From: Chloroflexota bacterium
GTDB lineage: Bacteria > Chloroflexota > Dehalococcoidia > Bin125
Length of the DNA stretch: 64,000 nt
Assembly (NCBI GenBank): GCA_026707145.1
Contig: JAPOXK010000010.1
Span: forward strand, 10,849 to 74,848
Direction: 5' to 3'
Position numbers and translations under genes: made by a program. Below are positions 1 to 64,000 of the stretch, piece after piece (position 1 is the stretch's first letter; every line of letters starts with the position of its first letter). The notes beneath the pieces are model-generated. The model was not told the origin of the DNA. It did no database searches and saw nothing but the letters and a program-made list of their open reading frames with translations.

Positions 1-532
1 CGCGATGCGCCGGCAACAGGGCGGCAAGATCATCACGGTGTCTTCACTCGCCGGGCGCATCGCCGGGCCTGCTTTCGGCAGCTACTGTGCCTCCAAGTGG
101 GCGCTGGAGGGGCTCATGCAAGCACTGCGCTACGAACTCGCGCCCTTCGGCATCGAAGTGAGCCTCATCACGATGGGCGCCTACCGCACGGAGATGCAGT
201 TCAAAAGCACGTTCACCACCCAAAAGCTGCAGGACGGTACGAGTGTCTACCAAGCGCCCTGCGAGGCCTTCATTGAGGGTGAGAAGGTCCGTGCCAATCT
301 CAATCCCAGTGTACGCACCGTGGCCTGCAACATCGCTGACGCCGTTGAGTTCCCGGACCCCTTGGCTCTGCACATCCCCGTTGGCTTCGACGTGCACCGC
401 GTAATGCCCCTTCGCGAGCGCATGAGCTACGACGAGTTCGAGGCGATGATCAGCGGCATGCGCAACGAGGGCTTCCCGGGGTCTTGGTTCGGTACGATCG
501 AGGAGAATCCGCCCGTCCCCGTCGCTGAGTAG
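1..532 (+). CDS. SDR family oxidoreductase (C-terminal part, 5' end outside window)
   Basis: KIITVSS...YCASKWALEG catalytic YxxxK motif; the Rossmann motif is absent because the gene starts before base 1; paralog of the next gene. Confidence 0.85.
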   Translation, partial: AMRRQQGGKIITVSSLAGRIAGPAFGSYCASKWALEGLMQALRYELAPFGIEVSLITMGAYRTEMQFKSTFTTQKLQDGTSVYQAPCEAFIEGEKVRANLNPSVRTVACNIADAVEFPDPLALHIPVGFDVHRVMPLRERMSYDEFEAMISGMRNEGFPGSWFGTIEENPPVPVAE

Positions 533-590
533 TCCGCGTCCCGCAGTGCGGAGTCGGCGATGTGCGCCGGCGAACGCTTGAAGGAGCCCC

Positions 591-1481
591 ATGGCCAGTC
601 CTCAGGTCGTCATTCTCACAGGCAGCTCCAGCGGGTTTGGCGCCGCCGCGGCGCGGGAACTCGCGGTCCGCGGCCACCACGTGATCGCCACCATGCGCGA
701 TCCCGATCGCAGCGGCGCCGCCGTCGCGCAGTCGATGGGCGACAATCTCGAGGTCCACCGTCTTGATGTCAGGGACCGGGCCTCGATCGACGCGGTCGTT
801 GCGATGGCGCTTGGCCGGCATGGCCGTATCGACGCGCTGGTGAACAATGCGGGCTACCTCTTGTTGGGCGCCATCGAGGATCTTGGCGAGGACGAGCTTG
901 CCAGCCAGATCGACACGAACCTGATCGGCGGCGTGCGCACGGCGCAAGCGGTCCTGCCCGCCATGCGTCAGCGGAGGAGAGGCAAGATCATCAACGTTTC
1001 CTCGGTCGCCGGCCGGATGACCGGTCCTGCCTTCGGCGCCTACTGTGCCTCCAAGTGGGCGCTCGAAGCGATGAGCGAGACGCTCCGTTTTGAGGTTTCC
1101 CCCTGGGGGATCGATGTCGTGATCGTCGAGCCGGGGACGCAGCACACCGGGGCGCAGTTCGACAACATGGTGCTCGCCCGCAGGCTTCGGGAGGGCGACA
1201 GCCCCTACGCCGGCCCTTGCAATGCGCTCATCCGAGGGCACCAAGGATATGCCGGCCAGCGACCCGGCCCCCGTACCGTTGGCTCCATGATCGCCGACTT
1301 GGTCGAGACCGTGGACCCGCTCCCTCTCCGTCTTCCTATCGGCGACGAAGCCGCTCTCGTCTTGGGAATGCGCGCTCGTATGTCGGACGAGGAGTTTGAA
1401 GAGGCGATGCGGACGATGGACAACGATGGCTTTCCCGGCGCCTACTTCAAGGCAGTCCGCTCGGAAGCCCCTCCGTCGTAG
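591..1481 (+). CDS. SDR family oxidoreductase
   Basis: TGSSSGFG, NNAG and YCASK motifs; AAGGAG RBS upstream. Confidence 0.92.
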   Translation: MASPQVVILTGSSSGFGAAAARELAVRGHHVIATMRDPDRSGAAVAQSMGDNLEVHRLDVRDRASIDAVVAMALGRHGRIDALVNNAGYLLLGAIEDLGEDELASQIDTNLIGGVRTAQAVLPAMRQRRRGKIINVSSVAGRMTGPAFGAYCASKWALEAMSETLRFEVSPWGIDVVIVEPGTQHTGAQFDNMVLARRLREGDSPYAGPCNALIRGHQGYAGQRPGPRTVGSMIADLVETVDPLPLRLPIGDEAALVLGMRARMSDEEFEEAMRTMDNDGFPGAYFKAVRSEAPPS

Positions 1482-1484
1482 CGG

Positions 1485-2327
1485 CTAGCTTGGCGTCCAA
1501 GTCACGAGCACGATGGTATCTGCCGGCCCTTTGAGCGCGTAGCCGTCGTCGCGCGCGACAAGGTGATCAACGATTATCTGTCGCAGCAAACGCTCTTTAG
1601 CCGACCCGGGACGCAGCCACAGTCGCCGGCGGGCGTCGTTGATCGCCGCTTCCCACGAGTCGAAGCCCCAGGCACGTTCGGTGATCTTTCGCAGCGCCGG
1701 GCGACGGCCGCGCGCTTCCAATAGGCGCAGGAACTCAGGCAGCGCCGGCAACGGCGCGTAGGGCGATCCGTGGACGGCCTTCCACAAGCCCGCGAACGCT
1801 GCTCCCGGTGCGCGCTCGAGCAGGAGCGCGACGCAAAGCCGTTTCGCCGCTGCCTCGAACGCGTCGAGGAAAGGACCGATCGCCTCAATGTCGTAGCCGA
1901 CATGGGTGATCAACGCGACATCCGCTTGCAGCGCGCGCTGGAGGGGCCAGCGTTCGCCGATCAGATTGAGGTTCTCGATGCCGTGTTGGGCGCGCACCTC
2001 CTCCAACACCGTCCGCATCGCCTCACTGGGTTCAACGGCGATGACTCGCTGGACGTGGCGGGCCAGCGCCAGCGCGAAGCGGCCGCCTCCCGCACCGACG
2101 TCCAGCCAGACCTCTTGGGGGTGCGCCAGCGCCAGCAGGGCGTTAAGGCACACATCGTCCCTACGGGTGGGATCGGCACGGAATCTCTCGGCGATGGGTG
2201 CGTAAAAGTCGTTGCCGTCGTCCCGCTCGGTGAGGCGCTCCACCTGTGCGTTGTTGGCGTGCACGCGGGCTCTCCAGTCGGCGAGGCAGAGCTGGTAGTC
2301 CGGCATGCTTTTGCTCCCGCTGGTCAT
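1485..2327 (-). CDS. Class I SAM-dependent methyltransferase
   Basis: LDVGAGGG motif I, AVEPS motif II; start may be ATG at 2306. Confidence 0.85.
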   Translation of the reverse strand: MTSGSKSMPDYQLCLADWRARVHANNAQVERLTERDDGNDFYAPIAERFRADPTRRDDVCLNALLALAHPQEVWLDVGAGGGRFALALARHVQRVIAVEPSEAMRTVLEEVRAQHGIENLNLIGERWPLQRALQADVALITHVGYDIEAIGPFLDAFEAAAKRLCVALLLERAPGAAFAGLWKAVHGSPYAPLPALPEFLRLLEARGRRPALRKITERAWGFDSWEAAINDARRRLWLRPGSAKERLLRQIIVDHLVARDDGYALKGPADTIVLVTWTPS

Positions 2328-2433
2328 TCGTCCGTCCTGCGACAGCCGGCCAGGCGAACGGACATGCGCGACCTCATTGACGCGACCGCGCTACGGTAGT
2401 GGGGCGGCTCGGCTACAATTGCTGGAGCATCTT

Positions 2434-3348
2434 ATGCATCCCGACTTGCATCTCGACAAGCCTCCGCCGCTGCGCACGCCCGCCATGATCCTGGCTTGGG
2501 GCGGCTGGAGCGACGCGGGCAGTGCCGCCACCCATGGTCTCCGGACGCTGGCCAACGCCATCGACGCGCAGCCATGCGGGTCCATTGACCCGGAGAACTA
2601 CTACGACTTTTCCGTGACGCGCCCGTTCGCCCGCTACCGCAATGGGGAGCGGGAGATCGTCTGGCCCAGCACGGACTTCTACTACGGCGCGCCGGCCGAG
2701 GCCGATCGCGACTTGGGCATCGCCATCGGTTCCGAACCGGCCAATCGCTGGCGAAGCTACATGGAGGCGCTGTTTGACGGGGTGGAAGCTTTCGGCACCG
2801 AGCTCGTCATTTCACTGGCGGCGGTCGCCGCGCCCGTTCCCCATACGCGGCCCGTGGTGGTCTGGGGTGCCGCCAACACGGCTGAGCTGGCGGAGAAACA
2901 TAACATGCACCCCCCCGCCTACGAGGGACCGACCGGCATCGTCGGCGTCTTCCACGACTACTGCCGCCGCAAGAACGTCGGTGCGATCAGCCTCTGGGCG
3001 AGCGTGCCCCACTATCTCGGCGACACGACGAATCCCGTCGGCTCACTGGCGTTGCTCGAGCGTCTGCAGAAGGTCCTCGATCTGTCCCTCCCGCTCGCCG
3101 GGCTGCGCTCGGAGATCTCGCTGTTCCAGGAACAGGTCGATCGGGCGATCGCTCGTGACGACGACCTCGCCTCCTATGTGCGCCGCCTTGAATCGTCCGG
3201 CAGCCAGCTCGCCTCCTTCGAACCGCTTGCGTCGCGTTCGGAGGAGTTGCCACCGGCCGAGTCGCTGATCGAGGACTTGGAGCAGTTCCTGCGCGGCACC
3301 CAGCAAGATGGCTCCTCACCGCAAGAAGGCGAGCCTCGCGGTGGCTGA
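2434..3348 (+). CDS. PAC2 (proteasome assembly chaperone) family protein
   Basis: GWSDAGSAA, IDPENYYDF..RP, PHTRP, YEGPTGIVG, LWASVPHY motifs; ATG 2434 with GGAG RBS and TACAAT upstream. Confidence 0.88.
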   Translation: MHPDLHLDKPPPLRTPAMILAWGGWSDAGSAATHGLRTLANAIDAQPCGSIDPENYYDFSVTRPFARYRNGEREIVWPSTDFYYGAPAEADRDLGIAIGSEPANRWRSYMEALFDGVEAFGTELVISLAAVAAPVPHTRPVVVWGAANTAELAEKHNMHPPAYEGPTGIVGVFHDYCRRKNVGAISLWASVPHYLGDTTNPVGSLALLERLQKVLDLSLPLAGLRSEISLFQEQVDRAIARDDDLASYVRRLESSGSQLASFEPLASRSEELPPAESLIEDLEQFLRGTQQDGSSPQEGEPRGG

Positions 3349-3841
3349 CGTTCCCAGCGCCGACGACCGCGAGGAGGCTTCCGAGAAAAGCCTCAATCGG
3401 ATGTGGAAATTCGTCCGTTCCTACACGGCGAAGAGCGGGACGTTCCTGCACCCCCAGCCCGAGATCACCGAGGCGCTGGTGATCGGCCTCGCCAAGCATG
3501 TGGATGAGTTCGGACGGCCCCTCTGCCCCTGCAACTTTTACGAGGATAAGGCGGAGGAGGTTAAGTCCTCGACCTGGATCTGCCCGTGCGACGAGATGCA
3601 GAAGTGGAAGTATTGTCACTGACTGCTCTTTTGCGATTCGGAAGGTCTTCCGATCACCGAGTACCTCCCCGAAGATCACGAAGGCCGTGAGATCTATGGG
3701 GTGATTCGAGACCCTACGCCCGACAAGGGGCGGGCGATCGGGAAGCTGCAGGAGAAGACGGGCCGCACGATTCAGAAAAAGAAGCGGGGAGAGGAAAAGA
3801 AGCGAGGAGATAGCGAGGGTGTCGAGGGCGCGGGCGACTAA
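3341..3841 (+). CDS. Ferredoxin-thioredoxin reductase catalytic subunit, probable selenoprotein (CPC...CPC...CHU)
   Basis: LCPC, ICPC and YCH-TGA(3620-3622)-LLF; the frame stays open to TAA 3839-3841; SECIS-like hairpin follows the TGA; GTG start at 3341 overlaps the PAC2 stop. Confidence 0.85.
3635..3655 (+). promoter_or_regulatory. Bacterial SECIS element
   Basis: GAT-T(bulge)-CGGAA-GGTC-TTCCG-ATC stem-loop starting 13 nt after the in-frame TGA; bulged U and AGGUCU apex as in the E. coli fdhF SECIS. Confidence 0.8.
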
Positions 3842-3909
3842 ACGGCCGTGCGCGGTCGGTCGATTGCGCTGAGGGTGCTTCGCTTGCTTGCTCGGGGTTG
3901 CGCCTCGCC

Positions 3910-3927
3910 ATTACGCTGAGCCGTAAT
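3910..3927. promoter_or_regulatory. Inverted repeat overlapping putative rpsN promoter
   Basis: ATTACG-N6-CGTAAT overlapping a TACGCT -10-like hexamer; TTGCTC 18 nt upstream. Confidence 0.35.
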
Positions 3928-3976
3928 CAGTCACGCGCCGGACGAGCATCGGGCCGCGCGGCATCGGGATGGAGCT

Positions 3977-4282
3977 ATGGCGAAGAAAAGCCAGGTCGCC
4001 CGCGACGCGAAGCGCCGCGCCATGTACGACAAGCACAGCGCGCGCCGCGCCGAACTCAAGGCCAAGCTCAAGGCGTCCTGGGACGCCCCCATGACTCGCT
4101 CGGAGATTCAGGCCGAGCTGCAGTCGATGCCGCGCAACAGTAGCCCCACCCGGCTCAAGAACCGCTGCGCCGTCACGGGACGATCGCGGGGCTACATGCG
4201 CAAGTTCGGGCTCTCCCGCATCAGCTTCCGGGAGATGGCTTCCGAAGGTCTCTTGCCGGGCATTCGCAAGGCCTCCTGGTAG
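3977..4282 (+). CDS. rpsN: 30S ribosomal protein S14, zinc-independent (C-) long form
   Basis: MAKKS...[45 protein letters not shown]; 101 aa, lacks the CxxC pairs. Confidence 0.96.
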
Positions 4283-4321
4283 CGCGCGCGGCAACTCTTT
4301 CTCTCCGACCGCCTCTCGTCC

Positions 4322-4349
4322 CAGCGAGCGCATTCCTATGCGCTGGCTG
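4322..4349 (+). terminator. Hairpin downstream of rpsN, possible terminator
   Basis: CAGC-G-AGCGCAT-TCCT-ATGCGCT-G-GCTG stem-loop; weak U tail. Confidence 0.4.
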
Positions 4350-4519
4350 TTCCGGCGGCCTTTCGCTTCGCTCGTGAGGGATTGTGGCGTGCTTTGGAGC
4401 CGCCGCGCGGGGAGTGATTCGCGCTCGATCGATGCGGTGGCGTCTTCGCCAGCGCTGGATCGCTCTCGAATGAGACCCTTGCCGGAGCCCTCCCCTGCGA
4501 TCGCCGCTGGAGCCCGGTC

Positions 4520-4744
4520 TTAGTCGGCGTCTGGCGGAGAGATCTGTAGCGCGTGCCCCTTGCGCTCCGCGCGACGCCGCGAGCGCGCCAGCATGCCGTC
4601 AAGGTAGGTAGGCCCGTAGCGCCGCCGATAGCGGGGCGGCATGAGATCTCGCAGGACGACGCGATCAAGCGGTCGTTGGGAGTTCCGAGCGTGCTCCTCT
4701 TTGGTGCGGACGATCGGGGGCAAGGAGAATAAGCCTCTGGTCAT
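4520..4744 (-). CDS. Small basic hypothetical protein
   Basis: ORF MTRGLFSLPP... of 74 aa filling the intergenic gap; no recognisable motif. Confidence 0.3.
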   Translation of the reverse strand: MTRGLFSLPPIVRTKEEHARNSQRPLDRVVLRDLMPPRYRRRYGPTYLDGMLARSRRRAERKGHALQISPPDAD

Positions 4745-4845
4745 CGATCTATCGCCGCTGTTGGAACGAGCGGCTCTCCCATCGGCGTAGTGTAGTGATG
4801 CACACATCATTGTGCAATGCTTCTTACTCTCTATGAAAAGATAGC

Positions 4846-4875
4846 TTGACAAGTAATCTTAAGGATACCTAATAT
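4846..4875 (+). promoter_or_regulatory. Sigma70-type promoter overlapped by IdeR/DtxR-like iron box
   Basis: TTGACA (4846) N18 TAATAT (4870); TAATCTTAAGGATACCTAA (4854-4872) matches about 14/19 of TWAGGTWAGSCTWACCTWA; upstream of an Fe3+ ABC operon. Confidence 0.65.
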
Positions 4876-4958
4876 TTGGCGCGGTTTACGAGGGCGCACA
4901 CGACACCCCGCCGATCCAACGCCTTGGATCGCAGACCGTAACAGGAGGATCCCAACCC

Positions 4959-6197
4959 GTGGTTGCTTCAATCCTCAGGCGATCGCCTTCCCTTCTCATC
5001 GTTATCGCTTTGCTGACTTTCGCCCTTGTTGCCGCATGCGGCGACGGCGACGATAGCTCCAGTGCTCCGCAACCATCGGTGAGTGAGCAACCGGCGGCCG
5101 AGGCCGCTCCCCAGGAGACGGTGTCCACTCCAGAGCCGCCGGCGTCTGAGGAGGAGATGCCTGCTGCGGAGGAGATGGCTCCCGAGGAGCAGATGGTGGC
5201 TGAGGAAGACATGTCTGCTGAGGAAGATATGTCCACCCAGCAGACCGCCTCCGAAGCCGACATGGACGATCCGCTCACGCTGACGGTCTACTCCGGCCGC
5301 GGGGAATCGCTCGTAGGGCCGCTGCTCGATCAATTCGAGACCGATACCGGCGTCGACGTGCGGGTCCGCTACGGCGGCACCGCGGAGCTCGCGGCGGCTA
5401 TCCTGGAAGAGGGTGACCGCTCGCCCGCAGACGTATTCTTTGCTCAGGATGCCGGCGCCCTCGGGGCGCTGCAGGATATGGGCCGCTTCACGGTACTCGA
5501 CGATGAGTTTCTCGACCGGGTCGACCCAGTCTTCCGCTCGGCCTCGGGTGGTTGGGTGGGCGTGTCCGGCCGCGCGCGCGTCGTCGTGTACTCCACTCAG
5601 CTGAGTGCGGAGGAGCTTCCTGCCTCCATCTTCGATCTGATTGAGCCGGAGTGGAGTGGCCGCGTGGGCTGGGCCCCTACCAACGGCTCCTTCCAAGCCT
5701 TCGTCACGGCGATGCGCCAGGTCTACGGTGACGCGGCGACCGCCGGCTGGCTCAGCGCCATGATCGATAACGGCGTGCAGGAATATCCTAAGAACACGCC
5801 CATCGTGCAGGCGGTGGGCGACGGTGAGATCGATGTTGGGCTCGTCAACCATTACTACCTCTGGCGCTTCATCAGCGAAGATCCCGATTTTCCCGCCGCC
5901 AACCACTACACCGACGCGGGCGAGCCGGGCGCTCTCGTGAACATCGCCGGCGTCGGCCTCCTGGGTTCGTCGACTAATCAGGAGGCCGCGCGCGTGTTCG
6001 TCGACTATTTGCTGAGTGAGACGGCGCAACAGTACTTCGCGACGGAGACGCATGAGTACCCGCTGATCACAGGTGTCGATCCCAACCCCGGCATCCCCGG
6101 TCTCGACACCCTCGACCCGCCTTCGCTCGCGCTCACCTCGCTCGCTGATCTGGAAGGGACGCTCGATCTCTTAAGGGAAGTCGGCGCGCTGCCTTAG
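4959..6197 (+). CDS. Fe3+ ABC transporter substrate-binding lipoprotein (FutA/FbpA-like)
   Basis: Lipobox LVAAC; LTVYSGR, SPADVF, GWAPTNGSFQ, VNHYY motifs; AGGAGG RBS. Confidence 0.92.
   Translation: MVASILRRSPSLLIVIALLTFALVAACGDGDDSSSAPQPSVSEQPAAEAAPQETVSTPEPPASEEEMPAAEEMAPEEQMVAEEDMSAEEDMSTQQTASEADMDDPLTLTVYSGRGESLVGPLLDQFETDTGVDVRVRYGGTAELAAAILEEGDRSPADVFFAQDAGALGALQDMGRFTVLDDEFLDRVDPVFRSASGGWVGVSGRARVVVYSTQLSAEELPASIFDLIEPEWSGRVGWAPTNGSFQAFVTAMRQVYGDAATAGWLSAMIDNGVQEYPKNTPIVQAVGDGEIDVGLVNHYYLWRFISEDPDFPAANHYTDAGEPGALVNIAGVGLLGSSTNQEAARVFVDYLLSETAQQYFATETHEYPLITGVDPNPGIPGLDTLDPPSLALTSLADLEGTLDLLREVGALP
5148..5235 (+). repeat. Degenerate 18-bp tandem repeat encoding a Glu/Met-rich linker
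   Basis: EEEMPA-AEEMAP-EEQMVA-EEDMSA-EEDMS; GAGGAGATG/GAGGAAGAYATG units. Confidence 0.7.
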
Positions 6198-6216
6198 GGC
6201 AGCGCCTCCCCGCTCC

Positions 6217-7824
6217 ATGGCCGGAGTCGCTGCTCGCTCAACGGTTCTCGCTCGCCGTAGGCGGCTCCCAGGCCCAGCATGGCCGCTGGCCCTCGTTGTG
6301 GCAGCGGCCATGCTGCTTCCCCTCATCTATCTCATCATCCGGGCGCTTGATGCCGACGCGGCCGCCTGGAGCGCCTTGGGTGACGCGTCCTCCCTGCGCC
6401 TTGTCCTGCGTACGGCCCTTCTCGCCCTCGCCGTCGCCGGCGCCTCACTGGTGCTGGCGCTTCCAATGGCTTGGCTCACGGTTCGGACCGATCTCCCGCT
6501 CCGTCGGCTCTGGAGCGTGCTTGCGATCGTCCCTCTCGTCGTCCCCAGCTACGTTGGCGCGGTTGCGTTCATCGCCGCGTTCGGTCCGCGCGGCACACTG
6601 CAGGAGATCCTCTCACCGCTGGGAGTCGATACCGTCCCGCAGATTTACGGCTTTGCGGGGGCCTTCCTGGCTCTCACGCTGTTTAGCTACCCCTACCTCC
6701 TCCTGGTTCTGCGGGCGGGCTTGCGCGGGATCGATCCGGCGCTCGAGGACGCCTCCCGCAGCCTGGGGATGGGGTCCTGGCGGACGTTTTTGCGCGTGAC
6801 CGTCCCGCAGCTGCGGGTGCCCATCACGGCGGGGTCCCTGCTTGTGGCGCTCTATGTCGTATCGGACTTCGGTGCCGTGTCGCTTTTACGGACCGATACC
6901 CTCACCCGCGCCATCTTCATCCAATACCAGACCTCGTTCGACCGGGCGGCGGCGGCCGTGCTCGGGCTTGAACTCGTCGGGTTGGTCACGCTCATTTTGG
7001 TGCTGGAGTGGCTGTACCGCAGACGCGGTCGCTTCCACGGCGGCGGCCCGGGCACACCCGGGCCGCCGCGGCTCCTGCGGCTGGGCCGTTGGCGTTGGCC
7101 GGCGCTCGCCTTTCTCGCCGCGATCGTGCTGGTCGCTTTGGGCGTGCCCACGGGTGTCCTCCTGCATTGGCTCGTGCGGGGACTGCAGGCTGGTGAACCG
7201 TTCGCGGGCGCATGGGGCGCCGCGCTCAACTCCGCCTGGGTCTCTGCGGTGGCGGGGCTGGTGGCGGTGGTAGTGGCGATTCCCGTCGCGATCGTCGCCG
7301 TGCGCAAGCCGTCGCCGCTCGCGGCGATAGTGGAGCGCGTCGGCTATACGGGCTTTGCCCTCCCCGGCATCGTGGTCGCGCTGTCGCTGGTGTTCTTCGG
7401 CTTGCGGGTCGTACCGGCCGTGTACCAGAGCTGGGTGCTGCTGGTTTTCGCCTATCTCGTGCTCTTTTTCCCGCTGGCGTTGGGAGGCATCCGGACTTCG
7501 TTGGTCCAGATCCGCCCCGGGATCGAAGAGGCCGCCCGCAGCTTGGGCGGATCGCCGGGGCGCGTGCTGGCCACGATCACGATTCCCCTGCTCATCCCTG
7601 GACTCGTGAGCGGCTTTGCACTGGTTTTCCTCACCGCTATGAAAGAATTGCCCGCGACGCTCCTTCTCGCTCCGATCGGATTTGATACCCTCGCCACTGA
7701 AGTATGGTCTGCCTCTTCCGAAGCCTTCTTCGCCCGTGCTGCGGCGCCCGCACTCATTCTGATCCTCGTGGCGGCGCTGCCGCTGGCGCTGTTGGTCGCC
7801 CGTGAACACCGAGTTGAACGCTGA
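6217..7824 (+). CDS. Fe3+ ABC transporter permease (FbpB-like)
   Basis: Two ABC TM modules with EAA loops (LEDASRSLG, IEEAARSLG). Confidence 0.92.
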   Translation: MAGVAARSTVLARRRRLPGPAWPLALVVAAAMLLPLIYLIIRALDADAAAWSALGDASSLRLVLRTALLALAVAGASLVLALPMAWLTVRTDLPLRRLWSVLAIVPLVVPSYVGAVAFIAAFGPRGTLQEILSPLGVDTVPQIYGFAGAFLALTLFSYPYLLLVLRAGLRGIDPALEDASRSLGMGSWRTFLRVTVPQLRVPITAGSLLVALYVVSDFGAVSLLRTDTLTRAIFIQYQTSFDRAAAAVLGLELVGLVTLILVLEWLYRRRGRFHGGGPGTPGPPRLLRLGRWRWPALAFLAAIVLVALGVPTGVLLHWLVRGLQAGEPFAGAWGAALNSAWVSAVAGLVAVVVAIPVAIVAVRKPSPLAAIVERVGYTGFALPGIVVALSLVFFGLRVVPAVYQSWVLLVFAYLVLFFPLALGGIRTSLVQIRPGIEEAARSLGGSPGRVLATITIPLLIPGLVSGFALVFLTAMKELPATLLLAPIGFDTLATEVWSASSEAFFARAAAPALILILVAALPLALLVAREHRVER

Positions 7825-8998
7825 GGCGCCGGCGGCGTTGGAGTGTGCGGGCCTGCGGAAGAGCTTCGCGCAGGGTTCGGCTCGCGAGGTGCGCGCCGTT
7901 GACGATCTGTCCCTGACCGTCCGCTCCGGTGAAACCGTCGCTCTCCTTGGTCCCAGTGGCTGCGGCAAGACCACGACCCTGCGGCTCATCGCCGGCTTCG
8001 AGTGGCCCGACAGGGGGCGCGTGGTAATCGCGGGACGTGAGGTGGTCGGCGCGGGCGTCTTCCTGCCCCCCGAGCGGCGCCGGGTGGGAATGGTCTTTCA
8101 GGACTATGCGCTCTTCCCCCACCTCACTGTGGCGGACAATGTCGCCTACGGCTTGGAGCATTCCACCGTCGGGCGCTGGACTCCTGCCCTGCGGCGTCCC
8201 CTCGCCGCGCTTCGCGGGCGCTTTCGCTTTGGTGGCGCTGCGACGACGGCGATCGACGCGCGTGTTCGGGAAGCGCTTGAGCTTGTGGCGCTGCCGCACG
8301 TCGCCGGGCGCTTCCCGCACGAGCTTTCCGGCGGTGAGGCGCAGCGTGTAGCACTTGCGCGGGCGCTGGCGCCAGGGCCCGCGCTGCTGTTGCTGGACGA
8401 ACCCTTCTCGAACCTGGATGCGCCGCTCCGCGCCAGCGTTCGGGGCGAGGTGCGTGAGATCCTGCGCCGCGCCTCCACCGCGTCCATCTTCGTCACCCAC
8501 GATCAAGAGGAGGCGTTCGCCATCGCCGATAGGGTGGCCGTGCAGCTGCGCGGCCGGATCGAGCAAGTGGGCTCGCCCTCCGAGATTTACCATCGTCCTG
8601 CGACGCGCGGCGTCGCCGCTTTCGTTGGAGAGGCCGACTTCCTTCCCGGCACCTTAACGTCCGACGGCGTCGAGACCGAGATCGGCCGCATCCCGGTCGC
8701 GGGCGATTCCGGCGCGGCTGCCGGATCCGTTGATGTGATGCTGCGCCCCGAACGCGTTCAGCTCGCGGCGGCGGACGCTACGGGGCCGGGTCATGGTCGG
8801 GCGGTCGTCGAGCGACGCGAATTTTACGGTCACGATCAGCTCGTGACGTTGCGTCTCGATTCTGGAGCACGTATCCGCGCGCGCCTCGGTCCCGATGCCG
8901 ATTTTCCTCCGGGGCGCCGCGCTAGCGTCTTCGCGACGGGCGCGGGGATTGTCTACCCGCCGCTCTCCGGCGCTCAGGGACCGGCGCTGGGAGAGTGA
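7802..8998 (+). CDS. Fe3+ ABC transporter ATP-binding protein (FbpC-like)
   Basis: GPSGCGKT, LSGGE, LLLDEP, VTHDQEEA, C-terminal TOBE-like domain. Confidence 0.92.
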   Translation: MNTELNAEAPAALECAGLRKSFAQGSAREVRAVDDLSLTVRSGETVALLGPSGCGKTTTLRLIAGFEWPDRGRVVIAGREVVGAGVFLPPERRRVGMVFQDYALFPHLTVADNVAYGLEHSTVGRWTPALRRPLAALRGRFRFGGAATTAIDARVREALELVALPHVAGRFPHELSGGEAQRVALARALAPGPALLLLDEPFSNLDAPLRASVRGEVREILRRASTASIFVTHDQEEAFAIADRVAVQLRGRIEQVGSPSEIYHRPATRGVAAFVGEADFLPGTLTSDGVETEIGRIPVAGDSGAAAGSVDVMLRPERVQLAAADATGPGHGRAVVERREFYGHDQLVTLRLDSGARIRARLGPDADFPPGRRASVFATGAGIVYPPLSGAQGPALGE

Positions 8999-9250
8999 GT
9001 CATGTACGCGGGATGACGGGGCACTTCGCCGGCGCGCCGTGCGAGACCATCGCCGGACGCTGGCGGCGATCGGCGCGCTGATCGATCGATCTGCTGATAG
9101 GCCTGTCCCGTGCCTGTCTCCGTGCGCCTGTTTTCGCTGGGAGCGGAAGGTTCTCGCAGCGGCCGGCTGGGATCTGCCGGACGACGCTCCCCGCCCTTTC
9201 GCTTATCATGCCCTTTGCTGTCGCGGCACAAAGGCGCGAAGGGAACCGCC

Positions 9251-9772
9251 ATGAAAGAGACTGCCTTCCTCCAGCACTTTATCGGCAAGCTCCACGACGA
9301 CATCGCCAAGGCTGTCGGCGAGATGTCGGACGAGCAACTCTACTACTACCCGGAAGGAGGCGTGCACGCTGCCTTCCACGCTTGGCACGTCATTCGTACG
9401 GCGGACAACGTGATTAACTTCGTGTGCCAGGACCGCAAGCGGCCCGTGTGGATGCGCCAGAATCTCCACGAGGAATGGAGTTTGCCAAAAGCCGCACAAG
9501 GCACCGGCATGGATCTTGCCGAGGCCCAGGCACTCCGCCTCCCCAGCAACGAGGAGTTTCAAAACTACATCGCCGCTGTGAAGAGCGATGTGCTCGGCTA
9601 CTTCGACGCGATCGGCGATGACGATCTGGCGGTCGAGACGGAGGTGAAGCCGTTCGGCGTGAAGCCGAAGCTGCAGCACATCGGACAGACCATCCTCTCG
9701 CATGGCGGTACCCACCTGGGGCAGATCAAGATGTTGCGCACGATGCAGGGTCTGAAGGGCGATGAGATCTAG
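9251..9772 (+). CDS. DinB family protein
   Basis: FHAWH and HGGTHLGQI metal-binding His pattern in a four-helix bundle. Confidence 0.8.
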   Translation: MKETAFLQHFIGKLHDDIAKAVGEMSDEQLYYYPEGGVHAAFHAWHVIRTADNVINFVCQDRKRPVWMRQNLHEEWSLPKAAQGTGMDLAEAQALRLPSNEEFQNYIAAVKSDVLGYFDAIGDDDLAVETEVKPFGVKPKLQHIGQTILSHGGTHLGQIKMLRTMQGLKGDEI

Positions 9773-9773
9773 C

Positions 9774-10724
9774 TCAGCCCGAGCGTGGTCCCTGCGGCGG
9801 CGCGCCTAGCACGGGCCCGGCGCGGAGTTCCGCGGCGATCATTGCCAGCGCCGCCGCGTCGTCGTTGCGTGCGGCGCGCGCCGCCGCGCGGACCGAGACG
9901 GCGGTACCCAACAGTCGCACGCGCCGCAGCACGTCCGCGCCTATGCGCCCGCCTCCGCGCCGGTAGGCGTCCACGACGCGCCAGCTGAACTCGGCGCCGG
10001 TGTAGCGCACCAATCCCGCGAAGTCGATGGCGGGGTCCCCGAGCGCGGCGCTCTGAAACCCGTCGACCGCGACCAGTTCCGTCTGCTCGGGATCGACGAG
10101 CAGATCGCCGGGCCGCAGGTCACCGTGCACCAAGGTTGGCTCGTCGCTCCAGTTGCGGTCGTCCGCCGTGAAGCTGCGCCACCAGCGGCGCAAGCGTCCG
10201 AACTCCGAGAAGCTGAGTTCCCTGCGCAGTGGCGGCAGGCCCTCGTGTCCCGCCTCCCCGAGATGCTGGCGCCAAGCCCGCAGTCCCGGGACGGCGAGCC
10301 CCTGCGCCTGTTTGACAGGGAAACGGTGCAATCCGAGGAGGAACGTCGCGATCGACCCCGCCACCCGCGGGATCAACCGGTCCGGTACCGTCTCTATGCT
10401 CAGGGGCACGCCGGGCAAATTTCGTTGCCCCCAGAGGCCGAAGGGTGCCTCGTCGGAGGGGCCGCTCTCCCATGCAGGTTGGGGCAGCGTTGGCTCGACG
10501 TGGCCGCGCAGGAAGGGAAGCAGGCGTGTCTGGGCACCGGCGGCGTTGGCGCCTCGCTCGCTCAAGGGCAGATGAAAGCGCTCGTCGCCGGCCGTTCGCA
10601 CGATCAGCAAATCGGCGTCGCGCTCGACGAGCGTCAGGGGCTCGACATCCCGGAGATTCGGCGCCGCCGTTCGTACCGCGACTGCACAGCGCGCCAGTTC
10701 GAAATCATCTGTGGCGGCGATCAT
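9774..10724 (-). CDS. Aminoglycoside phosphotransferase (APH)-like kinase
   Basis: LVHGDL and GDPAIDF motifs; ATG 10724 overlaps the upstream stop (ATGA). Confidence 0.75.
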   Translation of the reverse strand: MIAATDDFELARCAVAVRTAAPNLRDVEPLTLVERDADLLIVRTAGDERFHLPLSERGANAAGAQTRLLPFLRGHVEPTLPQPAWESGPSDEAPFGLWGQRNLPGVPLSIETVPDRLIPRVAGSIATFLLGLHRFPVKQAQGLAVPGLRAWRQHLGEAGHEGLPPLRRELSFSEFGRLRRWWRSFTADDRNWSDEPTLVHGDLRPGDLLVDPEQTELVAVDGFQSAALGDPAIDFAGLVRYTGAEFSWRVVDAYRRGGGRIGADVLRRVRLLGTAVSVRAAARAARNDDAAALAMIAAELRAGPVLGAPPQGPRSG

Positions 10725-11872
10725 GGGTGCAGCTCCGCCTCCAGCCACTGCAATGGGTTAACATCCCGGCCGTTGACGATGACTTCCCAATGCAGGTGCG
10801 GGCCGGTTGAGGCGCCGGTCGATCCGATCAGCCCGATCTCGTGGCCCGCCAAGAGTTCCATGTCTGGGGCGACGCTGATCTTCGCCATGTGCCAGTAGCC
10901 GCTGAAAACGCCCGCTCCATGATCGACGATCACGCCCTGGCCGTGGATCGGCAGCGTTCCGGCGAAGACGACCACGCCCGCTGCCGCAGTCCAAATGGGC
11001 TGGCCCTGGTCCGCGACGATGTCATGGCCGTGGTGCCAGCTGATCACGGGGCCGCCGTTGTATGAGCGCAGGATACCGAAAGGACTGTCGTCTTGGCCGT
11101 CGACGGGCCGGATCCAAGGCCCCGACCAACGCGGGGGGCCGCTGACGTTGCTGTGCAGCTCGAAGCGCACCCTGTCATCGATTGCGGCGTTCTCGGGCGT
11201 GAGCAGCGTGATCACCTCGGGCGGCAGCATGATCGCTTCTACCGGCTCTTGCGCAGCCGTCTCCTCCGGGGTGGGAGGCGGGAGTGACGGCAGGGGCTTC
11301 ACTATGAACTCCCCTACTAGAGAGTCCAGCAGCTCCCCATCTGCGTTCAAGAGGCCGACCGTGAGCGTGTGAGTGCCTTCTGCCGCGATCGGGGTCACGG
11401 AGATGTAGCCGAGCCAAACGGCGTCGTTGATCGAGACGAGCGGCGCCGTGCGACCTTCCGCCGTAACGCGCGCTTTCGCTGCACCGGCTCCTCGGACCTC
11501 GACGCGTGCGCTCTCTCCGGGGTGGATCGTCTCTGGCGCGATGATGAGGGTTGCTTCCGGCTTGGGCGGCGGTTCCGGTTTCGGTCGTGACCTGGGCTCG
11601 GGAGGTGGCGGCGGTGAGGGCGACGGCTCCGGCCCGGGCTTTGCTTCCGCGAGCGGTGATCCTCCCGGCATGGCGCTCGGCATCGTGACGGCGGGCTCTG
11701 CGGGCGCTGGCGGCTCTACGGGCGCTGGTGAATCCGGCAGCGTTTGGGGATCTGCCGGGGGGCCGTCGACTCCGTCACATGCTGCGTATGTGAGGATCGC
11801 CGTTGCACAGAGCACCAAAAAGGGCCACGCTGGCCAGCGCCACGCGTACAGTCGGTTTCTGGACAGGGCCAT
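10721..11872 (-). CDS. M23 family peptidase lipoprotein
   Basis: HHGHD, GYWH, STGPHLHWE motifs; YAAC lipobox; Pro-rich linker. Confidence 0.88.
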   Translation of the reverse strand: MALSRNRLYAWRWPAWPFLVLCATAILTYAACDGVDGPPADPQTLPDSPAPVEPPAPAEPAVTMPSAMPGGSPLAEAKPGPEPSPSPPPPPEPRSRPKPEPPPKPEATLIIAPETIHPGESARVEVRGAGAAKARVTAEGRTAPLVSINDAVWLGYISVTPIAAEGTHTLTVGLLNADGELLDSLVGEFIVKPLPSLPPPTPEETAAQEPVEAIMLPPEVITLLTPENAAIDDRVRFELHSNVSGPPRWSGPWIRPVDGQDDSPFGILRSYNGGPVISWHHGHDIVADQGQPIWTAAAGVVVFAGTLPIHGQGVIVDHGAGVFSGYWHMAKISVAPDMELLAGHEIGLIGSTGASTGPHLHWEVIVNGRDVNPLQWLEAELHP

Positions 11873-11948
11873 TGAAACCTCGCCCCGCGCCATGGAGAAG
11901 TCTTGGATAGGGTACGGTACCCTGCGCGCTAAAGCCCGCTGGGAGCCG

Positions 11949-12347
11949 ATGTCTGTGGCAGAACCTGACTCCTCTCTCCAACCGCGCAAACCGCGCATCA
12001 TCGAGAAGCCGTGGGGACGCGAGACGATCTTGGCCGAAACCGAGTGCTACGCGAGCAAGATCCTGTTTGTGGCGCGGGGGAGCCGCCTGAGTCTGCAGCA
12101 CCACGAGCACAAGAGCGAAACCATGTATCTCCTGCATGGCCGCATCCGTCTCTCGGTCGGTCGCTCGCAGGACGACCTGCAGGAGATCGAGCTCGGCCAG
12201 GGCGAGCTGATCGACCTGCCGGTGGGGACGGTCCACCGCGTGCAGGCGCTTGAGGATTCGCAGATCATCGAAGCATCGAGTCCGGAGCTGGATGACATCG
12301 TCCGGCTGGCCGATGACTTTGGACGAGAGGGCACCTCCGCTCCTTAA
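11949..12347 (+). CDS. Cupin domain protein (mannose-6-phosphate isomerase type II C-terminal-like)
   Basis: EKPWG, RLSLQHHEHKSE, GTVHR motifs. Confidence 0.85.
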   Translation: MSVAEPDSSLQPRKPRIIEKPWGRETILAETECYASKILFVARGSRLSLQHHEHKSETMYLLHGRIRLSVGRSQDDLQEIELGQGELIDLPVGTVHRVQALEDSQIIEASSPELDDIVRLADDFGREGTSAP

Positions 12348-12407
12348 TCCCGGCTGCGGTTCCCGCTCGTCCATTTCGCTCCTGGATCGGCCGCCCGGCA
12401 ACGGGCA

Positions 12408-12437
12408 TGGCGGCCGGCGGCCGGCCGCCGGCCGCCA
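12408..12437. repeat. Perfect 30-bp GC-rich palindrome in the ECF sigma leader
   Basis: TGGCGGCCGGCGGCC/GGCCGCCGGCCGCCA. Confidence 0.8.
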
Positions 12438-12454
12438 CCGAGCTGTGGAGGTGT

Positions 12455-13039
12455 ATGACGGACCGCGATGTGGTCGTCCGCCTGCTGCAACGGGTCGCCG
12501 AGGGCGACGAGGAGGCGCTGCGTCTCCTCTGGCGGGAGAACGGGCGTTTGGCTTTCACGATCGCCTTCCGGATCCTCGGCCGCGAAGACCGCGCCGAGGA
12601 CGTGGCCCAAGAGATCTTCATCCGGATCTGGAGGAACGCGGCATCGTTCCACTCGACCCGCGCGGGTTTTCACACGTGGCTCACACGCGTGGTGCGGAAC
12701 CTCTGCGTCGATATGATCCGGCGCGAGGACCCGATCGAGCGCGCGGGCGCCATCACGGACATCGAGCACTGGCTCTCCTTCAGTGATCCCGTTGAACCGG
12801 CTGCCGTCAACCGGTTCACGGTTCGGGAGGCCTTCCTCCAAGTCCCGGTGACGCAGAGTCGCGTGCTTGAGATGGCCTACTTCGAAGGGCTCACGTATCG
12901 GGAGATCGCCGAGCGGTTAGGGGTGCCCGCGGGCACGGTCCAGTCACGCATGCGGCTGGGGCTGCGGGGCATGCGGCGGTACCTGGAGGAGCTGCGGCTC
13001 GAGGATTCGGCAGCGGCGCAGGGAGCGAGCCGGCGCTGA
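12455..13039 (+). CDS. ECF sigma factor (SigK-like)
   Basis: AEDVAQEIFIRIW region 2, AYFEGLTYREIAERLGVPAGTVQSRMR region 4; GGAGG RBS. Confidence 0.92.
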   Translation: MTDRDVVVRLLQRVAEGDEEALRLLWRENGRLAFTIAFRILGREDRAEDVAQEIFIRIWRNAASFHSTRAGFHTWLTRVVRNLCVDMIRREDPIERAGAITDIEHWLSFSDPVEPAAVNRFTVREAFLQVPVTQSRVLEMAYFEGLTYREIAERLGVPAGTVQSRMRLGLRGMRRYLEELRLEDSAAAQGASRR

Positions 13040-13737
13040 TGGACCGCGAGTCCGCCCGCGAGCTGCTTGCCCCCTATGCGCTGGGCGCCTTGCCGGAAGA
13101 GGAGGCGCACGCCCTCCAACAGGCACTGCTTGAGTGGCCCGAGGGACGCGCCGAGCTCGCGCAACTGATCGCCGTCGCCGATGCGTTGCCCGTCGCGCTC
13201 ACCGAGGAACGGCCGCCCTTGGGTCTGGAGGGCCGTATCATCGCGAAGGCGCGCCAGCGCCGCCGGCCGTTCCGTTCCCTCATGACTGGGCGGCGGCCGA
13301 AGCGGGCCGCTTTGCGCTTTCTCCCGTATCTGCTGACGGTGGGCTTCGCGGCGGCCGTGGCGGTGCTGGCGGTGATGCACTTCGTGGAGATCGGGAGCGA
13401 AGGCGTGCCCTCCGGAGGCCGCTGGATCGACCTCGCCGGTACGGACAGTGCTGCTGCCTACGTGACCTACGCCGGCGGCCGGCCGATCGGCATCGTGTTC
13501 CGCAGCCTCGATCCGCCGCCGGAGGATCGGATCTACCAGCTGCACCGTCTCCGTTCGGATGGAGTTCGCATTTCCGACGTGCGCTTTCTCCCTCGGGACG
13601 ACGGGTGGGCCGCCGTGGCGCTGGTCCTGCCCGCAGACGAGATGCTCGTGGGATTTGGGATCACGGTCGAGCCGATCGAAGAGGACGATCCGGATCCTTC
13701 CAGCGAATTCCCACCGATCACGTTTCCCGCCCGCTAG
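13039..13737 (+). CDS. Anti-sigma factor (RskA-like)
   Basis: ELLAPYALGAL N-terminus, one TM helix, YQL...FGITVEP C-terminal motif; coupled to the sigma gene. Confidence 0.85.
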   Translation: MDRESARELLAPYALGALPEEEAHALQQALLEWPEGRAELAQLIAVADALPVALTEERPPLGLEGRIIAKARQRRRPFRSLMTGRRPKRAALRFLPYLLTVGFAAAVAVLAVMHFVEIGSEGVPSGGRWIDLAGTDSAAAYVTYAGGRPIGIVFRSLDPPPEDRIYQLHRLRSDGVRISDVRFLPRDDGWAAVALVLPADEMLVGFGITVEPIEEDDPDPSSEFPPITFPAR

Positions 13738-13876
13738 CGATAGTGTGCGGTGAACGGCTTGGGCGGATCGAACGGAGCTCCTTGACTCGTTGAGCGACCG
13801 CTGGAGAGGTTCCTCCGTATAGGTTTCAGCAACCGAGCCCTACTGCGATTCCGCCGCTCCTCGTAGCATGAGTGGG

Positions 13877-14584
13877 ATGTCGACGGCGGAGCTTCGGGAA
13901 TCAACGAAAGAGCGGCCGCCGCTCCGTCCCTCCACGCGCCTGGTGCTGGTGCGCCACGGGCAAGCGGGGGGAGCTGGCATCCCGTACACCAATGAAGTGC
14001 CGTTGACGGCCACCGGCCGGCGGCAGGCCGAGCGTACTGCAACGGCGATTGCGCTGGACGGATCGGGCGCTGGGGTCGCCGCGATCTACAGCAGCCCGCA
14101 CCGCCGCGCACTCGACTCGGCCCGCGCACTGGCGGCACGGATGCAACGCGAGCTGCAGGTCGATGATCGCCTCATGGAGTTTCGGCTGGGCTGCGAGGAC
14201 ACGCAGTCGATCGACGAGATCGTGGAGGAGCTGCGCTACCTCATGCTCTGGCGTCCTCACGATAGGGAGAGCGATCGAGGAGAGAGCCTGTGGCAGTTCC
14301 AGTCCCGGGTCTCCGCTTTTTTGGACGAGGCGAGCAACGCTTGTCTGGGCCGCAGCGCAGTCATCTTCACGCATGGGGGCACGATCGCGGCGGCGATGCG
14401 CTGGGCCTACGGCCTCACGCCCGAGCACGATTGGCACTCCGATGTCGAGATCTTCAACGCTTCCATCACCGAGGTGGAGTTTTGGCCCAATGGGCGGCAT
14501 GCCCTGAGTGCGCCCTATGCGTCCGTGGTCCATCGCCTCAATGACATCCGGCATCTGCCTGCCGACTTAGTCACGGCCTACTAG
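13877..14584 (+). CDS. Histidine phosphatase (phosphoglycerate mutase) family protein
   Basis: LVRHGQ, YSSP..RA, THGG, NASIT motifs; likely leaderless (TAGCAT-N7-ATG). Confidence 0.88.
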   Translation: MSTAELRESTKERPPLRPSTRLVLVRHGQAGGAGIPYTNEVPLTATGRRQAERTATAIALDGSGAGVAAIYSSPHRRALDSARALAARMQRELQVDDRLMEFRLGCEDTQSIDEIVEELRYLMLWRPHDRESDRGESLWQFQSRVSAFLDEASNACLGRSAVIFTHGGTIAAAMRWAYGLTPEHDWHSDVEIFNASITEVEFWPNGRHALSAPYASVVHRLNDIRHLPADLVTAY

Positions 14585-14622
14585 CTATTCCCGCGCTCGG
14601 CGCGGGCAGTATCCTGAACCAC

Positions 14623-15528
14623 ATGGATGCGTTGACCGTTCGCGACCACCCGCCCTTGGAGCGGCCTATCTTGGTCACGGCCTTTCTCGGCTGGAACGAC
14701 GCAGCCGAGTCGGCGAGCAACGCGGTGCGCTATCTCCGCCGGCTGAAGCCCACCAAGCATTTCGCCGAGATCGATCCCGAGGAGTTCTTTGTCTTCACGG
14801 AGCGGCGGCCTCAAGTGCGCCTGACGCTCGGGCGCCAGCGGGAGATTAGCTGGCCGAGCATGAAGTTTTCCTACCTCCAGCTTGATCAGCCGAAGCTCGA
14901 TCTCGTCCTCGGCCTTGCGACGGAGCCCCACCTCCAATGGAAGCGGTTTACCCGCCTGATCGTGCAACTCGCCAAGGAGCTGGAGGTGCGGGAGGTCGTG
15001 ACGCTCGGCGGCTTGCTGGCCGACACGCCCCATACGAGACCCGTGCCGCTCACGGGCATCGCGAGTGATCCGGAGCGCGCCGAGGCTCTCGGGTTCAAGC
15101 CGTCGCAGTACCAGGGACCGACTGGGATCGTCGGGGTGCTCAACGACGCTTGCCGCCGGGAAGGGCTCCCCTACGTCAGTCTCTGGGCCAATGTGCCCCA
15201 CTACGTCGCTGGCATCCATAACCCGCGAGCTACGCAGGCCCTCTTGCGCCAGTTCAGCGCGATCTATGGGTTGGACCTTAGCCTGGACGACCTCGACCGT
15301 CGCGCGCTGCGCTATGAATCGGAGATCGAGAAGGCCGTCAAAGATAATCCGGAGATCCAGGAATACGTCCAGCGCCTTGAGGCGGCGGCCGAGGAGTCGG
15401 AGGACGAAGATGCCGCCGCGCCGCCTCCTCGCCCAGAGCTGCACAGCTCCGATGTCCTCGCGGAGGTGGACCGGCTGCTCCGCCGGGATGACTCCCCGCA
15501 GGACCCGGATCCGCTGGCAGAGCGCTAG
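14623..15528 (+). CDS. PAC2 family protein (second paralog)
   Basis: GWNDAAESA, PHTRP, YQGPTGIVG, LWANVPHY motifs. Confidence 0.9.
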   Translation: MDALTVRDHPPLERPILVTAFLGWNDAAESASNAVRYLRRLKPTKHFAEIDPEEFFVFTERRPQVRLTLGRQREISWPSMKFSYLQLDQPKLDLVLGLATEPHLQWKRFTRLIVQLAKELEVREVVTLGGLLADTPHTRPVPLTGIASDPERAEALGFKPSQYQGPTGIVGVLNDACRREGLPYVSLWANVPHYVAGIHNPRATQALLRQFSAIYGLDLSLDDLDRRALRYESEIEKAVKDNPEIQEYVQRLEAAAEESEDEDAAAPPPRPELHSSDVLAEVDRLLRRDDSPQDPDPLAER

Positions 15529-15539
15529 CCGTTCCGCCG

Positions 15540-16223
15540 ATGCCTGACGCCAGCGAAGCGCCCTTCGTCAACGAACTCGAAGTTCGAGGCGTGGTCGTCG
15601 GCGTGTTCCAGGAGAACTGCTGGATCATCGGCAACCGGCGCACGCGCGAGGCGATCTGCGTCGACCCGGGCGGGCAGCCCGATGAGATTCTGCATCTCGC
15701 CAACGAGATGGGGATGGCGATCAAGCTGATCGCCTGTTCGCACGCGCACATCGACCACGTCCTCGGCGTGCGGGCGATCCAGGCCCAGACGGGGGCCTCT
15801 TTCTTACTGCACGCTGCGGACCTGGAGATCCTGCGTACGGTTCCCCTCAGCGCCCAGCGATTCGGTTTGAACGCGGAAGCTCCGCCCGCGCCCGACGCTA
15901 CCCTCGACACCGTTACCAAGCTCGAGATCGACGGACTGTCGCTGGATGTGATCCACACACCCGGCCATACGCCCGGCAGCACTTGCTTCTACACCAACGA
16001 GCTCCTCTTCAGCGGCGATACGCTCTTCCAGGCCAGCATTGGCCGGACCGATCTGCCCGGCGGCGACCATGCCCAAGAGATGGCGAGCATCGTCGACAAG
16101 CTGCTGCTCCTTCCGGACGAGACGATCGTCTTGCCCGGACACATGGACCAGACGACCATCGGCCACGAGCGGGAGAAGAATCCCTTCGTGCGCATGGAGT
16201 TGCAGGCGCGCGGCCGCGCCTAA
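15540..16223 (+). CDS. MBL-fold metallo-hydrolase (glyoxalase II-like)
   Basis: HAHIDH, TPGHTPG, FSGDTLF, GRTDLPGG, PGH motifs. Confidence 0.92.
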   Translation: MPDASEAPFVNELEVRGVVVGVFQENCWIIGNRRTREAICVDPGGQPDEILHLANEMGMAIKLIACSHAHIDHVLGVRAIQAQTGASFLLHAADLEILRTVPLSAQRFGLNAEAPPAPDATLDTVTKLEIDGLSLDVIHTPGHTPGSTCFYTNELLFSGDTLFQASIGRTDLPGGDHAQEMASIVDKLLLLPDETIVLPGHMDQTTIGHEREKNPFVRMELQARGRA

Positions 16224-16240
16224 CAAGCAAGGAGGTCACG

Positions 16241-16702
16241 ATGCCCAGCAAGGCCGAAGAGCTCAGCGCGATGGATGCTGCTTTCGAGCGGCTCATCGAC
16301 ATCGTTCGTCCTGTTGATGATGCCCACGGCACTTGGAAAGAGGCGCACGGTGCCTGGTCCGTCGTGAACCTGCTCCAGCATATGGACGGGTGGTTGCGCG
16401 AGATGACGCCGGCGCTCGAGCGGCTCGCCCGGGGCGAACGTCCGACGCCCGAGGGCGTCGACTACAGTAACTTCGACGCTTGGAACGCGAAGTTCGTCGA
16501 GGTGCGCGGCGAGCAGACCGTGGCCGAGGCGATCGCGGCGATCGAAGAGAGCTACGCCGCCTTTCGCGCCGCCGCGGAAGGGGTCGACGCTGGCCGTTTC
16601 GGCGACAACAAGACCGCCAACCGCCTTGTCGACGCCAGTGGTACGCATCACTTTAACGAGCATGCCGGCGACATCGAGAAGTACCTCGCCGGCACCCACT
16701 AA
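16241..16702 (+). CDS. DinB-like four-helix bundle protein
   Basis: WSVVNLLQH...DAWNA...HFNEH pattern; AAGGAGG RBS. Confidence 0.75.
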   Translation: MPSKAEELSAMDAAFERLIDIVRPVDDAHGTWKEAHGAWSVVNLLQHMDGWLREMTPALERLARGERPTPEGVDYSNFDAWNAKFVEVRGEQTVAEAIAAIEESYAAFRAAAEGVDAGRFGDNKTANRLVDASGTHHFNEHAGDIEKYLAGTH

Positions 16703-16712
16703 ACTGACGCGC

Positions 16713-17219
16713 ATGTCCGAGCCAACGAACGCCCGCGATGGGCAAGCCGCCGACGAGAGCCTCATCACGCCCGCCATGCAAGCCGCCATCGGGAGCGAAG
16801 GCGAGCCCGTGCGCGTCGAGATCAGCCGCGAAGTCGTGCGGCGCATGGCGGAGGCGCTCGACGAGGATGATCCCGCTATCCTCGCCGCCATTGACGGCGA
16901 CGATCCCCATCCCGTCGTTCCCTCGTACGCCTTGATCTGCATCCTCTCGCACATGAGCGAGATGCGCGTGCCCGACGTCCCCGGCCACGGGCTCATGGCC
17001 GCCGACGACTGGACGTACCTCAACCCGGTACGGGTGGGCGATCGCATCACGGTTCGCCCGCGCGTCGCCGATATCCAGGAGCGCATCGGCGGGCGCGTGG
17101 GACATTCGCTGTTCGTGCGGCATGAGTGGATCTGTGCGAACCAGAACGGGGTCGAGATCGCTCGCGTGCGACGGACGATCGCGCACTATCCGGAGCGCGA
17201 CCCCGCAGGGAGCGCATGA
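16713..17219 (+). CDS. MaoC/hotdog-fold dehydratase, subunit 1
   Basis: VRRMAEAL..DDP and YLNPVRVGDRI hotdog features. Confidence 0.75.
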   Translation: MSEPTNARDGQAADESLITPAMQAAIGSEGEPVRVEISREVVRRMAEALDEDDPAILAAIDGDDPHPVVPSYALICILSHMSEMRVPDVPGHGLMAADDWTYLNPVRVGDRITVRPRVADIQERIGGRVGHSLFVRHEWICANQNGVEIARVRRTIAHYPERDPAGSA

Positions 17220-17638
17220 GCGCGCCGCGTACGTATGCCGAGATCCGGGAAGGGGAAGAGCTTCCGCCGCAGGAGCGCCTCCCCACGCATCGCAAGGTCC
17301 TGATGTTCATCGGCGCCTCGTGGCAGTGGGTGCCGCAGTTCCACGAGCAGGCTACTGCGGAGCGGATGGGACTAGAAGGTCCTATCGTCCCCGGTCCCGC
17401 GCGGATGGCCTTCTTGGAGCAGTTCCTGCGGCGCTGGCTCGGCGGCGCCGGTACCCTCAAGCGCATTCATATCACCCACCGCCGGCCCGATTACCACGAC
17501 CGGCCGATCACGATCGGGGGAACGGTCACTCGCAAATACGAGGAGGACGGCGGCAAGCTCGTCGATTTCGAGCTGTGGATCGAGAACCAGGCGGGCATGC
17601 CCTCGGTCCGCGGCAACGCCACCGTCACCTTCGACTAG
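17216..17638 (+). CDS. MaoC/hotdog-fold dehydratase, subunit 2
   Basis: EGEELP, FH...A..MGLEGPIVPG, G.VTRKY..DG; ATGA overlap with the previous gene. Confidence 0.78.
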   Translation: MSAPRTYAEIREGEELPPQERLPTHRKVLMFIGASWQWVPQFHEQATAERMGLEGPIVPGPARMAFLEQFLRRWLGGAGTLKRIHITHRRPDYHDRPITIGGTVTRKYEEDGGKLVDFELWIENQAGMPSVRGNATVTFD

Positions 17639-17721
17639 TCCCCACGGTCTTTTCAGCGGCTATCATTCAGCCTGCTTCCCCGCGTCGAGCCCTCTGGGCA
17701 CTTGGAGGAAAACGCAAGAAG

Positions 17722-18123
17722 ATGTCTCTCAGCACCGAAGACCGACAAGCCATACTCGACCTCGCCGCCCGCTATAACCAGGCCATCGATAGCGCCGATG
17801 TTGATGGTTGGATCGCTTGCTGGACCCCGGACGCCCACTTCGACCCGCCGGGCAGGGCCGTGTTCGACGGCCCGGATGGCCTCCGGCAGTTTGCCGAAGG
17901 GCACATCGCCCAGTTCCCGAATACCCGGCACTGGAACGCCAATCATGTGATCGAGGGAGACGGCGAGAGCGCCACGATGTCGTGCTATCTCAACTTCTTC
18001 GGCGTGAAGGGCGGTCCCAAGCTGCTTGCGGCCGGGACCTATCAGGACACGCTGCGCAAGGTCGATGGCGCATGGCTGTTCGCGACGCGCAAGGTGATGA
18101 TCGACCGCGCACCGGACGGCTAG
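17722..18123 (+). CDS. SnoaL-like / NTF2 family protein
   Basis: EDRQAI.DL.ARY...D, RH, GTYQDTLRKVDGAWLF. Confidence 0.85.
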   Translation: MSLSTEDRQAILDLAARYNQAIDSADVDGWIACWTPDAHFDPPGRAVFDGPDGLRQFAEGHIAQFPNTRHWNANHVIEGDGESATMSCYLNFFGVKGGPKLLAAGTYQDTLRKVDGAWLFATRKVMIDRAPDG

Positions 18124-18128
18124 GCGCG

Positions 18129-18560
18129 ATGCCTCTCACCGTGGCCGACAAGCTGGAGATCCTGGATCTCGTGGGCCGTTACTGCCAGGCGGTCGATGCG
18201 GGGGATGGCCCCGGCTACGCCGATACGTACGTTTCGGACGGGACGTTCGAGATGCCCGTCGGCCGCGTCGAGGGACGCGAGGCCTTGATCGAGATGGTCG
18301 CGGTCATTCAGGCTGCCATGCCCGGAGTCCGCCACATGTCCAGCAACTGGGTCATTGAGGGCGACGGGGACCTAGCGACGATGCGCTGCTACATGTTGAT
18401 CAAGGTCCACGATCCCGACAGCGGTGGCCAGAAGACACCGCAGCCGAAGTTGGTGGCCACAGGGATTTACGACGATAAGCTGCGCCGGGTCGAGGGCGCT
18501 TGGAAGTTCGTCTCCCGCAAGATCAACGTCGAGTGCTGGAACTGGCCTGACTGGCCGTAG
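18129..18560 (+). CDS. SnoaL-like / NTF2 family protein (paralog)
   Basis: DKLEI.DL.GRY...D, RH, GIYDDKLRRVEGAWKF. Confidence 0.85.
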   Translation: MPLTVADKLEILDLVGRYCQAVDAGDGPGYADTYVSDGTFEMPVGRVEGREALIEMVAVIQAAMPGVRHMSSNWVIEGDGDLATMRCYMLIKVHDPDSGGQKTPQPKLVATGIYDDKLRRVEGAWKFVSRKINVECWNWPDWP

Positions 18561-18573
18561 CAGGCCGGTGGCG

Positions 18574-20004
18574 CTAGGCGCCGTCGTCGGGCGCTGGCGC
18601 CTCGCTCCCGCTGTCGCCCTCGGCCGGCGGCTCCTCGGTCGGCGCTGCTTCTACTGCCGGCTGGGGGGGCACGGCCTCCACCGAAAAGGCGACCGGGATA
18701 TCCAGTACGGCACCGACCGTGATCTGGTTCGTGTTCGTGATGCCGTTGAGAACGGCGATCGCCTCCACCGAGGTGCCGAACTCCTGAGCCAGCACCGAGA
18801 GAGAGTCGCCATCCTGTACCGTCCATGGAATTTTGTTGGGCCAAGCCAGCACCGCCTCCACCACCTCAGGCGGCAGGGACGCGATCGTGGCGCCGAACGG
18901 GTCGATGGGCGCGGCCGGTGTCGGCTCCACGGGCGCTTCTGATATCTCGGGTTCGGACAGCTCCAGAGCGAACCCGATGGGGACATTGAGCACCTGTCCT
19001 TCGAAGATCTTTCCAGGATCATCGAGCTGGTTGTAGATCGCGATCGCCTCGATCGTCGTCCCGAACTCCCGGGCGATCGCCGCCACCGAGTCCCCACTGC
19101 TTACGGTCCATTTCTGGATGACCGGCCACGCCTCCAATTGCTCGAGGGGGGTGAACTGCTCCTCCGCGGTGACTGCGGCGGCCGGCGTGGCGGCGTCCAC
19201 ATCCGCTGTGTCGGCGGGCGCTACCTCCTCCGTGCTGCTGCCTTCGTCGGCGGGCTCCTGCGCCGCCGCCACGCTCTCGGCGGCTGGGGATGGATCGTCA
19301 GCGGGGGCCGTGGCGTCGATGGCGCTGGTTTCGTCCACCGTTGCAACGATCCCGAGGCTCTCCTCGTCGTCGCTCATCAGTGCGACCACGGTTCCCAGCA
19401 CGGCGGGGACGAGCACCACGAACAGTCCCAGAAGGACCCACTGCAGGTTCGTCGCCGGCAGAGGCACGCGGTTGCGGAAGCGGCGGCCGATGGCGGTCCA
19501 AGAGGGCGCGGGCCCCGGTGGCCGTTCGCGCTTGCCCGCGAAGACTTGGCAGGTGCGGAATTGGGATTGATCGCCGATGCAGAACATCGTCTGATAGCGT
19601 TTGTGGATAGCGGCGTCCGCGCCGGTGCGCGTGCAGACATGGTCCTCGCGTGCGTAGGCTGCTGCGGTCGCGGAGTCGTCACGTAGGGCGAGATAGGGGC
19701 AGATCGTTGACGGGGTGGGGATCGTGTAGGGCTCTTCGTCCGCCTCTGCGCGTTCAATAACGGATGGTTGCTGTTCGAACGGCGCGATCGGGGGTGGCGG
19801 GACGGGCAACGCTGTCTCGTGTGCGGACGGCGTTTCCGTTGCAGCGGTTGTCCCCACCGCGTCGGCGGGTGAGTCGTTTGCCTGTGGGGACTCGGGTGGT
19901 GCTTCCGGTGCCTGAGGCGGCAGCGGCGGAGGCGGGTCGGGCTGGCCGTTAGCGATCTCTGGGGACAAGCCGCACCTCGTTGCCCCGCCCCAACTATTGT
20001 GCAT
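18574..20004 (-). CDS. Membrane protein with N-terminal Cys4 domain and two C-terminal LysM domains
   Basis: CPYL..(C)..(C)..(C) cluster, one TM helix, two WTVxxGDS.xxxAxEFGT..EAI LysM repeats; start uncertain. Confidence 0.78.
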   Translation of the reverse strand: MHNSWGGATRCGLSPEIANGQPDPPPPLPPQAPEAPPESPQANDSPADAVGTTAATETPSAHETALPVPPPPIAPFEQQPSVIERAEADEEPYTIPTPSTICPYLALRDDSATAAAYAREDHVCTRTGADAAIHKRYQTMFCIGDQSQFRTCQVFAGKRERPPGPAPSWTAIGRRFRNRVPLPATNLQWVLLGLFVVLVPAVLGTVVALMSDDEESLGIVATVDETSAIDATAPADDPSPAAESVAAAQEPADEGSSTEEVAPADTADVDAATPAAAVTAEEQFTPLEQLEAWPVIQKWTVSSGDSVAAIAREFGTTIEAIAIYNQLDDPGKIFEGQVLNVPIGFALELSEPEISEAPVEPTPAAPIDPFGATIASLPPEVVEAVLAWPNKIPWTVQDGDSLSVLAQEFGTSVEAIAVLNGITNTNQITVGAVLDIPVAFSVEAVPPQPAVEAAPTEEPPAEGDSGSEAPAPDDGA

Positions 20005-20148
20005 CTCCTATCCCTACCCGGCAACTGCGGGCTGTCTGCTGGTGCGATACGGGCCGGGTGTCTTGTTGCCGCCTTTCCCTTTCCTTGCACCGCGGTGCGG
20101 CTCGTCGTACAGTGCCTGTCTTGCGTACCCGGTTCGGGAGCGCTGGCG

Positions 20149-21921
20149 GTGAGCGGGGATAGTTCGGGTGCTGCCATCCGCTGGCTGATCCTGTTCCTGT
20201 CAGCTCGACGTTCGGCGCGCTGGCTCGGCGCGCTGGTCGTGTTCGCGGGGCTAGCTGCCCACGCTTCTTTCGCTCCGCCCTCGATCGCCGCCGACACGTA
20301 CGAGGTCCAGCCTGGTGACAGCGCTTCGGCGATCGCCGAGCGTCTCGGAGTGCCGACCCACCTGCTCCTCGCTCTGAATCCCCAGATTGAATCTCCCAAC
20401 TTGCTGTTCGCGGGCCAGATCCTTACCGTCCCGGACGGATACGGGTTGCCCGAGGGATCCACCCTACCCGCCGCTGCCCGACTGGTGCACACGGTGCAGG
20501 AGGGGGACACGCTCAGCGTGATCGCGGATCGCTACGGCGTCTCGACGGCCGATCTGTTGTTGCTCAACCCCGGGTTGGATCCAGACCTGATCGCCATCGG
20601 TGCCCAGATCGTCGTGCTCTCCGAGGGCGGCGCCCCTGTGGTTACTGGTCCGGCTCCGCCGCTTGCCGTCGATCCCGATCCGGCGGGCGTCTCCTACCGT
20701 GTGCAGCCCGGCGACACGTACAGTGCGATCGCGGCGCGGTTCGGCCTCAGCCCAGCGGAGCTGTTCGCGCTCAACCCCACCATGCCGCCTACCGACGTTC
20801 TCTTTGTGGGCGACTCGCTCTTGGTGCCTGCGGCCGCCGTACCGGAGCCTCCCGCAGGCGATCCACTGCAGGCGCCGCGCACCGTTTACGTTGTGCAGCC
20901 CGGCGACACGGCGCTCGCGCTGGCGGAGCTGTACGGCATGACCTTGGCGGAGCTGCTTGTTCTCAATCCGGGCCTCGCCCCTGATCTGCTCAGCATCGGC
21001 CAAGCCCTCATCGTTCCGGACACTGTGCCGCATGCGGCTATTGTCGGAGCGAACGCGGGAGCACTCACGGTTTACACAATCCAGGCGGGCGACACGCTTA
21101 GTGAGATCGCGGATCGTGGAGGGTTTTCCGTCGACTCGCTGCTGGCGGTCAATCCCGGCATCGACCCGGACTTGATCACCCTCGGCGCCACGCTCTTCCT
21201 GCCCGTCCCCCCGCCTCCTCCGATCAGCTATTCGACGGTCGTCGTCGAGGCCAGCGATTTTCCCGAGTACGTCGCGGCGGATATCGGCGTTCTGCCGGAG
21301 ACACTCTTTGCGAACAATCCCGGACTCGACCCGGCCGGGATCATCGTTGCCGGAACAGTGTTGACTGTTCCCGATGTCGAGGGCGTCATCGTCACGGTGC
21401 AGCCGGGAGACACGCTCGCTGCGATTGCGGCCATCCAGGGCTCTACGGTTGATGCGATCTTGGCCGACCCGCGCAATGTTGGGATCGACCCCACCGCATT
21501 GGTCGTCGGCCAGCAGATCGTCGTCCCGGTTGCAACGCCGTTTTTCGTTTGGCCGACGAACGGCGAGATCAGTGACTACTTCGGTGTCTGCCGCTGGGAG
21601 TGCGCGAGCCGACACAATGGCTTAGACCTCGCCACCACTGCGGGTTCCGATATCCGTGCGATCGCGGGAGGCATCGTTACATTCTCGGGCGGGTCGGTTT
21701 GTTGCGGGCTCGGACTCTATGTGGAGATCGATCACGGCAATGGCTGGATCAGCCGCTATGGCCATCTCGCGTATCTTGGCACCGTCGTCGCGGGACAGTT
21801 CGTCGCCCAGGGCGAGGTGATCGGCACGATCGGCTGTACGGGTCTCTGCACCGGTCCCCACCTGCACCTGGAGCTCGAGCACAACGGCTGGTTCCTGGAC
21901 CCGTTGAACTATCTGTCCTGA
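20149..21921 (+). CDS. Secreted peptidoglycan endopeptidase, about 7 LysM + M23
   Basis: Repeated YxVQPGDT LysM units; HNGLD, YGHL, TGPHLHLE; GTG with GGGAG RBS, signal-like segment. Confidence 0.88.
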   Translation: MSGDSSGAAIRWLILFLSARRSARWLGALVVFAGLAAHASFAPPSIAADTYEVQPGDSASAIAERLGVPTHLLLALNPQIESPNLLFAGQILTVPDGYGLPEGSTLPAAARLVHTVQEGDTLSVIADRYGVSTADLLLLNPGLDPDLIAIGAQIVVLSEGGAPVVTGPAPPLAVDPDPAGVSYRVQPGDTYSAIAARFGLSPAELFALNPTMPPTDVLFVGDSLLVPAAAVPEPPAGDPLQAPRTVYVVQPGDTALALAELYGMTLAELLVLNPGLAPDLLSIGQALIVPDTVPHAAIVGANAGALTVYTIQAGDTLSEIADRGGFSVDSLLAVNPGIDPDLITLGATLFLPVPPPPPISYSTVVVEASDFPEYVAADIGVLPETLFANNPGLDPAGIIVAGTVLTVPDVEGVIVTVQPGDTLAAIAAIQGSTVDAILADPRNVGIDPTALVVGQQIVVPVATPFFVWPTNGEISDYFGVCRWECASRHNGLDLATTAGSDIRAIAGGIVTFSGGSVCCGLGLYVEIDHGNGWISRYGHLAYLGTVVAGQFVAQGEVIGTIGCTGLCTGPHLHLELEHNGWFLDPLNYLS

Positions 21922-21930
21922 GGAACGGCG

Positions 21931-23652
21931 TTAGAAGCCTCGGTAACGGTTGGCGATCGGGAAACGGCGCTCCTTGCCGAAGGCCCGCGGGGTGATCTTG
22001 ATCCCCGGCGCTGCTTGTCGCCGTTTGTACTCCGCTGCCGTCACGAGCGACATCACCTGCCGGACCTCCTCTTCCGGGTGACCGTCCGCCACGATCTCCT
22101 CCAAGCTCCGATCTTCCTCTACGAACGCTTCAATAATGGGGTCGAGCCGCGCGTATGGCAGCAAGCCCTCTTCGTCGAGCTGTCCGGGTCGGAGCTCTGC
22201 GCTGGGGGGTTTCTCCAAGACCGAGCGGGGGATCAAGTCACGTCCCGCCTGCTCGTTCACGTAGCGGCTCAGCCGCTGCACCAACAGCTTGGGTACGTCC
22301 TGAAGTACCGCCAAGCCGCCTGTCATATCGCCGTACAGCGTGGTGTATCCCGTTGCCGTTTCGCTCTTGTTGCTCGTGCTTAAGGGGAGCCAGCCGAACT
22401 TATTACTCAGGGCCATCACCAGCGTTCCGCGGATCCGCGCCTGCAGGTTCTCCTCGGTAACGTCCGGCTCCGTGCCGTCGAACGACTCCTGCAGTGCGTC
22501 TAGCATGGCCTGGAAGGGCCCCTCTATGGGGATGGAGAGCAACCGGATTCCGAGGTTCTCCGCCAGTGCTCTGGCGTCCCGCACGCTGCCCTCCGACGAG
22601 TATCGCGACGGCATCGACACGCCGACGACGTTCTCCTCTCCCAGTGCGTCCACCGCGACGACGGCCGTGAGGCTCGAGTCGATGCCGCCGGATAGCGCAA
22701 CCACCGCTTTCTCAAAGCCGGTCTTATGCAGGTAGTCGCGCGTGCCGAGGACGAGCGCCGCGTAGATCTCCGCCTCTTCGCGTGGGCGCTGCGATAACAT
22801 GGGCGGAGGTAGCGGATCCCGAGGCGCGGTTGGGATCGAAACCCGTACTGCGCGTGAGCCGGGCGCGCCGAGGCGCCGGAGACGTGGATCGTGGAGTCGT
22901 ACCTGCAACACCGCGTCCGGATCGATGTCGACCGCCAGCATGGTTTCCTCGAACAGTGGCGCCGCCGCGATCAACTCACCTTGCGCGTTGTAGATCATGC
23001 TGCCGCCGTCGAAGACGAGTGCATCCTGTCCGCCGACGAGGTTGAGATAGCAGAGGGCCACTGCGTTGTCGGATGCTCGCGTCGCCAGCATCTTCTCGCG
23101 CTCGGCGCGCTTCCCGGCATGGAAAGGCGAGCCGTTGATGTTGACGATCACCTCGGCACCGGCAAGCGCTTGCTCGCGCACCGGGCCCGACGAATACCAG
23201 ATGTCCTCGCAGATGCTCAACCCGACCCGCGTCCCTGCGATCTCGAACACCGGCGCCTCTTCGCCTGCGCGGAAGCAGCGGCTCTCGTCGAAGACGCCGT
23301 AGGTGGGAAGGAACTGTTTGTGGTAGACGCCCTTCCGCTGGCCGTCGTGGAGGACGGCGGCGGCGTTGTAGGTATCGACGCCGAGGTCGATGAACCCGAC
23401 GATGGCCGTGACGTGCCGCCTTGCCGTCGCCTCTTGCACGCGTTCGAGTGCTGCGAGATTGTCGCGCACGAAGCGCCGCCGGAGCGCTAAATCCTCGGGC
23501 GGGTAGCCCGTGATCGCGAGTTCCGGGAAGGCGACGAGATCGGCTCCCTGGGCTTCCGCCGCCGCAATCTGCGCCGTGATCGCGCGCACGTTGCCGTCGA
23601 AGTCCCCGACTGTGCAGTTGATCTGCGCTAGTGCGACTCGGAAACGACGCAT
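21931..23652 (-). CDS. nadE: Glutamine-dependent NAD+ synthetase
   Basis: Nitrilase domain (FPEL..TGYPPED, ICEDIW) plus SGGIDS, ENLQARIRG, NKSE, PPSAELRPGQ. Confidence 0.96.
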   Translation of the reverse strand: MRRFRVALAQINCTVGDFDGNVRAITAQIAAAEAQGADLVAFPELAITGYPPEDLALRRRFVRDNLAALERVQEATARRHVTAIVGFIDLGVDTYNAAAVLHDGQRKGVYHKQFLPTYGVFDESRCFRAGEEAPVFEIAGTRVGLSICEDIWYSSGPVREQALAGAEVIVNINGSPFHAGKRAEREKMLATRASDNAVALCYLNLVGGQDALVFDGGSMIYNAQGELIAAAPLFEETMLAVDIDPDAVLQVRLHDPRLRRLGAPGSRAVRVSIPTAPRDPLPPPMLSQRPREEAEIYAALVLGTRDYLHKTGFEKAVVALSGGIDSSLTAVVAVDALGEENVVGVSMPSRYSSEGSVRDARALAENLGIRLLSIPIEGPFQAMLDALQESFDGTEPDVTEENLQARIRGTLVMALSNKFGWLPLSTSNKSETATGYTTLYGDMTGGLAVLQDVPKLLVQRLSRYVNEQAGRDLIPRSVLEKPPSAELRPGQLDEEGLLPYARLDPIIEAFVEEDRSLEEIVADGHPEEEVRQVMSLVTAAEYKRRQAAPGIKITPRAFGKERRFPIANRYRGF

Positions 23653-23686
23653 CGTACCTCACCGTTCCCGCTGGGACGCGCTATAG

Positions 23687-23711
23687 AGTTAGTGTCATCT
23701 ATACACTAACT
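23687..23711. promoter_or_regulatory. NrtR-type operator upstream of nadE
   Basis: Perfect inverted repeat AGTTAGTGT-CATCTAT-ACACTAACT with GT-N7-AC core, 35 nt upstream of nadE. Confidence 0.7.
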
Positions 23712-23807
23712 GTCTTCAACTCTACGAGCGGGCCGGTGGGGCGGTCAATCAACGGGACCGATACACTCGACGCGTTTGATGGCCAGTTGAATGGGTTACT
23801 GAGTACC

Positions 23808-24773
23808 GTGCAAGAAGCAAACACCGCCACGCAAGAGGCTGTGGTCGCTCTGGAGCGAGCCTGCTTCCGCTACGCAGGCGGTTACGGTGTCCGAGACATC
23901 ACCCTCGATCTCCCAGCCGGTGCCATCTTCGGGTTACTCGGTCCGAACGGAGCCGGGAAAAGCACCATCCTGAGCCTCGCCGCCGGCTCCCGCGCGCCCC
24001 AGGAGGGCGCCGTACGCGTTCTGGGTTCTTCCCTCGCCGAGAAAGGCAACGATCGCCTGCGCGCTCGTGTGGGCGTGCTGTTTCAGGATACGAGTCTCGA
24101 CCCGCTGATGTCGGTCCGCGAGACGCTGTGGCTGCATGGGCGTCTCTTCGGCTTGGCCGCTGGTGATCTGCACGCACGCATCGGCGAGCTGCTCGTTCTC
24201 ATCGGGCTGAGCGACCGAAGTTCCGACGCCATCGGGGCGCTCTCCGGCGGCATGCAGCGCCGGCTGGAGCTTGCACGGGCGATCCTGCATTGGCCCGATC
24301 TCCTCTTGCTCGACGAGCCGACGCTGGCCCTGGATCCGGATTCCAAGGTGGCCCTCTGGCAACTGCTGCAAAGCGTCAACGCACAAGGGACGGCGCTTCT
24401 CGTCGCAACGAACGATGTTGCCGAAGCGGAGCGCTACTGTCATACGGTCGCTTTTCTGGACGCCGGCCGCCTGGTTCGGAGCGGTACTCCGGCCGAACTC
24501 AAGCGCGGCCTGCGCCGTGATTCGGTTCGCGTGGAGTGGGCCGATCCTCCTGATGCGATCGAGGGCACTCTGTCGGCCTGGGAGGGCGTCGGCTCCGTGA
24601 CCCGCGCCGGTCCGCACCTCCACGCTACCGTCGACGATGCCTCCGTCTTTGTGCCACGGCTGTTCGCATTTGCTCAAGGCGGCATTCGCGCCGTCCAGAT
24701 CCACGAATCGACCTTGGAGGACGCCTACTTTCAGGCCGTCCGTCACCCCTTCGCTCCAAACGGCCGTGAGTAG
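23808..24773 (+). CDS. ABC-2 type exporter ATP-binding protein
   Basis: GPNGAGKST, LSGGMQRR, LLLDEPT; start uncertain. Confidence 0.88.
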   Translation: MQEANTATQEAVVALERACFRYAGGYGVRDITLDLPAGAIFGLLGPNGAGKSTILSLAAGSRAPQEGAVRVLGSSLAEKGNDRLRARVGVLFQDTSLDPLMSVRETLWLHGRLFGLAAGDLHARIGELLVLIGLSDRSSDAIGALSGGMQRRLELARAILHWPDLLLLDEPTLALDPDSKVALWQLLQSVNAQGTALLVATNDVAEAERYCHTVAFLDAGRLVRSGTPAELKRGLRRDSVRVEWADPPDAIEGTLSAWEGVGSVTRAGPHLHATVDDASVFVPRLFAFAQGGIRAVQIHESTLEDAYFQAVRHPFAPNGRE

Positions 24774-24827
24774 CTCTGCGGCCTACGGCGGCGGTGCGCC
24801 TACCGTCCTGACCGCTACCCTCGCCTG

Positions 24828-25694
24828 GTGATGACGACGCGCGCGATCTCGGCCACTGCTGCCACGGCGGAGCATTCGCCTGTCCGGAGACGCTCAGGGC
24901 CGCTGGCCGGCGCCGTCATCGCTTGCTGGGCGCTGCTCTGTCGCGATCTGCGCGTCGTCCTGCGATCGCGCTCTCAGCTCTACTCTTCGCTGCTGCTTCC
25001 CTTAATGTTGCTCGCCGTTTTGGGGATCGGCATCTCCGATGGGTTGGAGCCTTCCTCCTCCGTCATTCGCGATGGCGACTACGTCTCGTACCTTGCTGCG
25101 GGCATGATCGCGCTCACGGCCCTTTTCTCATCCACGTTCTCCAGCGCGTCGTTCTACCGTGACCGCGATAGCGGTATGTTGCGCACGGTCCTTGCCTCTC
25201 CCCACAGTCCTCGCACGATCTTCCTGGGGAAAGCGCTCGCCGCCATCGTGATCGGCTCGGTGCAGGCGCTCGTCCTCCTCGCGGTAGCCGTCGTGATCCC
25301 GGGGATCGATCTCGACTGGCAGTACGGCTGGTTGGGAGGCTTCGGCATGGTCATTGCTGCCGTGCTGCTGCTGAACTTGCTGCTTTCCGGTTTCGCCCTC
25401 GTCGTCGCTACCCGCATCCGGACCATGCAGGGCTTCCATCTGGTCATGAACTTGGTGCTCTTTCCTCTCTTTTTTCTCTCCGGTGCTTTCTTTCCTCTCG
25501 GCGATCTTCCTGGGTGGCTCTATGTCATTGGGCTCGCCAATCCGCTTAGCTACGCGGTGGACGCGCTCCAAGTAGCCGCTTATGCGGCCGACACGCGTGG
25601 CTTTATCGGCCCGGCTATCGACTTTGCGGTGCTCGGTGGTCTTGCCGTGGTCCTCTTTACGCTGGGACTCAAGCGCTCGCCGCAGGTCATCTGA
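24828..25694 (+). CDS. ABC-2 type exporter permease
   Basis: Six TM helices; PLFFLSGAFFP...LP.WL...NPLSYAVD motif. Confidence 0.88.
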   Translation: MMTTRAISATAATAEHSPVRRRSGPLAGAVIACWALLCRDLRVVLRSRSQLYSSLLLPLMLLAVLGIGISDGLEPSSSVIRDGDYVSYLAAGMIALTALFSSTFSSASFYRDRDSGMLRTVLASPHSPRTIFLGKALAAIVIGSVQALVLLAVAVVIPGIDLDWQYGWLGGFGMVIAAVLLLNLLLSGFALVVATRIRTMQGFHLVMNLVLFPLFFLSGAFFPLGDLPGWLYVIGLANPLSYAVDALQVAAYAADTRGFIGPAIDFAVLGGLAVVLFTLGLKRSPQVI

Positions 25695-25774
25695 TCCAGA
25701 CGATCTCCGTCGAGAACGGGGTGCATGCGGGTCCTGCGCGGTCAAGAAGAGCCGGACGGCGTTCCTTGGGGCCG

Positions 25775-26716
25775 CTAGAGGGCAGCGTCCACTCCGGCCA
25801 CGATGAATAGCACCGGAAGGTACGCGATCGAGGCAAAGAACACCGACATCGGCTGAACCCGCCCTCGCCACAAGAATCCCGCCATCCCTACGAAGCCCGC
25901 TCCAAGCGCCAGCGCCACTCCGAGGTAGAGCCAGCCCGCTCCGCTCAAGGGAAAAAGGAGAACCGACGCCGCCGTTAGTAGCAGGGCGTAGAGCAGAATC
26001 TGTCGTTTGGTCGTGGCCTCACCGCTGATTACCGGCAACATCGGCACTTGCGCGCGTGCGTAGTCGTCCTTGTAGCGCAGCGCCAAGGCCCAGAAGTGAG
26101 GCGGCGTCCAGAGGAAGATGATCAAGAAGAGGAGCAGCGGCGTAAGATCCAGATCGTTTCGTACCGCAGCCCAGCCAACCAGCGGCGGTATCGACCCGGC
26201 GGCGCCGCCGATGACGATGTTCTGCGGTGTCCAGCGCTTCAGCCAGATCGTGTAGACGAGCACGTAAAACGCTACGGCCCCAAGAGCCAATCCCGCGCTC
26301 AGGAGGTTGACCGTGAGTGCCAGTTGCACGCCTCCCACCGCGGCCAACGTGCTGCCGAAGAGCAGCGCGTGCCTGGGCGTCACCCGTCCCTGCGGGATGG
26401 GGCGGTTGCGGGTGCGATGCATCAGAGCGTCGATATCGCGGTCGAACCATTGGTTGAGCGCGTTGGCTCCACCGGACGTCAGCACGCCGCCGAGGAGCAC
26501 GAGCGCGACGAGATCGAGTCCTGGCCAGCCCTGCTCCGCCATAACCATCGCGGGCACCGTAGTGACTAACAGCAGCCAGATGATCCCCGGCTTGGCGAGC
26601 GTCGCGTAGGCACGCGCTATGAGCCACGCTTCGCGCGGCCAGGAGCGATTTTCGAGGGGGAAGGCCGTTGCGCGGCGTGCCGTTGGAGATGAGCGCAACG
26701 CTGGCTCGCTAGTCAC
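25775..26716 (-). CDS. ctaB: Heme O synthase (protoheme IX farnesyltransferase)
   Basis: NQWFDRDIDALMHRTRNRP, YTIWLKR.TPQNIVIGG, WTPPHFWALA motifs. Confidence 0.95.
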   Translation of the reverse strand: MTSEPALRSSPTARRATAFPLENRSWPREAWLIARAYATLAKPGIIWLLLVTTVPAMVMAEQGWPGLDLVALVLLGGVLTSGGANALNQWFDRDIDALMHRTRNRPIPQGRVTPRHALLFGSTLAAVGGVQLALTVNLLSAGLALGAVAFYVLVYTIWLKRWTPQNIVIGGAAGSIPPLVGWAAVRNDLDLTPLLLFLIIFLWTPPHFWALALRYKDDYARAQVPMLPVISGEATTKRQILLYALLLTAASVLLFPLSGAGWLYLGVALALGAGFVGMAGFLWRGRVQPMSVFFASIAYLPVLFIVAGVDAAL

Positions 26717-27695
26717 CCGAGTGGCTTCCTTCCGCCTTGACGCGCGAGCCGGCGCGGAGCGTGGGAAACGGCCGCTCCGAGCGGACATCCGGGACCCACC
26801 CGGCCCGGTACGCCCCAAGTGCTGTGAGCAGGATCACGACTATCCAGATCCACGAAGCGAGGACGACGTGCGCGACGCGCCAGCCCTCGGCCAGCGTGGT
26901 CCAGATGTTCGCGGCTCCCACCATTATCTGTGCGATGTAGAGTGCCGCCGCCAACAGCGACAGGCTTAGGAGCGCCCCTTGCTGTCGGCGTCCGGCCCAG
27001 GCCGAGCTGACGAGTGCTACTACGAGCAGCGCCACGAAGGCGGCGAGGTAGCGGTGCGCGACCTGGATGCTGGCCGTCCGGCCGCCTGGCAGCACCGAGT
27101 CGTTGCAGAGCGGCCACCCCGAGCAGGCGAAACCTGCGTCGGTGCCGGATACGTAGGCGCCCAGAAGGATCACGGACAGCAATCCGCCGGCGGTTGCCAG
27201 GGCCAGTCGGGTCGTGCGGGTCGTGTGCCTGGAGTTCGGCGGTCGGGGGCTGTCCCCTGTCCGTGCGAAGCTGGCGAGCAGGCCGAGCGTCAGCAACATC
27301 GCGATTAGCAAGGCCACTCCCAAGTGCGCCGTCACGATCTGCGCCGGCAGGTCTTCGGTCACGGTGAGCCCGCCGAGCACCACTTGAATCCCCAGCGCGA
27401 TCAGCGCGGCGGTGATGGGCCAGAGTACCCAGGGCCGTTCGCGGTATCGCACCCAGGTCGTGACGGCGAAGGCGAGGATGATCAGACCGACGACGCTCGC
27501 CACCAGCCGGTGGGTCCATTCGATCCAGACGTGGTAGTCGCCCGTGGGAATGACGCGTCCATGGCAGAGGGGCCAGTCCGGGCACGCGAGCCCGGAGTCG
27601 GTTACGCGCACCGTCGCGCCAAGCGCGATCAGCGCCAACACGCCGAGAAGGGTTGCGATCCCTAGTCTCTGATAGCCGCTGATGTGTTTCCTCAT
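26709..27695 (-). CDS. ctaA: Heme A synthase
   Basis: GLACPDWPLCHG, EWTHR and second ACSGWPLC motifs. Confidence 0.92.
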   Translation of the reverse strand: MRKHISGYQRLGIATLLGVLALIALGATVRVTDSGLACPDWPLCHGRVIPTGDYHVWIEWTHRLVASVVGLIILAFAVTTWVRYRERPWVLWPITAALIALGIQVVLGGLTVTEDLPAQIVTAHLGVALLIAMLLTLGLLASFARTGDSPRPPNSRHTTRTTRLALATAGGLLSVILLGAYVSGTDAGFACSGWPLCNDSVLPGGRTASIQVAHRYLAAFVALLVVALVSSAWAGRRQQGALLSLSLLAAALYIAQIMVGAANIWTTLAEGWRVAHVVLASWIWIVVILLTALGAYRAGWVPDVRSERPFPTLRAGSRVKAEGSHSGD

Positions 27696-27755
27696 ACTCC
27701 GATTTCCCGCGCCGATTTAGGGTCGCGCCCTCTCCTCCGGCTGGTCAAGCTGGGA

Positions 27756-28733
27756 TCATGGTGCCCGGCGCTCCGTGAGTTCGCGGAGCATGTCCCCGCG
27801 GCGCCCGTTGAAGTGCTCGCGCTCTGCCCAGTAATACACCGTCACCAGGATGCCGAAGAAGAACATCATCGCTCCGGGAACCCACATCACGCCGGCGCCG
27901 ATCCGTTGATCGATCAGGGCGCTCGGTCCCCAGTCCCGCGTGAGGTCCACGTATCGGTCGTAGACGGGTTCGTCGATGCTCGTGAGGATGAGCGCCAGAG
28001 CGATGTTTTGCAAAAGCGCTGCGATCAGCAGCGCGATGCGGCCGACGTGGGCGGGCCGCAACCGTGTCGCGTCCACCGCGACCACGAGCCACCAGAAGAG
28101 TATCGCGCCGCCGAGGAAACTGCCGTGCTCGAATGCGTGCAACGTGGCGTTGTCGATCGCCGCTTCGTAGGCCGCGGGAAGATGCCAGACCCAGATCGAC
28201 GCGATGAACAGCAGGAGGGCGACGGGAGGGTACGTTATCACGCGGGCGAAGCGGCTTTCGATGAGCGGGATCAGGTATTCGCGCCGCACGCGGTTGGACG
28301 AGGCCCGTAGCGCCAGCGTGACGGGGGCGCCCAACAGGAGCAGCGGCGCCACGAGCATCACCATGATCATGTGTTGCACCATGTGAACCCAAAAGAGATC
28401 GTCGCCGTAGCTGTCGATCGGTGAGACGAGCGCCAGCAGTAACAGCAGCGCCCCCGTTCCGAACGCCGCGAGGTGCCAGCGGGGAAAGTGGAAACGTCGC
28501 GGATCCCGCCGGAGCCGCCAGTAGGCCCAGGCGTACAGTCCAACGAGGAGGGCCACGATGCTGAACCCGAACGGCTCCAGCGACCACTCCCCAAGCGCAT
28601 CCGGGAACCGTCCGGACACGTCGGCCCCGCTGTGGGCGGCTGCCGTGCCCGTCGTTGTCAGCCAGGCAGCGCCAGTCAGCAGCCCCGCGACTGCCGCGAG
28701 CCCCAGACGCCTTAGTCGTTTGACGTCGCACAC
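27756..28733 (-). CDS. ctaG: Cytochrome c oxidase assembly factor (caa3 CtaG family)
   Basis: SPID...FWVHMVQH, APLLLLG.P, WHLP..Y, DQRIGAGVMWVPG. Confidence 0.88.
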   Translation of the reverse strand: MCDVKRLRRLGLAAVAGLLTGAAWLTTTGTAAAHSGADVSGRFPDALGEWSLEPFGFSIVALLVGLYAWAYWRLRRDPRRFHFPRWHLAAFGTGALLLLLALVSPIDSYGDDLFWVHMVQHMIMVMLVAPLLLLGAPVTLALRASSNRVRREYLIPLIESRFARVITYPPVALLLFIASIWVWHLPAAYEAAIDNATLHAFEHGSFLGGAILFWWLVVAVDATRLRPAHVGRIALLIAALLQNIALALILTSIDEPVYDRYVDLTRDWGPSALIDQRIGAGVMWVPGAMMFFFGILVTVYYWAEREHFNGRRGDMLRELTERRAP

Positions 28734-28800
28734 GGCTCGATCCTAGCGGCGCCCAGCGAACCATCCGGCGCCGTGACCACGCACATGCCGTGCGGATGTC

Positions 28801-29412
28801 TTATGCCAAGAAGAGGAGGGAGAAAACCAAGATCCAGACGACATCCACGAAGTGCCAGTACATCGACGCCGCCTCCACGGCCGTGTTGCGTTCTGCGTCG
28901 AAGTGGCCCAGGTAGGTCCGCAACCAGAGCGTGAAGATGAAGATCAAGCCACCGATCACGTGCGCCCCGTGGAACCCGGTGAGGATGTAGAAGGTTGCGC
29001 CGTAGGGTCCGTCGCCGATTCCAAAGTCGAGAGTTGCCCACTCCACCCCCGTGTTGATGATGAAAGCGATCCCAAGGAACAAAGTCAGGAACAGCCCCCA
29101 GCGGAGTTGCCTCCGCTTGCCTTGGCGGATCGCCATCGCGGCCCACTGCATGGGGATGCTGCTCAGGACGAGTAGGATGGTGAAGAACACGGGCCGGAAG
29201 TCCGCTCCCAACACGTGGCCGCCGTTGGTCGGCGCCCAGACCACCGCGTCTTCCCGCAGTGCCAGGTAGGCGGCGATCAACCCGGAGAAGAACATGAGCT
29301 CCGAGAAGATGAAGAAGACCATGCCCCACAGCCCGACGGTCATGGGTTCGTCCCCAACGAAGATCCGCCGGAGGAAGGGGGTCTGCGGCATCGGTCGCGT
29401 CTGAGTCGCCAT
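28801..29412 (-). CDS. ctaE: Cytochrome c oxidase subunit III
   Basis: FIFSELMFF, TGFHGAHV, YWHFVDVVW. Confidence 0.95.
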   Translation of the reverse strand: MATQTRPMPQTPFLRRIFVGDEPMTVGLWGMVFFIFSELMFFSGLIAAYLALREDAVVWAPTNGGHVLGADFRPVFFTILLVLSSIPMQWAAMAIRQGKRRQLRWGLFLTLFLGIAFIINTGVEWATLDFGIGDGPYGATFYILTGFHGAHVIGGLIFIFTLWLRTYLGHFDAERNTAVEAASMYWHFVDVVWILVFSLLFLA

Positions 29413-29420
29413 AGCCGTCC

Positions 29421-31115
29421 TTAGCCGTCCTGTGCCGCGGCCGGCTGCGTAGCCGATGCGCTACCCGCGCCCGTTCCACTCTCCACCATCCGGTGATCGA
29501 ACAGAGGCCGCTCGGACTTCACCGGGATCAGGCGGTCGAAGTTATGGGCTGGTGGCGGTGAGCTGGTCGCCCACTCCAGGGTGTTCGCCTCCCAGGGATC
29601 GTCGCCCGCCTCTTCGCCGTACTTCCACGAGTAGAGGATGTTGAAGAGGAAGGGAATCATGCCCGCAGCCACGACGAAAGCCCCGACTGTCGAGATCAGG
29701 TTCATCAGTTCCCAGCCACCGTAGGGCGCGTAGTCGTTGATCCGGCGCGGCATCCCATCCAATCCCAGCATCAACTGGGGCCAGAACAGCATGTTGGCGC
29801 CGATGAAGGCGGACCAGAAGTGCAGCTTGCCCAGCCCTTCGTTCAAAAGCCGGCCGATCATCTTCGGGAACCAGAAGTACACCGCAGCCAGAATCCCAAA
29901 GGCCGCGCCGGTGGCGAGGACGTAGTGGAGGTGGCTCACCACGAAGTAGGTGTCATGGAGGTGGAAGTCGACCGGCACCGCGGCATGGAAGACTCCTGTG
30001 ATCCCGCCGATCAGGAACAGCATGAGGAAGCCAATGGCGAAGAGCATCGCCGTTGGCAGGGTCACGGCTCCTCGGAACATCGTCGAGATCCAGTTGAAGA
30101 ACTTCACGCCCGTTGGTACGGCGATGAGGAAGGTGGAGGCCATGAAGAACGGCAGGAAGACGCCACCGGTCGTGAACATATGGTGCGCCCAGACGATGAA
30201 CCCCAATAATCCGATCCCCACGATCGCCAGCACCATGGAGCGGTAGCCGAAGAGGGGTTTGCGGCTGAAGACGGGGATGATCTCGGAGACAACTCCCATG
30301 GGCGGCAAGATCATGATGTAGACCGCTGGGTGCGAGTAGAACCAGAAGAGGTTCTGCCACAGCAGTACCTGTCCGCCTTGGCCCGTCGGGTCGAAGAAGG
30401 CGCCACCGGCACCGTTGCGGTCCACGAACAGCATGATCAGCGCCGAGGCCAGCACCGGCGTCGCGAGGAGGACCAGGAATGAGGTGACGAGCGTTGTCCA
30501 CGTGAACAGCGGCAGCCGGAACATCGTCATTCCGGGTGCGCGCAGCTTGAAGATCGTCGTGAGGAAGTTGATGGCGCCGGCGGTTGACGCGGCTCCCAGG
30601 ATCACGACGCCGACAAGCCAGAGATCCGTCCCCGCTCCCAGCGGTTGCGCGTTCGCGCCCGTGTTGCTCGCCACGGGCGGGTACGAGGTCCAGCCAGCCG
30701 AGGCGCTGCCGCCGGAAAACGCGAAGGAGCTGACCATCATGATCCCGCCAAAGGCGAACATCCAGTAGGACAGCGCGTTCATCCGCGGGAACGCCATGTC
30801 GGGCGCGCCGATCTGCAGGGGCACGATGTAGTTCATGAAGCCCGCGGCGACGGGCAGGATGAAGAGGAACAGCATGATGCTGCCGTGCATCGTGAAGAGC
30901 TGGTTGTACGTTTCGTCGCCGATGATGGTCCCGGTCTGCGCCAATTCGGTGCGCATCACCAAGGAGAACGCCCCGCCCACGAGGGCGAACCCCAGCGCGG
31001 TGAAGATGTAGAGGAGCCCGATCTTTTTGTGATCCGTGGTGGACAGCCACTCGATGATCACATCGACGGCGCGCATCCCTGCGTAACCGGGGGCTGTTGG
31101 TGCGACCGTTGCCAT
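29421..31115 (-). CDS. ctaD: Cytochrome c oxidase subunit I (type A2, YSHP motif)
   Basis: DHKKIG, TMHG, WFYSHPAVY, VWAHHMF, HDTYFVVSHLHY, MPRR. Confidence 0.97.
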   Translation of the reverse strand: MATVAPTAPGYAGMRAVDVIIEWLSTTDHKKIGLLYIFTALGFALVGGAFSLVMRTELAQTGTIIGDETYNQLFTMHGSIMLFLFILPVAAGFMNYIVPLQIGAPDMAFPRMNALSYWMFAFGGIMMVSSFAFSGGSASAGWTSYPPVASNTGANAQPLGAGTDLWLVGVVILGAASTAGAINFLTTIFKLRAPGMTMFRLPLFTWTTLVTSFLVLLATPVLASALIMLFVDRNGAGGAFFDPTGQGGQVLLWQNLFWFYSHPAVYIMILPPMGVVSEIIPVFSRKPLFGYRSMVLAIVGIGLLGFIVWAHHMFTTGGVFLPFFMASTFLIAVPTGVKFFNWISTMFRGAVTLPTAMLFAIGFLMLFLIGGITGVFHAAVPVDFHLHDTYFVVSHLHYVLATGAAFGILAAVYFWFPKMIGRLLNEGLGKLHFWSAFIGANMLFWPQLMLGLDGMPRRINDYAPYGGWELMNLISTVGAFVVAAGMIPFLFNILYSWKYGEEAGDDPWEANTLEWATSSPPPAHNFDRLIPVKSERPLFDHRMVESGTGAGSASATQPAAAQDG

Positions 31116-31137
31116 CGCTTCTCTTCTCTTCTTTCCG

Positions 31138-32490
31138 CTACTGGCTTGGCAGGGTTTGCAGCCAGGCGTAGGTGTCGGCTATGTCCTCGTCGGGTATCAC
31201 GTCGGGAGGGAAGACCGGCATTTGATCGCGCGGGTTGCGGTACTGGTCGATCACTTCCTCCAGCGCCAGCGCGGTCCCCGCGATCGTCAGTCCGATACCG
31301 CCCTCTCCCTGGTCGCCGTGGCAGACGTTGCAGCCGTTGGTAAAGAAGAGCTGCTGACCCCTCACGGGGTCGCCCACGGCCGCTGAGGCAGCTTCACCAG
31401 CGGGCTCTGCGCCTGGGGGAGGTTCCGGAAGCGGCTTCAGGCGTTCCAGCGCCTCCGCCAGTTGGGTATCGAACCACTCCGTGTACGCATCGAGCGGCAG
31501 GGCGTGGACCGTGAACAGCATGCGCGCGTGCTCGCGTCCGCAGAACTCCGCACACTGTCCCTCGTAGTACACGCCCTCCGGCCCGACATCTTCTTCATTG
31601 AGGTCCACCCACATCGCATGCACCCGGCCCGGCACCAAGTCCAACTTGTAGAGGAACTCCGGCGTATAGAAGGAGTGAATCACGTCGACCGCCGCGAGAT
31701 TGAAGCGCACCGTTTTGCCGATGGGTACGGTCACCACCGGAGTGGGAACGCCGTCTTCCTCTAAGCCGCCCAAGCGCTCCTCGGCCCGTGTCTCCGTGCC
31801 GTCGAACAGCAGCCAGATCTTCGATCCGCTGGGATGCTCCTCTGCGACCGTTCCATCGATCGCGCGGTCGACGACGATACCGTCCTCTTGTACTTCGACC
31901 AGGCGCACATGCTCCACGTCGATCCGGAGCGAAGTGGTGAACGGCGCCAGCTCCGCAAATGCTTCTGGGTTCGTGACGGCAAGAGTGCTCTGGGCCTCTC
32001 CCTCCGGCAGCACGGAGGCCGTTGCCGTATTCAACTCGGCCGAGTAGCGGAAGGCCCAAGTCCACTGCCGCCCCAGTACGTCGATCGTTTCGACGGGTTC
32101 TCCGGCGTCCGGCGACGATTCGACGTTCTCCAGAATGATGAACGAGTAGACGAAGAGGGCGATCACGATGACCGCCGGTGTGACCGTCCACACCACCTCG
32201 GCCATCATGTTGCCGTGTGTCTGCTTTGGTAGTGCGTCACCGCGCCGCCGGTAGCGGAAGATGATGTAGACGATCGCGATCTCGACCGCGACGAACACCA
32301 CCGCTGCCACGATGAAGACGACCATGTAGAGCGTTCGGATCTCGTCGCCCTGCTCGGTGCGTGCCTGGGGCGGAAAGGCCTGGGCGCCGACCACCTCCAG
32401 CGTCGCCAGCATCGCCAGGAGTGCAGCGGCCACGGCGACGATCGTCAGCCGCAGCATCCGAGAACTCCAGAGGTCGTGCAGCGTCTCCAA
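31138..32490 (-). CDS. ctaC: Cytochrome c oxidase subunit II with C-terminal cytochrome c (caa3 type) and internal insertion
   Basis: DVIHSF, CAEFCGREHARM CuA site, C-terminal CNVCH heme c site. Confidence 0.95.
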   Translation of the reverse strand: METLHDLWSSRMLRLTIVAVAAALLAMLATLEVVGAQAFPPQARTEQGDEIRTLYMVVFIVAAVVFVAVEIAIVYIIFRYRRRGDALPKQTHGNMMAEVVWTVTPAVIVIALFVYSFIILENVESSPDAGEPVETIDVLGRQWTWAFRYSAELNTATASVLPEGEAQSTLAVTNPEAFAELAPFTTSLRIDVEHVRLVEVQEDGIVVDRAIDGTVAEEHPSGSKIWLLFDGTETRAEERLGGLEEDGVPTPVVTVPIGKTVRFNLAAVDVIHSFYTPEFLYKLDLVPGRVHAMWVDLNEEDVGPEGVYYEGQCAEFCGREHARMLFTVHALPLDAYTEWFDTQLAEALERLKPLPEPPPGAEPAGEAASAAVGDPVRGQQLFFTNGCNVCHGDQGEGGIGLTIAGTALALEEVIDQYRNPRDQMPVFPPDVIPDEDIADTYAWLQTLPSQ

Positions 32491-32529
32491 TGCCGTTCCG
32501 TTTCTTGGTCCGCCGCGCCTACGTTCGCT

Positions 32530-33549
32530 CTAATGACCGGTGGCGAAGCTTTTGATGTCTTCGCCCAGCCAGCCCAAGGTCCCCAAAATCGCGAGCGTCA
32601 GGCCGGCGCCCAACAGTTCTGCCGGAAACACCATGCCGAATGCGGTCATGACCGCGCCGATCGCGACGATGATAGGGCTCCAGGATGGGGGTGCGGTATG
32701 GAAGCCCTCTGGCAAGTCCGCCGCCGCTTCGTGTGGCGCGACCGCAGGGACGGCGGCGTGTCCCTTAGCTCCATCCCCATCACGGGTGAAGTTCAGAATG
32801 TCTTCCCAGAGCCAGCCGAGCGTGCCGAGGATGGCGGTCGCCAGGCCCGCCCCGAGGAGTTCGGCAGGGAATACCATTCCGAAGGCGGTGAGCGCTGCTC
32901 CCAATCCGATCAGAATCGGGAAGGGCGATGGCGGCGCCGTATGGAATGCGTGTTCCTCTTTCGCAGCTCCCGCTTCCAGTAAGGCCGCGGTTCCCGCAGG
33001 CAGGGCCGTCCCGGCGGCTGGTACGGAGTAGGCTGCCTCTTGCTCGCGCCGCTGCCGCTGATAGCTCCGCGAGCGGAGGAACGGCGGCAGAATCGCGGCG
33101 ACGAGCTGCCCCACGTCGACGCCCGTGTACGCCTCTTCGACTTCAAGTCCGAAGGCGCGTGTCCATCTCCATGCCCGGATCCCCGCGAGCTTGATGCCGA
33201 GTTCGTTGCAGAGTCGATTTGCCCTGCCCGCTTGCCCGGCCGGGACGAACAGGTAGAGCGGCCCCGCCTTGGAGAGCGGGAGCCAGTGCTTCCGCGCCGT
33301 TGTTTCCGTTACTTCATGGCGCAGTGCAACGAGGCCGAGTAGCTCGATGAAGTGGCCTGGCTCCTCGACGACGACGATATCGGGGTAAATCCAGCCTCCC
33401 CCGCGCACTTGTATCCCAATCTGCTCGTTGGGCACGTTCACGAAGGTTTGCCAGCTGGAGTGCTCGGCGCTTGGGTACGAGAAACGCTCCGCAGCGATCT
33501 GCTCGACGATATCTGCTGCCCTGGTGCGCTCTACATCAACCGTCGGCAT
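32530..33549 (-). CDS. Fusion of a soluble PD-(D/E)XK-like domain and two tandem oxidase subunit IV-like TM hairpins
   Basis: YPDIVVV N-domain; duplicated FHTAPPSxxPI...AFGMVFPAELLGAGL..AILGTLGWL.EDI; first gene of the cox operon. Confidence 0.7.
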   Translation of the reverse strand: MPTVDVERTRAADIVEQIAAERFSYPSAEHSSWQTFVNVPNEQIGIQVRGGGWIYPDIVVVEEPGHFIELLGLVALRHEVTETTARKHWLPLSKAGPLYLFVPAGQAGRANRLCNELGIKLAGIRAWRWTRAFGLEVEEAYTGVDVGQLVAAILPPFLRSRSYQRQRREQEAAYSVPAAGTALPAGTAALLEAGAAKEEHAFHTAPPSPFPILIGLGAALTAFGMVFPAELLGAGLATAILGTLGWLWEDILNFTRDGDGAKGHAAVPAVAPHEAAADLPEGFHTAPPSWSPIIVAIGAVMTAFGMVFPAELLGAGLTLAILGTLGWLGEDIKSFATGH

Positions 33550-33608
33550 GCGGCCCGCGCGCTCCCCACCCCGTTTGGGCTGCCCGGCTCGATCGCCAGT
33601 GTGACCGA

Positions 33609-33626
33609 TTGTGCACGATCGCACAA
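33609..33626. promoter_or_regulatory. Rex operator upstream of the cytochrome oxidase operon
   Basis: TTGTG-CACGATCG-CACAA equals TTGTG-N8-CACAA; 60 nt upstream of the first gene. Confidence 0.7.
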
Positions 33627-33721
33627 CCAGACACCACCGATAACGCGGTCGACGATACCGGAGCGTGATGCGGTCTAGGGTGGGCGGCGACGGTCAGATG
33701 AGCAAGCACGCAAACGGCTGG

Positions 33722-34891
33722 TTAGGGCGAGAGAGTCTGCGTGGGCTGGTTTACCGGCACGTACTTCGGGCGGTAGATCGCTACGCCTTTGCCGTTGCGG
33801 AAGGCCAGACGCTCGTCGACGATCTGAGCTCCGATGCCTGCGATTCGTGCCCAGCCGAAGAGCGTTGTGTAGTACTCCGGATCGGTGAACCCGACTGCGT
33901 TAAGCAGACTGCCTGAGACGAGGTCCACGTTGGGGTAAGGGTTGGCGATCTTCGGGTTCTCCTTGAGGATCGGTGGCACGACCTTGCGCAGAGTTTTCAC
34001 GATCCGGAACTCGCGGTTGTCTGGCGCGATCCGCTCGCCCACGGCGATCTGCACCTGTGCTCGCGGATCCTCTTCACGCAATACGGCGTGTCCGAAGCCG
34101 AAGATCAGCCCCCCTTCCGCAATGCGCTCCCGCACCCAGCGCTCGACCAAGGCCTCGTCGTCCGTATTCACTTGGCGCACGAACTCCAGGCAGTCTTGAT
34201 TCGCCCGCCCGTGTCGTGGCCCCGCTAACCCGTTCATCGCCGAAGCCAGGGATTGATAGAGATCCGCCAGACCGGAGGCCACCGCCTTGCCCGTGAAGGT
34301 CGAGAGGTTCCCGCCGCCGTGATCCATGTGGAGGACGTAGAAGGTGCGCAGCAGGGTTGTGAGCTTTTCCAAATCGCCGCTGGGCATGCCCAGCATGTGG
34401 ACGAAGTTCGCCACGTAATCCAACGCTGGATCGCTTTCGATCGGGTCGCCCCAGCCCTCTCGAATGCGGAAGATCGCCGCCAACACGCTCGGGATCCGCG
34501 CCACCAGGTTCAGGGCATCTTCTTTGTAGTCGCCGGTCTTGGCGGTCATGCCGAGCAACTGAATCCCTACGCACAACATCTCCATGGGATGAGCGCCCGG
34601 CGGCAGTCCCTTAAGCGAGGCGTACACCGCTGGGTCGACCTCGGCCCGCTGCTGGAGGTCACGCCTGAAGGCTGCGGCCTCGTCCGCGCTCGGCAGGTGC
34701 TTATGGAAGAGGAGGTAGATCACGTCCTCAGGCGGGAGATGCGCGATCTCCGCGATCGGGTAGCCTACATACGAGACGCCCCGTTGCGGATCGACGCCGC
34801 TGGTCCAGCATGTTCCCACGGGATAGCCGCGGAGGCCGGTATCCAACTGCTTCTCCGTGATGGTGAATTCGATCACGGGCCGGTCGCTCAT
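33722..34891 (-). CDS. gltA: Citrate synthase
   Basis: HMDHGGGNLST, GLAGPRHGRANQ, GFGHAVLR.EDPR, PNVD motifs. Confidence 0.92.
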   Translation of the reverse strand: MSDRPVIEFTITEKQLDTGLRGYPVGTCWTSGVDPQRGVSYVGYPIAEIAHLPPEDVIYLLFHKHLPSADEAAAFRRDLQQRAEVDPAVYASLKGLPPGAHPMEMLCVGIQLLGMTAKTGDYKEDALNLVARIPSVLAAIFRIREGWGDPIESDPALDYVANFVHMLGMPSGDLEKLTTLLRTFYVLHMDHGGGNLSTFTGKAVASGLADLYQSLASAMNGLAGPRHGRANQDCLEFVRQVNTDDEALVERWVRERIAEGGLIFGFGHAVLREEDPRAQVQIAVGERIAPDNREFRIVKTLRKVVPPILKENPKIANPYPNVDLVSGSLLNAVGFTDPEYYTTLFGWARIAGIGAQIVDERLAFRNGKGVAIYRPKYVPVNQPTQTLSP

Positions 34892-34925
34892 CGTCGCTCC
34901 ATTGTCCCTATGCCGCGTCGACCCA

Positions 34926-35729
34926 TCACCCGACGACGGTTTCGATCCGGAAGCGCACCTTACCCGAGGGGATCGTGACTTCGACTTCGTCCCCCGGCCC
35001 GCGCCCAACGAATGCCTGACCCACTGGGCTGGCTATAGAGATCTTGCCAGCGGTCGCGTCGACCTCATTGTGACCGACGAGAGTGTAATCAACGGTCCTA
35101 CCTGAAACAAGATTGATTGCCGTGACGCTGCTTCCGAGGTGCGCGCGGCCACTCTCCTCTTCCCCGGCGACGACCACGGCGTGCTTGATGTCGTACTCGA
35201 GCTGGCGGATGCGTCCCTCCAGGTGCCCCTGCGCGTCACGAGCGGCGTCCAGCGGAGCGTTCTCACGGAAATCCTTGTCCGCCATCGCCGATTTCAGCGC
35301 TTGTTGGATCTGGGGCCGCTGCGCGTGCAATCGCTCGAGTTCCGTCTTGGCGGCGGCCAGGCCGTCCGCGGTCATTTCCACCACTTCGGCCTGTTCGGGG
35401 ACGGCCGCTGCGCTTGTATTGGCCCTCTTTGTGCGCTTGACGCGCAAGTGCGCGCCCAAGTTGGTCGCGGTCCATTTCTTCTTTTTGGCGTAGGCCAAGA
35501 ACTCCTTGACGGGCGGTAGGCGATCCATCACGTCGGTCGTGGTTCCGAGCGCTTCCTGGTATTGCGTCACTTGGTGACCTGTGAGCGCGTCGAGCCTGCG
35601 ATCCGATCCGTACCATGAGGTAAAGCGGGTGATCTCAACCCGGGCCCGCTGGTCCACCGATTGGGCTACGGCCTCCAGATACAAGGCCGCGGCCTCTTCA
35701 AGCGTCGTGGGTCGTTGTTGGTCCGCCAC
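34926..35729 (-). CDS. greA: GreA transcription elongation factor with N-terminal extra helical domain
   Basis: MT.DGL...ELE.L, DFRENAPLDAAR, EVD...GKISIASPVG; about 115-aa N extension; GTG with AGGAG RBS. Confidence 0.88.
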   Translation of the reverse strand: MADQQRPTTLEEAAALYLEAVAQSVDQRARVEITRFTSWYGSDRRLDALTGHQVTQYQEALGTTTDVMDRLPPVKEFLAYAKKKKWTATNLGAHLRVKRTKRANTSAAAVPEQAEVVEMTADGLAAAKTELERLHAQRPQIQQALKSAMADKDFRENAPLDAARDAQGHLEGRIRQLEYDIKHAVVVAGEEESGRAHLGSSVTAINLVSGRTVDYTLVGHNEVDATAGKISIASPVGQAFVGRGPGDEVEVTIPSGKVRFRIETVVG

Positions 35730-35916
35730 CGTCCGCTCCTCTTCAGACCGCTCCGCCTGGCGATGCAGGCTGGGATCGGCGCTGCTGCATGCCCATCGTA
35801 CGAGCGCCGCGCCGTGGGATTCAACGCGTGTGGAGTTCCGCGGGGAGAATTCAGCGCTTGCCCACGCCGCGCATGCACCGCAGCATGCCGTGGTGGCGAT
35901 CGGCAAACGAACTCAG

Positions 35917-36651
35917 ATGCATCCTCCACCCTCCTCTCCTACGCCCAGGGATGTTCGGGCCGCCCTGACCGCCGCCGGCCTGCCGCTCGATCCCGACGCC
36001 GTCCATCGCTTGGCTGCTTTTCTCGGCGCACTGCTGCGCGCCAACACGCGTCTCAACCTGACCCGCATCACCGATCCCGGCGATGCGTTGGTTCGGCACG
36101 TGATCGAGCCGCTGGCGGGCTGGCGGCTCTTGGCCCCTCGCCTTGCGTCGGGCTCCTTGTTCGATGTGGGCAGCGGCGGCGGCGCGCCGGGTCTCCCGAT
36201 CGCGATCGCCGATCCCGGCCGCGAGGTAGTGCTCGTCGAAGCGCGTCGGCGGAAGGCTGATTACCTCCAAGCGACCGTGGAGGAGCTGGCTTTGCCGAAC
36301 GTTCGCGTGATCCAAGCGCGTGCCGAGGCCGTCGCTCGAGGAAGGGAGCGCGGGACGGCGGCGGCGGCGGTGGCGCGCGCGCTGGCCCCGCTGCCCGCTG
36401 CGCTGGAGCTGCTTCTGCCGATCGTTGCGGTCGACGGCTGGACGGCGGTCTTCGCTGGCCCTGCGCTTGCATCGCAGCTTCCCGCTGCCGTTCTCTCCGC
36501 CGCGCACCTCGGCGCTGCGCCTCCCCTCGTTCTCGACATGACTTGGGTCGGCTCGTCGCGCGCGGCGAAGCTGGCGCTCGCACGGAAGCGCGTGCCGACT
36601 CCCGATCGCTTTCCGCGCGCACCCGCGGCGCTGCGCCGTCCCCTGGGCTGA
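35917..36651 (+). CDS. rsmG: 16S rRNA m7G527 methyltransferase
   Basis: N.RLNLT.I, DVGSGGGAPGLP, RAE, ARA, TP.RFPR. Confidence 0.92.
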   Translation: MHPPPSSPTPRDVRAALTAAGLPLDPDAVHRLAAFLGALLRANTRLNLTRITDPGDALVRHVIEPLAGWRLLAPRLASGSLFDVGSGGGAPGLPIAIADPGREVVLVEARRRKADYLQATVEELALPNVRVIQARAEAVARGRERGTAAAAVARALAPLPAALELLLPIVAVDGWTAVFAGPALASQLPAAVLSAAHLGAAPPLVLDMTWVGSSRAAKLALARKRVPTPDRFPRAPAALRRPLG

Positions 36652-36655
36652 GGTG

Positions 36656-37684
36656 CTATGGCTCGAGGACCAACCGGCCGTACACTTCCCGGCTCTCGAT
36701 CAGGGTCTGTGCCGCGCCCGCGTTCGCGAGGGGGAACCGCTGTTGGATGACCGGTTGCAACTTTCCTTCGGCGACGAGATCCAGTACCCGCCGTCCGATG
36801 GCTCGTGTCGAGCGTCCACAGCCGTACAACGTCGCGTGCTTGCGGAATAGCTGGATCATGTCCACCGGAACGACTTCGCCCGCATGTGCGCCGACGCTCA
36901 GCAGCCGGCCGCCGGGCGCGAGTGCGGCGATGCTCTGCTGCAAGACGTCGCCGCCGACGCAATCGAAGACACAGTCAACGCCGCGGCCTTCGGTGAGGTC
37001 GCGCACGCGTTCGTCGATCGGCTCGTCGCGGTAGTTGATCGTGCCTTCGGCGCCGGCGGCGCGAGCCCGCTCGAGCTTTGCCGCCGACCCCGCCGTCGCG
37101 ATGATCCGTGCTCCCATCAGCGCCGCGACCTGCAGGCCCGCGGATCCGACACCGCTGCCCGCCGCGTTAATGAGCAGCGTCTCTCCCCCTTGCAGATGTC
37201 CCACCTCGACCAATGCCTCCCAGGCCGTCGCGAACGGTATGTAGGCCGAGACGGCTTCCGCGTCATCGGGGCCGTCCGGAACGCGCACGAGGTGCTGGCG
37301 TCCCACTTTGACGTATTCGGCATAGGTGCCCCAGACGGTCGCTCCCAGAATGTCGGCTGCCTGGCAAGTGTTCTCCCGTCCCGCTGTGCAGGCAGCGCAT
37401 GAACCGCAATGCAGGATGAAGTGCGGAGCCACTCGCTCGCCTAGCTGCCACTCTTCGACGCCCGTGCCGAGGGCTGCCACCTCGCCCACGGCGTCCACCC
37501 CCATGACGTGTGGGAAGGCACCGGCCATCCCCGCACTGCCGTTGCGGATGTCGAGGTCGATGTGGTTAACGCCGGCCGCGCGCACCCGGACCAGCACTTC
37601 GCCGGGACCAGGATCGGGAGTGGGGAGGGTTTCGTAGCGCAGTGCGTCGACGCCGCCGTGCTGATGAAGAGCGATCGCTTTCAT
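36656..37684 (-). CDS. Zinc-binding MDR dehydrogenase / quinone oxidoreductase
   Basis: GVNHID, CGSCAAC..G.ENTC structural Zn site, AAGSGVG. Confidence 0.88.
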   Translation of the reverse strand: MKAIALHQHGGVDALRYETLPTPDPGPGEVLVRVRAAGVNHIDLDIRNGSAGMAGAFPHVMGVDAVGEVAALGTGVEEWQLGERVAPHFILHCGSCAACTAGRENTCQAADILGATVWGTYAEYVKVGRQHLVRVPDGPDDAEAVSAYIPFATAWEALVEVGHLQGGETLLINAAGSGVGSAGLQVAALMGARIIATAGSAAKLERARAAGAEGTINYRDEPIDERVRDLTEGRGVDCVFDCVGGDVLQQSIAALAPGGRLLSVGAHAGEVVPVDMIQLFRKHATLYGCGRSTRAIGRRVLDLVAEGKLQPVIQQRFPLANAGAAQTLIESREVYGRLVLEP

Positions 37685-37897
37685 AGAGGCATCAGGTTTC
37701 CTGCACTGTGAATGGAGGTCACCGCAAGGGTCGTCGGCGCGGGGCTTTCGAATGCCGCCAGCCCGAACCCGCTCGGTGCCCGGCCCGCTTATGGACCCGT
37801 GCGCTGGATTGTGTCACAAGTGCGGTTCAACGGACGTGGATCGTGGTCTTGCGGAACGTAAACGTTGCTGCTTCCTAAAATCGTGAGGTCGGCTGGA

Positions 37898-38070
37898 CGG
37901 GCGGGCACGCAACCGCGGCAGTCTGCGAGGAGCCGGAAGTCGCGGCAGGGCGACAGGCCATACCAGCGACTGGTGCGGATGGTGGTCGCCGCTTTGCCGT
38001 GACCGTCGCATCGCCGGAAGGTGACTCGCTTCTGAACGCGGCTTCATTGACCAAGTGATGGTGCCCTTCG
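37898..38070 (+). ncRNA. Long rod-shaped structured RNA with central bubble (6S RNA-like candidate)
   Basis: Nested pairings GGGCAC/GTGCCC, CCGCG/CGCGG, GCGAG/CTCGC, GTCGCGGCAG/TTGCCGTGAC, GGCGAC/GTCGCC, ACCAG/CTGGT; G-U pairs favour + strand; TAAAAT at 37876. Confidence 0.45.
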
Positions 38071-38111
38071 GATAATCGAGTACACGCGCCCAACAGAAGG
38101 ATTGCGGTTCC

Positions 38112-40601
38112 ATGACGAAGTCAGCGGCGTCCAGCGGCGCGGAGCTTCCTGTCTACCGGCCGAACGTAATCGAGCCCAAATGGCAGTCGCGCTGGGAGGC
38201 GGACGGGCTCTATCGGATGCCGGATGGCGACGTTACAGCGCGCGATCGTTGGTACTTGCTGACAATGTTTCCCTACACGAGCGGGGATCTGCACATCGGG
38301 CATTGGTACGCGATTGCGCCGTCCGATACGGCAGCGCGCTACCAGCGGATGCGGGGCAAGGACGTGCTGTTCCCGATCGGCTTCGATGCGTTCGGACTGC
38401 CAGCGGAGAACGCGGCCATTCGCGAGGGGATCCACCCCATGACTTGGACGGCCACGAATGTGGAGACGATGCGGGAGCAGCTACGGCGGATGGGGCCGTC
38501 TTTTGACTGGACGCGCGAGATCGTGACGTCGGATCCGGACTACTACCGCTGGACGCAGTGGTGGTTCCTACAGTTGCTGCGGCACGATTTGGCCTACCGC
38601 AAGCTGGCGCCGGCGAATTGGTGCCCCTCGTGCCAGACGGTACTAGCGAACGAGCAGGTGATCCGGGGAGATGACGAGGTGGGACGCTGTGAGCGCTGCG
38701 GGTCCGTGGTGGAGAGACGGGACTTGGAGCAGTGGTTCTTCCGGATTACGAAGTACGCCGATGAGTTGCTGGACTTCCGCACGATCGACTGGCCGTCGCG
38801 GATCGAGACGATGCAGACGAACTGGATCGGCCGCTCGGAAGGAGCGGAGATCCGCTTTCCGCTGGGGGCTGGGGGGGGAGGTGGCGACGCGATTCCGGTC
38901 TTCACGACGCGCGCGGACACGGTCTTCGGCGTGACCTATCTGGTGTTGGCGCCGGAACACCCGTTGGTCGAAGTACTGACCATGCCGGAGCAGCGGGACG
39001 CCGTGGAGGCGTATGTGGCGGCAGCGCGGCAGGCGTCGGAGATCGAACGGCAGTCGACGACGCGGGAGAAGACCGGAGTGTTCACGGGTGGATCTGTGCT
39101 GCATCCGCTGACGGGAGCGGAAGTCCCTGTGTGGGTGGCGGACTATGTGTTGCCGTCTTACGGGACCGGCGCGGTGATGGGAGTGCCGGCCCACGATACG
39201 CGCGATTTCGCGTTCGCGACGAAGTTCCAGTTGCCGATCGCGGTGGTGATCGCCCCACCGGATTGGGATGGTCAGCCGTTGATCGAGGCCTACGTGGGGG
39301 ATGGGCGGATGGTGAACTCTGGGGAGTTCGATGGATTGAGCGTGGAGGCCGGGAAAGCGGCGGTGACGGCGCAGCTGGCGGCAGTGGGCTTGGGCGGCGC
39401 TAGTGTGAGCTACCGGCTCCGCGACTGGCTGATCAGCCGGCAGCGCTACTGGGGCGCACCCATTCCCGTCGTCTATTGCGACCGCTGTGGGATCGTCCCG
39501 GTGCCGGAAGACGAATTACCCGTCCTGCTTCCGCCCGACGCGGAATTCCTGCCGACGGGTGAGTCGCCGTTGGCGCGACATGAGGGCTTCACACAGGTCG
39601 CCTGTCCTGAGTGTGAAGGGCCCGCACGGCGTGAGACGGACACGATGGACACGTTTGTATGTTCGTCGTGGTACATGTTCCGCTATCTCGATCCGCACAA
39701 CGATGACGCGCCGCTGCAGATGGTGCAGGCGCGGCGCTGGCTGCCTGTCGACCAGTACACGGGCGGAGCAGAGCACGCGGTCATGCACCTGCTTTACGCG
39801 CGCTTCTTCACGAAGGCCGCGCGCGATATGGGAGTGCTGCCGGTGGGGGAGCCGTTTCAGCGGCTTTTCAATCAAGGGACGATCCTCAAGGGCGGCCAGA
39901 AGATGTCCAAGAGTCGAGGCAACGTGGTGAACCCGGATGCGTTCGTACAACGCCTCGGTGCCGATGTCGTGCGCTCTTATCTGATGTTCTTGGGGCCGTG
40001 GGACCGGGGCGGCGATTGGGACGACAGCGGGATCCAGGGGCTCCGGCGCTGGCTTAATCGAGTTTGGCAGCTAGTGCTGGGGCCCGTGAAGCGCGGCGAG
40101 GACGCGGGAAGCGCCCGCGTGATTCGGCGACTCACACACCAGATGATCCGCCGGGTGACGGAGGATATGGAGCGGTTCCACTTCAACACGATGCTGGCGG
40201 CGATGATGGAGTTTACGAACGCCCTTACGGGAGAGCGAGAGCGCGGTCTCGTGGACGGGTCGGCGTGGGACGAGGCGATCGAGGCGTTGGTGCTGTGTCT
40301 GGCGCCATCGGCGCCACACGTGGCGGAGGAGCTATGGGAGCGACTGGGCCAGCCGTACTCGGTGCACCAGCAGGCGTGGCCGGCGTGGGATGCGGAGTTG
40401 GCGGCGGCGGCGGTGGTGACGCTCGTCGTACAGGTCAACGGGAAGGTACGCGACCGGCTGGCCGTAGCGGTCGGGTTGGGGGAAGACGAGGCGCGGGCAG
40501 CAGCGGAGGGTTCGGCGAGGGTGGCGGCTCAGTTGACGGGCATGTCGATCCGGAAGGTTGTGTACGTCCCAGACAAGTTGATTAACTTAGTGGCGAGCTA
40601 G
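38112..40601 (+). CDS. leuS: Leucine--tRNA ligase
   Basis: MFPYTSGDLHIGH, DWLISRQRYWG, KMSKS, VQVNGKVR. Confidence 0.98.
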   Translation: MTKSAASSGAELPVYRPNVIEPKWQSRWEADGLYRMPDGDVTARDRWYLLTMFPYTSGDLHIGHWYAIAPSDTAARYQRMRGKDVLFPIGFDAFGLPAENAAIREGIHPMTWTATNVETMREQLRRMGPSFDWTREIVTSDPDYYRWTQWWFLQLLRHDLAYRKLAPANWCPSCQTVLANEQVIRGDDEVGRCERCGSVVERRDLEQWFFRITKYADELLDFRTIDWPSRIETMQTNWIGRSEGAEIRFPLGAGGGGGDAIPVFTTRADTVFGVTYLVLAPEHPLVEVLTMPEQRDAVEAYVAAARQASEIERQSTTREKTGVFTGGSVLHPLTGAEVPVWVADYVLPSYGTGAVMGVPAHDTRDFAFATKFQLPIAVVIAPPDWDGQPLIEAYVGDGRMVNSGEFDGLSVEAGKAAVTAQLAAVGLGGASVSYRLRDWLISRQRYWGAPIPVVYCDRCGIVPVPEDELPVLLPPDAEFLPTGESPLARHEGFTQVACPECEGPARRETDTMDTFVCSSWYMFRYLDPHNDDAPLQMVQARRWLPVDQYTGGAEHAVMHLLYARFFTKAARDMGVLPVGEPFQRLFNQGTILKGGQKMSKSRGNVVNPDAFVQRLGADVVRSYLMFLGPWDRGGDWDDSGIQGLRRWLNRVWQLVLGPVKRGEDAGSARVIRRLTHQMIRRVTEDMERFHFNTMLAAMMEFTNALTGERERGLVDGSAWDEAIEALVLCLAPSAPHVAEELWERLGQPYSVHQQAWPAWDAELAAAAVVTLVVQVNGKVRDRLAVAVGLGEDEARAAAEGSARVAAQLTGMSIRKVVYVPDKLINLVAS

Positions 40602-40605
40602 CCGT

Positions 40606-41196
40606 TCAGTCGATCTCGCTGGGGACGTGCTGCTCGCGGATGCGAGCGTCGCGGAGGGCGACAGAGCGCTGCTCCTGTTCCTGATCGAGCTTTTGGCTGA
40701 GTTGCTCGATCCCGGCGCGGATGCTGGTGAGCAGGGCAGCGAGCTGACTCTCGAGGCGCCGGAGTACGTCGAGCGAGTAGCGGTCGGCTTCGATCGCTTG
40801 CTCGATCGCTTGACTCGTGGCGCTGCCGCGGATGGCGGTAGCTTCAGTCCGTGCCTCTTTCGTGATCTGCTGGGCTTGTTGTGTGGCTTCTTTGATGATC
40901 TCGGCGGCACGGAGCTGAGCCTGACGGGCCAGGTCGTGTCCATTGAGTTGGGTGTCGGCTTCCTGCCGGGCCTTGGCGACGATCACATCCGCTTCCTCGT
41001 TGGCGCGGGCAACGATCTGTTGTCGGTCGTGGAGGACGTTCTGGGCGTCTGCGATGGCTGTGGGGACGGAGGCGCGAATTCGATCGACGAGATCGAGGAG
41101 GCGATCACGATCGACGGAGACGCCGCCGCCAAACCGCGCCCGCCGCCCGGCGAGCAGCGTCTCTTCGAACTGGTCGATGAGATCCAAGATGTTGAT
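40606..41196 (-). CDS. Conserved coiled-coil protein downstream of coaD (DivIVA/SepIVA-like)
   Basis: DLIDQFEE...VDRDRLLDL.D.IR..VP.AI..A; probable ATC start 7 nt after AAGGA (ORF track gives TTG 41187). Confidence 0.75.
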   Translation of the reverse strand: MNILDLIDQFEETLLAGRRARFGGGVSVDRDRLLDLVDRIRASVPTAIADAQNVLHDRQQIVARANEEADVIVAKARQEADTQLNGHDLARQAQLRAAEIIKEATQQAQQITKEARTEATAIRGSATSQAIEQAIEADRYSLDVLRRLESQLAALLTSIRAGIEQLSQKLDQEQEQRSVALRDARIREQHVPSEID

Positions 41197-41216
41197 GGCA
41201 GGTTCCTTAAATTCGG

Positions 41217-41702
41217 CTAAGTCGGGCGCGGGGGGCCAAGCTTCGCTTTGAGTGCCTCGGCCACATGCGCCGGGACGAGATCGTCGACGGGATGGCCGAG
41301 ACCGGCGAGCTCGCGGATACGGCTGGCGGAGATGTAAAGGTGCTCGAGACTGGCCATGAGATAGACTGATTCTATCTCCGGGGCCATTTTGTTGTTCATC
41401 AAGGCCATGTCGAACTCGGCTTCGAAGCCGGTGACGGCGCGAATGCCCCGGACAAGGACGGTCGCGTCGAGCGAGCGGGCAAAGTCGACGACGAGGCCAT
41501 CGAAGACGGCGACGCGGACGTTGGGGTACGAGCGGACCGCCTCCTCAATGAGGGCGCGGCGCTCTGGGAGGGTGAAGAGCTGCTGATCGCGCCGATAGAT
41601 GCCGACGGTTAACTCGTCGAAGAGACGGGCGGCGCGCGCGACGATGTCCAAATGCCCGTTAGTTACTGGATCGAAGCCGCCGGGGTAGACCGCTGTGGTC
41701 AT
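41217..41702 (-). CDS. coaD: Pantetheine-phosphate adenylyltransferase
   Basis: YPGGFDPVTNGHLDI, VRGIR...F.AE, IS.S.IRE. Confidence 0.97.
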   Translation of the reverse strand: MTTAVYPGGFDPVTNGHLDIVARAARLFDELTVGIYRRDQQLFTLPERRALIEEAVRSYPNVRVAVFDGLVVDFARSLDATVLVRGIRAVTGFEAEFDMALMNNKMAPEIESVYLMASLEHLYISASRIRELAGLGHPVDDLVPAHVAEALKAKLGPPRPT

Positions 41703-42292
41703 GGTGCGCTCTCGTCTTGACCTGGAGGTGGGTCACCCAGCACGAGGCGATAGGTTTCCAGGACTGCATCACCGTAGCGACGCGTGTCGCGGCGTGCCAG
41801 CGTTCCAAGCGCCTCGGGTGCGGGGCGGCTCCGGGGATGGCGCCAGAGAACGAGAGCAGTCGGGGCGAGGATGCCCATGTGGACGACCGCTTCGGCGACT
41901 GCCGTGGCATCTTCTCGGTATGGCGGGTCCACAAAGCACAGGCCGTAGGGCCCGTGTAATCGCCGGATGGCCCGCTCGGCTGGGAGACAGAGGACGCGGG
42001 CCCCGGCGGAGATCTCTAGCGTGGCAAGGTTGCGACGGATGACGTCGCAGGCGGCGCGATCGCGCTCGACGAAGTCGACGCCGGGGGCACCATGGCTGAG
42101 CGCTTCGATGCCGAGGAAGCCGGCACCGGCGTAGAGGTCGAGAACTGGTGCGTCCAGGCAACTGCGCACGTCAAGACGGTTGAAGATGGAGTCGCGAAGC
42201 CGGGCAGTGGTGGGACGGGTACCCGTGGCGGGGGCGAAGAGGCGTCGCCCCTTGAGCCGTCCGCCGGTGACGCGAGGTGGAGAGAACGCCAG
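41699..42292 (-). CDS. rsmD: 16S rRNA m2G966 methyltransferase
   Basis: RVTGG..KGRRL..P...RPT..RLR.SIFN lies upstream of the track start; LDLYAG.G, DPPY; CTG start 6 nt after AGGAG. Confidence 0.9.
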   Translation of the reverse strand: MAFSPPRVTGGRLKGRRLFAPATGTRPTTARLRDSIFNRLDVRSCLDAPVLDLYAGAGFLGIEALSHGAPGVDFVERDRAACDVIRRNLATLEISAGARVLCLPAERAIRRLHGPYGLCFVDPPYREDATAVAEAVVHMGILAPTALVLWRHPRSRPAPEALGTLARRDTRRYGDAVLETYRLVLGDPPPGQDESAP

Positions 42293-42301
42293 GGGGTACT
42301 C

Positions 42302-44032
42302 CTAGGGCTCAACTGTGACGGCGAGCGCGCGGCCCACGCGGACATCGCCGTCGCTGAGGATGAGCCGTGCTTCGTACTGACCGGGAATGGCTGGACTCTC
42401 CCAGACGACCCAGCCTTCCCTGCCGGAGCCGCTGAGCTCACCTGCGTCGACCTCCCAGATTGGGACGAAGAGTTGATCATTCGGGAGAGTGGGGCTGACA
42501 GTGCCCTGCTCCAGGAATTCGATGACGGGCTCCCATACGCTGGCAGCGCCGTCCGTGGCCGAGACATCCTCGATGGCGAGGCCGCCGAGTTCGAACTCAC
42601 TGATCGCTTGGAGCTTGAAGGCGATACTGAAGCGGTTCTCGATCCAGACCGTGACCGGGTCTTCGGTCTGTCCGGCCGCGACAAACGAGACCATGCGCGC
42701 GAATCGGTCCCAGAAAAGTCCGCTGGCGCCTGCGTCTTGGAAGATGTTGTCGCCGACCAACGTGACGCGCTGGCCGGAGCGGATCGGTCCAGCCTCCCGC
42801 ACACTGATCTGGGCAGCGAGTCCGAGCGCCTCGCGTTGCGTGAGTAGGCGAAAGCCTTGCAGGCTCTTCTCAACGCTATGCGATGAGAGGGAGAGGAGGA
42901 GCTTCTCGGCGGGAATGCGGTCCAGCACCCAAGGCAGGGCGACTTGGATGCTGTCCAGCCAGATCGATGGGTCGCGAGGGGCGACGAGCTTGACGAGGTC
43001 TGCGGCAGCGCCGAGGGCGGTGATGTTATAGGCGCCCTCGTTGATCCCTGAGGCGTCGCGGCGAGGCAGGGGGACGGCGATGGTAAGGCCACGGCCGTCG
43101 CGACGGAGTTCGTCCGCGAGCGTGGTGACGAATTCCGTGAAGGCATCCCGGAGAGCCGGACTGATGACTTGGTAGTCGATGTCGACGCCATCGTAGCGGC
43201 CCGTCTGCACCATCAGCAGGATATTGTTGATGTGTTGTCGTCGCAGTTGGGTCGAGGCGATGACTTGATTGACGATGTCGGCCTCGGGCTCGCCGGCGAA
43301 CACAACGGGGTAGACGGGTTGGGTAAGGTCCGGCGGGATCGCTTCAACACGTCCGAGGAGGGAGGCGTCCTCGCCCGGGGTGAAGCCGACCGGGTTGATG
43401 ATGGTGAGGTTATTGGTGGCGACGGACGAGATCTCCGCGCCGGCCGGGAGGCGGCCGGTGACCGTGTTGCGGAACTGCAGGCGGCGCAGGATAGCGATGT
43501 TCGGGGGGGCGACTTCCAGAGCGATGCGGGCACTGGCGCCGTCGTCGGTAAGGATCGCGGAAGTGAGACGCTCCCATGCGCCGCCCTGGAACGTGTAGGC
43601 GCCGAGGTTGCGCTGGTCTTGGGTCGGTTGGATGAGACGGAGGGTGAAGGCGTAGGGGCCCGGGAGCCGCGTGGGGACTCGCACGGTGTAGAGGAAGCTG
43701 GCGGGCGTGAGGAAATCCGGAAGATCGGGCATCTGGTCGACGGTGGCGACCTCGACATCTGAGGCGGGCATCACGATGCCGGTGGCCGTTGCTGAGGCCG
43801 GATCGGATTCCTCATCGCTGTCGAGCAAGGCGATGGGAGGAACGAAGAGAATGACGATCAGCGCGGCGATCGCGACGGTGGCGCTGAGGACGAGGAGGAC
43901 AAGGAAGATCCCGCTGCGGTCCTTCGAACGCTGCGGGGCTCGCTCCTCAGGTTCGGGAGGGTCGTAGTGCCGCGCCGCGCCGGCGCTGATCCGGCGCGGC
44001 TGCCGTGGGCGGAAGGGGCTGTCTTCAGTCAT
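42302..44032 (-). CDS. Membrane-anchored GH18-fold (chitinase/spore hydrolase-like) protein, catalytic Glu replaced by Gln
   Basis: YDGVDIDYQ motif, VWIEN..S...K....LGG.A C-terminal GH18 features; N-terminal TM helix. Confidence 0.75.
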   Translation of the reverse strand: MTEDSPFRPRQPRRISAGAARHYDPPEPEERAPQRSKDRSGIFLVLLVLSATVAIAALIVILFVPPIALLDSDEESDPASATATGIVMPASDVEVATVDQMPDLPDFLTPASFLYTVRVPTRLPGPYAFTLRLIQPTQDQRNLGAYTFQGGAWERLTSAILTDDGASARIALEVAPPNIAILRRLQFRNTVTGRLPAGAEISSVATNNLTIINPVGFTPGEDASLLGRVEAIPPDLTQPVYPVVFAGEPEADIVNQVIASTQLRRQHINNILLMVQTGRYDGVDIDYQVISPALRDAFTEFVTTLADELRRDGRGLTIAVPLPRRDASGINEGAYNITALGAAADLVKLVAPRDPSIWLDSIQVALPWVLDRIPAEKLLLSLSSHSVEKSLQGFRLLTQREALGLAAQISVREAGPIRSGQRVTLVGDNIFQDAGASGLFWDRFARMVSFVAAGQTEDPVTVWIENRFSIAFKLQAISEFELGGLAIEDVSATDGAASVWEPVIEFLEQGTVSPTLPNDQLFVPIWEVDAGELSGSGREGWVVWESPAIPGQYEARLILSDGDVRVGRALAVTVEP

Positions 44033-44381
44033 GGCTTAGTCACGCGTGCCAGGGTTGCTGACGACGCCTGCATCGGCAAGAAGATCGCTTTGCGGAAGGG
44101 ATCGCCGATCGTGATGACAGACTGGCTCGACCAGGAAACGTCCGGCGCGCCGGCGCGGCGGGATCGGTCAGTGATGCTGCTTGGGATGCCGACGCCGGTC
44201 GCCGCGAGGATGCTGTAAGGCACGGAGTTCTTCAAGGGGTCGCCGGGTTGTGTGCTCCGGGGCGCGGAAACACTCCAGTCCCGCCCCTACCACACGCCAG
44301 TCTATCACTGGCACGGGCTCTCGCCGCGTGGTGAGGGGGCGCCATATTTTCGTGCGATCGAGGCGGCGACTATAATATTTA

Positions 44382-44413
44382 GGTCGGCAGCAAAATGTTG
44401 GGGTCGGCAGCAA
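44382..44413. repeat. 12-bp direct repeat in the gre-lysS promoter/leader
   Basis: GGTCGGCAGCAA at 44382 and 44402, just after TATAAT (44371). Confidence 0.7.
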
Positions 44414-44492
44414 CTGACCGTTCGTGGCCGGAGCGCAGAGTCCAGAATGGCTCTGTTCCGGCCGCCGGGCGTTCAAGAATGGAGTGCGCGAG

Positions 44493-44969
44493 ATGGCGGC
44501 CCAGAAGCCCGTCCCTATCACTCGACAAGGGCTGGCGCGGCTGCAGGAGGAGTTGGACGAGCTTGTCACCGTGAAACGTGTGGCGACTGCGGAGCGCATC
44601 CATCAGATCCGAGAGTTGGCGCCGACGACGCAAGGAGACGGTGAGTTCGAGGAGGCCAAGAACGCGCAGGCCTTCATTGAGGGCCGGATCTTGACGATCG
44701 AGAAGATCCTGGCGAACGCGGAAGTGATCGATGAGAGCCAAGCGCACGACGCGAGCGCGGTGCACTTGGGAGCGACGGTGGAGGTGACGGTGGCGGGGAC
44801 GGTACAGCAATTCACGATCGTGGGGATGGCGGAAGTCGACCCGGCACATGGGTTCGTGAGTGACGAATCGCCGGTGGGCCGGGCGCTGCTGGGGCATAAG
44901 ATCGGCGAGACCGTTGAGGCGGATGCTCCAGCCGGCAAGATCAAGATCAAGATCGAGAAGATCCACTAG
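44493..44969 (+). CDS. GreA/GreB family factor (second paralog, atypical acidic tip)
   Basis: IT.QGL..LQEEL..L, EAKN.Q.F.EGRI, EVDP..G.VS.ESPVG.AL.G; the tip is APTTQGDGEF. Confidence 0.9.
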   Translation: MAAQKPVPITRQGLARLQEELDELVTVKRVATAERIHQIRELAPTTQGDGEFEEAKNAQAFIEGRILTIEKILANAEVIDESQAHDASAVHLGATVEVTVAGTVQQFTIVGMAEVDPAHGFVSDESPVGRALLGHKIGETVEADAPAGKIKIKIEKIH

Positions 44970-45108
44970 CGCAGGCTCTCTGCACGCGCACGTTGCCCTT
45001 GAAGTCCTTGAGCCCACCGAGAAGACACCGAGAGCGTCTGCAGTCGGTCGGCTCTACCATGCCTGCAAGGGTGTCGGCGATGATCTGGGGGCAGAGGATC
45101 CAGCTCGG

Positions 45109-46611
45109 ATGACCGAGGAACTCAGCGAGCGGCAGCGCGAACTCCACCAGCAGCGAAGGCAGAAGGCCGAGTCGCTCCGGGCGGCGGGCAGCGATCCCTA
45201 TCCGGCACGGACTTCGCGCACGCACACGCTTGCGCAAGCGAAAGCGGAGTTCGTCGCCTTTGAGGAGGCGGCGAGTGGTGCAGCGCCTTCGGTGGTGGTG
45301 GCCGGCCGGGTAACGGCGCTGCGGAACCTCGGGAAGATCGCTTTCCTTGACCTACGGGATGGCAGCGGCGAGCTGCAACTGCATTGCGGCCGAGACGCGG
45401 TGACGCATGAGGGGGAGTCGGCAGGGTGGGGGCTGCTGGAGTCGCTGGACTTAGGGGATTTTGTGGAGGCCTGGGGGTCGATGATGCGGACGCGGCGGGG
45501 CGAGGTGTCCGTGGATGTGGAGGGATGGCGCCTGCTGGCGAAAGCGTTGCGCTCACCTCCAGAGAAATTCCATGGATTGCGGGACGTGGAGGCGCGGTAC
45601 CGCCAACGCTACTTGGACATCCAGAGCAATCCGGGGTCGCGGGGGGTGTTCGAGGTCCGGTCGCGCGTGATTGCAGCATTGCGGCGTTGGATGGACGAAC
45701 GGGGATTTCTGGAAGTGGAGACGCCGGTGCTGCAGCCGGAGGCGGGGGGAGCGGCGGCACGCCCGTTCCGGACACACTTCAATGCGCTCGAGGAAACGCG
45801 CTACTTGCGCATTGCCTTGGAACTGCACTTGAAGCGGTTGATCGTGGGTGGGTTCGACAAGGTGTACGAGATCGGGCGGATCTTCCGGAACGAAGGCGTG
45901 TCGACTCGTCACAATCCTGAGTTCACCATGATGGAGTCCTACGAGGCGTATACGGATTACTTGGGTGTGGCGGCGATGGTGGAGGAGCTCGTGGCCTATC
46001 TGGCGGAGACGGCGACGGGATCGACGCGTGTCCCGTGGGGCGATGCGACGATCGAGTTGGCGCCGCCGTGGCGGCGCCTGACCGTGGCGGAAGCGGTGCG
46101 GGATTATGCGGGGATCGAGTTGGAGCAGTACCGTGATGAGACGGCTCTGCGCACGTGGCTGCGCGATCAGGGGATTGCGGTGCCGGAACAGAAGGGCTGG
46201 GCCAAGCTGTTCGATACGCTGCTGAGCGAGCGCGTGGAGCCGGAGTTCGTGCAACCGACGTTCCTTCTCGACTGGCCGGTGGAGACCACGCCACTCGCGA
46301 AACGAGTGGCGGGTGACGCCTCGCTAGTGGAGCGGTTCGAAGCGTTCGTGGCGGGGTGGGAGATCGCGAATGCGTACAGCGAGCTGAACGACCCGGACGA
46401 CCAACGGTGCCGCTTTGAGGAGCAGCAAGCATTGCGACGGGCGGGAGATGAGGAGGCGGAGCTGATGGACGAGGACTTTCTCGTGGCGCTGGAGTACGGG
46501 ATGCCACCGACGGGGGGATTGGGTATGGGGATCGACCGGCTGGTGATGGTGCTGACGAACTCGCAATCGATCCGGGACGTGATCCTGTTCCCGCAGATGC
46601 GCCGTGCTTGA
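45109..46611 (+). CDS. lysS: Lysine--tRNA ligase (class II)
   Basis: PEKFHGL, RYRQRYLD, GGAAARPF.T, FRNEG...HNPEFT, YGMPPTGG.G.GIDRL. Confidence 0.98.
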   Translation: MTEELSERQRELHQQRRQKAESLRAAGSDPYPARTSRTHTLAQAKAEFVAFEEAASGAAPSVVVAGRVTALRNLGKIAFLDLRDGSGELQLHCGRDAVTHEGESAGWGLLESLDLGDFVEAWGSMMRTRRGEVSVDVEGWRLLAKALRSPPEKFHGLRDVEARYRQRYLDIQSNPGSRGVFEVRSRVIAALRRWMDERGFLEVETPVLQPEAGGAAARPFRTHFNALEETRYLRIALELHLKRLIVGGFDKVYEIGRIFRNEGVSTRHNPEFTMMESYEAYTDYLGVAAMVEELVAYLAETATGSTRVPWGDATIELAPPWRRLTVAEAVRDYAGIELEQYRDETALRTWLRDQGIAVPEQKGWAKLFDTLLSERVEPEFVQPTFLLDWPVETTPLAKRVAGDASLVERFEAFVAGWEIANAYSELNDPDDQRCRFEEQQALRRAGDEEAELMDEDFLVALEYGMPPTGGLGMGIDRLVMVLTNSQSIRDVILFPQMRRA

Positions 46612-46632
46612 TCGTGTTAGCAGTGTCGGCAG

Positions 46633-47148
46633 ATGCAGCGTCACTTTACGGTGACGGCATTCGTCTCGGCGGAGGGGGCGACGCTGCTGCACTGGCACGC
46701 GAAGAACCGAATGTGGTTGCCGCCCGGGGGGCATATTGAACCCGATGAAGATCCGCTGGAGGCGGCCTTGCGGGAGACAATGGAGGAGACGGGGATCGCG
46801 GTGACGGTGCTGCCGATATCCGAGCCGTTCGGCTTTGCCTCGCCGAGACAGCTGCCAGCGCCTGTGACGATCATGGTGGAATCGATTCCCGCGTCGGCGA
46901 GTGAACCGGCGCATGAGCATCTGGATCTGATCTACTTCACGCGACCCCAGAGCGAAGGGCGTCCGGAGATGGACGAGACGGACCCATCGGATCAATGGCG
47001 CTGGGTCGATGCGGCGGCGCTGCGGGCGGACGCAGCACTGCCGCTGTCGGAGGGAGGGCTGCGGGACGGTGATCGCCGGGCGCGCGTCTCGCAGGATGTC
47101 CGTGTTCTGGGGCTGGCGGCGATCGAGCGGGCGGCGGGGGGGCGGTAG
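46633..47148 (+). CDS. NUDIX hydrolase
   Basis: GGHIEPDEDP.EAALRE..EETG Nudix box. Confidence 0.92.
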   Translation: MQRHFTVTAFVSAEGATLLHWHAKNRMWLPPGGHIEPDEDPLEAALRETMEETGIAVTVLPISEPFGFASPRQLPAPVTIMVESIPASASEPAHEHLDLIYFTRPQSEGRPEMDETDPSDQWRWVDAAALRADAALPLSEGGLRDGDRRARVSQDVRVLGLAAIERAAGGR

Positions 47149-47167
47149 CCATGGAGAGCCGGTAGTC

Positions 47168-48433
47168 ATGCTGGCGATGCAGTTCATCCGTGAGCATCCG
47201 GACGCGGTCCGGCGATCGCTGGCGTTACGGCATGTGGAAGCGCCGTTGGAGGAGGCTCTGTCGCTGGACGAAGATCGGCGGCGGCTGCTGCGAGAAGTGG
47301 AGGCGCTCAAGGCTGATCGCAACGAGGCCGGGAGGGCGATCGGAAAGGCGCGGGACGGCGCCACGCGGGAGCAGTTGATCGCTGCGCAACGGGAGGTCGC
47401 GGGTCGCATCGACGCGTTGGATGTCGAGCTGCGGGAGGTGGATCGGCGGCTGTGTGATGCCTTATCGGCGATCCCGAACGTGGTGGATTCGTTGGTGCCG
47501 GAGGGTGCGGGCGAGGAAGACAACGTCGTGATGCGCGAGGAGGGAGAACGACGGGTGTTCGACTTCGAGCCGAAGCCGCACTGGGATATAGGGGAGGCGT
47601 TGGGGATCATCGAATTCGAGGCGGCGGCGGCGATAGCGGGGACGCGGATGTACGTACTGAAGGGGAAGGGCGCGCAACTCCAGCGGGCCCTGGTGGGTTA
47701 CTTCTTGGATACCCACGCTTCGAACGGCTACACGGAGGTGTATCTGCCGGCGATCGTGCGTGAGAAGTCGATGTGGGCGTCGGGGCAGCTACCGAAGTTT
47801 CGCGACAACCTCTACCACGATGCGGAAGAGGATTACTGGCTCATCCCGACGGCCGAGGTGCCGCTGACGAATCTGCACCGGGATACGGTATTGGACGAGG
47901 GGGATCTCCCGCTGCGCTACGTCGCGCATACCCCTTGCTTCCGCCGCGAGAAAATGAGTGCGGGGCGGGACGTGCGGGGTATCAAGCGCGTGCACCAGTT
48001 CGAGAAAGTGGAGATCTATCAGTTCACGACGCCCGAACAATCCACTGCGGCGCACCAGGAGATGCTTGCGGCGGCCGAGCTGCTGCTACAGGAGTTGGGG
48101 TTGGCCTACCGGGTCGTACAGCTCAGCAGCGGCGACTTGGGGTTCAGTGCCACGGCGAGCTATGACCTAGAGGTATGGTCGCCCGGCGTGAGGGAATGGG
48201 TGGAGGTCAGCAGCATCTCCAACTGCGCCGCGTTCCAAGCGCGCCGCGCCAATGTGCGGGTGCGTGGTTTGAAGCGGAAACCGGAGTTCGTGCACACGCT
48301 GAACGGCAGCGGCCTGCCGACAGGCCGTGTGCTGGCGGCGATCTTAGAAACCTATCAGAGATCCGATGGTGGCGTGGCGGTGCCGGAGGTGCTCCAGCAT
48401 CGCATGGGCCGCCTGATGCAAGTGACGCCTTAG
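47168..48433 (+). CDS. serS: Serine--tRNA ligase
   Basis: GQLPKF, LIPTAEVP, CFRRE..SAGRD.RG..R.HQF.KVE, HTLNGSGL. Confidence 0.98.
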   Translation: MLAMQFIREHPDAVRRSLALRHVEAPLEEALSLDEDRRRLLREVEALKADRNEAGRAIGKARDGATREQLIAAQREVAGRIDALDVELREVDRRLCDALSAIPNVVDSLVPEGAGEEDNVVMREEGERRVFDFEPKPHWDIGEALGIIEFEAAAAIAGTRMYVLKGKGAQLQRALVGYFLDTHASNGYTEVYLPAIVREKSMWASGQLPKFRDNLYHDAEEDYWLIPTAEVPLTNLHRDTVLDEGDLPLRYVAHTPCFRREKMSAGRDVRGIKRVHQFEKVEIYQFTTPEQSTAAHQEMLAAAELLLQELGLAYRVVQLSSGDLGFSATASYDLEVWSPGVREWVEVSSISNCAAFQARRANVRVRGLKRKPEFVHTLNGSGLPTGRVLAAILETYQRSDGGVAVPEVLQHRMGRLMQVTP

Positions 48434-48591
48434 CGGCGCGACGCTACCGCTGGAGCGACGGTGGGGGCTTGTCTGAGGGCTCGGTGACGAAGAGAGGCAA
48501 GCGGCTGGGCGGCGGCATGACAAGCACGCTTACCCCAGAGGGGCCGCACCCTAGTGGCTGCGCCGATGCGCGTCGGCGGCGATTGAAGTGG

Positions 48592-49122
48592 CTAAGCGGG
48601 CACGTTGACGGGTGCGGCCTCGCGCCAGCCGGGGATCTCGAGGCCGTAAAAGTAGCCGAGGATCATGATCGCAAGGCCTTGTTTGGTCTTACCGATGCCT
48701 GGGACGGTACCGATGCGTTTCAAGACTGCGGTGGCGTCCGGCTGGTCTCGCCAGATATTGTCGGCCTTGCCTCCGTAATCCTCGGCGATGACGGTGCATG
48801 CTTGCTGAACACGGCGGCCCATGCTTTTCGGGAAGCGATGGACGGCGGGTTTCTCCGACATGACTTGGAGGAATTCTTCCTCGGGCATCGCCGCGATGCG
48901 TTTGGGGTTGAGGTGCCCGAGGCGGCGCTTAAGCAGGTACGGGCCCATCCAAGCTCTGGCCATCGGGATCTGCTGATCTAGCACTAGGCCGATCAGAAAG
49001 GCGTTGGCGCTGCGACCGAGAAGCTTGTTGGCGGCGCGGCTGTCTGTGAAGGGAGGGACGGGCGTGCCGTCGGCCTCGAAGGCGGGCTTGAAGTCACGGC
49101 AGAGGGCCGCCGGATCTCCCAT
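48592..49122 (-). CDS. HhH-GPD-type base-excision repair protein
   Basis: LIG..LDQQIPM..A..GP, PAVHRFP.SM, HhH VPGIGKTK. Confidence 0.85.
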   Translation of the reverse strand: MGDPAALCRDFKPAFEADGTPVPPFTDSRAANKLLGRSANAFLIGLVLDQQIPMARAWMGPYLLKRRLGHLNPKRIAAMPEEEFLQVMSEKPAVHRFPKSMGRRVQQACTVIAEDYGGKADNIWRDQPDATAVLKRIGTVPGIGKTKQGLAIMILGYFYGLEIPGWREAAPVNVPA

Positions 49123-49286
49123 GGCATAGTGCTCCTTTCGGAAGCGGTTTTGCGACTGGACGATTGTAACGGAGCGTGCTGCGACTCCGGTTCTGTCAGC
49201 GAGGGCAACGCTGGATAGGTCGGCTGCGCGTGGCGGCGGGCGAATCGCGGAGGCGCGAAACTGCACCCTTCTCGCGCGCTAGGGGG

Positions 49287-50321
49287 CTAAGACACCGGCA
49301 TCCATTCGCCTCCGGCCTGAATCTCTTTGGCCTTGGGAATGATCTCTTCTCCAACTTGCTGGGCCCGCTCGAAGAACTCGTCGACGGTACCGCTCGGGCA
49401 ATCCTGGAAGAAGACCATCAGCGAGTAGCCGGCCTCGGCGAAAGCCGCGAGGTCCTCAAGAATCATCTCCGGTGTGCCCGAGCAGTTCGGGCGTCTCTTC
49501 CCCGTCGAGAGCCAGGGATCGTCCGGCGCGGTGATGCGGCAGGATGAGAGCGCGATCAGCTGGAACTGTGAAAGGTCTTTGCCCACGCGATCGGCCTCGT
49601 GGCGAATCTCGTCGAGGAAGTGATCGAGGTCGTGGGGCCCGACCTGGGGATTGGAGAAGATGGGGTAGAAGCCGTCGCAGAGACGGGCGGCGCGGCGGGC
49701 GCCGGCCCGGGACTGGCCGCCGAAGATCAGGGGCGGGTAGGGCTTCTGGACGGGCTTGGGATCCATGGAGAGGTTGGCGAAGTCGTAGAACTCTCCGTGG
49801 AACTCGACGATCTCTTCCGTCCAGCAGCGCTTGTAGATCTCGATGCACTCATCGGTCTGATCGCCGCGGCGCTCGTAGTCGAGGCCCAACGCTTCGAACT
49901 CCTCAAGCGCCCAGCCGGCGCCGACGCCGGCAATCACGCGCCCGTTGGAGAGCCAGTCGACGGTCGCGAACTGCCGGGCGTCGTGGAGGGGTGGACGGTA
50001 GGGCGAGATCAGGACGGAAGTGGCGAGCTTGACCCGCTCGGTGGCGACGGCGACGCCCGCCATGGTGGCGAGGGCGTCGTACATGGAGGGGCTGACGGGA
50101 TAGTGCCGCCGGCCAGTTTCCGGGTTGACGATGTTCACGTTAGTGGTCTGGCGCGGGAGGGTCACGTGGTCGGGGAACCACAGGGAATGGAAGCCCTGCC
50201 GCTCCGCAAGCTGGGCGAACGCGACCGGCTTCTGGTCCTGCGGCTCCGCGCGCTCCAGCCAGAACTCGTTTTCGTTGCGCATGAAGACCCCGTGGGTGGG
50301 CATGTAACTGCCGATCTGCAT
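49287..50321 (-). CDS. LLM class oxidoreductase, probably F420-dependent (Rv2161c-like)
   Basis: SLWFPDHV..P, LATSVLI.PYR.P, GVGAGW..EEF, PKPVQKPYPP. Confidence 0.88.
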   Translation of the reverse strand: MQIGSYMPTHGVFMRNENEFWLERAEPQDQKPVAFAQLAERQGFHSLWFPDHVTLPRQTTNVNIVNPETGRRHYPVSPSMYDALATMAGVAVATERVKLATSVLISPYRPPLHDARQFATVDWLSNGRVIAGVGAGWALEEFEALGLDYERRGDQTDECIEIYKRCWTEEIVEFHGEFYDFANLSMDPKPVQKPYPPLIFGGQSRAGARRAARLCDGFYPIFSNPQVGPHDLDHFLDEIRHEADRVGKDLSQFQLIALSSCRITAPDDPWLSTGKRRPNCSGTPEMILEDLAAFAEAGYSLMVFFQDCPSGTVDEFFERAQQVGEEIIPKAKEIQAGGEWMPVS

Positions 50322-50341
50322 CGCCTGTTCCTTTCCGCTGA

Positions 50342-51274
50342 CTAGGGCTGCAGTGTGAGGAGCGCGCTGCGGATTTCGGCTGCGCGCTCAATGGTCTCTT
50401 CGAGAGTGGCCTGGACGGGGATGAGGCTGAAGTGCCGCGCGCCGAGCTCAACGTAGGGAGCAAGGTGATCCGCGATCTCCTGTGCGGAACCGTAGGGTGT
50501 GTAGCGTTCGAAGCGATCGAAGGGGATCCGGTAAACGTCCTTCATGGCGGCGGCGACGCGCGCGCGGGCCGCGCCGCGATTATCGTCAACGCTGGTCCAG
50601 ATTTGGAGACCGAGTTCGACGGCGCTGGCGTCGCGGCCGGCTTCCGTGGCCGCTGTCGCGATCGTCTCCGCGGCGCTACGGAAACGGTCGAGGGAAAGCC
50701 AGATGCCGGTATAGCCGTCGGCGAGGCGGCCGGCGCGATCGAGGGCTGCGGTGCTGCGACCGCCGATGTGGATGGGGACGGGGCGGGTGGGCTTGGGGTT
50801 CATGCTAATGTCGCGCAGCTGGTAGTGGTCGCCTTCGAAGGTGACGTGGTCCCGGCTCCAGAGCAGCCTGATGATCTGAATCGCCTCATTGGTGCGGGCC
50901 CCGCGGGTGTGGAGATCGACACCGCAGGCCTCGAACTCCTTGGGATCCTCCCCGCCGACGCCGACGCCGAAAATGAGCCGGCCGCCGGAGAGCTGGTCGA
51001 GCTGCGCGGCTTGTAGGGCGACCGGCGAAGGATGGCGCAGCGGCAGCAGGTAGACGCTGGTCTTGAGTTCGATCCGCTCGGTGACGGCGGCGATGGCGGC
51101 GAGCGTGAGGAGGCCGTCCGTGCCCTTGCCGTAAAAGGTGACGTGGTCGCCGGTGTGGATGCCGTCGAGGTTGGCGGCCTCGGCGCGACGACCGGCTTCG
51201 AGGGCTTGCTTGGGATCGCGAGCGGTCGCGGCACCCCAGCCACGCGCTGTGACCCCGACCTTGAGATTGACCAT
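50342..51274 (-). CDS. LLM class flavin/F420-dependent oxidoreductase
   Basis: GDHV, VYLLPLRHP, GVGVGGE...EF, IGGRS.AA..RA. Confidence 0.88.
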   Translation of the reverse strand: MVNLKVGVTARGWGAATARDPKQALEAGRRAEAANLDGIHTGDHVTFYGKGTDGLLTLAAIAAVTERIELKTSVYLLPLRHPSPVALQAAQLDQLSGGRLIFGVGVGGEDPKEFEACGVDLHTRGARTNEAIQIIRLLWSRDHVTFEGDHYQLRDISMNPKPTRPVPIHIGGRSTAALDRAGRLADGYTGIWLSLDRFRSAAETIATAATEAGRDASAVELGLQIWTSVDDNRGAARARVAAAMKDVYRIPFDRFERYTPYGSAQEIADHLAPYVELGARHFSLIPVQATLEETIERAAEIRSALLTLQP

Positions 51275-51536
51275 GGCATTACTCCAACGGCGCAGGGTAC
51301 TGCGACGCGAGCGCGTGTGGGGAGGATCGCTAGGATGGCATAACGCGATGGGTGCGCCCGCACGGTCAGCAATCTCGGAGGTTGAGGGTCTGACTGAGCG
51401 GTTGACGGCCATCCTGCGGGAGCGCACGCAGGCTGCCATGGTACGTACGGCACGGGTTGGCGAGCTACCTGCCGTTGGCAGTGCTGGCCTTCGGGGAAGG
51501 TCTTCATTGAGTGGGGCTCCGCCGTAAACTGGCCGG

Positions 51537-52172
51537 GTGAAGGCGCAGTACGACCCGGAACCGTTTAGCGTCGCGATCCTGGTGGGTGGTTTTGGGAGGC
51601 GGCTGGGGATGGAGAAGGCGCGGGCCCTTGCCGCTGGCCGTCCGTTGCTGCACTGGACTGCCGCGGCGGTCGCGCGGCTGACGGACGATCTGATCGTGGT
51701 GCGCCGGGTGGATCAGAGGATCGCGAGGGCTGAGGGAGTCGTCTGGCGGGAAGCGGTCGACCGAGAGGCAGAGCGAGGACCCCTGGCTGGGATCGAAGCG
51801 GCGCTTGCGGCTGCTCGGCATGACTTGGTGATCGTATTCGCGTGTGACATGCCGCTCTTGCGGCCGGCGTTGGTGCGATTGCTGGTGCGCGCGGCGGTTG
51901 ACGTTGACGTCGCGATTCCGGTGGTCAATGGACGGGAGGAACCGCTCGCGGCCGCTTATCGTGTGAGTTGCCTGGAGTCCGTGCGAAGCGCGTTGTCTGC
52001 CGGCGAGGGCCGTCCGGTCGCGATTCTCAAGGAGTTGCAGGTTCGACGATTGACGGCGGCAGAGTTGCGTGCGGAGGACCCGCGTCTGGTGTCGCTGACG
52101 AACATCAACTATCCAGAAGATCTGGAACGAGTCGAACGGGAATTGGAAGCGCGCGCCGCGGCGAATTCGTGA
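51537..52172 (+). CDS. mobA: Molybdenum cofactor guanylyltransferase
   Basis: ILVGG..RRLG.EKA, GPLAGI, ACDMP, EPL.A.Y, NIN.PED. Confidence 0.9.
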   Translation: MKAQYDPEPFSVAILVGGFGRRLGMEKARALAAGRPLLHWTAAAVARLTDDLIVVRRVDQRIARAEGVVWREAVDREAERGPLAGIEAALAAARHDLVIVFACDMPLLRPALVRLLVRAAVDVDVAIPVVNGREEPLAAAYRVSCLESVRSALSAGEGRPVAILKELQVRRLTAAELRAEDPRLVSLTNINYPEDLERVERELEARAAANS

Positions 52173-52194
52173 GCGGCGCAGAGGAGGCCGAGCA

Positions 52195-52515
52195 ATGTAC
52201 CGACGCGTATTCCGGGGGCAGGTGGCGCCGGGACGCCACGGCGAGTTCTTGGCGGCAGTGGAGGAGGCGCTTCTCTACCAGCACCAGCGCGGGATCCGTG
52301 CGCGCTACTCGGTCTGGGACGCACTCACGGGGCGCGCGAGCGAAGTGGAGATCGTCTCGGAATTCGAGTCGTTGCAAGACTTGGAGCAATTCGAGGAGCT
52401 CGTGGCGCAGGACCAGGCTTTCGCAGGTATCCGGCAGCGCGTGCGGGCGGCGATGATGTTCGAGAGTACGACGGTCACGCTGTACCGCCAGCTGGACGTG
52501 AGCCCAACGAGCTAG
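52195..52515 (+). CDS. Small ferredoxin-like/NIPSNAP-like hypothetical protein
   Basis: GAGGAGG RBS; dimeric alpha-beta-barrel-like pattern (EFESL.D.E). Confidence 0.6.
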   Translation: MYRRVFRGQVAPGRHGEFLAAVEEALLYQHQRGIRARYSVWDALTGRASEVEIVSEFESLQDLEQFEELVAQDQAFAGIRQRVRAAMMFESTTVTLYRQLDVSPTS

Positions 52516-54185
52516 GAGCCGCCGCCGGCCGTGCGCGTGGGGGGGAGTCCGAGCGTTGCGCCCAATTCTTCCTGCACGCGGGCGACGGCGGCCGAATCGG
52601 TGCCGATCACGGCCCAGACAGCCGTGTCGTTCCTCGCCACCCAGATCGAGCGATTACCGTCAATGGCGGTGACGGCCCGGCCGTCCGTGAACTCGACGAT
52701 GTTGCTCGCGGTTTCGCTCAGGAGCCGGGCATACTGCTCGAAGAACTCGCTGGCGTCCTGACTCGTGTCCCATGTGGTGTGCCATGCGAGCAGGCTGGTG
52801 TCGTTGGGTCCGATGTAGAGGCTGAGGCGGTCGCCGCCCCAGCCGGCGCCCGCGCGGGCGGCGTCTGCACGGGGAAGGAAGTGGTCTAGGTACTCGGTGA
52901 TGATGAACTCGCCGATGGTGTCGTGACCGATCGGCAGCCAGTCGGCGGCGCCAAGCGCCGTGTAGACATCGGGGTTGGGAAGGACGACGGGCTGCAGCGA
53001 CGCGGGATCGGCCGGAGGGTCGATGGAGTGAAGGAGCTGCTCGGTGGACTCGGGAGATATGGCAAGGACGCCATTAACGCCCTCGAATCCGGATCTGTCG
53101 CGGATATGAGCAGCGATCAAAGCGCCTTCAATGTAGGGAGAGAAGAAGATCTCTTTCACGATGGCGGGGACGGCCAAGCGCGGGGCGGGAAGGATGTCTA
53201 GTGCGGTTGGGAGCTGTGGTCCGTACCGTGCGATGAGGTCGCCGAAGAGGCGTTCAGCGACTGTGGCATCGCCTTCGACGATGAAGCGGAAGGCGAGGCG
53301 AGCGTCGGAGTTGCCGGAGAGTTCCTCGAACGTGTCTCCGATCTGAAAGTGCTGGTCTTGCAAGGCGTGTACGAACTCGTGGGTAACGGTGCCGAGATCA
53401 CGGGAGGAGAGGCCATCGTTGCCGCTAACGATGACGAAGGATGCGATATCCGAATCGTAAAAGCCCAGGACCCCGCTCTCGATCAGGTCCCGTTGCAGCT
53501 CGACCAAGCTGTCCTTCTCGTCAAGCAAGCCGAAGAGCCGGAGGACGAACTCGGAGGCAAGATCCTCGCGCCGATCGGCATCGTCGATGCCGGATTCGAA
53601 GTAGGTGACGATGTCGCTTCGGCGGATGAGGTAGACGGGGACTTCTCGGAGGAGTGGGAGACCACGCCGCTCGGCGACGGTTTGACCAATTTCGTTCAGG
53701 ATCTCTTTGTCCGTCGGATCGGTCAACGCGATGAGCAGGTCTACTCGAAGTCCCGGTGGGGCGCTTTCGAGGCTGGGCGCGGGGGTTACGGGTTCGCCGG
53801 CATCCGCTGGGGAGGGCAGTTCAACGGGTTGGGTAGGAAGGCGCTCGTCGGGGGGCGGTTGCGCGCCGCGGGGCGGCTCGGCAGATGTAGGCGATGCGGG
53901 TGATGGCTGGGCAACCGCGGGCGGCTCGGCGGATGTGGGCGATGCGGGTGGTGGCTGGGCAACCGCGGGCGGCTCGGTGGATGTAGGCGATATGGGAGGC
54001 GATTGTGCACCGGGAGGCGGTTCGTTAGTGGCTGGCGGTGCGGGCGGCGGCTCGATCTCCTCCCGGGCTTGCTGGCGGGGAGCGTCGCCGGCGCGGGGCG
54101 GGACGTCCTCACCGCAAGCAGTGAGGAGAAAGACGAGCGTCGTAACGAATGCGATGCAGGCGGCAGGGAAACGAAGGACCACCAT
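52512..54185 (-). CDS. Lipoprotein zinc metallopeptidase-like protein with Pro-rich repeats
   Basis: LLTAC lipobox; GFYD, HEFVHALQDQHF, EGDA, GWGGD motifs. Confidence 0.8.
   Translation of the reverse strand: MVVLRFPAACIAFVTTLVFLLTACGEDVPPRAGDAPRQQAREEIEPPPAPPATNEPPPGAQSPPISPTSTEPPAVAQPPPASPTSAEPPAVAQPSPASPTSAEPPRGAQPPPDERLPTQPVELPSPADAGEPVTPAPSLESAPPGLRVDLLIALTDPTDKEILNEIGQTVAERRGLPLLREVPVYLIRRSDIVTYFESGIDDADRREDLASEFVLRLFGLLDEKDSLVELQRDLIESGVLGFYDSDIASFVIVSGNDGLSSRDLGTVTHEFVHALQDQHFQIGDTFEELSGNSDARLAFRFIVEGDATVAERLFGDLIARYGPQLPTALDILPAPRLAVPAIVKEIFFSPYIEGALIAAHIRDRSGFEGVNGVLAISPESTEQLLHSIDPPADPASLQPVVLPNPDVYTALGAADWLPIGHDTIGEFIITEYLDHFLPRADAARAGAGWGGDRLSLYIGPNDTSLLAWHTTWDTSQDASEFFEQYARLLSETASNIVEFTDGRAVTAIDGNRSIWVARNDTAVWAVIGTDSAAVARVQEELGATLGLPPTRTAGGGS
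53855..54005 (-). repeat. Three 48-bp tandem repeats (ASPTSAEPPAVAQPPP)
   Basis: GGCGGCTCGG(C/T)(A/G)GATGT(A/G)GGCGAT repeated at 48-nt period. Confidence 0.8.
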
Positions 54186-54258
54186 TGGGGAGAGCTCCGT
54201 TTATATACTCAGGGTAGCCAATCGGCGAGCGCAGCCGCGATCGGAGTAAATAGGAAAC

Positions 54259-54516
54259 GTGATAGTCAGGCGCGACGCGAGTGTGGTAGCGGAGTATCGG
54301 GAAGCGTGGGCCGCTTGGCAAAGGCAGCTGGAGAAGGTGCACCAGACGTTTCTGGATGGTGTGCCGTTGGGGGCCCCGCAGCTCAAAGGGTTGCTGAACC
54401 GGGAGACGCGTGCCAAGGAACGCTATGACGCGGCGCGGCGCAAGCTGCTGGGCCTGCCCGATACGGGGGCGGAAACGGATGGATTTGCGTTTCCTCCCGG
54501 ACCGCCGGCGCGGTAG
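54259..54516 (+). CDS. Small hypothetical protein
   Basis: 85-aa helical ORF with typical codon usage (LKGLLNRE.RAK.RYD.AR..LLGL). Confidence 0.65.
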   Translation: MIVRRDASVVAEYREAWAAWQRQLEKVHQTFLDGVPLGAPQLKGLLNRETRAKERYDAARRKLLGLPDTGAETDGFAFPPGPPAR

Positions 54517-54731
54517 GGGCGTGCGACGATGGTGGATCTGCGCATAGTGACGCAGCCGTCGCGCCGGTGCCGCGGGATCCGCCCGTGGCGAGAGCGATGT
54601 GCCCGGATCCCTCGACGCTGGGCTCGTGCTCGTTGGGGGACAGAAAATTGATCGGGCCGAATTGGCAGCCGTAGACTGACTACAGCGCGTGAGGGGCGAT
54701 CTGCGAGTCGCTCGCGCGGCGTGGGGATGCT

Positions 54732-55178
54732 GTGGACGAATACGGGGTCGATCTAGACGAGATCGGGCGCGTCATTGATGCGGCGGAGGTGTTGGTGGTG
54801 CGCTTCCAGGTGGTGGAGGCGCGGCTTTTGCTCGATTTTCGAACGTCGCCCGGCGAGGGGCCGCTGGTCAAGATTGTTCCACGTGCCGGGTCGGTGGAAG
54901 AGCGCTTCCGTAGCCTGAAGAAACTGCGCCCGGCTTTCCCCTTGCCCGATCGGATTCTTTCCTTCCTATGGCCGCGTGGCGTGCTGGCGCTGGAAGAGTC
55001 CGGCGTCCTCGGTCGGTTGGAGCGTCGCTTGGGCGAGTTGGGCGGCGCGGCGGCGCAGACCGCGTGCGCAGAGACCTATGACGAGCTGCGGCGTGAGGAA
55101 TCGGCGATGCTCGTGGCGGCGATCCGAGGTGGTGACGGGTTTCAGACCTTGTGGCAGCGGGATCCCGAGATTGACTAG
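54732..55178 (+). CDS. Hypothetical protein
   Basis: 148-aa ORF (RLLLDFR...GP...[15 protein letters not shown]); TTGATC-N18-TAGACT promoter upstream. Confidence 0.75.
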
Positions 55179-55194
55179 CACAGCGGGGCCTGCT

Positions 55195-56244
55195 GTGGCG
55201 ATCGATCTGCGTAGCGATACCGTCACGCAACCGACGCCGGCTATGCGGCGGGCAATGGCGGAGGCGGTGGTGGGAGATGATGTCTTCGGCGAGGACCCGA
55301 CCGTCAATGCGCTGGAGATGGAGGCGGCGCGGCGGTTGGGCAAAGAGGCGGCGCTGTTCGTAGCGAGCGGGACGATGGGAAATTTGGTTGCGCTCCTGAC
55401 GCACTGCGAGGCGGGCGACGAGGTGCTCGTAGGCGATCAGGCGCACATTTTTCAACGGGAAGTGGGGGCGGCGGCGCGTGTGGCGGGTTTGATGATCAGC
55501 ACCCTGCCCAACGAGTCCGATGGAGGATTCGATCCGGAGCGTGTGCGCCGGATGGTGCGCGGATCGGACTTACACGAACCCCGAACTCGCTTACTGACGC
55601 TGGAGAACACGCATAACTATCTAGGTGGGGCGGTGCTGAGCGTCGCGCGGACGCGTGCGCTCACCGCTGTCGCGCGGGAGATGGGTCTGCGCATCCATCT
55701 GGATGGGGCACGGATATTTAATGCCGCGTTGGCGGTGGATGCATCGGCGGCGGAGCTTGCGGCGAGCTGTGATTCGGTGGGGTTCTGCCTGTCGAAGGGG
55801 TTGGCGGCGCCGGTGGGATCGCTGTTGTGCGGAGAGGCGCCCTTCATTGAGCGCGCGCGCAAGCATCGCAAGATGCTGGGTGGTGGCATGCGTCAAGCGG
55901 GGGTGCTGGCGGCGGCGGGCTTGGTGGCGCTGCGTGAGATGGTGTCGCGGCTGGCGGCGGACCACGCCAATGCACGCCGCTTGGCCTGGGGCTTGGCGGA
56001 GCTCGGACTGCCGGTCGACGTGGAGCGCATCCAGACGAACATCGTGGTGGTGCCGGTTCCCGGCGGCGACGGGCGGGCTTTCCAACGCGCGCTGGCGGAG
56101 CGGGGAGTGCTGGCGACGGTGATTAGTGGTGGGCGGGCGCGGTTCGTGACGCACTATGGGATCGAAGGGCAGGACGTGGACGAGGCGCTGAGCCGGGTGG
56201 AGGCCGTGTTGCCGGAACGGCTTGTGAAGGATGTTGCGGAGTGA
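55195..56244 (+). CDS. ltaE: Low-specificity L-threonine aldolase
   Basis: [48 protein letters not shown]. Confidence 0.95.
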
Positions 56245-57044
56245 GGAGCCGGTGGCGGGAGAGCATGTTCGCTGTCTGTGCGCTTGTAATTGTTCTCGTC
56301 GTGGCCTGTAGCGAGGAGTCGGAGTTTCCGGATGCGAGTGATCCGGTCAGTGCAATGCCCTGGCCGGACTACGAGTTGACGCGCTACACGATCACGGATC
56401 AGACAGACGAAGTGCTGGGCTCGGTGGAGTTCGAGATCGTGCGCCAGGGAGAAGAGTACACGCTGCGGGTGCTGTTCCTGCTGGACGCCCCGCCGCTGCG
56501 CGATGAGACGATGGTGCGTGTCCGGGCGGATTCGCTGGAGCCGATCGGCTACGAGCGGCGAGCGTCCGACGACGAGGACCAGCTGGAGGTGACGGGAAGC
56601 TACAGCGGAGACACAGTGATCGTGCGAATAGTAGAGAACGGGATCGTGCGAGTAGCAGAGAACGGGGAAGAGGAAGTGGAAGTGGAGACGGGAGAGTTCG
56701 CGTTCGATAACGACAGCTCAGCCTGGCTGTGGCGCAGTATCGCTTTCGATCAAGACGCGCAAGTGGTGTACCGATCGGTGAACGTGCCGCAGCGGCGAAG
56801 TCAACTCGTACGGTTACGGGTCCGGGGCCAAGATTGTGTCGCCGTGCCGGCGGGGCATTTCCTCGCATGGCAGGTGGAAGTGCGGCCTGGGCTAGACCGG
56901 CAGACGGTGTGGTATGCGGTGGAGGATCCTCAGCTGCTGATCCGCTGGGATCAGGAGCCACGCCGGTTCCTCCTACGAGAGGTGGTCACCGCGCGCGGTG
57001 GTGATCCGATCGCAGTCGAGAGCGGGAGCTGCGCGGTTCCTTAG
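56241..57044 (+). CDS. Beta-rich lipoprotein (DUF3108-like)
   Basis: LVVAC lipobox; VPAG.F.AW.V...VWY pattern. Confidence 0.65.
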
Positions 57045-57175
57045 GGTGCGGGATCCTCGCCGGGAGACTCGGCAGTTTCGCCGTCGTGGACGGCGTGGGG
57101 CATTGGGCTACCCGAAGGGGATATCGGCGGGAGCTGCGGGTGACGAACTGGTGGGTTAACCCTGGTACGCAGTGC

Positions 57176-57727
57176 TCACAACGGCGCGCGGAGCCAGCTC
57201 CATATCGCCTCAAGGGCTTCGATGAAGGTGAAGTCATCGAGCCAGCGGCCTTCGTGCAGGACGAACTCCTGAAACGTTTTGATAGCCGTGAGGAATGCAA
57301 GCCAAAACGCTACGTTGCGGCGATTGAAACGGAACTGCGCGCCGCGCAGACGCGGGTACCAGTGAGGAAGGCTGGCGGCGAAGAGGAACCAAAACTCGAA
57401 GACGTTGGGGAAGAAGAGCAGCAGGTCACGGTTCCCGGTGGTTTCGAAGACGACGAACCCGACAAGGCGGTAACCCAAGAGGGCGAGAGCGATGTCCTTG
57501 GCGGGACCCTGCCAGCGCCAAGCGACGAGAAGGAAAGTTAGGAGATAGACCAGGTCGCTGTACTTGTCGAAGCGCTGGTAGTCACCGAGGCCGCCCAGGT
57601 CAAGCAGGTTCATCCAGAGCAGGTCGCTCAGATCGATGAAGACGGCGATGAGCCCGCCAACGAAAGCCCAGCGCAGAACTGGGAGCGAGCCGAGGACGCG
57701 GATCGCGCCGACGACGAGGATTTCCAT
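57176..57727 (-). CDS. Integral membrane hypothetical protein
   Basis: Multi-TM; YQ.FDK..D, FPNVFE, QEF.LH pattern. Confidence 0.7.
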   Translation of the reverse strand: MEILVVGAIRVLGSLPVLRWAFVGGLIAVFIDLSDLLWMNLLDLGGLGDYQRFDKYSDLVYLLTFLLVAWRWQGPAKDIALALLGYRLVGFVVFETTGNRDLLLFFPNVFEFWFLFAASLPHWYPRLRGAQFRFNRRNVAFWLAFLTAIKTFQEFVLHEGRWLDDFTFIEALEAIWSWLRAPL

Positions 57728-57788
57728 GGGGCTATTGTCAGCCGCGCGGGTATGCCGCGCCTAGGGGCCTGGCGGCAGGTGGCGGGAG

Positions 57789-58463
57789 CTAGTAGGTGGA
57801 GACGTTGATCTCGGTGAGTCGGCCCGTGACGAGGAAGATGGCGCGCTCGCAGATGTTGGTGGCGCGATCGGCGATGCGCTCAAGGTTATGGGAGCACCAG
57901 ATCACGTGAGTGACGGCGTCGAACTCGCTGGCGTCGTGAGGAACGCCGGCGAGCCGCCGCAGAAGACGCTGGTTGACGGCGGTGTAGAGCTCATCGACCT
58001 CATCGTCGAGATCGCAGGTAGTGCGCGCGCGCGCTTCGTCTTTATCGATGAACGCTGTAATGGCGAGGCGGAGCATGCCCTGGGCCTTGTCTTTCATCTC
58101 CCAGAGGGCGGGTTCCTCGCTGGCGATGGGGTCGTCTTGGAGGAACAAGGCGATACGGGCGATACCGTCGGCGTGGTCCGCGATACGTTCGAGCTCGGTG
58201 ACGATGGAGAGAACGGAGACCATCTCGCGCAGGTCGGAGGCGACGGGCGCTTGGCGAGCCATGATGTCCAGGCATCGTTCCTCAATGGCGTATCGCTCGG
58301 CGTTGATCTCGTCGTCACCCTCGACGACCGCTCTGGCGAGCGCGAGGTCGCGGCGCTGGAGGGCGTCCATCGCGTCGGTGATGGCTTTGTCAGCACGAGA
58401 GTGGAGCAGACGGACATCGTCGTGGAGTCTGGCAATGCCTTCTTCGAGAAGCGTGCGCGCCAT
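57789..58463 (-). CDS. phoU: Phosphate signalling protein PhoU
   Basis: D.EIN, QAPVASDLR, LERIADH, D.EVD, LERIADRATNICE. Confidence 0.96.
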   Translation of the reverse strand: MARTLLEEGIARLHDDVRLLHSRADKAITDAMDALQRRDLALARAVVEGDDEINAERYAIEERCLDIMARQAPVASDLREMVSVLSIVTELERIADHADGIARIALFLQDDPIASEEPALWEMKDKAQGMLRLAITAFIDKDEARARTTCDLDDEVDELYTAVNQRLLRRLAGVPHDASEFDAVTHVIWCSHNLERIADRATNICERAIFLVTGRLTEINVSTY

Positions 58464-58484
58464 AGCGAATCCTTCCGGCCGCGG

Positions 58485-59423
58485 TTAGCCGTAGCGCCCT
58501 GTGATGTAATCCTCGGTGCGGGAGTCCTTGGGATTGGTGAAGATGTCGTTAGTCGGTGCGAATTCGACGAGGCGGCCGGTGCGGTCATCGGCGGCGAGCA
58601 GGAAGGCCGTGTAATCGGAGACGCGGGCGGCTTGCTGCATATTGTGCGTGACGACGACGATAGTGTATTCCTCTGCGAGTTCGCGCATGAGGTCCTCGAT
58701 CTTGAGGGTGGCAACCGGGTCCAAGGCGCTGCAAGGCTCGTCCATGAGGATGACCTCCGGCGAGACGGCGATGGCGCGAGCGATGCAGAGGCGCTGTTGC
58801 TGACCGCCGGAGAGCGCGAGCGCGTTCTTCTTCAGATCGTCTTTGACTTCGTCCCAGAGGGCAGCGCGTCTGAGGGATCGCTCGATGAGTTCCTTGAGGT
58901 CCCCCTTGTAGCCATTCACCCGTGGGCCGAAGGCGACGTTGTCGAAGATGGATTTCGGGAAGGGGTTCGGCTTCTGGAAGACCATACCGATGCGGCGGCG
59001 AATGACGACGGGGTCGACGCCGTAGCCGACCAACTCCTCCCCTTCGAAGTCGATGGATCCCGTCATACGGAAGCTGGGGACTAGATCGTTCATGCGATCG
59101 AAGCAACGGAGCAGCGTGCTCTTGCCGCAACCGGAGGGGCCGATCAGGGCAGTGACGCGCCCCTTCGCGATGTCGAGGTCGATGCTGTCGAGCGCTTGGA
59201 AGTCGCCGTAGTAAACGGAGAGGTTGCGAACGCGCAATGAGAGGTCTTCCCCGACCTCTTGACGGACGGCGGCCTGCTGGACGCGGATTTCGCCGGTGAG
59301 GTCGCGGTCCGCGCTGGGAATCTGCGTCGCGCCCTGCCCAGTGTGGGGAGTTGGGACGCGGCGACCGGCGTTCGAGTCGTCATCGTGGGTGTCCGGGGTC
59401 TTGGGGGACTTAAGCATGGTCAC
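58485..59423 (-). CDS. pstB: Phosphate ABC transporter ATPase
   Basis: [52 protein letters not shown]. Confidence 0.97.
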
Positions 59424-59437
59424 CCGTTCCCTCGTTT

Positions 59438-60346
59438 CTACCAGCGTACGCGGGTCTTGGCTCTGAGGAAAATGGCGAGGCTGTTCATGATCAGCAGGAT
59501 GATCAAGAGCAAAATGATGCCGGCGGCAGCGATCTCTTGGAAACCGGGCTGGGGCCGCGAAACCCAGTTGAAGATTTGGATTGGCAGGACGGTGAAGGGA
59601 TCCAGCGGATCCTGGGGCAGGAAGGCGATGAAGGTGAGTGCGCCGATCATGATCAGTGGCGCAGTTTCGCCGATGGCGCGGGACATGGCGAGAATGTTGC
59701 CGGTGAGCATGCCGCCGAAGGCGTAAGGCAGGACGACCGAGCGGGTGACCTGCCAGCGAGTGGCGCCGAGGGCGTAGGCGCCTTCGCGCATGGAGGGAGG
59801 GACGGCCCGCAGGGACTCTTGGCCGGCCACGATGATGATGGGCATGACGAGGAGGGCCATCGTCAAGGATCCAGAGAGCACACTGCGCTCGAGTTCCATG
59901 GCGCGCACGAAGAGCTGAAGGCCGAGCAGACCGTAGACGATGGAGGGGATGCCGGCGAGGTTGGCGATGTTGAGCTGGACGAGACGTGAGAACCAGTTGC
60001 GCCGGGCGTACTCCTCTAGGTAAATGGCCGCTGCGACCCCGAGAGGGAAGGCGACGGCAGCGGTGATGGCCATCATGTAGAGCGTGCCGATGACGGCCGC
60101 CTTCACTCCCGCTCGATCGGGAAAGCGGGAGGCGAAGCTGTTTAGGAAATCGGTGTCGAGGATGGTGGGGAGGCCGAAAAGGCGGGAAGCGCCGTCGAGG
60201 AGCACGTCAACGACGAGCGCGCCCAGCATGGTAAGTCCGACGAGGACCGCGAGGAGACAGGCGCCGACGAAGATCCGGCCGATCCAGCGGCGAAGCGTGA
60301 GGCGAGGGTTCCAAACAGTCGGCGCGGGCGCCGCGATCGTGGTCAT
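59438..60346 (-). CDS. pstA: Phosphate ABC transporter permease PstA
   Basis: [26 protein letters not shown]. Confidence 0.96.
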
Positions 60347-61311
60347 TCGTACTCCTCACGGAAGCGGTGCGCGACCCACTGGGCGATGAGGTTCATGCCC
60401 AGCGTGAAGACGAAGAGCGTCATCGCGACGGCGAAGAGCGTGCGGAACTCCAGGCTGCCTTGGGGGGTGTCGCCAAGGCTGATTTGAACGATGAAGGAGG
60501 TCATCGTCTGAATCGTCTCGCGGGGGTCGATGGTGAAATTGGGATTCTGGCCGGCGGCGATGGTGACGATCATGGTCTCGCCGATCGCGCGCGAGAAGGC
60601 AAGGATGATGGAGGCGACGACGCCGGAGAGCGCAGCGGGAAGCACGACACGGACCGCCGTCTCCATCCGCGTCGCGCCCATTGCGAAGGACGCCTCCCGG
60701 AGGGAGCGCGGTACGGCCGACAGGGCGTCCTCACTGAGGGAAGAGATCATGGGGAGGACCATGACGCCCATGACGATGCCGGCGCTGAGCGCATTGAAGA
60801 TGCTCACTCCGGGAATGTTGAGGATGTCGCGGATGATCGGGGTGATGAAGAGCAGGGCGAAGTAGCCGTAGACGACGGTCGGGATGCCCGCCAGGATTTC
60901 AAGGACGGGCTTGACGACTTCGCGAACTTTTTCCGGAGCGAACTCGCTCAGAAAAATGGCAGCCAGCAGTCCGAGCGGGACTCCGACGATGAGCGCGATT
61001 ACCGCCACCATCACGGTGCCGCTGACGAGCGCCCAGACGCCGAAGCTCTGATCCGAAGTGATGAGCGGGGACCATTGCGTCGAACCGAAGTACTCGAGGA
61101 AGCTGATTTCGCGGAAGAACTCGATCGTTTCGAAGAGCAGGATGAAAACGATGCCGATGGTGACGAATGCGCCCAGCGAGGCGCTGAGGAAGAGGAGGAG
61201 ATGGGCGACGCGACCGCTGAGCGTTTCACCGCCCGCGCCGCTCCGGCTCGGATTGAGGTAGGTGCGCCAGAGATGTTGCAACGTGGAGCGCTGGGGAAGC
61301 GTATGGATCAC
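60343..61311 (-). CDS. pstC: Phosphate ABC transporter permease PstC
   Basis: [29 protein letters not shown]. Confidence 0.96.
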
Positions 61312-61343
61312 ACGCCGAGGCTACGGAGCGCGCTGCGGAGATG

Positions 61344-61361
61344 GGTTAAGAGGCGGTTAAG
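61344..61361 (-). promoter_or_regulatory. Pho box upstream of pstC
   Basis: CTTAACC-N4-CTTAACC at 11-bp period on the - strand, overlapping the phoR stop; TAGCCT-N6-GTG follows. Confidence 0.75.
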
Positions 61362-63136
61362 GTCTTCGTCTGCGCCGTCTGCGTGATAGCCGTGCGGGGT
61401 CGCTCACCCTCCGAGCGCTCTCTGTCTGTTGGGACGGGGAAGGAGAAGGAGAACGTCGAGCCGTGGCCGAGTTCACTTTCGAGGGCGACCTCGCCCCCGT
61501 GGATCTGGGCGATATGCCGCACCAGCGCCAACCCCAAACCACTCCCATGTTGGCCGGAGCGAGAGCGATCGAGCTGGTAGAACCGCTGGAACACCCGGCT
61601 CTGCTCTTCGCGGGGGATCCCGATGCCGGTATCACGGACGCAGAGCCACGCCATGTCGCTTTGTGACCGCGCGAAGACGGTGATCGCACCGGATGCCGGG
61701 GTGAACTTGGTGGCGTTCTGGAGAAGATTGAGGAGGGCCTGAAGAGCGAGATCGGGATCGGCGGCGATGGTGAGATGGGGTGGTGCGACGGGTTCCACCG
61801 TAAGGGTCAAGCCTGCGCGGGCGGCCTGCGGGCGGATACGCTCGGCGGCTTCCTCGATCAATTGTGCAACCTCCACGGATCGGATCTGGGGCTGGGCGAG
61901 GCCGGATTCGAGGCGGGCAAGTTCCAGCATCTCCTCAACCAGTTGGGCCATGCGATCCGTCTCAGCGTGAATGATCTGATGGAAGCGGGCGGCCTCGTGC
62001 TGGGGGAGGCCTTGCTCGAGGGTTTCGATGGCTCCGCTGATTGAGGTCAGTGGCGTACGAAGTTCGTGCGAGATATTGGCGACGAAGTCACGGCGAGCGG
62101 CTTCGGCTTCGTGGAGAGCCGTGACGTCGTGCATGACAAGGACGGCGGACCAGTCGCCCCCTTCCGCAACGGGAGCGGCAACGGTTTGGAAGTGGCGTTC
62201 GTTGTGGCGGATTAGGACGGGAGGAGCGGGCGTACCGCTTTGAGCTTGCCGGACGAGTTCGTAGATCTGGTGGTCGGGAAGGACGTCGAGCAGGGATGCG
62301 CCGACGACGGTCTCGTTGGTGGGGCGGGCCGCGTGCGCGGCTGGGTTGGCGTAGAGCACGGTACCGCCATGGTCGATCGCGACGACGATGTCCGCGGATG
62401 CGGCGAGCGCAGCGGCGAGGCGGCGGCGCTCGTCGGCCAGCGCGTTGCGCTCACGCTGCAGCTCTGCCCGGGTTACGTTGATCGCACGCGCGATGGAGCG
62501 CGTCTGCTCGGGCCCGCTGAGCGGGAGAGGGGCGGCGGCTATGGCAGCGCGGCCGAGTCGCTGCAAGGGGCGGGCGATCGCAGTGTGAAGGATGAGGATC
62601 GCGATGATGCCGCCGAAGGTGACGATGGCCGTCGCGATCGCGATGGAGCGGACCAGCGAGTCGCCGCCGCGTGCTGAATCCGGCAGGGCGACTCGCGCGA
62701 ATCCGAGGAGCGCGCCTGTGCTATCGCGCACGGCGACGGCGACGAAAGTTGCGGATTCGCCAGCGGCAAGGGCGAGGCGGCGGGCGCGTCCCACGCCGCT
62801 CGCAGTGGCTTCGGTGATTTCGGGCTGGGTCGCCTGGTTGATGCCCGCGTCCTCGGTTGCACCGAGGACCGTGCCGTTCGGGGCGATAAAGGTGACCGCA
62901 CCGTCATCTCGGGCGAGTGAGGCCGCGAGAGTCGCCAGCGCGTCGGCGTTGTTCGCGGCGAGCGCGTCGGCGGCGAGATGGCCGAGTTGGCGCGCCTGCG
63001 CGGCGAGGCGGTCGGCGACCGCGTCGTGCGTACTGTTGATGGCCGTGAGGGTTGTGTAGGCAGCGACTCCGCCTATCGCGGCGAGCAACACGACGATGGC
63101 CGTTGCGCTGAAGCGGGCGCTGAGGCTCTGAAGCAC
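61346..63136 (-). CDS. phoR: Phosphate-regulon sensor histidine kinase
   Basis: Two TM helices, PAS-like domain, DFVANISHELRTPLT, NATKFT, DTGIGIP, F.RFY, GSGLGL. Confidence 0.9.
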   Translation of the reverse strand: MLQSLSARFSATAIVVLLAAIGGVAAYTTLTAINSTHDAVADRLAAQARQLGHLAADALAANNADALATLAASLARDDGAVTFIAPNGTVLGATEDAGINQATQPEITEATASGVGRARRLALAAGESATFVAVAVRDSTGALLGFARVALPDSARGGDSLVRSIAIATAIVTFGGIIAILILHTAIARPLQRLGRAAIAAAPLPLSGPEQTRSIARAINVTRAELQRERNALADERRRLAAALAASADIVVAIDHGGTVLYANPAAHAARPTNETVVGASLLDVLPDHQIYELVRQAQSGTPAPPVLIRHNERHFQTVAAPVAEGGDWSAVLVMHDVTALHEAEAARRDFVANISHELRTPLTSISGAIETLEQGLPQHEAARFHQIIHAETDRMAQLVEEMLELARLESGLAQPQIRSVEVAQLIEEAAERIRPQAARAGLTLTVEPVAPPHLTIAADPDLALQALLNLLQNATKFTPASGAITVFARSQSDMAWLCVRDTGIGIPREEQSRVFQRFYQLDRSRSGQHGSGLGLALVRHIAQIHGGEVALESELGHGSTFSFSFPVPTDRERSEGERPRTAITQTAQTKTLTAS

Positions 63137-63145
63137 GTTCCTACA

Positions 63146-63826
63146 CTACAGTTCGAAGCGGTAGCCGGCGCCGCGGACCGTCAAGAGATGCGTTGGCGTC
63201 GCGGGATCGGGCTCGATTTTGCGGCGGAGCCAGCGCACGTGCACGTCGACGGTGCGGCTACCTCCGGCGAAATCGTAATTCCAGACGTCGTTGAGGATCT
63301 GGTCGCGCTCAATGGCGCGGCCGGGGCGCTGAGCGAGATAGGCGAGGAGATCGTACTCCTTCGGACGCAGCGGGACGGCCGTACCGGCTTGCCGGAGTTC
63401 GCGGCGGGCGGTGTCGAGGGTGAAATCGCCAAAGGTGATGATCAGCGGCGCGGCGCTCGCGGCGCCGTTGCGGCGGCGGAGATGGGCGCGAACGCGGGCC
63501 AGCAGTTCGGCGATGCTAAAGGGTTTCGTAATGTAGTCGTCCGCACCGAGGTCGAGACCATGGACGCGATCGGCCTCGGCCGTACGAGCGGTGAGGACAA
63601 GGACGGGGACGTTTGAGTCGCGGCGGATCTGCCGCAAGACTTCAGTGCCGCTCAGCAGCGGCAGCATGAGATCCAAAATGATGAGGTCGGGTTGGAGGCG
63701 CCGGACCGACTCGATCGCTTGCTCGCCATCCTCGGCGGTGTGGACATCGAAGCCTTCCCGTTCGAGGTTGAACCGAATCGTCGTTGCGATATGCGTTTCG
63801 TCCTCGACGACTAGGACCGTTGCCAC
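63146..63826 (-). CDS. phoB: OmpR/PhoB family response regulator
   Basis: VLVVEDE, LDLMLP, GADDYITKPF, RTVDVHV..LR.KIE, VRG.GY; GTG with GGGAGG RBS. Confidence 0.9.
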   Translation of the reverse strand: MATVLVVEDETHIATTIRFNLEREGFDVHTAEDGEQAIESVRRLQPDLIILDLMLPLLSGTEVLRQIRRDSNVPVLVLTARTAEADRVHGLDLGADDYITKPFSIAELLARVRAHLRRRNGAASAAPLIITFGDFTLDTARRELRQAGTAVPLRPKEYDLLAYLAQRPGRAIERDQILNDVWNYDFAGGSRTVDVHVRWLRRKIEPDPATPTHLLTVRGAGYRFEL

Positions 63827-63925
63827 GGCGACGCCTCCCGCGCGTACAGTCCAGCGGGGCTCTTGGCGGATGCTGGACGGTCGTGGTGAGTGTATCGATG
63901 GGTCGGGTCGGGTCGTTGCCTTCGC

Positions 63926-63942
63926 GGTTAACTCCCGGTTAA
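63926..63942 (-). promoter_or_regulatory. Pho box upstream of phoB (autoregulation)
   Basis: TTAACC-N5-TTAACC at 11-bp period on the - strand. Confidence 0.7.
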
Positions 63943-64000
63943 TCACGGCCGTGGCTCGGGCGGTTGAGCGCCTTGTGGGTGCAAGGGAAGGGGCGCTTGG

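What the first reader, a model, noticed from the sequence alone, without database searches (positions are those of the whole stretch)
3341..3841. Hidden selenoprotein: ferredoxin-thioredoxin reductase with Sec replacing the CHC catalytic Cys, plus its own SECIS
Seen: the ORF track stops at ...MQKWKYCH (3622), exactly where the FTR catalytic subunit motif series CPC-CPC-CHC needs its last Cys. The codon is TGA (3620-3622). The frame continues without a stop as LLFCDSEGLPITEYLPEDHEGREIYGVIRDPTPDKGRAIGKL...GAGD to TAA at 3841. Starting 13 nt downstream is GAT-T-CGGAA-GGTC-TTCCG-ATC, a stem with a bulged U and an AGGUCU apex like the E. coli fdhF SECIS bound by SelB. Established: in plant/cyanobacterial FTR the last Cys of CHC forms the active-site disulfide and contacts the [4Fe-4S] cluster. 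Inference: this is a Sec-FTR with a selenenylsulfide next to the Fe-S cluster and a C-terminal extension that may replace the variable subunit, which is absent here. Standard pipelines would mis-annotate it as a truncated gene. Sec-FTR-like sequences have been predicted from metagenomes, but as far as I recall they are essentially uncharacterised.
Basis: partly seen in the sequence, partly recalled or inferred. Interest (0 to 1): 0.9.

Follow-up and report, generated by a model that had tools for sequence, protein, structure and literature searches.

The report
Selenocysteine form of ferredoxin-thioredoxin reductase
This gene encodes an iron-sulfur disulfide reductase in which one active-site cysteine is written as a UGA "stop" codon read as selenocysteine. 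Gene callers therefore cut it short, but this kind of selenoprotein was already predicted from ocean metagenomes in 2008.

Summary
The ORF from 3308 (or 3341) ends at TGA 3620-3622, right after ...KWKYCH. The frame stays open to TAA 3841, and a bulged hairpin with an AGGUCU apex lies at 3635-3655.

- **Position of the TGA:** it aligns with the second Cys of the CHC motif, residue 87 of chain 1dj7_A. Cys homologues carry C there.
- **Translation past the TGA:** homology and a coding-type substitution pattern continue for about 38 codons downstream.
- **Conservation:** all 62 genomes of the same family whose match spans the site keep TGA. So do contigs from 4 metagenome runs of 4 studies.
- **Hairpin:** 56 of 63 Sec forms share an invariant 12-nt hairpin core with register-switch covariation. 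20 of 21 Cys forms lack it.
- **Machinery:** the genome has selA, selB, a Sec-containing selD and tRNA-Sec.

This is not a new kind. Sec-FTR was predicted in 2008 and is listed in reviews from 2022 and 2026. The window's protein has one Sec and falls far below NCBI's model for the double-Sec FtrB family.

The C-terminal region is shared with Cys homologues. The idea that it replaces the variable subunit was not tested.

New details here: at least three Cys/Sec changes on the tree, one place on it per SECIS type, and one Cys form that keeps an intact "fossil" SECIS.

The parts
3308..3841 (+). Gene for a single-subunit FTR-catalytic-like selenoprotein: 177 aa from ATG 3308, or 166 aa from GTG 3341, the start that fits relatives' 'MADV' N-termini. 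Stop is TAA 3839-3841.
   Evidence: Pfam PF02943 scores 86.8 bits (cut-off 22) when read through.
3524..3532 (+). First CPC motif (C73-P74-C75, both TGC). C75 matches residue 57 of chain 1dj7_A. It lies 30 residues before U105, the same spacing as the Arabidopsis Cys87-Cys117 disulfide pair.
   Evidence: (ungapped alignment, query n = chain n-18).
3581..3589 (+). Second CPC motif (C92-P93-C94). It matches residues 74 and 76 of 1dj7_A.
3614..3622 (+). C103-H104-U105: the CHC motif with its last Cys written as TGA (3620-3622), read as selenocysteine.
3635..3655 (+). SECIS hairpin: GAT / bulged T 3638 / CGGAA / loop GGTC 3644-3647 / TTCCG / ATC. The loop starts 21 nt after the TGA.
   Evidence: fold; 12-nt core invariant in 56 of 63 Sec forms; absent in 20 of 21 Cys forms; same AGGTCT apex in E. 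coli fdhF; synonymous sites frozen only in Sec forms.
3623..3736 (+). Translated region after the Sec codon (residues 106-143), conserved in both Sec and Cys forms. It is confidently modelled but lies outside the part that superposes on plant/cyanobacterial FTRc.
   Evidence: conservation; 10-residue block means of pLDDT 91-98 for residues 21-150; 88-89 aligned columns with FTRc chains; differences per site at codon positions 1/2/3 = 0.186/0.145/0.463 over codons +12..+38.
3737..3838 (+). Lys/Glu/Arg/Gly-rich C-terminal tail. It varies in length and sequence among relatives and is modelled with low confidence.
   Evidence: block-mean pLDDT 56-80 for residues 151-177.
2305..3348 (+). Context: upstream PAC2-family gene. 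Its TGA stop (3346-3348) overlaps the FTR start region and shows that TGA is an ordinary stop in this genome.
   Evidence: The same neighbour is seen in relatives (e.g. L026, L037).
3977..4282 (+). Context: downstream ribosomal protein S14 gene, in conserved synteny in relatives.
   Evidence: L024, L027, L035, L038, L046.

Best explanation
The gene at 3308/3341-3841 encodes a single-subunit [4Fe-4S] disulfide reductase of the ferredoxin:thioredoxin-reductase catalytic-chain family (Pfam FeThRed_B). UGA 3620-3622 is decoded as selenocysteine.

**Decoding (inferred).** SelB carrying Sec-tRNA(Sec) binds the hairpin at 3635-3655 (GGUC loop, bulged U, same apex as E. coli fdhF) while the ribosome sits on the UGA. 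Sec is inserted and translation continues for another 72 codons.

**Protein.** C73, C92, C94 and C103 match the residues that I recall as the four cluster ligands of cyanobacterial FTR. C75 and U105 match its redox-active pair, so the oxidised enzyme should carry a C75-U105 selenenylsulfide instead of a disulfide. By analogy with FTR (inferred), one electron from ferredoxin cleaves this bond. C75 then attacks the substrate disulfide while the selenolate of U105 is held by an iron of the cluster. A second electron releases the product. Sec therefore sits at the cluster-side position, not at the substrate-attacking one.

**Shown:** position of the TGA, coding constraint after it, a hairpin specific to Sec forms, the Sec machinery, fold similarity.
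**Inferred:** Se incorporation, cluster binding, electron donor and substrate.
For: 1. **Family and site.**
- Pfam PF02943 scores 86.8 bits read through and 73.4 bits truncated.
- phmmer against PDB gives 7bzk_A at 4e-24 and 1dj7_A at 8.5e-22, ungapped. C73/C75/C92/C94/C103/U105 fall on chain residues 55/57/74/76/85/87.
- The AlphaFold model (mean pLDDT 87.6) superposes on FTRc chains at rmsd 0.9-1.1 over 86-89 columns for 8 of the 10 best-ranked chains, TMt 0.75-0.78.

2. **Cys in homologues.** All 16 aligned Cys-form proteins (52-68% identical) have C at the column, and conservation runs to residue 143.

3. **The TGA is conserved.**
- 29 of 30 related loci carry TGA; the remaining one has TGC.
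- All 65 genomes of the same family have the gene. All 62 whose match spans the site have exactly one TGA in the 123-aa core. The other 3 matches are partial and do not reach the site.
- In a class-wide sample of 401 genomes, 103 have a match. By my reading of the table, 60 have the TGA form only, 42 the Cys form only, and 1 has both.

4. **Translation continues past the TGA.** Over codons +12..+38 in 62 Sec rows, pairwise differences per site at codon positions 1/2/3 are 0.186/0.145/0.463. In 21 Cys rows they are 0.120/0.098/0.523.

5. **SECIS.**
- 56 of 63 Sec forms have the invariant core GGAAGGTCTTCC at +21..+32.
- The base at +33 is G when +20 is C, and C when +19 is G. There are no exceptions among the 56.
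- L087 and L092 change U18-A34 to C18-G34.
- 6 Sec forms have a different 7-bp hairpin at the same place, and 1 has a shifted one.
- 20 of 21 Cys forms have no such hairpin and vary freely at the Gly and Leu codons. Mean MFE is -7.5 (Sec) against -3.4 (Cys) kcal/mol.
- E. coli fdhF has the same AGGTCT apex and a bulged T.

6. **Machinery in the same genome.** selA 507 bits, selB 333.7 bits, selD 361.4 bits with its own in-frame TGA in '...CGGUASK...', and tRNA-Sec at 71 bits, which ARAGORN calls tRNA-SeC (tca).

7. **Not an assembly error.** Contigs from 4 runs of 4 studies cover 3620-3622 with no difference listed there, and none anywhere between 3575 and 3711.

8. **TGA is otherwise a stop here.** The PAC2 gene ends at TGA 3346-3348.
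Against: - There is no direct evidence of selenium incorporation or of expression.
- The hairpin is small. The 61 nt after the TGA fold no better than shuffled sequence (z = -0.12), and RNAfold's MFE for that longer stretch chose a different pairing.
- No Rfam family matches. The only hit up to E = 10 in 3400-3900 is a chance lncRNA match at 12.3 bits.
- The related genomes are kin, so the counts overstate independent support. The tree needs only 4 Sec/Cys changes.
- Function is inferred from plant and cyanobacterial FTR at 41-45% identity. Neither the electron donor nor the substrate is known, and gene neighbours (PAC2, S14, an ABC transporter) give no clue.
- The roles of residues 57 and 87 in Synechocystis FTR are recalled. 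They are only partly backed by a passage on the Arabidopsis Cys87-Cys117 pair.
Confidence: 0.93

Rival explanations
1. The TGA is a real stop. The gene makes a 104-aa protein lacking the last Cys, or is a pseudogene, and the downstream frame is open by chance in GC-rich DNA.
For: Table-11 gene calling gives exactly this product. The protein collection holds the 104-aa form (P0036). High-GC genomes have many long open frames: one search found 8 in-frame TGA-plus-hairpin configurations, 7 of which look like noise.
Against: The downstream 38 codons are conserved at the protein level in Sec and Cys forms. They show a coding pattern of substitutions. The truncated product would lack one half of the redox pair. 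The TGA is kept in all 62 family genomes that span the site, and a hairpin specific to Sec forms follows it.
Confidence: 0.03
2. The UGA is read through, but not as Sec. Candidates are Cys inserted by the Sec pathway when selenium is scarce, near-cognate Trp or Cys read-through, or a mixture of full-length and terminated product.
For: Sequence cannot tell which residue is inserted. From recall, bacterial Sec insertion is often inefficient and termination competes with it.
Against: The complete Sec machinery is present, including a Sec-containing SelD. The hairpin has the fdhF-type apex. TGA serves as a normal stop in the neighbouring gene. A Cys codon would be one mutation away, and one lineage has taken that step (L100), so keeping TGA elsewhere implies a benefit.
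Confidence: 0.03
3. Sequencing or assembly error: the true codon is TGC or TGT.
For: The window comes from a 28-contig draft genome that is 92.6% complete.
Against: Contigs from 4 runs of 4 other studies show no difference at 3620-3622. 62 of 62 family genomes, and 34 further loci from other families of the class, have TGA at this site.
Confidence: 0.005

Closest known systems
Predicted Sec-containing ferredoxin-thioredoxin reductase family (Zhang & Gladyshev 2008, PMC2398784; listed with motif 'CxU' in the reviews PMC9312934 of 2022 and PMC13188914 of 2026)
   Same: An FTR catalytic-subunit homologue with Sec at a redox-active Cys, the CxU motif, and a predicted bacterial SECIS after the UGA. 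It was found in marine metagenomes and is known by prediction only (passages read).
   Different: The 2008 set held 2 Sec sequences, one of them with two Sec. The figure and supplements could not be seen, so I cannot say whether the other sequence belongs to this clade. Here the form has one Sec. It is fixed across a whole family (62 of 62) and common in its class, with three SECIS types.
NCBIfam NF041072, 'FtrB family double-selenoprotein'
   Same: The same superfamily, and Sec at the CHC position.
   Different: P0001 scores 41 bits against a cut-off of 160 (37 bits on the genome). The window has Cys (TGC) at the first redox position, so only one Sec. It is not a member of that equivalog.
Plant/cyanobacterial FTR catalytic subunit (PDB 1dj7, 2puk, 7bzk, 7c3f)
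   Same: The CPC-CPC-CH(C/U) spacing is identical (ungapped alignment). The core fold superposes at rmsd about 1.0 over 88-89 columns, with 41-45% identity.
   Different: Sec replaces residue 87. No variable subunit was found (PF02941: no match in G000, which is 92.6% complete). The conserved C-terminal region is longer (residues about 110-143) and is followed by a charged tail. The host is a non-photosynthetic bacterium.
Ferredoxin:disulfide reductase (FDR) of Methanosarcina acetivorans (PDB 4tpu) and the Grx-FDR fusion of Desulfotalea (7pwe)
   Same: Single-gene FTRc-like Fe-S disulfide reductases of non-phototrophs. The phmmer match to 4tpu_A covers query residues 25-142, which includes part of the C-terminal region (1.5e-8). 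Foldseek gives E = 5.5e-5.
   Different: Identity is only 20-22%. The window protein has no rubredoxin or glutaredoxin domain, and those enzymes are all-Cys.
E. coli fdhF SECIS
   Same: A GGUC tetraloop closed by A-U (the AGGUCU apex), a bulged U on the 5' side, and the same reading frame with GGU as a Gly codon.
   Different: The loop starts 21 nt after the UGA here and 18 nt after it in fdhF. There are 5 bp between bulge and loop here against 4 in fdhF. Most relatives have a bulged A or C instead of U.

Membership tests
FTR catalytic chain family (Pfam PF02943, FeThRed_B) | Profile match above the gathering score | tested here: met
   86.8 bits against a cut-off of 22, profile positions 2-89 of 106.
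FTR catalytic chain family (Pfam PF02943, FeThRed_B) | Six Cys in CPC...CPC...CHC with canonical spacing | tested here: met
   C73, C75, C92, C94, C103 and U105 align without gaps to residues 55, 57, 74, 76, 85 and 87 of 1dj7_A. The last is Sec.
FTR catalytic chain family (Pfam PF02943, FeThRed_B) | FTRc fold | tested here: met
   Predicted model, mean pLDDT 87.6. TMt is 0.75-0.78 to the FTRc chains. For 8 of the 10 best-ranked chains rmsd is 0.9-1.1 over 86-89 columns. This is a prediction, not a solved structure.
Canonical heterodimeric FTR of oxygenic phototrophs | Variable subunit (PF02941, FeThRed_A) present | tested here: not met
   No match in G000, which is 92.6% complete. The control search hit Synechococcus.
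Canonical heterodimeric FTR of oxygenic phototrophs | Ferredoxin-dependent reduction of thioredoxin | not testable with these tools
   Needs an enzyme assay.
Bacterial selenoprotein gene | In-frame UGA aligned with Cys in homologues, with homology continuing after it | tested here: met
Bacterial selenoprotein gene | SECIS stem-loop shortly downstream of the UGA, conserved in Sec forms | tested here: met
   Hairpin at 3635-3655. The core is invariant in 56 of 63 Sec forms with covariation, and absent in 20 of 21 Cys forms. bSECISearch itself was not available.
Bacterial selenoprotein gene | selA, selB, selD and tRNA-Sec in the genome | tested here: met
   All are above the curated cut-offs. ARAGORN calls a tRNA-SeC with anticodon tca.
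Bacterial selenoprotein gene | Selenium incorporated at the UGA | not testable with these tools
   Needs 75Se labelling or mass spectrometry.
NCBIfam NF041072, FtrB family double-selenoprotein | Score above the equivalog cut-off, and two Sec | tested here: not met
   41 bits against 160. There is a single TGA, and C75 is TGC.
Methanosarcina-type FDR (4tpu) | FTRc-like domain fused to a C-terminal rubredoxin domain | tested here: not met
   Pfam finds FeThRed_B as the only domain. Read from the sequence, there is no Cys after residue 109. Identity to 4tpu is 22%.

The most novel reading that the evidence does not exclude
Sec was recruited at the cluster-side position of the FTR redox pair, not at the substrate-attacking one. 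This happened up to three separate times within one bacterial class, each time with its own SECIS solution. If so, the selected benefit would be a selenolate that transiently ligates an iron of the [4Fe-4S] cluster (an Se-Fe bond in the one-electron intermediate), or a selenenylsulfide that is easier to cleave. In either case a single-subunit FTR could work without the protective variable subunit in aerobic, sponge-associated bacteria. The extra Cys109 that accompanies the main SECIS type might add a U-x-x-x-C backup pair.
Probability: 0.3. Interest if true: 0.7.

Novelty: new member of a known kind. Interest (0 to 1): 0.45.

Why it matters
**Annotation.** The protein collection searched here holds this window's product only as a 104-aa stub. 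The gene is nevertheless a universal single-copy feature of this family (65 of 65 genomes). NCBI's only selenoprotein model for this superfamily does not catch it (41 bits against a cut-off of 160). A model for the single-Sec clade would fix this.

**Chemistry.** FTR is the textbook case of an Fe-S cluster that cleaves a disulfide. A natural variant with selenium at the cluster-contacting position is a ready-made probe of that mechanism.

**Evolution.** The set offers Sec forms, Cys forms, three SECIS types and a Cys form that still carries an intact SECIS, all within one class. That makes it a compact system for studying how Sec sites arise and are lost.

Tried and rejected
- **Folding the 61 nt after the TGA.** No thermodynamic signal (z = -0.12), and the MFE chose another pairing. 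I dropped thermodynamics as evidence and used comparison instead.
- **Rfam, E-value mode, on 3400-3900.** Only a chance lncRNA match, so there is no support from curated SECIS families.
- **Genome scan for GGTC tetraloops preceded by an in-frame TGA.** It found 635 hairpins, 8 of them with a TGA. Only the FTR one looks like a real protein. The scan is not a usable selenoproteome finder and adds little.
- **SelD's downstream sequence.** It has no GGUC-loop hairpin at the same spacing. By eye I saw a possible 6-bp stem with a CGUGC loop further downstream, but did not test it.
- **Model coordinates.** They are not available in the Python box. I could not measure the U105-C109 distance or see where the C-terminal region sits relative to the variable-subunit site.
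- **RNA runs.** No RNA holder is listed for the stretch, so expression could not be examined.
- **Balsera et al. 2013, Planta.** Not held. Its grouping of bacterial FTRc is known to me only through citing passages.
- **Experimental work on Sec-FTR.** My searches were made, plus 67 and 69 for Dehalococcoidia. They found predictions and lists only. Papers outside the held library, and the supplements (closed), may hold more. That includes whether BSepDB or the 2008 dataset already contains this clade.
- **Earlier taxon guess.** I first took the organism for an actinobacterium, from the PAC2 gene and high GC.
Full report
**1. Observation**

The table-11 ORF 3308..3622 (+) ends ...CDEMQKWKYCH at TGA 3620-3622. 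With TGA read through, the frame stays open to TAA 3839-3841 and gives 177 aa.

The hairpin lies at 3635-3655: GAT / bulged T / CGGAA / GGTC / TTCCG / ATC. Its first base is the 13th nt after the TGA.

The hairpin is not remarkable on thermodynamic grounds alone:
- The 61 nt after the TGA have z = -0.12 against shuffles, and 78 of 200 shuffles fold as well.
- The genome holds 635 GGTC tetraloops with a stem of at least 4 bp.

**2. What the protein is**

- Pfam gives FeThRed_B (PF02943) at 86.8 bits when read through (profile 2-89 of 106) and 73.4 bits when truncated (profile 2-81).
- phmmer against PDB sequences gives Arabidopsis FTRc 7bzk_A at 4e-24 and Synechocystis 1dj7_A at 8.5e-22, both without gaps. 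C73, C75, C92, C94, C103 and U105 fall on chain residues 55, 57, 74, 76, 85 and 87, and H104 falls on residue 86.
- From recall (Dai et al. 2007, which PMC2398784 cites), residues 55, 74, 76 and 85 ligate the [4Fe-4S] cluster, and 57-87 is the redox-active disulfide. Residue 57 attacks thioredoxin and residue 87 contacts the cluster.
- A preprint passage (10.1101/2022.10.17.512470) supports the assignment of roles. In Arabidopsis the nucleophile Cys87 pairs with Cys117, the same 30-residue spacing as C75-U105.
- An AlphaFold2 model built on a 120-row alignment has mean pLDDT 87.6, with 10-residue block means of 91-98 for residues 21-150. It superposes on FTRc chains with TMt 0.75-0.78. For 8 of the 10 best-ranked chains, rmsd is 0.9-1.1 over 86-89 columns at 41-45% identity.

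**3. Is the TGA translated?**

*Cys homologues.* search for homologous proteins returned 2258 proteins at E <= 1e-5. The best are 128-175 aa, 56-71% identical, and named ferredoxin:thioredoxin reductase in Dehalococcoidia or Chloroflexota MAGs. In an alignment of 16 of them, C stands at the U105 column in all 16. Conservation continues through LLF..EGLPITEYLP.DHEGR..YG...DP.P.KGRA to residue 143.

*Relatives.*
- Of 30 loci from 61 related genomes, 29 have TGA at the column and 1 has TGC.
- All 65 genomes of the window's family have the gene. In the 62 whose match spans the column, the 123-aa core contains exactly one TGA. The other 3 matches are partial and stop short of it.
- In an even sample of 401 genomes of the class, 103 have a match at E <= 1e-20. 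By my reading of the table, 60 have the TGA form only (26 in the window's family, and 34 in six other families, one of them the unpublished G296), 42 have the Cys form only, and 1 (G349) has both.

*Fetched loci.* I fetched 54 further loci, leaving G296 out. Every '1 TGA' among those examined sits at the Sec column. In all, 63 loci have TGA and 21 have TGC or TGT.

*Coding signature.* Downstream of the TGA (codons +12..+38), pairwise differences per site at codon positions 1/2/3 are 0.186/0.145/0.463 in 62 Sec rows. In the 21 Cys rows they are 0.120/0.098/0.523. This is the signature of translated sequence.

*TGA is otherwise a stop.* It terminates the PAC2 gene at 3346-3348.

**4. SECIS**

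Numbering takes the U of UGA as +1.
- **Main type:** 56 of 63 Sec forms carry the invariant GGAAGGTCTTCC at +21..+32, that is a 4-bp stem and a GGUC loop.
- **Register-switch covariation:** the base at +33, a synonymous Pro third position, is G in 20 of these rows, and +20 is then always C. It is C in 36 rows, and +19 is then always G. The bulge moves accordingly, with no exception among the 56.
- **Compensatory change:** L087 and L092 change U18-A34 to C18-G34.
- **Second type:** six rows of one family have a different, unbulged 7-bp hairpin with a CGGGC loop at the same place.
- **Third type:** one row (L088) has a hairpin shifted by 6 nt.
- **Cys forms:** 20 of the 21 Cys forms have no comparable hairpin. 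Their Gly and Leu codons vary: GGC 11, GGG 5, GGT 3, GGA 2; CTG 12, CTC 3, TTC 2, TTG 2, CTT 1, GTC 1. In contrast, 56 of 63 Sec forms have GGT CTT.
- **Stability:** the mean MFE of the 25-nt segment is -7.5 kcal/mol in Sec forms and -3.4 in Cys forms.
- **fdhF comparison:** E. coli K-12 fdhF, read from the record, has TGA, then 11 nt, then a 17-nt hairpin with a bulged T and the same AGGTCT apex. The loop starts 18 nt after the UGA there and 21 nt here.
- **Rfam:** nothing matches.

**5. Sec machinery and assembly**

The window's genome has 28 contigs, 2.42 Mb, and is 92.6% complete. It holds:
- selA (507 bits)
- selB (333.7 bits)
- selD (361.4 bits), with one in-frame TGA in '...LCGGUASKYG...'
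- tRNA-Sec (71 bits in Rfam; ARAGORN calls tRNA-SeC, anticodon tca)

The stretch is held by sponge and coral-reef metagenome runs from 10 studies. Contigs from 4 runs of 4 studies other than the possible source cover 3620-3622 with no difference. None is listed between 3575 and 3711, although 14 differences and one 3-nt insertion occur elsewhere in 3300-3900. An assembly error is excluded as far as assemblies can show.

**6. How it most likely works**

*Shown:* a conserved UGA at the cluster-side Cys of the FTR redox pair, a hairpin specific to Sec forms, and complete machinery.

*Inferred:*
- SelB with Sec-tRNA(Sec) binds the hairpin and inserts Sec.
- The oxidised enzyme carries a C75-U105 selenenylsulfide next to the [4Fe-4S] cluster.
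- Electrons from a ferredoxin cleave this bond. C75 attacks a thioredoxin-like disulfide while the selenolate is held at the cluster.

Sec is thus not at the nucleophilic position, which is unusual for thiol-oxidoreductase selenoproteins (my own knowledge).

Donor and substrate are unknown. The neighbours are two SDRs, a methyltransferase, PAC2, S14, and a solute-binding/permease/ATPase ABC set, and they give no hint.

**7. The variable subunit and the C-terminal region**

- PF02941 (the variable subunit) was not found in the genome.
- According to a passage of PMC9025218, the variable subunit is exclusive to oxygenic phototrophs and may protect the cluster. Its absence here is therefore the norm for bacteria.
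- The conserved residues 106-143 are shared by Cys and Sec forms.
- They are confidently modelled.
- They lie outside the 88-89 columns that superpose on FTRc.
- The M. acetivorans FDR (4tpu) matches query residues 25-142 by sequence at 1.5e-8.
- Whether this region takes the place of the variable subunit could not be tested.

**8. Comparison with what is known**

- Zhang & Gladyshev 2008 (PMC2398784; abstract and passages read) reported FTR as one of 7 new selenoprotein families in the GOS data. They found 2 Sec sequences and 10 Cys homologues. One read had Sec at both redox Cys. SECIS elements were predicted.
- Reviews from 2022 and 2026 list 'Ferredoxin-thioredoxin reductase, CxU'. The 2026 review gives 2 Sec and model NF041072.
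- NF041072 is NCBI's 'FtrB family double-selenoprotein'. The window's protein scores 41 bits against a cut-off of 160 and has only one Sec, so it is not a member of that equivalog.
- The BSepDB paper (PMC13326102) lists Dehalococcoidia MAGs with 46-49 selenoprotein genes. Its main text does not mention ferredoxin or FTR.
- My searches found no experimental work on any Sec-FTR. Supplements were closed, so the clade may already be listed there.

**9. What is new here, modestly**

A tree of the 84 rows, with the Sec column masked, needs 4 Sec/Cys changes. Well-supported branches force at least 3. The tree used the quick method on 125 columns, and many forks are unresolved.

The three SECIS types sit at three separate places on it:
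- the main type in one group of 57 rows
- the second type as sister to Cys forms
- L088 alone

One Cys row inside the main group (L100, TGC) keeps the complete hairpin. It is a fresh Sec-to-Cys change with a fossil SECIS.

Without a root, three gains cannot be told from one gain followed by SECIS turnover and losses.

**10. Verdict**

This is a genuine selenoprotein gene with its SECIS, correctly read by the first stage. It is a new, well-populated, single-Sec member of a family already predicted in 2008. Confidence is 0.93, novelty is 'new member of a known kind', and interest is moderate.

Noticed in passing
L100 (G121:C14:34355-34843), outside the window: A Cys form (TGC) nested among Sec forms that still carries the complete main-type hairpin and the LFC motif. 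It looks like a recent Sec-to-Cys replacement with a fossil SECIS.
   Followed up: partly
window 3632-3634 (Cys109 codon TGC): An extra Cys four residues after Sec (U-L-L-F-C) is present in all 56 Sec forms with the main SECIS type and in L100. It is Val in the other 20 Cys forms and in the 7 Sec forms with other SECIS types. Both TGC and TGT are used. Its G at +14 can pair with C at +38, so either an RNA reason or a protein reason is possible.
   Followed up: partly
G000:C19:111419-112351 (-), locus L009 1402..2451: The genome's selenophosphate synthetase SelD is itself a selenoprotein, with an in-frame TGA in '...LCGGUASKYG...'. Its downstream sequence has no GGUC-loop hairpin at the FTR spacing.
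   Followed up: partly
G000:C4:3968-4189, locus L051 about 1500-1760: A second, divergent, all-Cys FTR-like paralogue (CPC...CVC...CFC; PF02943 at 26.2 bits) lies just downstream of a 473-aa ORF that I did not annotate.
   Followed up: no
G349 (loci L098 and L101): One genome of the class holds both a Cys copy and a TGA copy of the gene. The TGA copy lies at a contig end, and contamination or strain mixture was not excluded.
   Followed up: no
window 2305-4282 and 4959-8998: The order PAC2 - Sec-FTR - ribosomal protein S14 recurs in relatives. PAC2's TGA stop overlaps the candidate GTG start at 3341 by 8 nt, which suggests translational coupling. Downstream lies an ABC transporter set: a solute-binding protein, a permease with two matched permease stretches, and an ATPase with a TOBE domain.
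   Followed up: partly
window 3200-4000: Near-identical DNA is held by sponge and coral-reef metagenome runs from 10 studies. The same metagenomes also hold Cys-form homologues from other organisms, seen as loose ends reading H-C-L-L-F-V.
   Followed up: partly
loci L113-L118 (families f16 and f30 of the class): A Cys-form subgroup has an insert between the first CPC motif and the CAC motif ('...G.WPEGLYLP...'). This splits the search match into two pieces.
   Followed up: no
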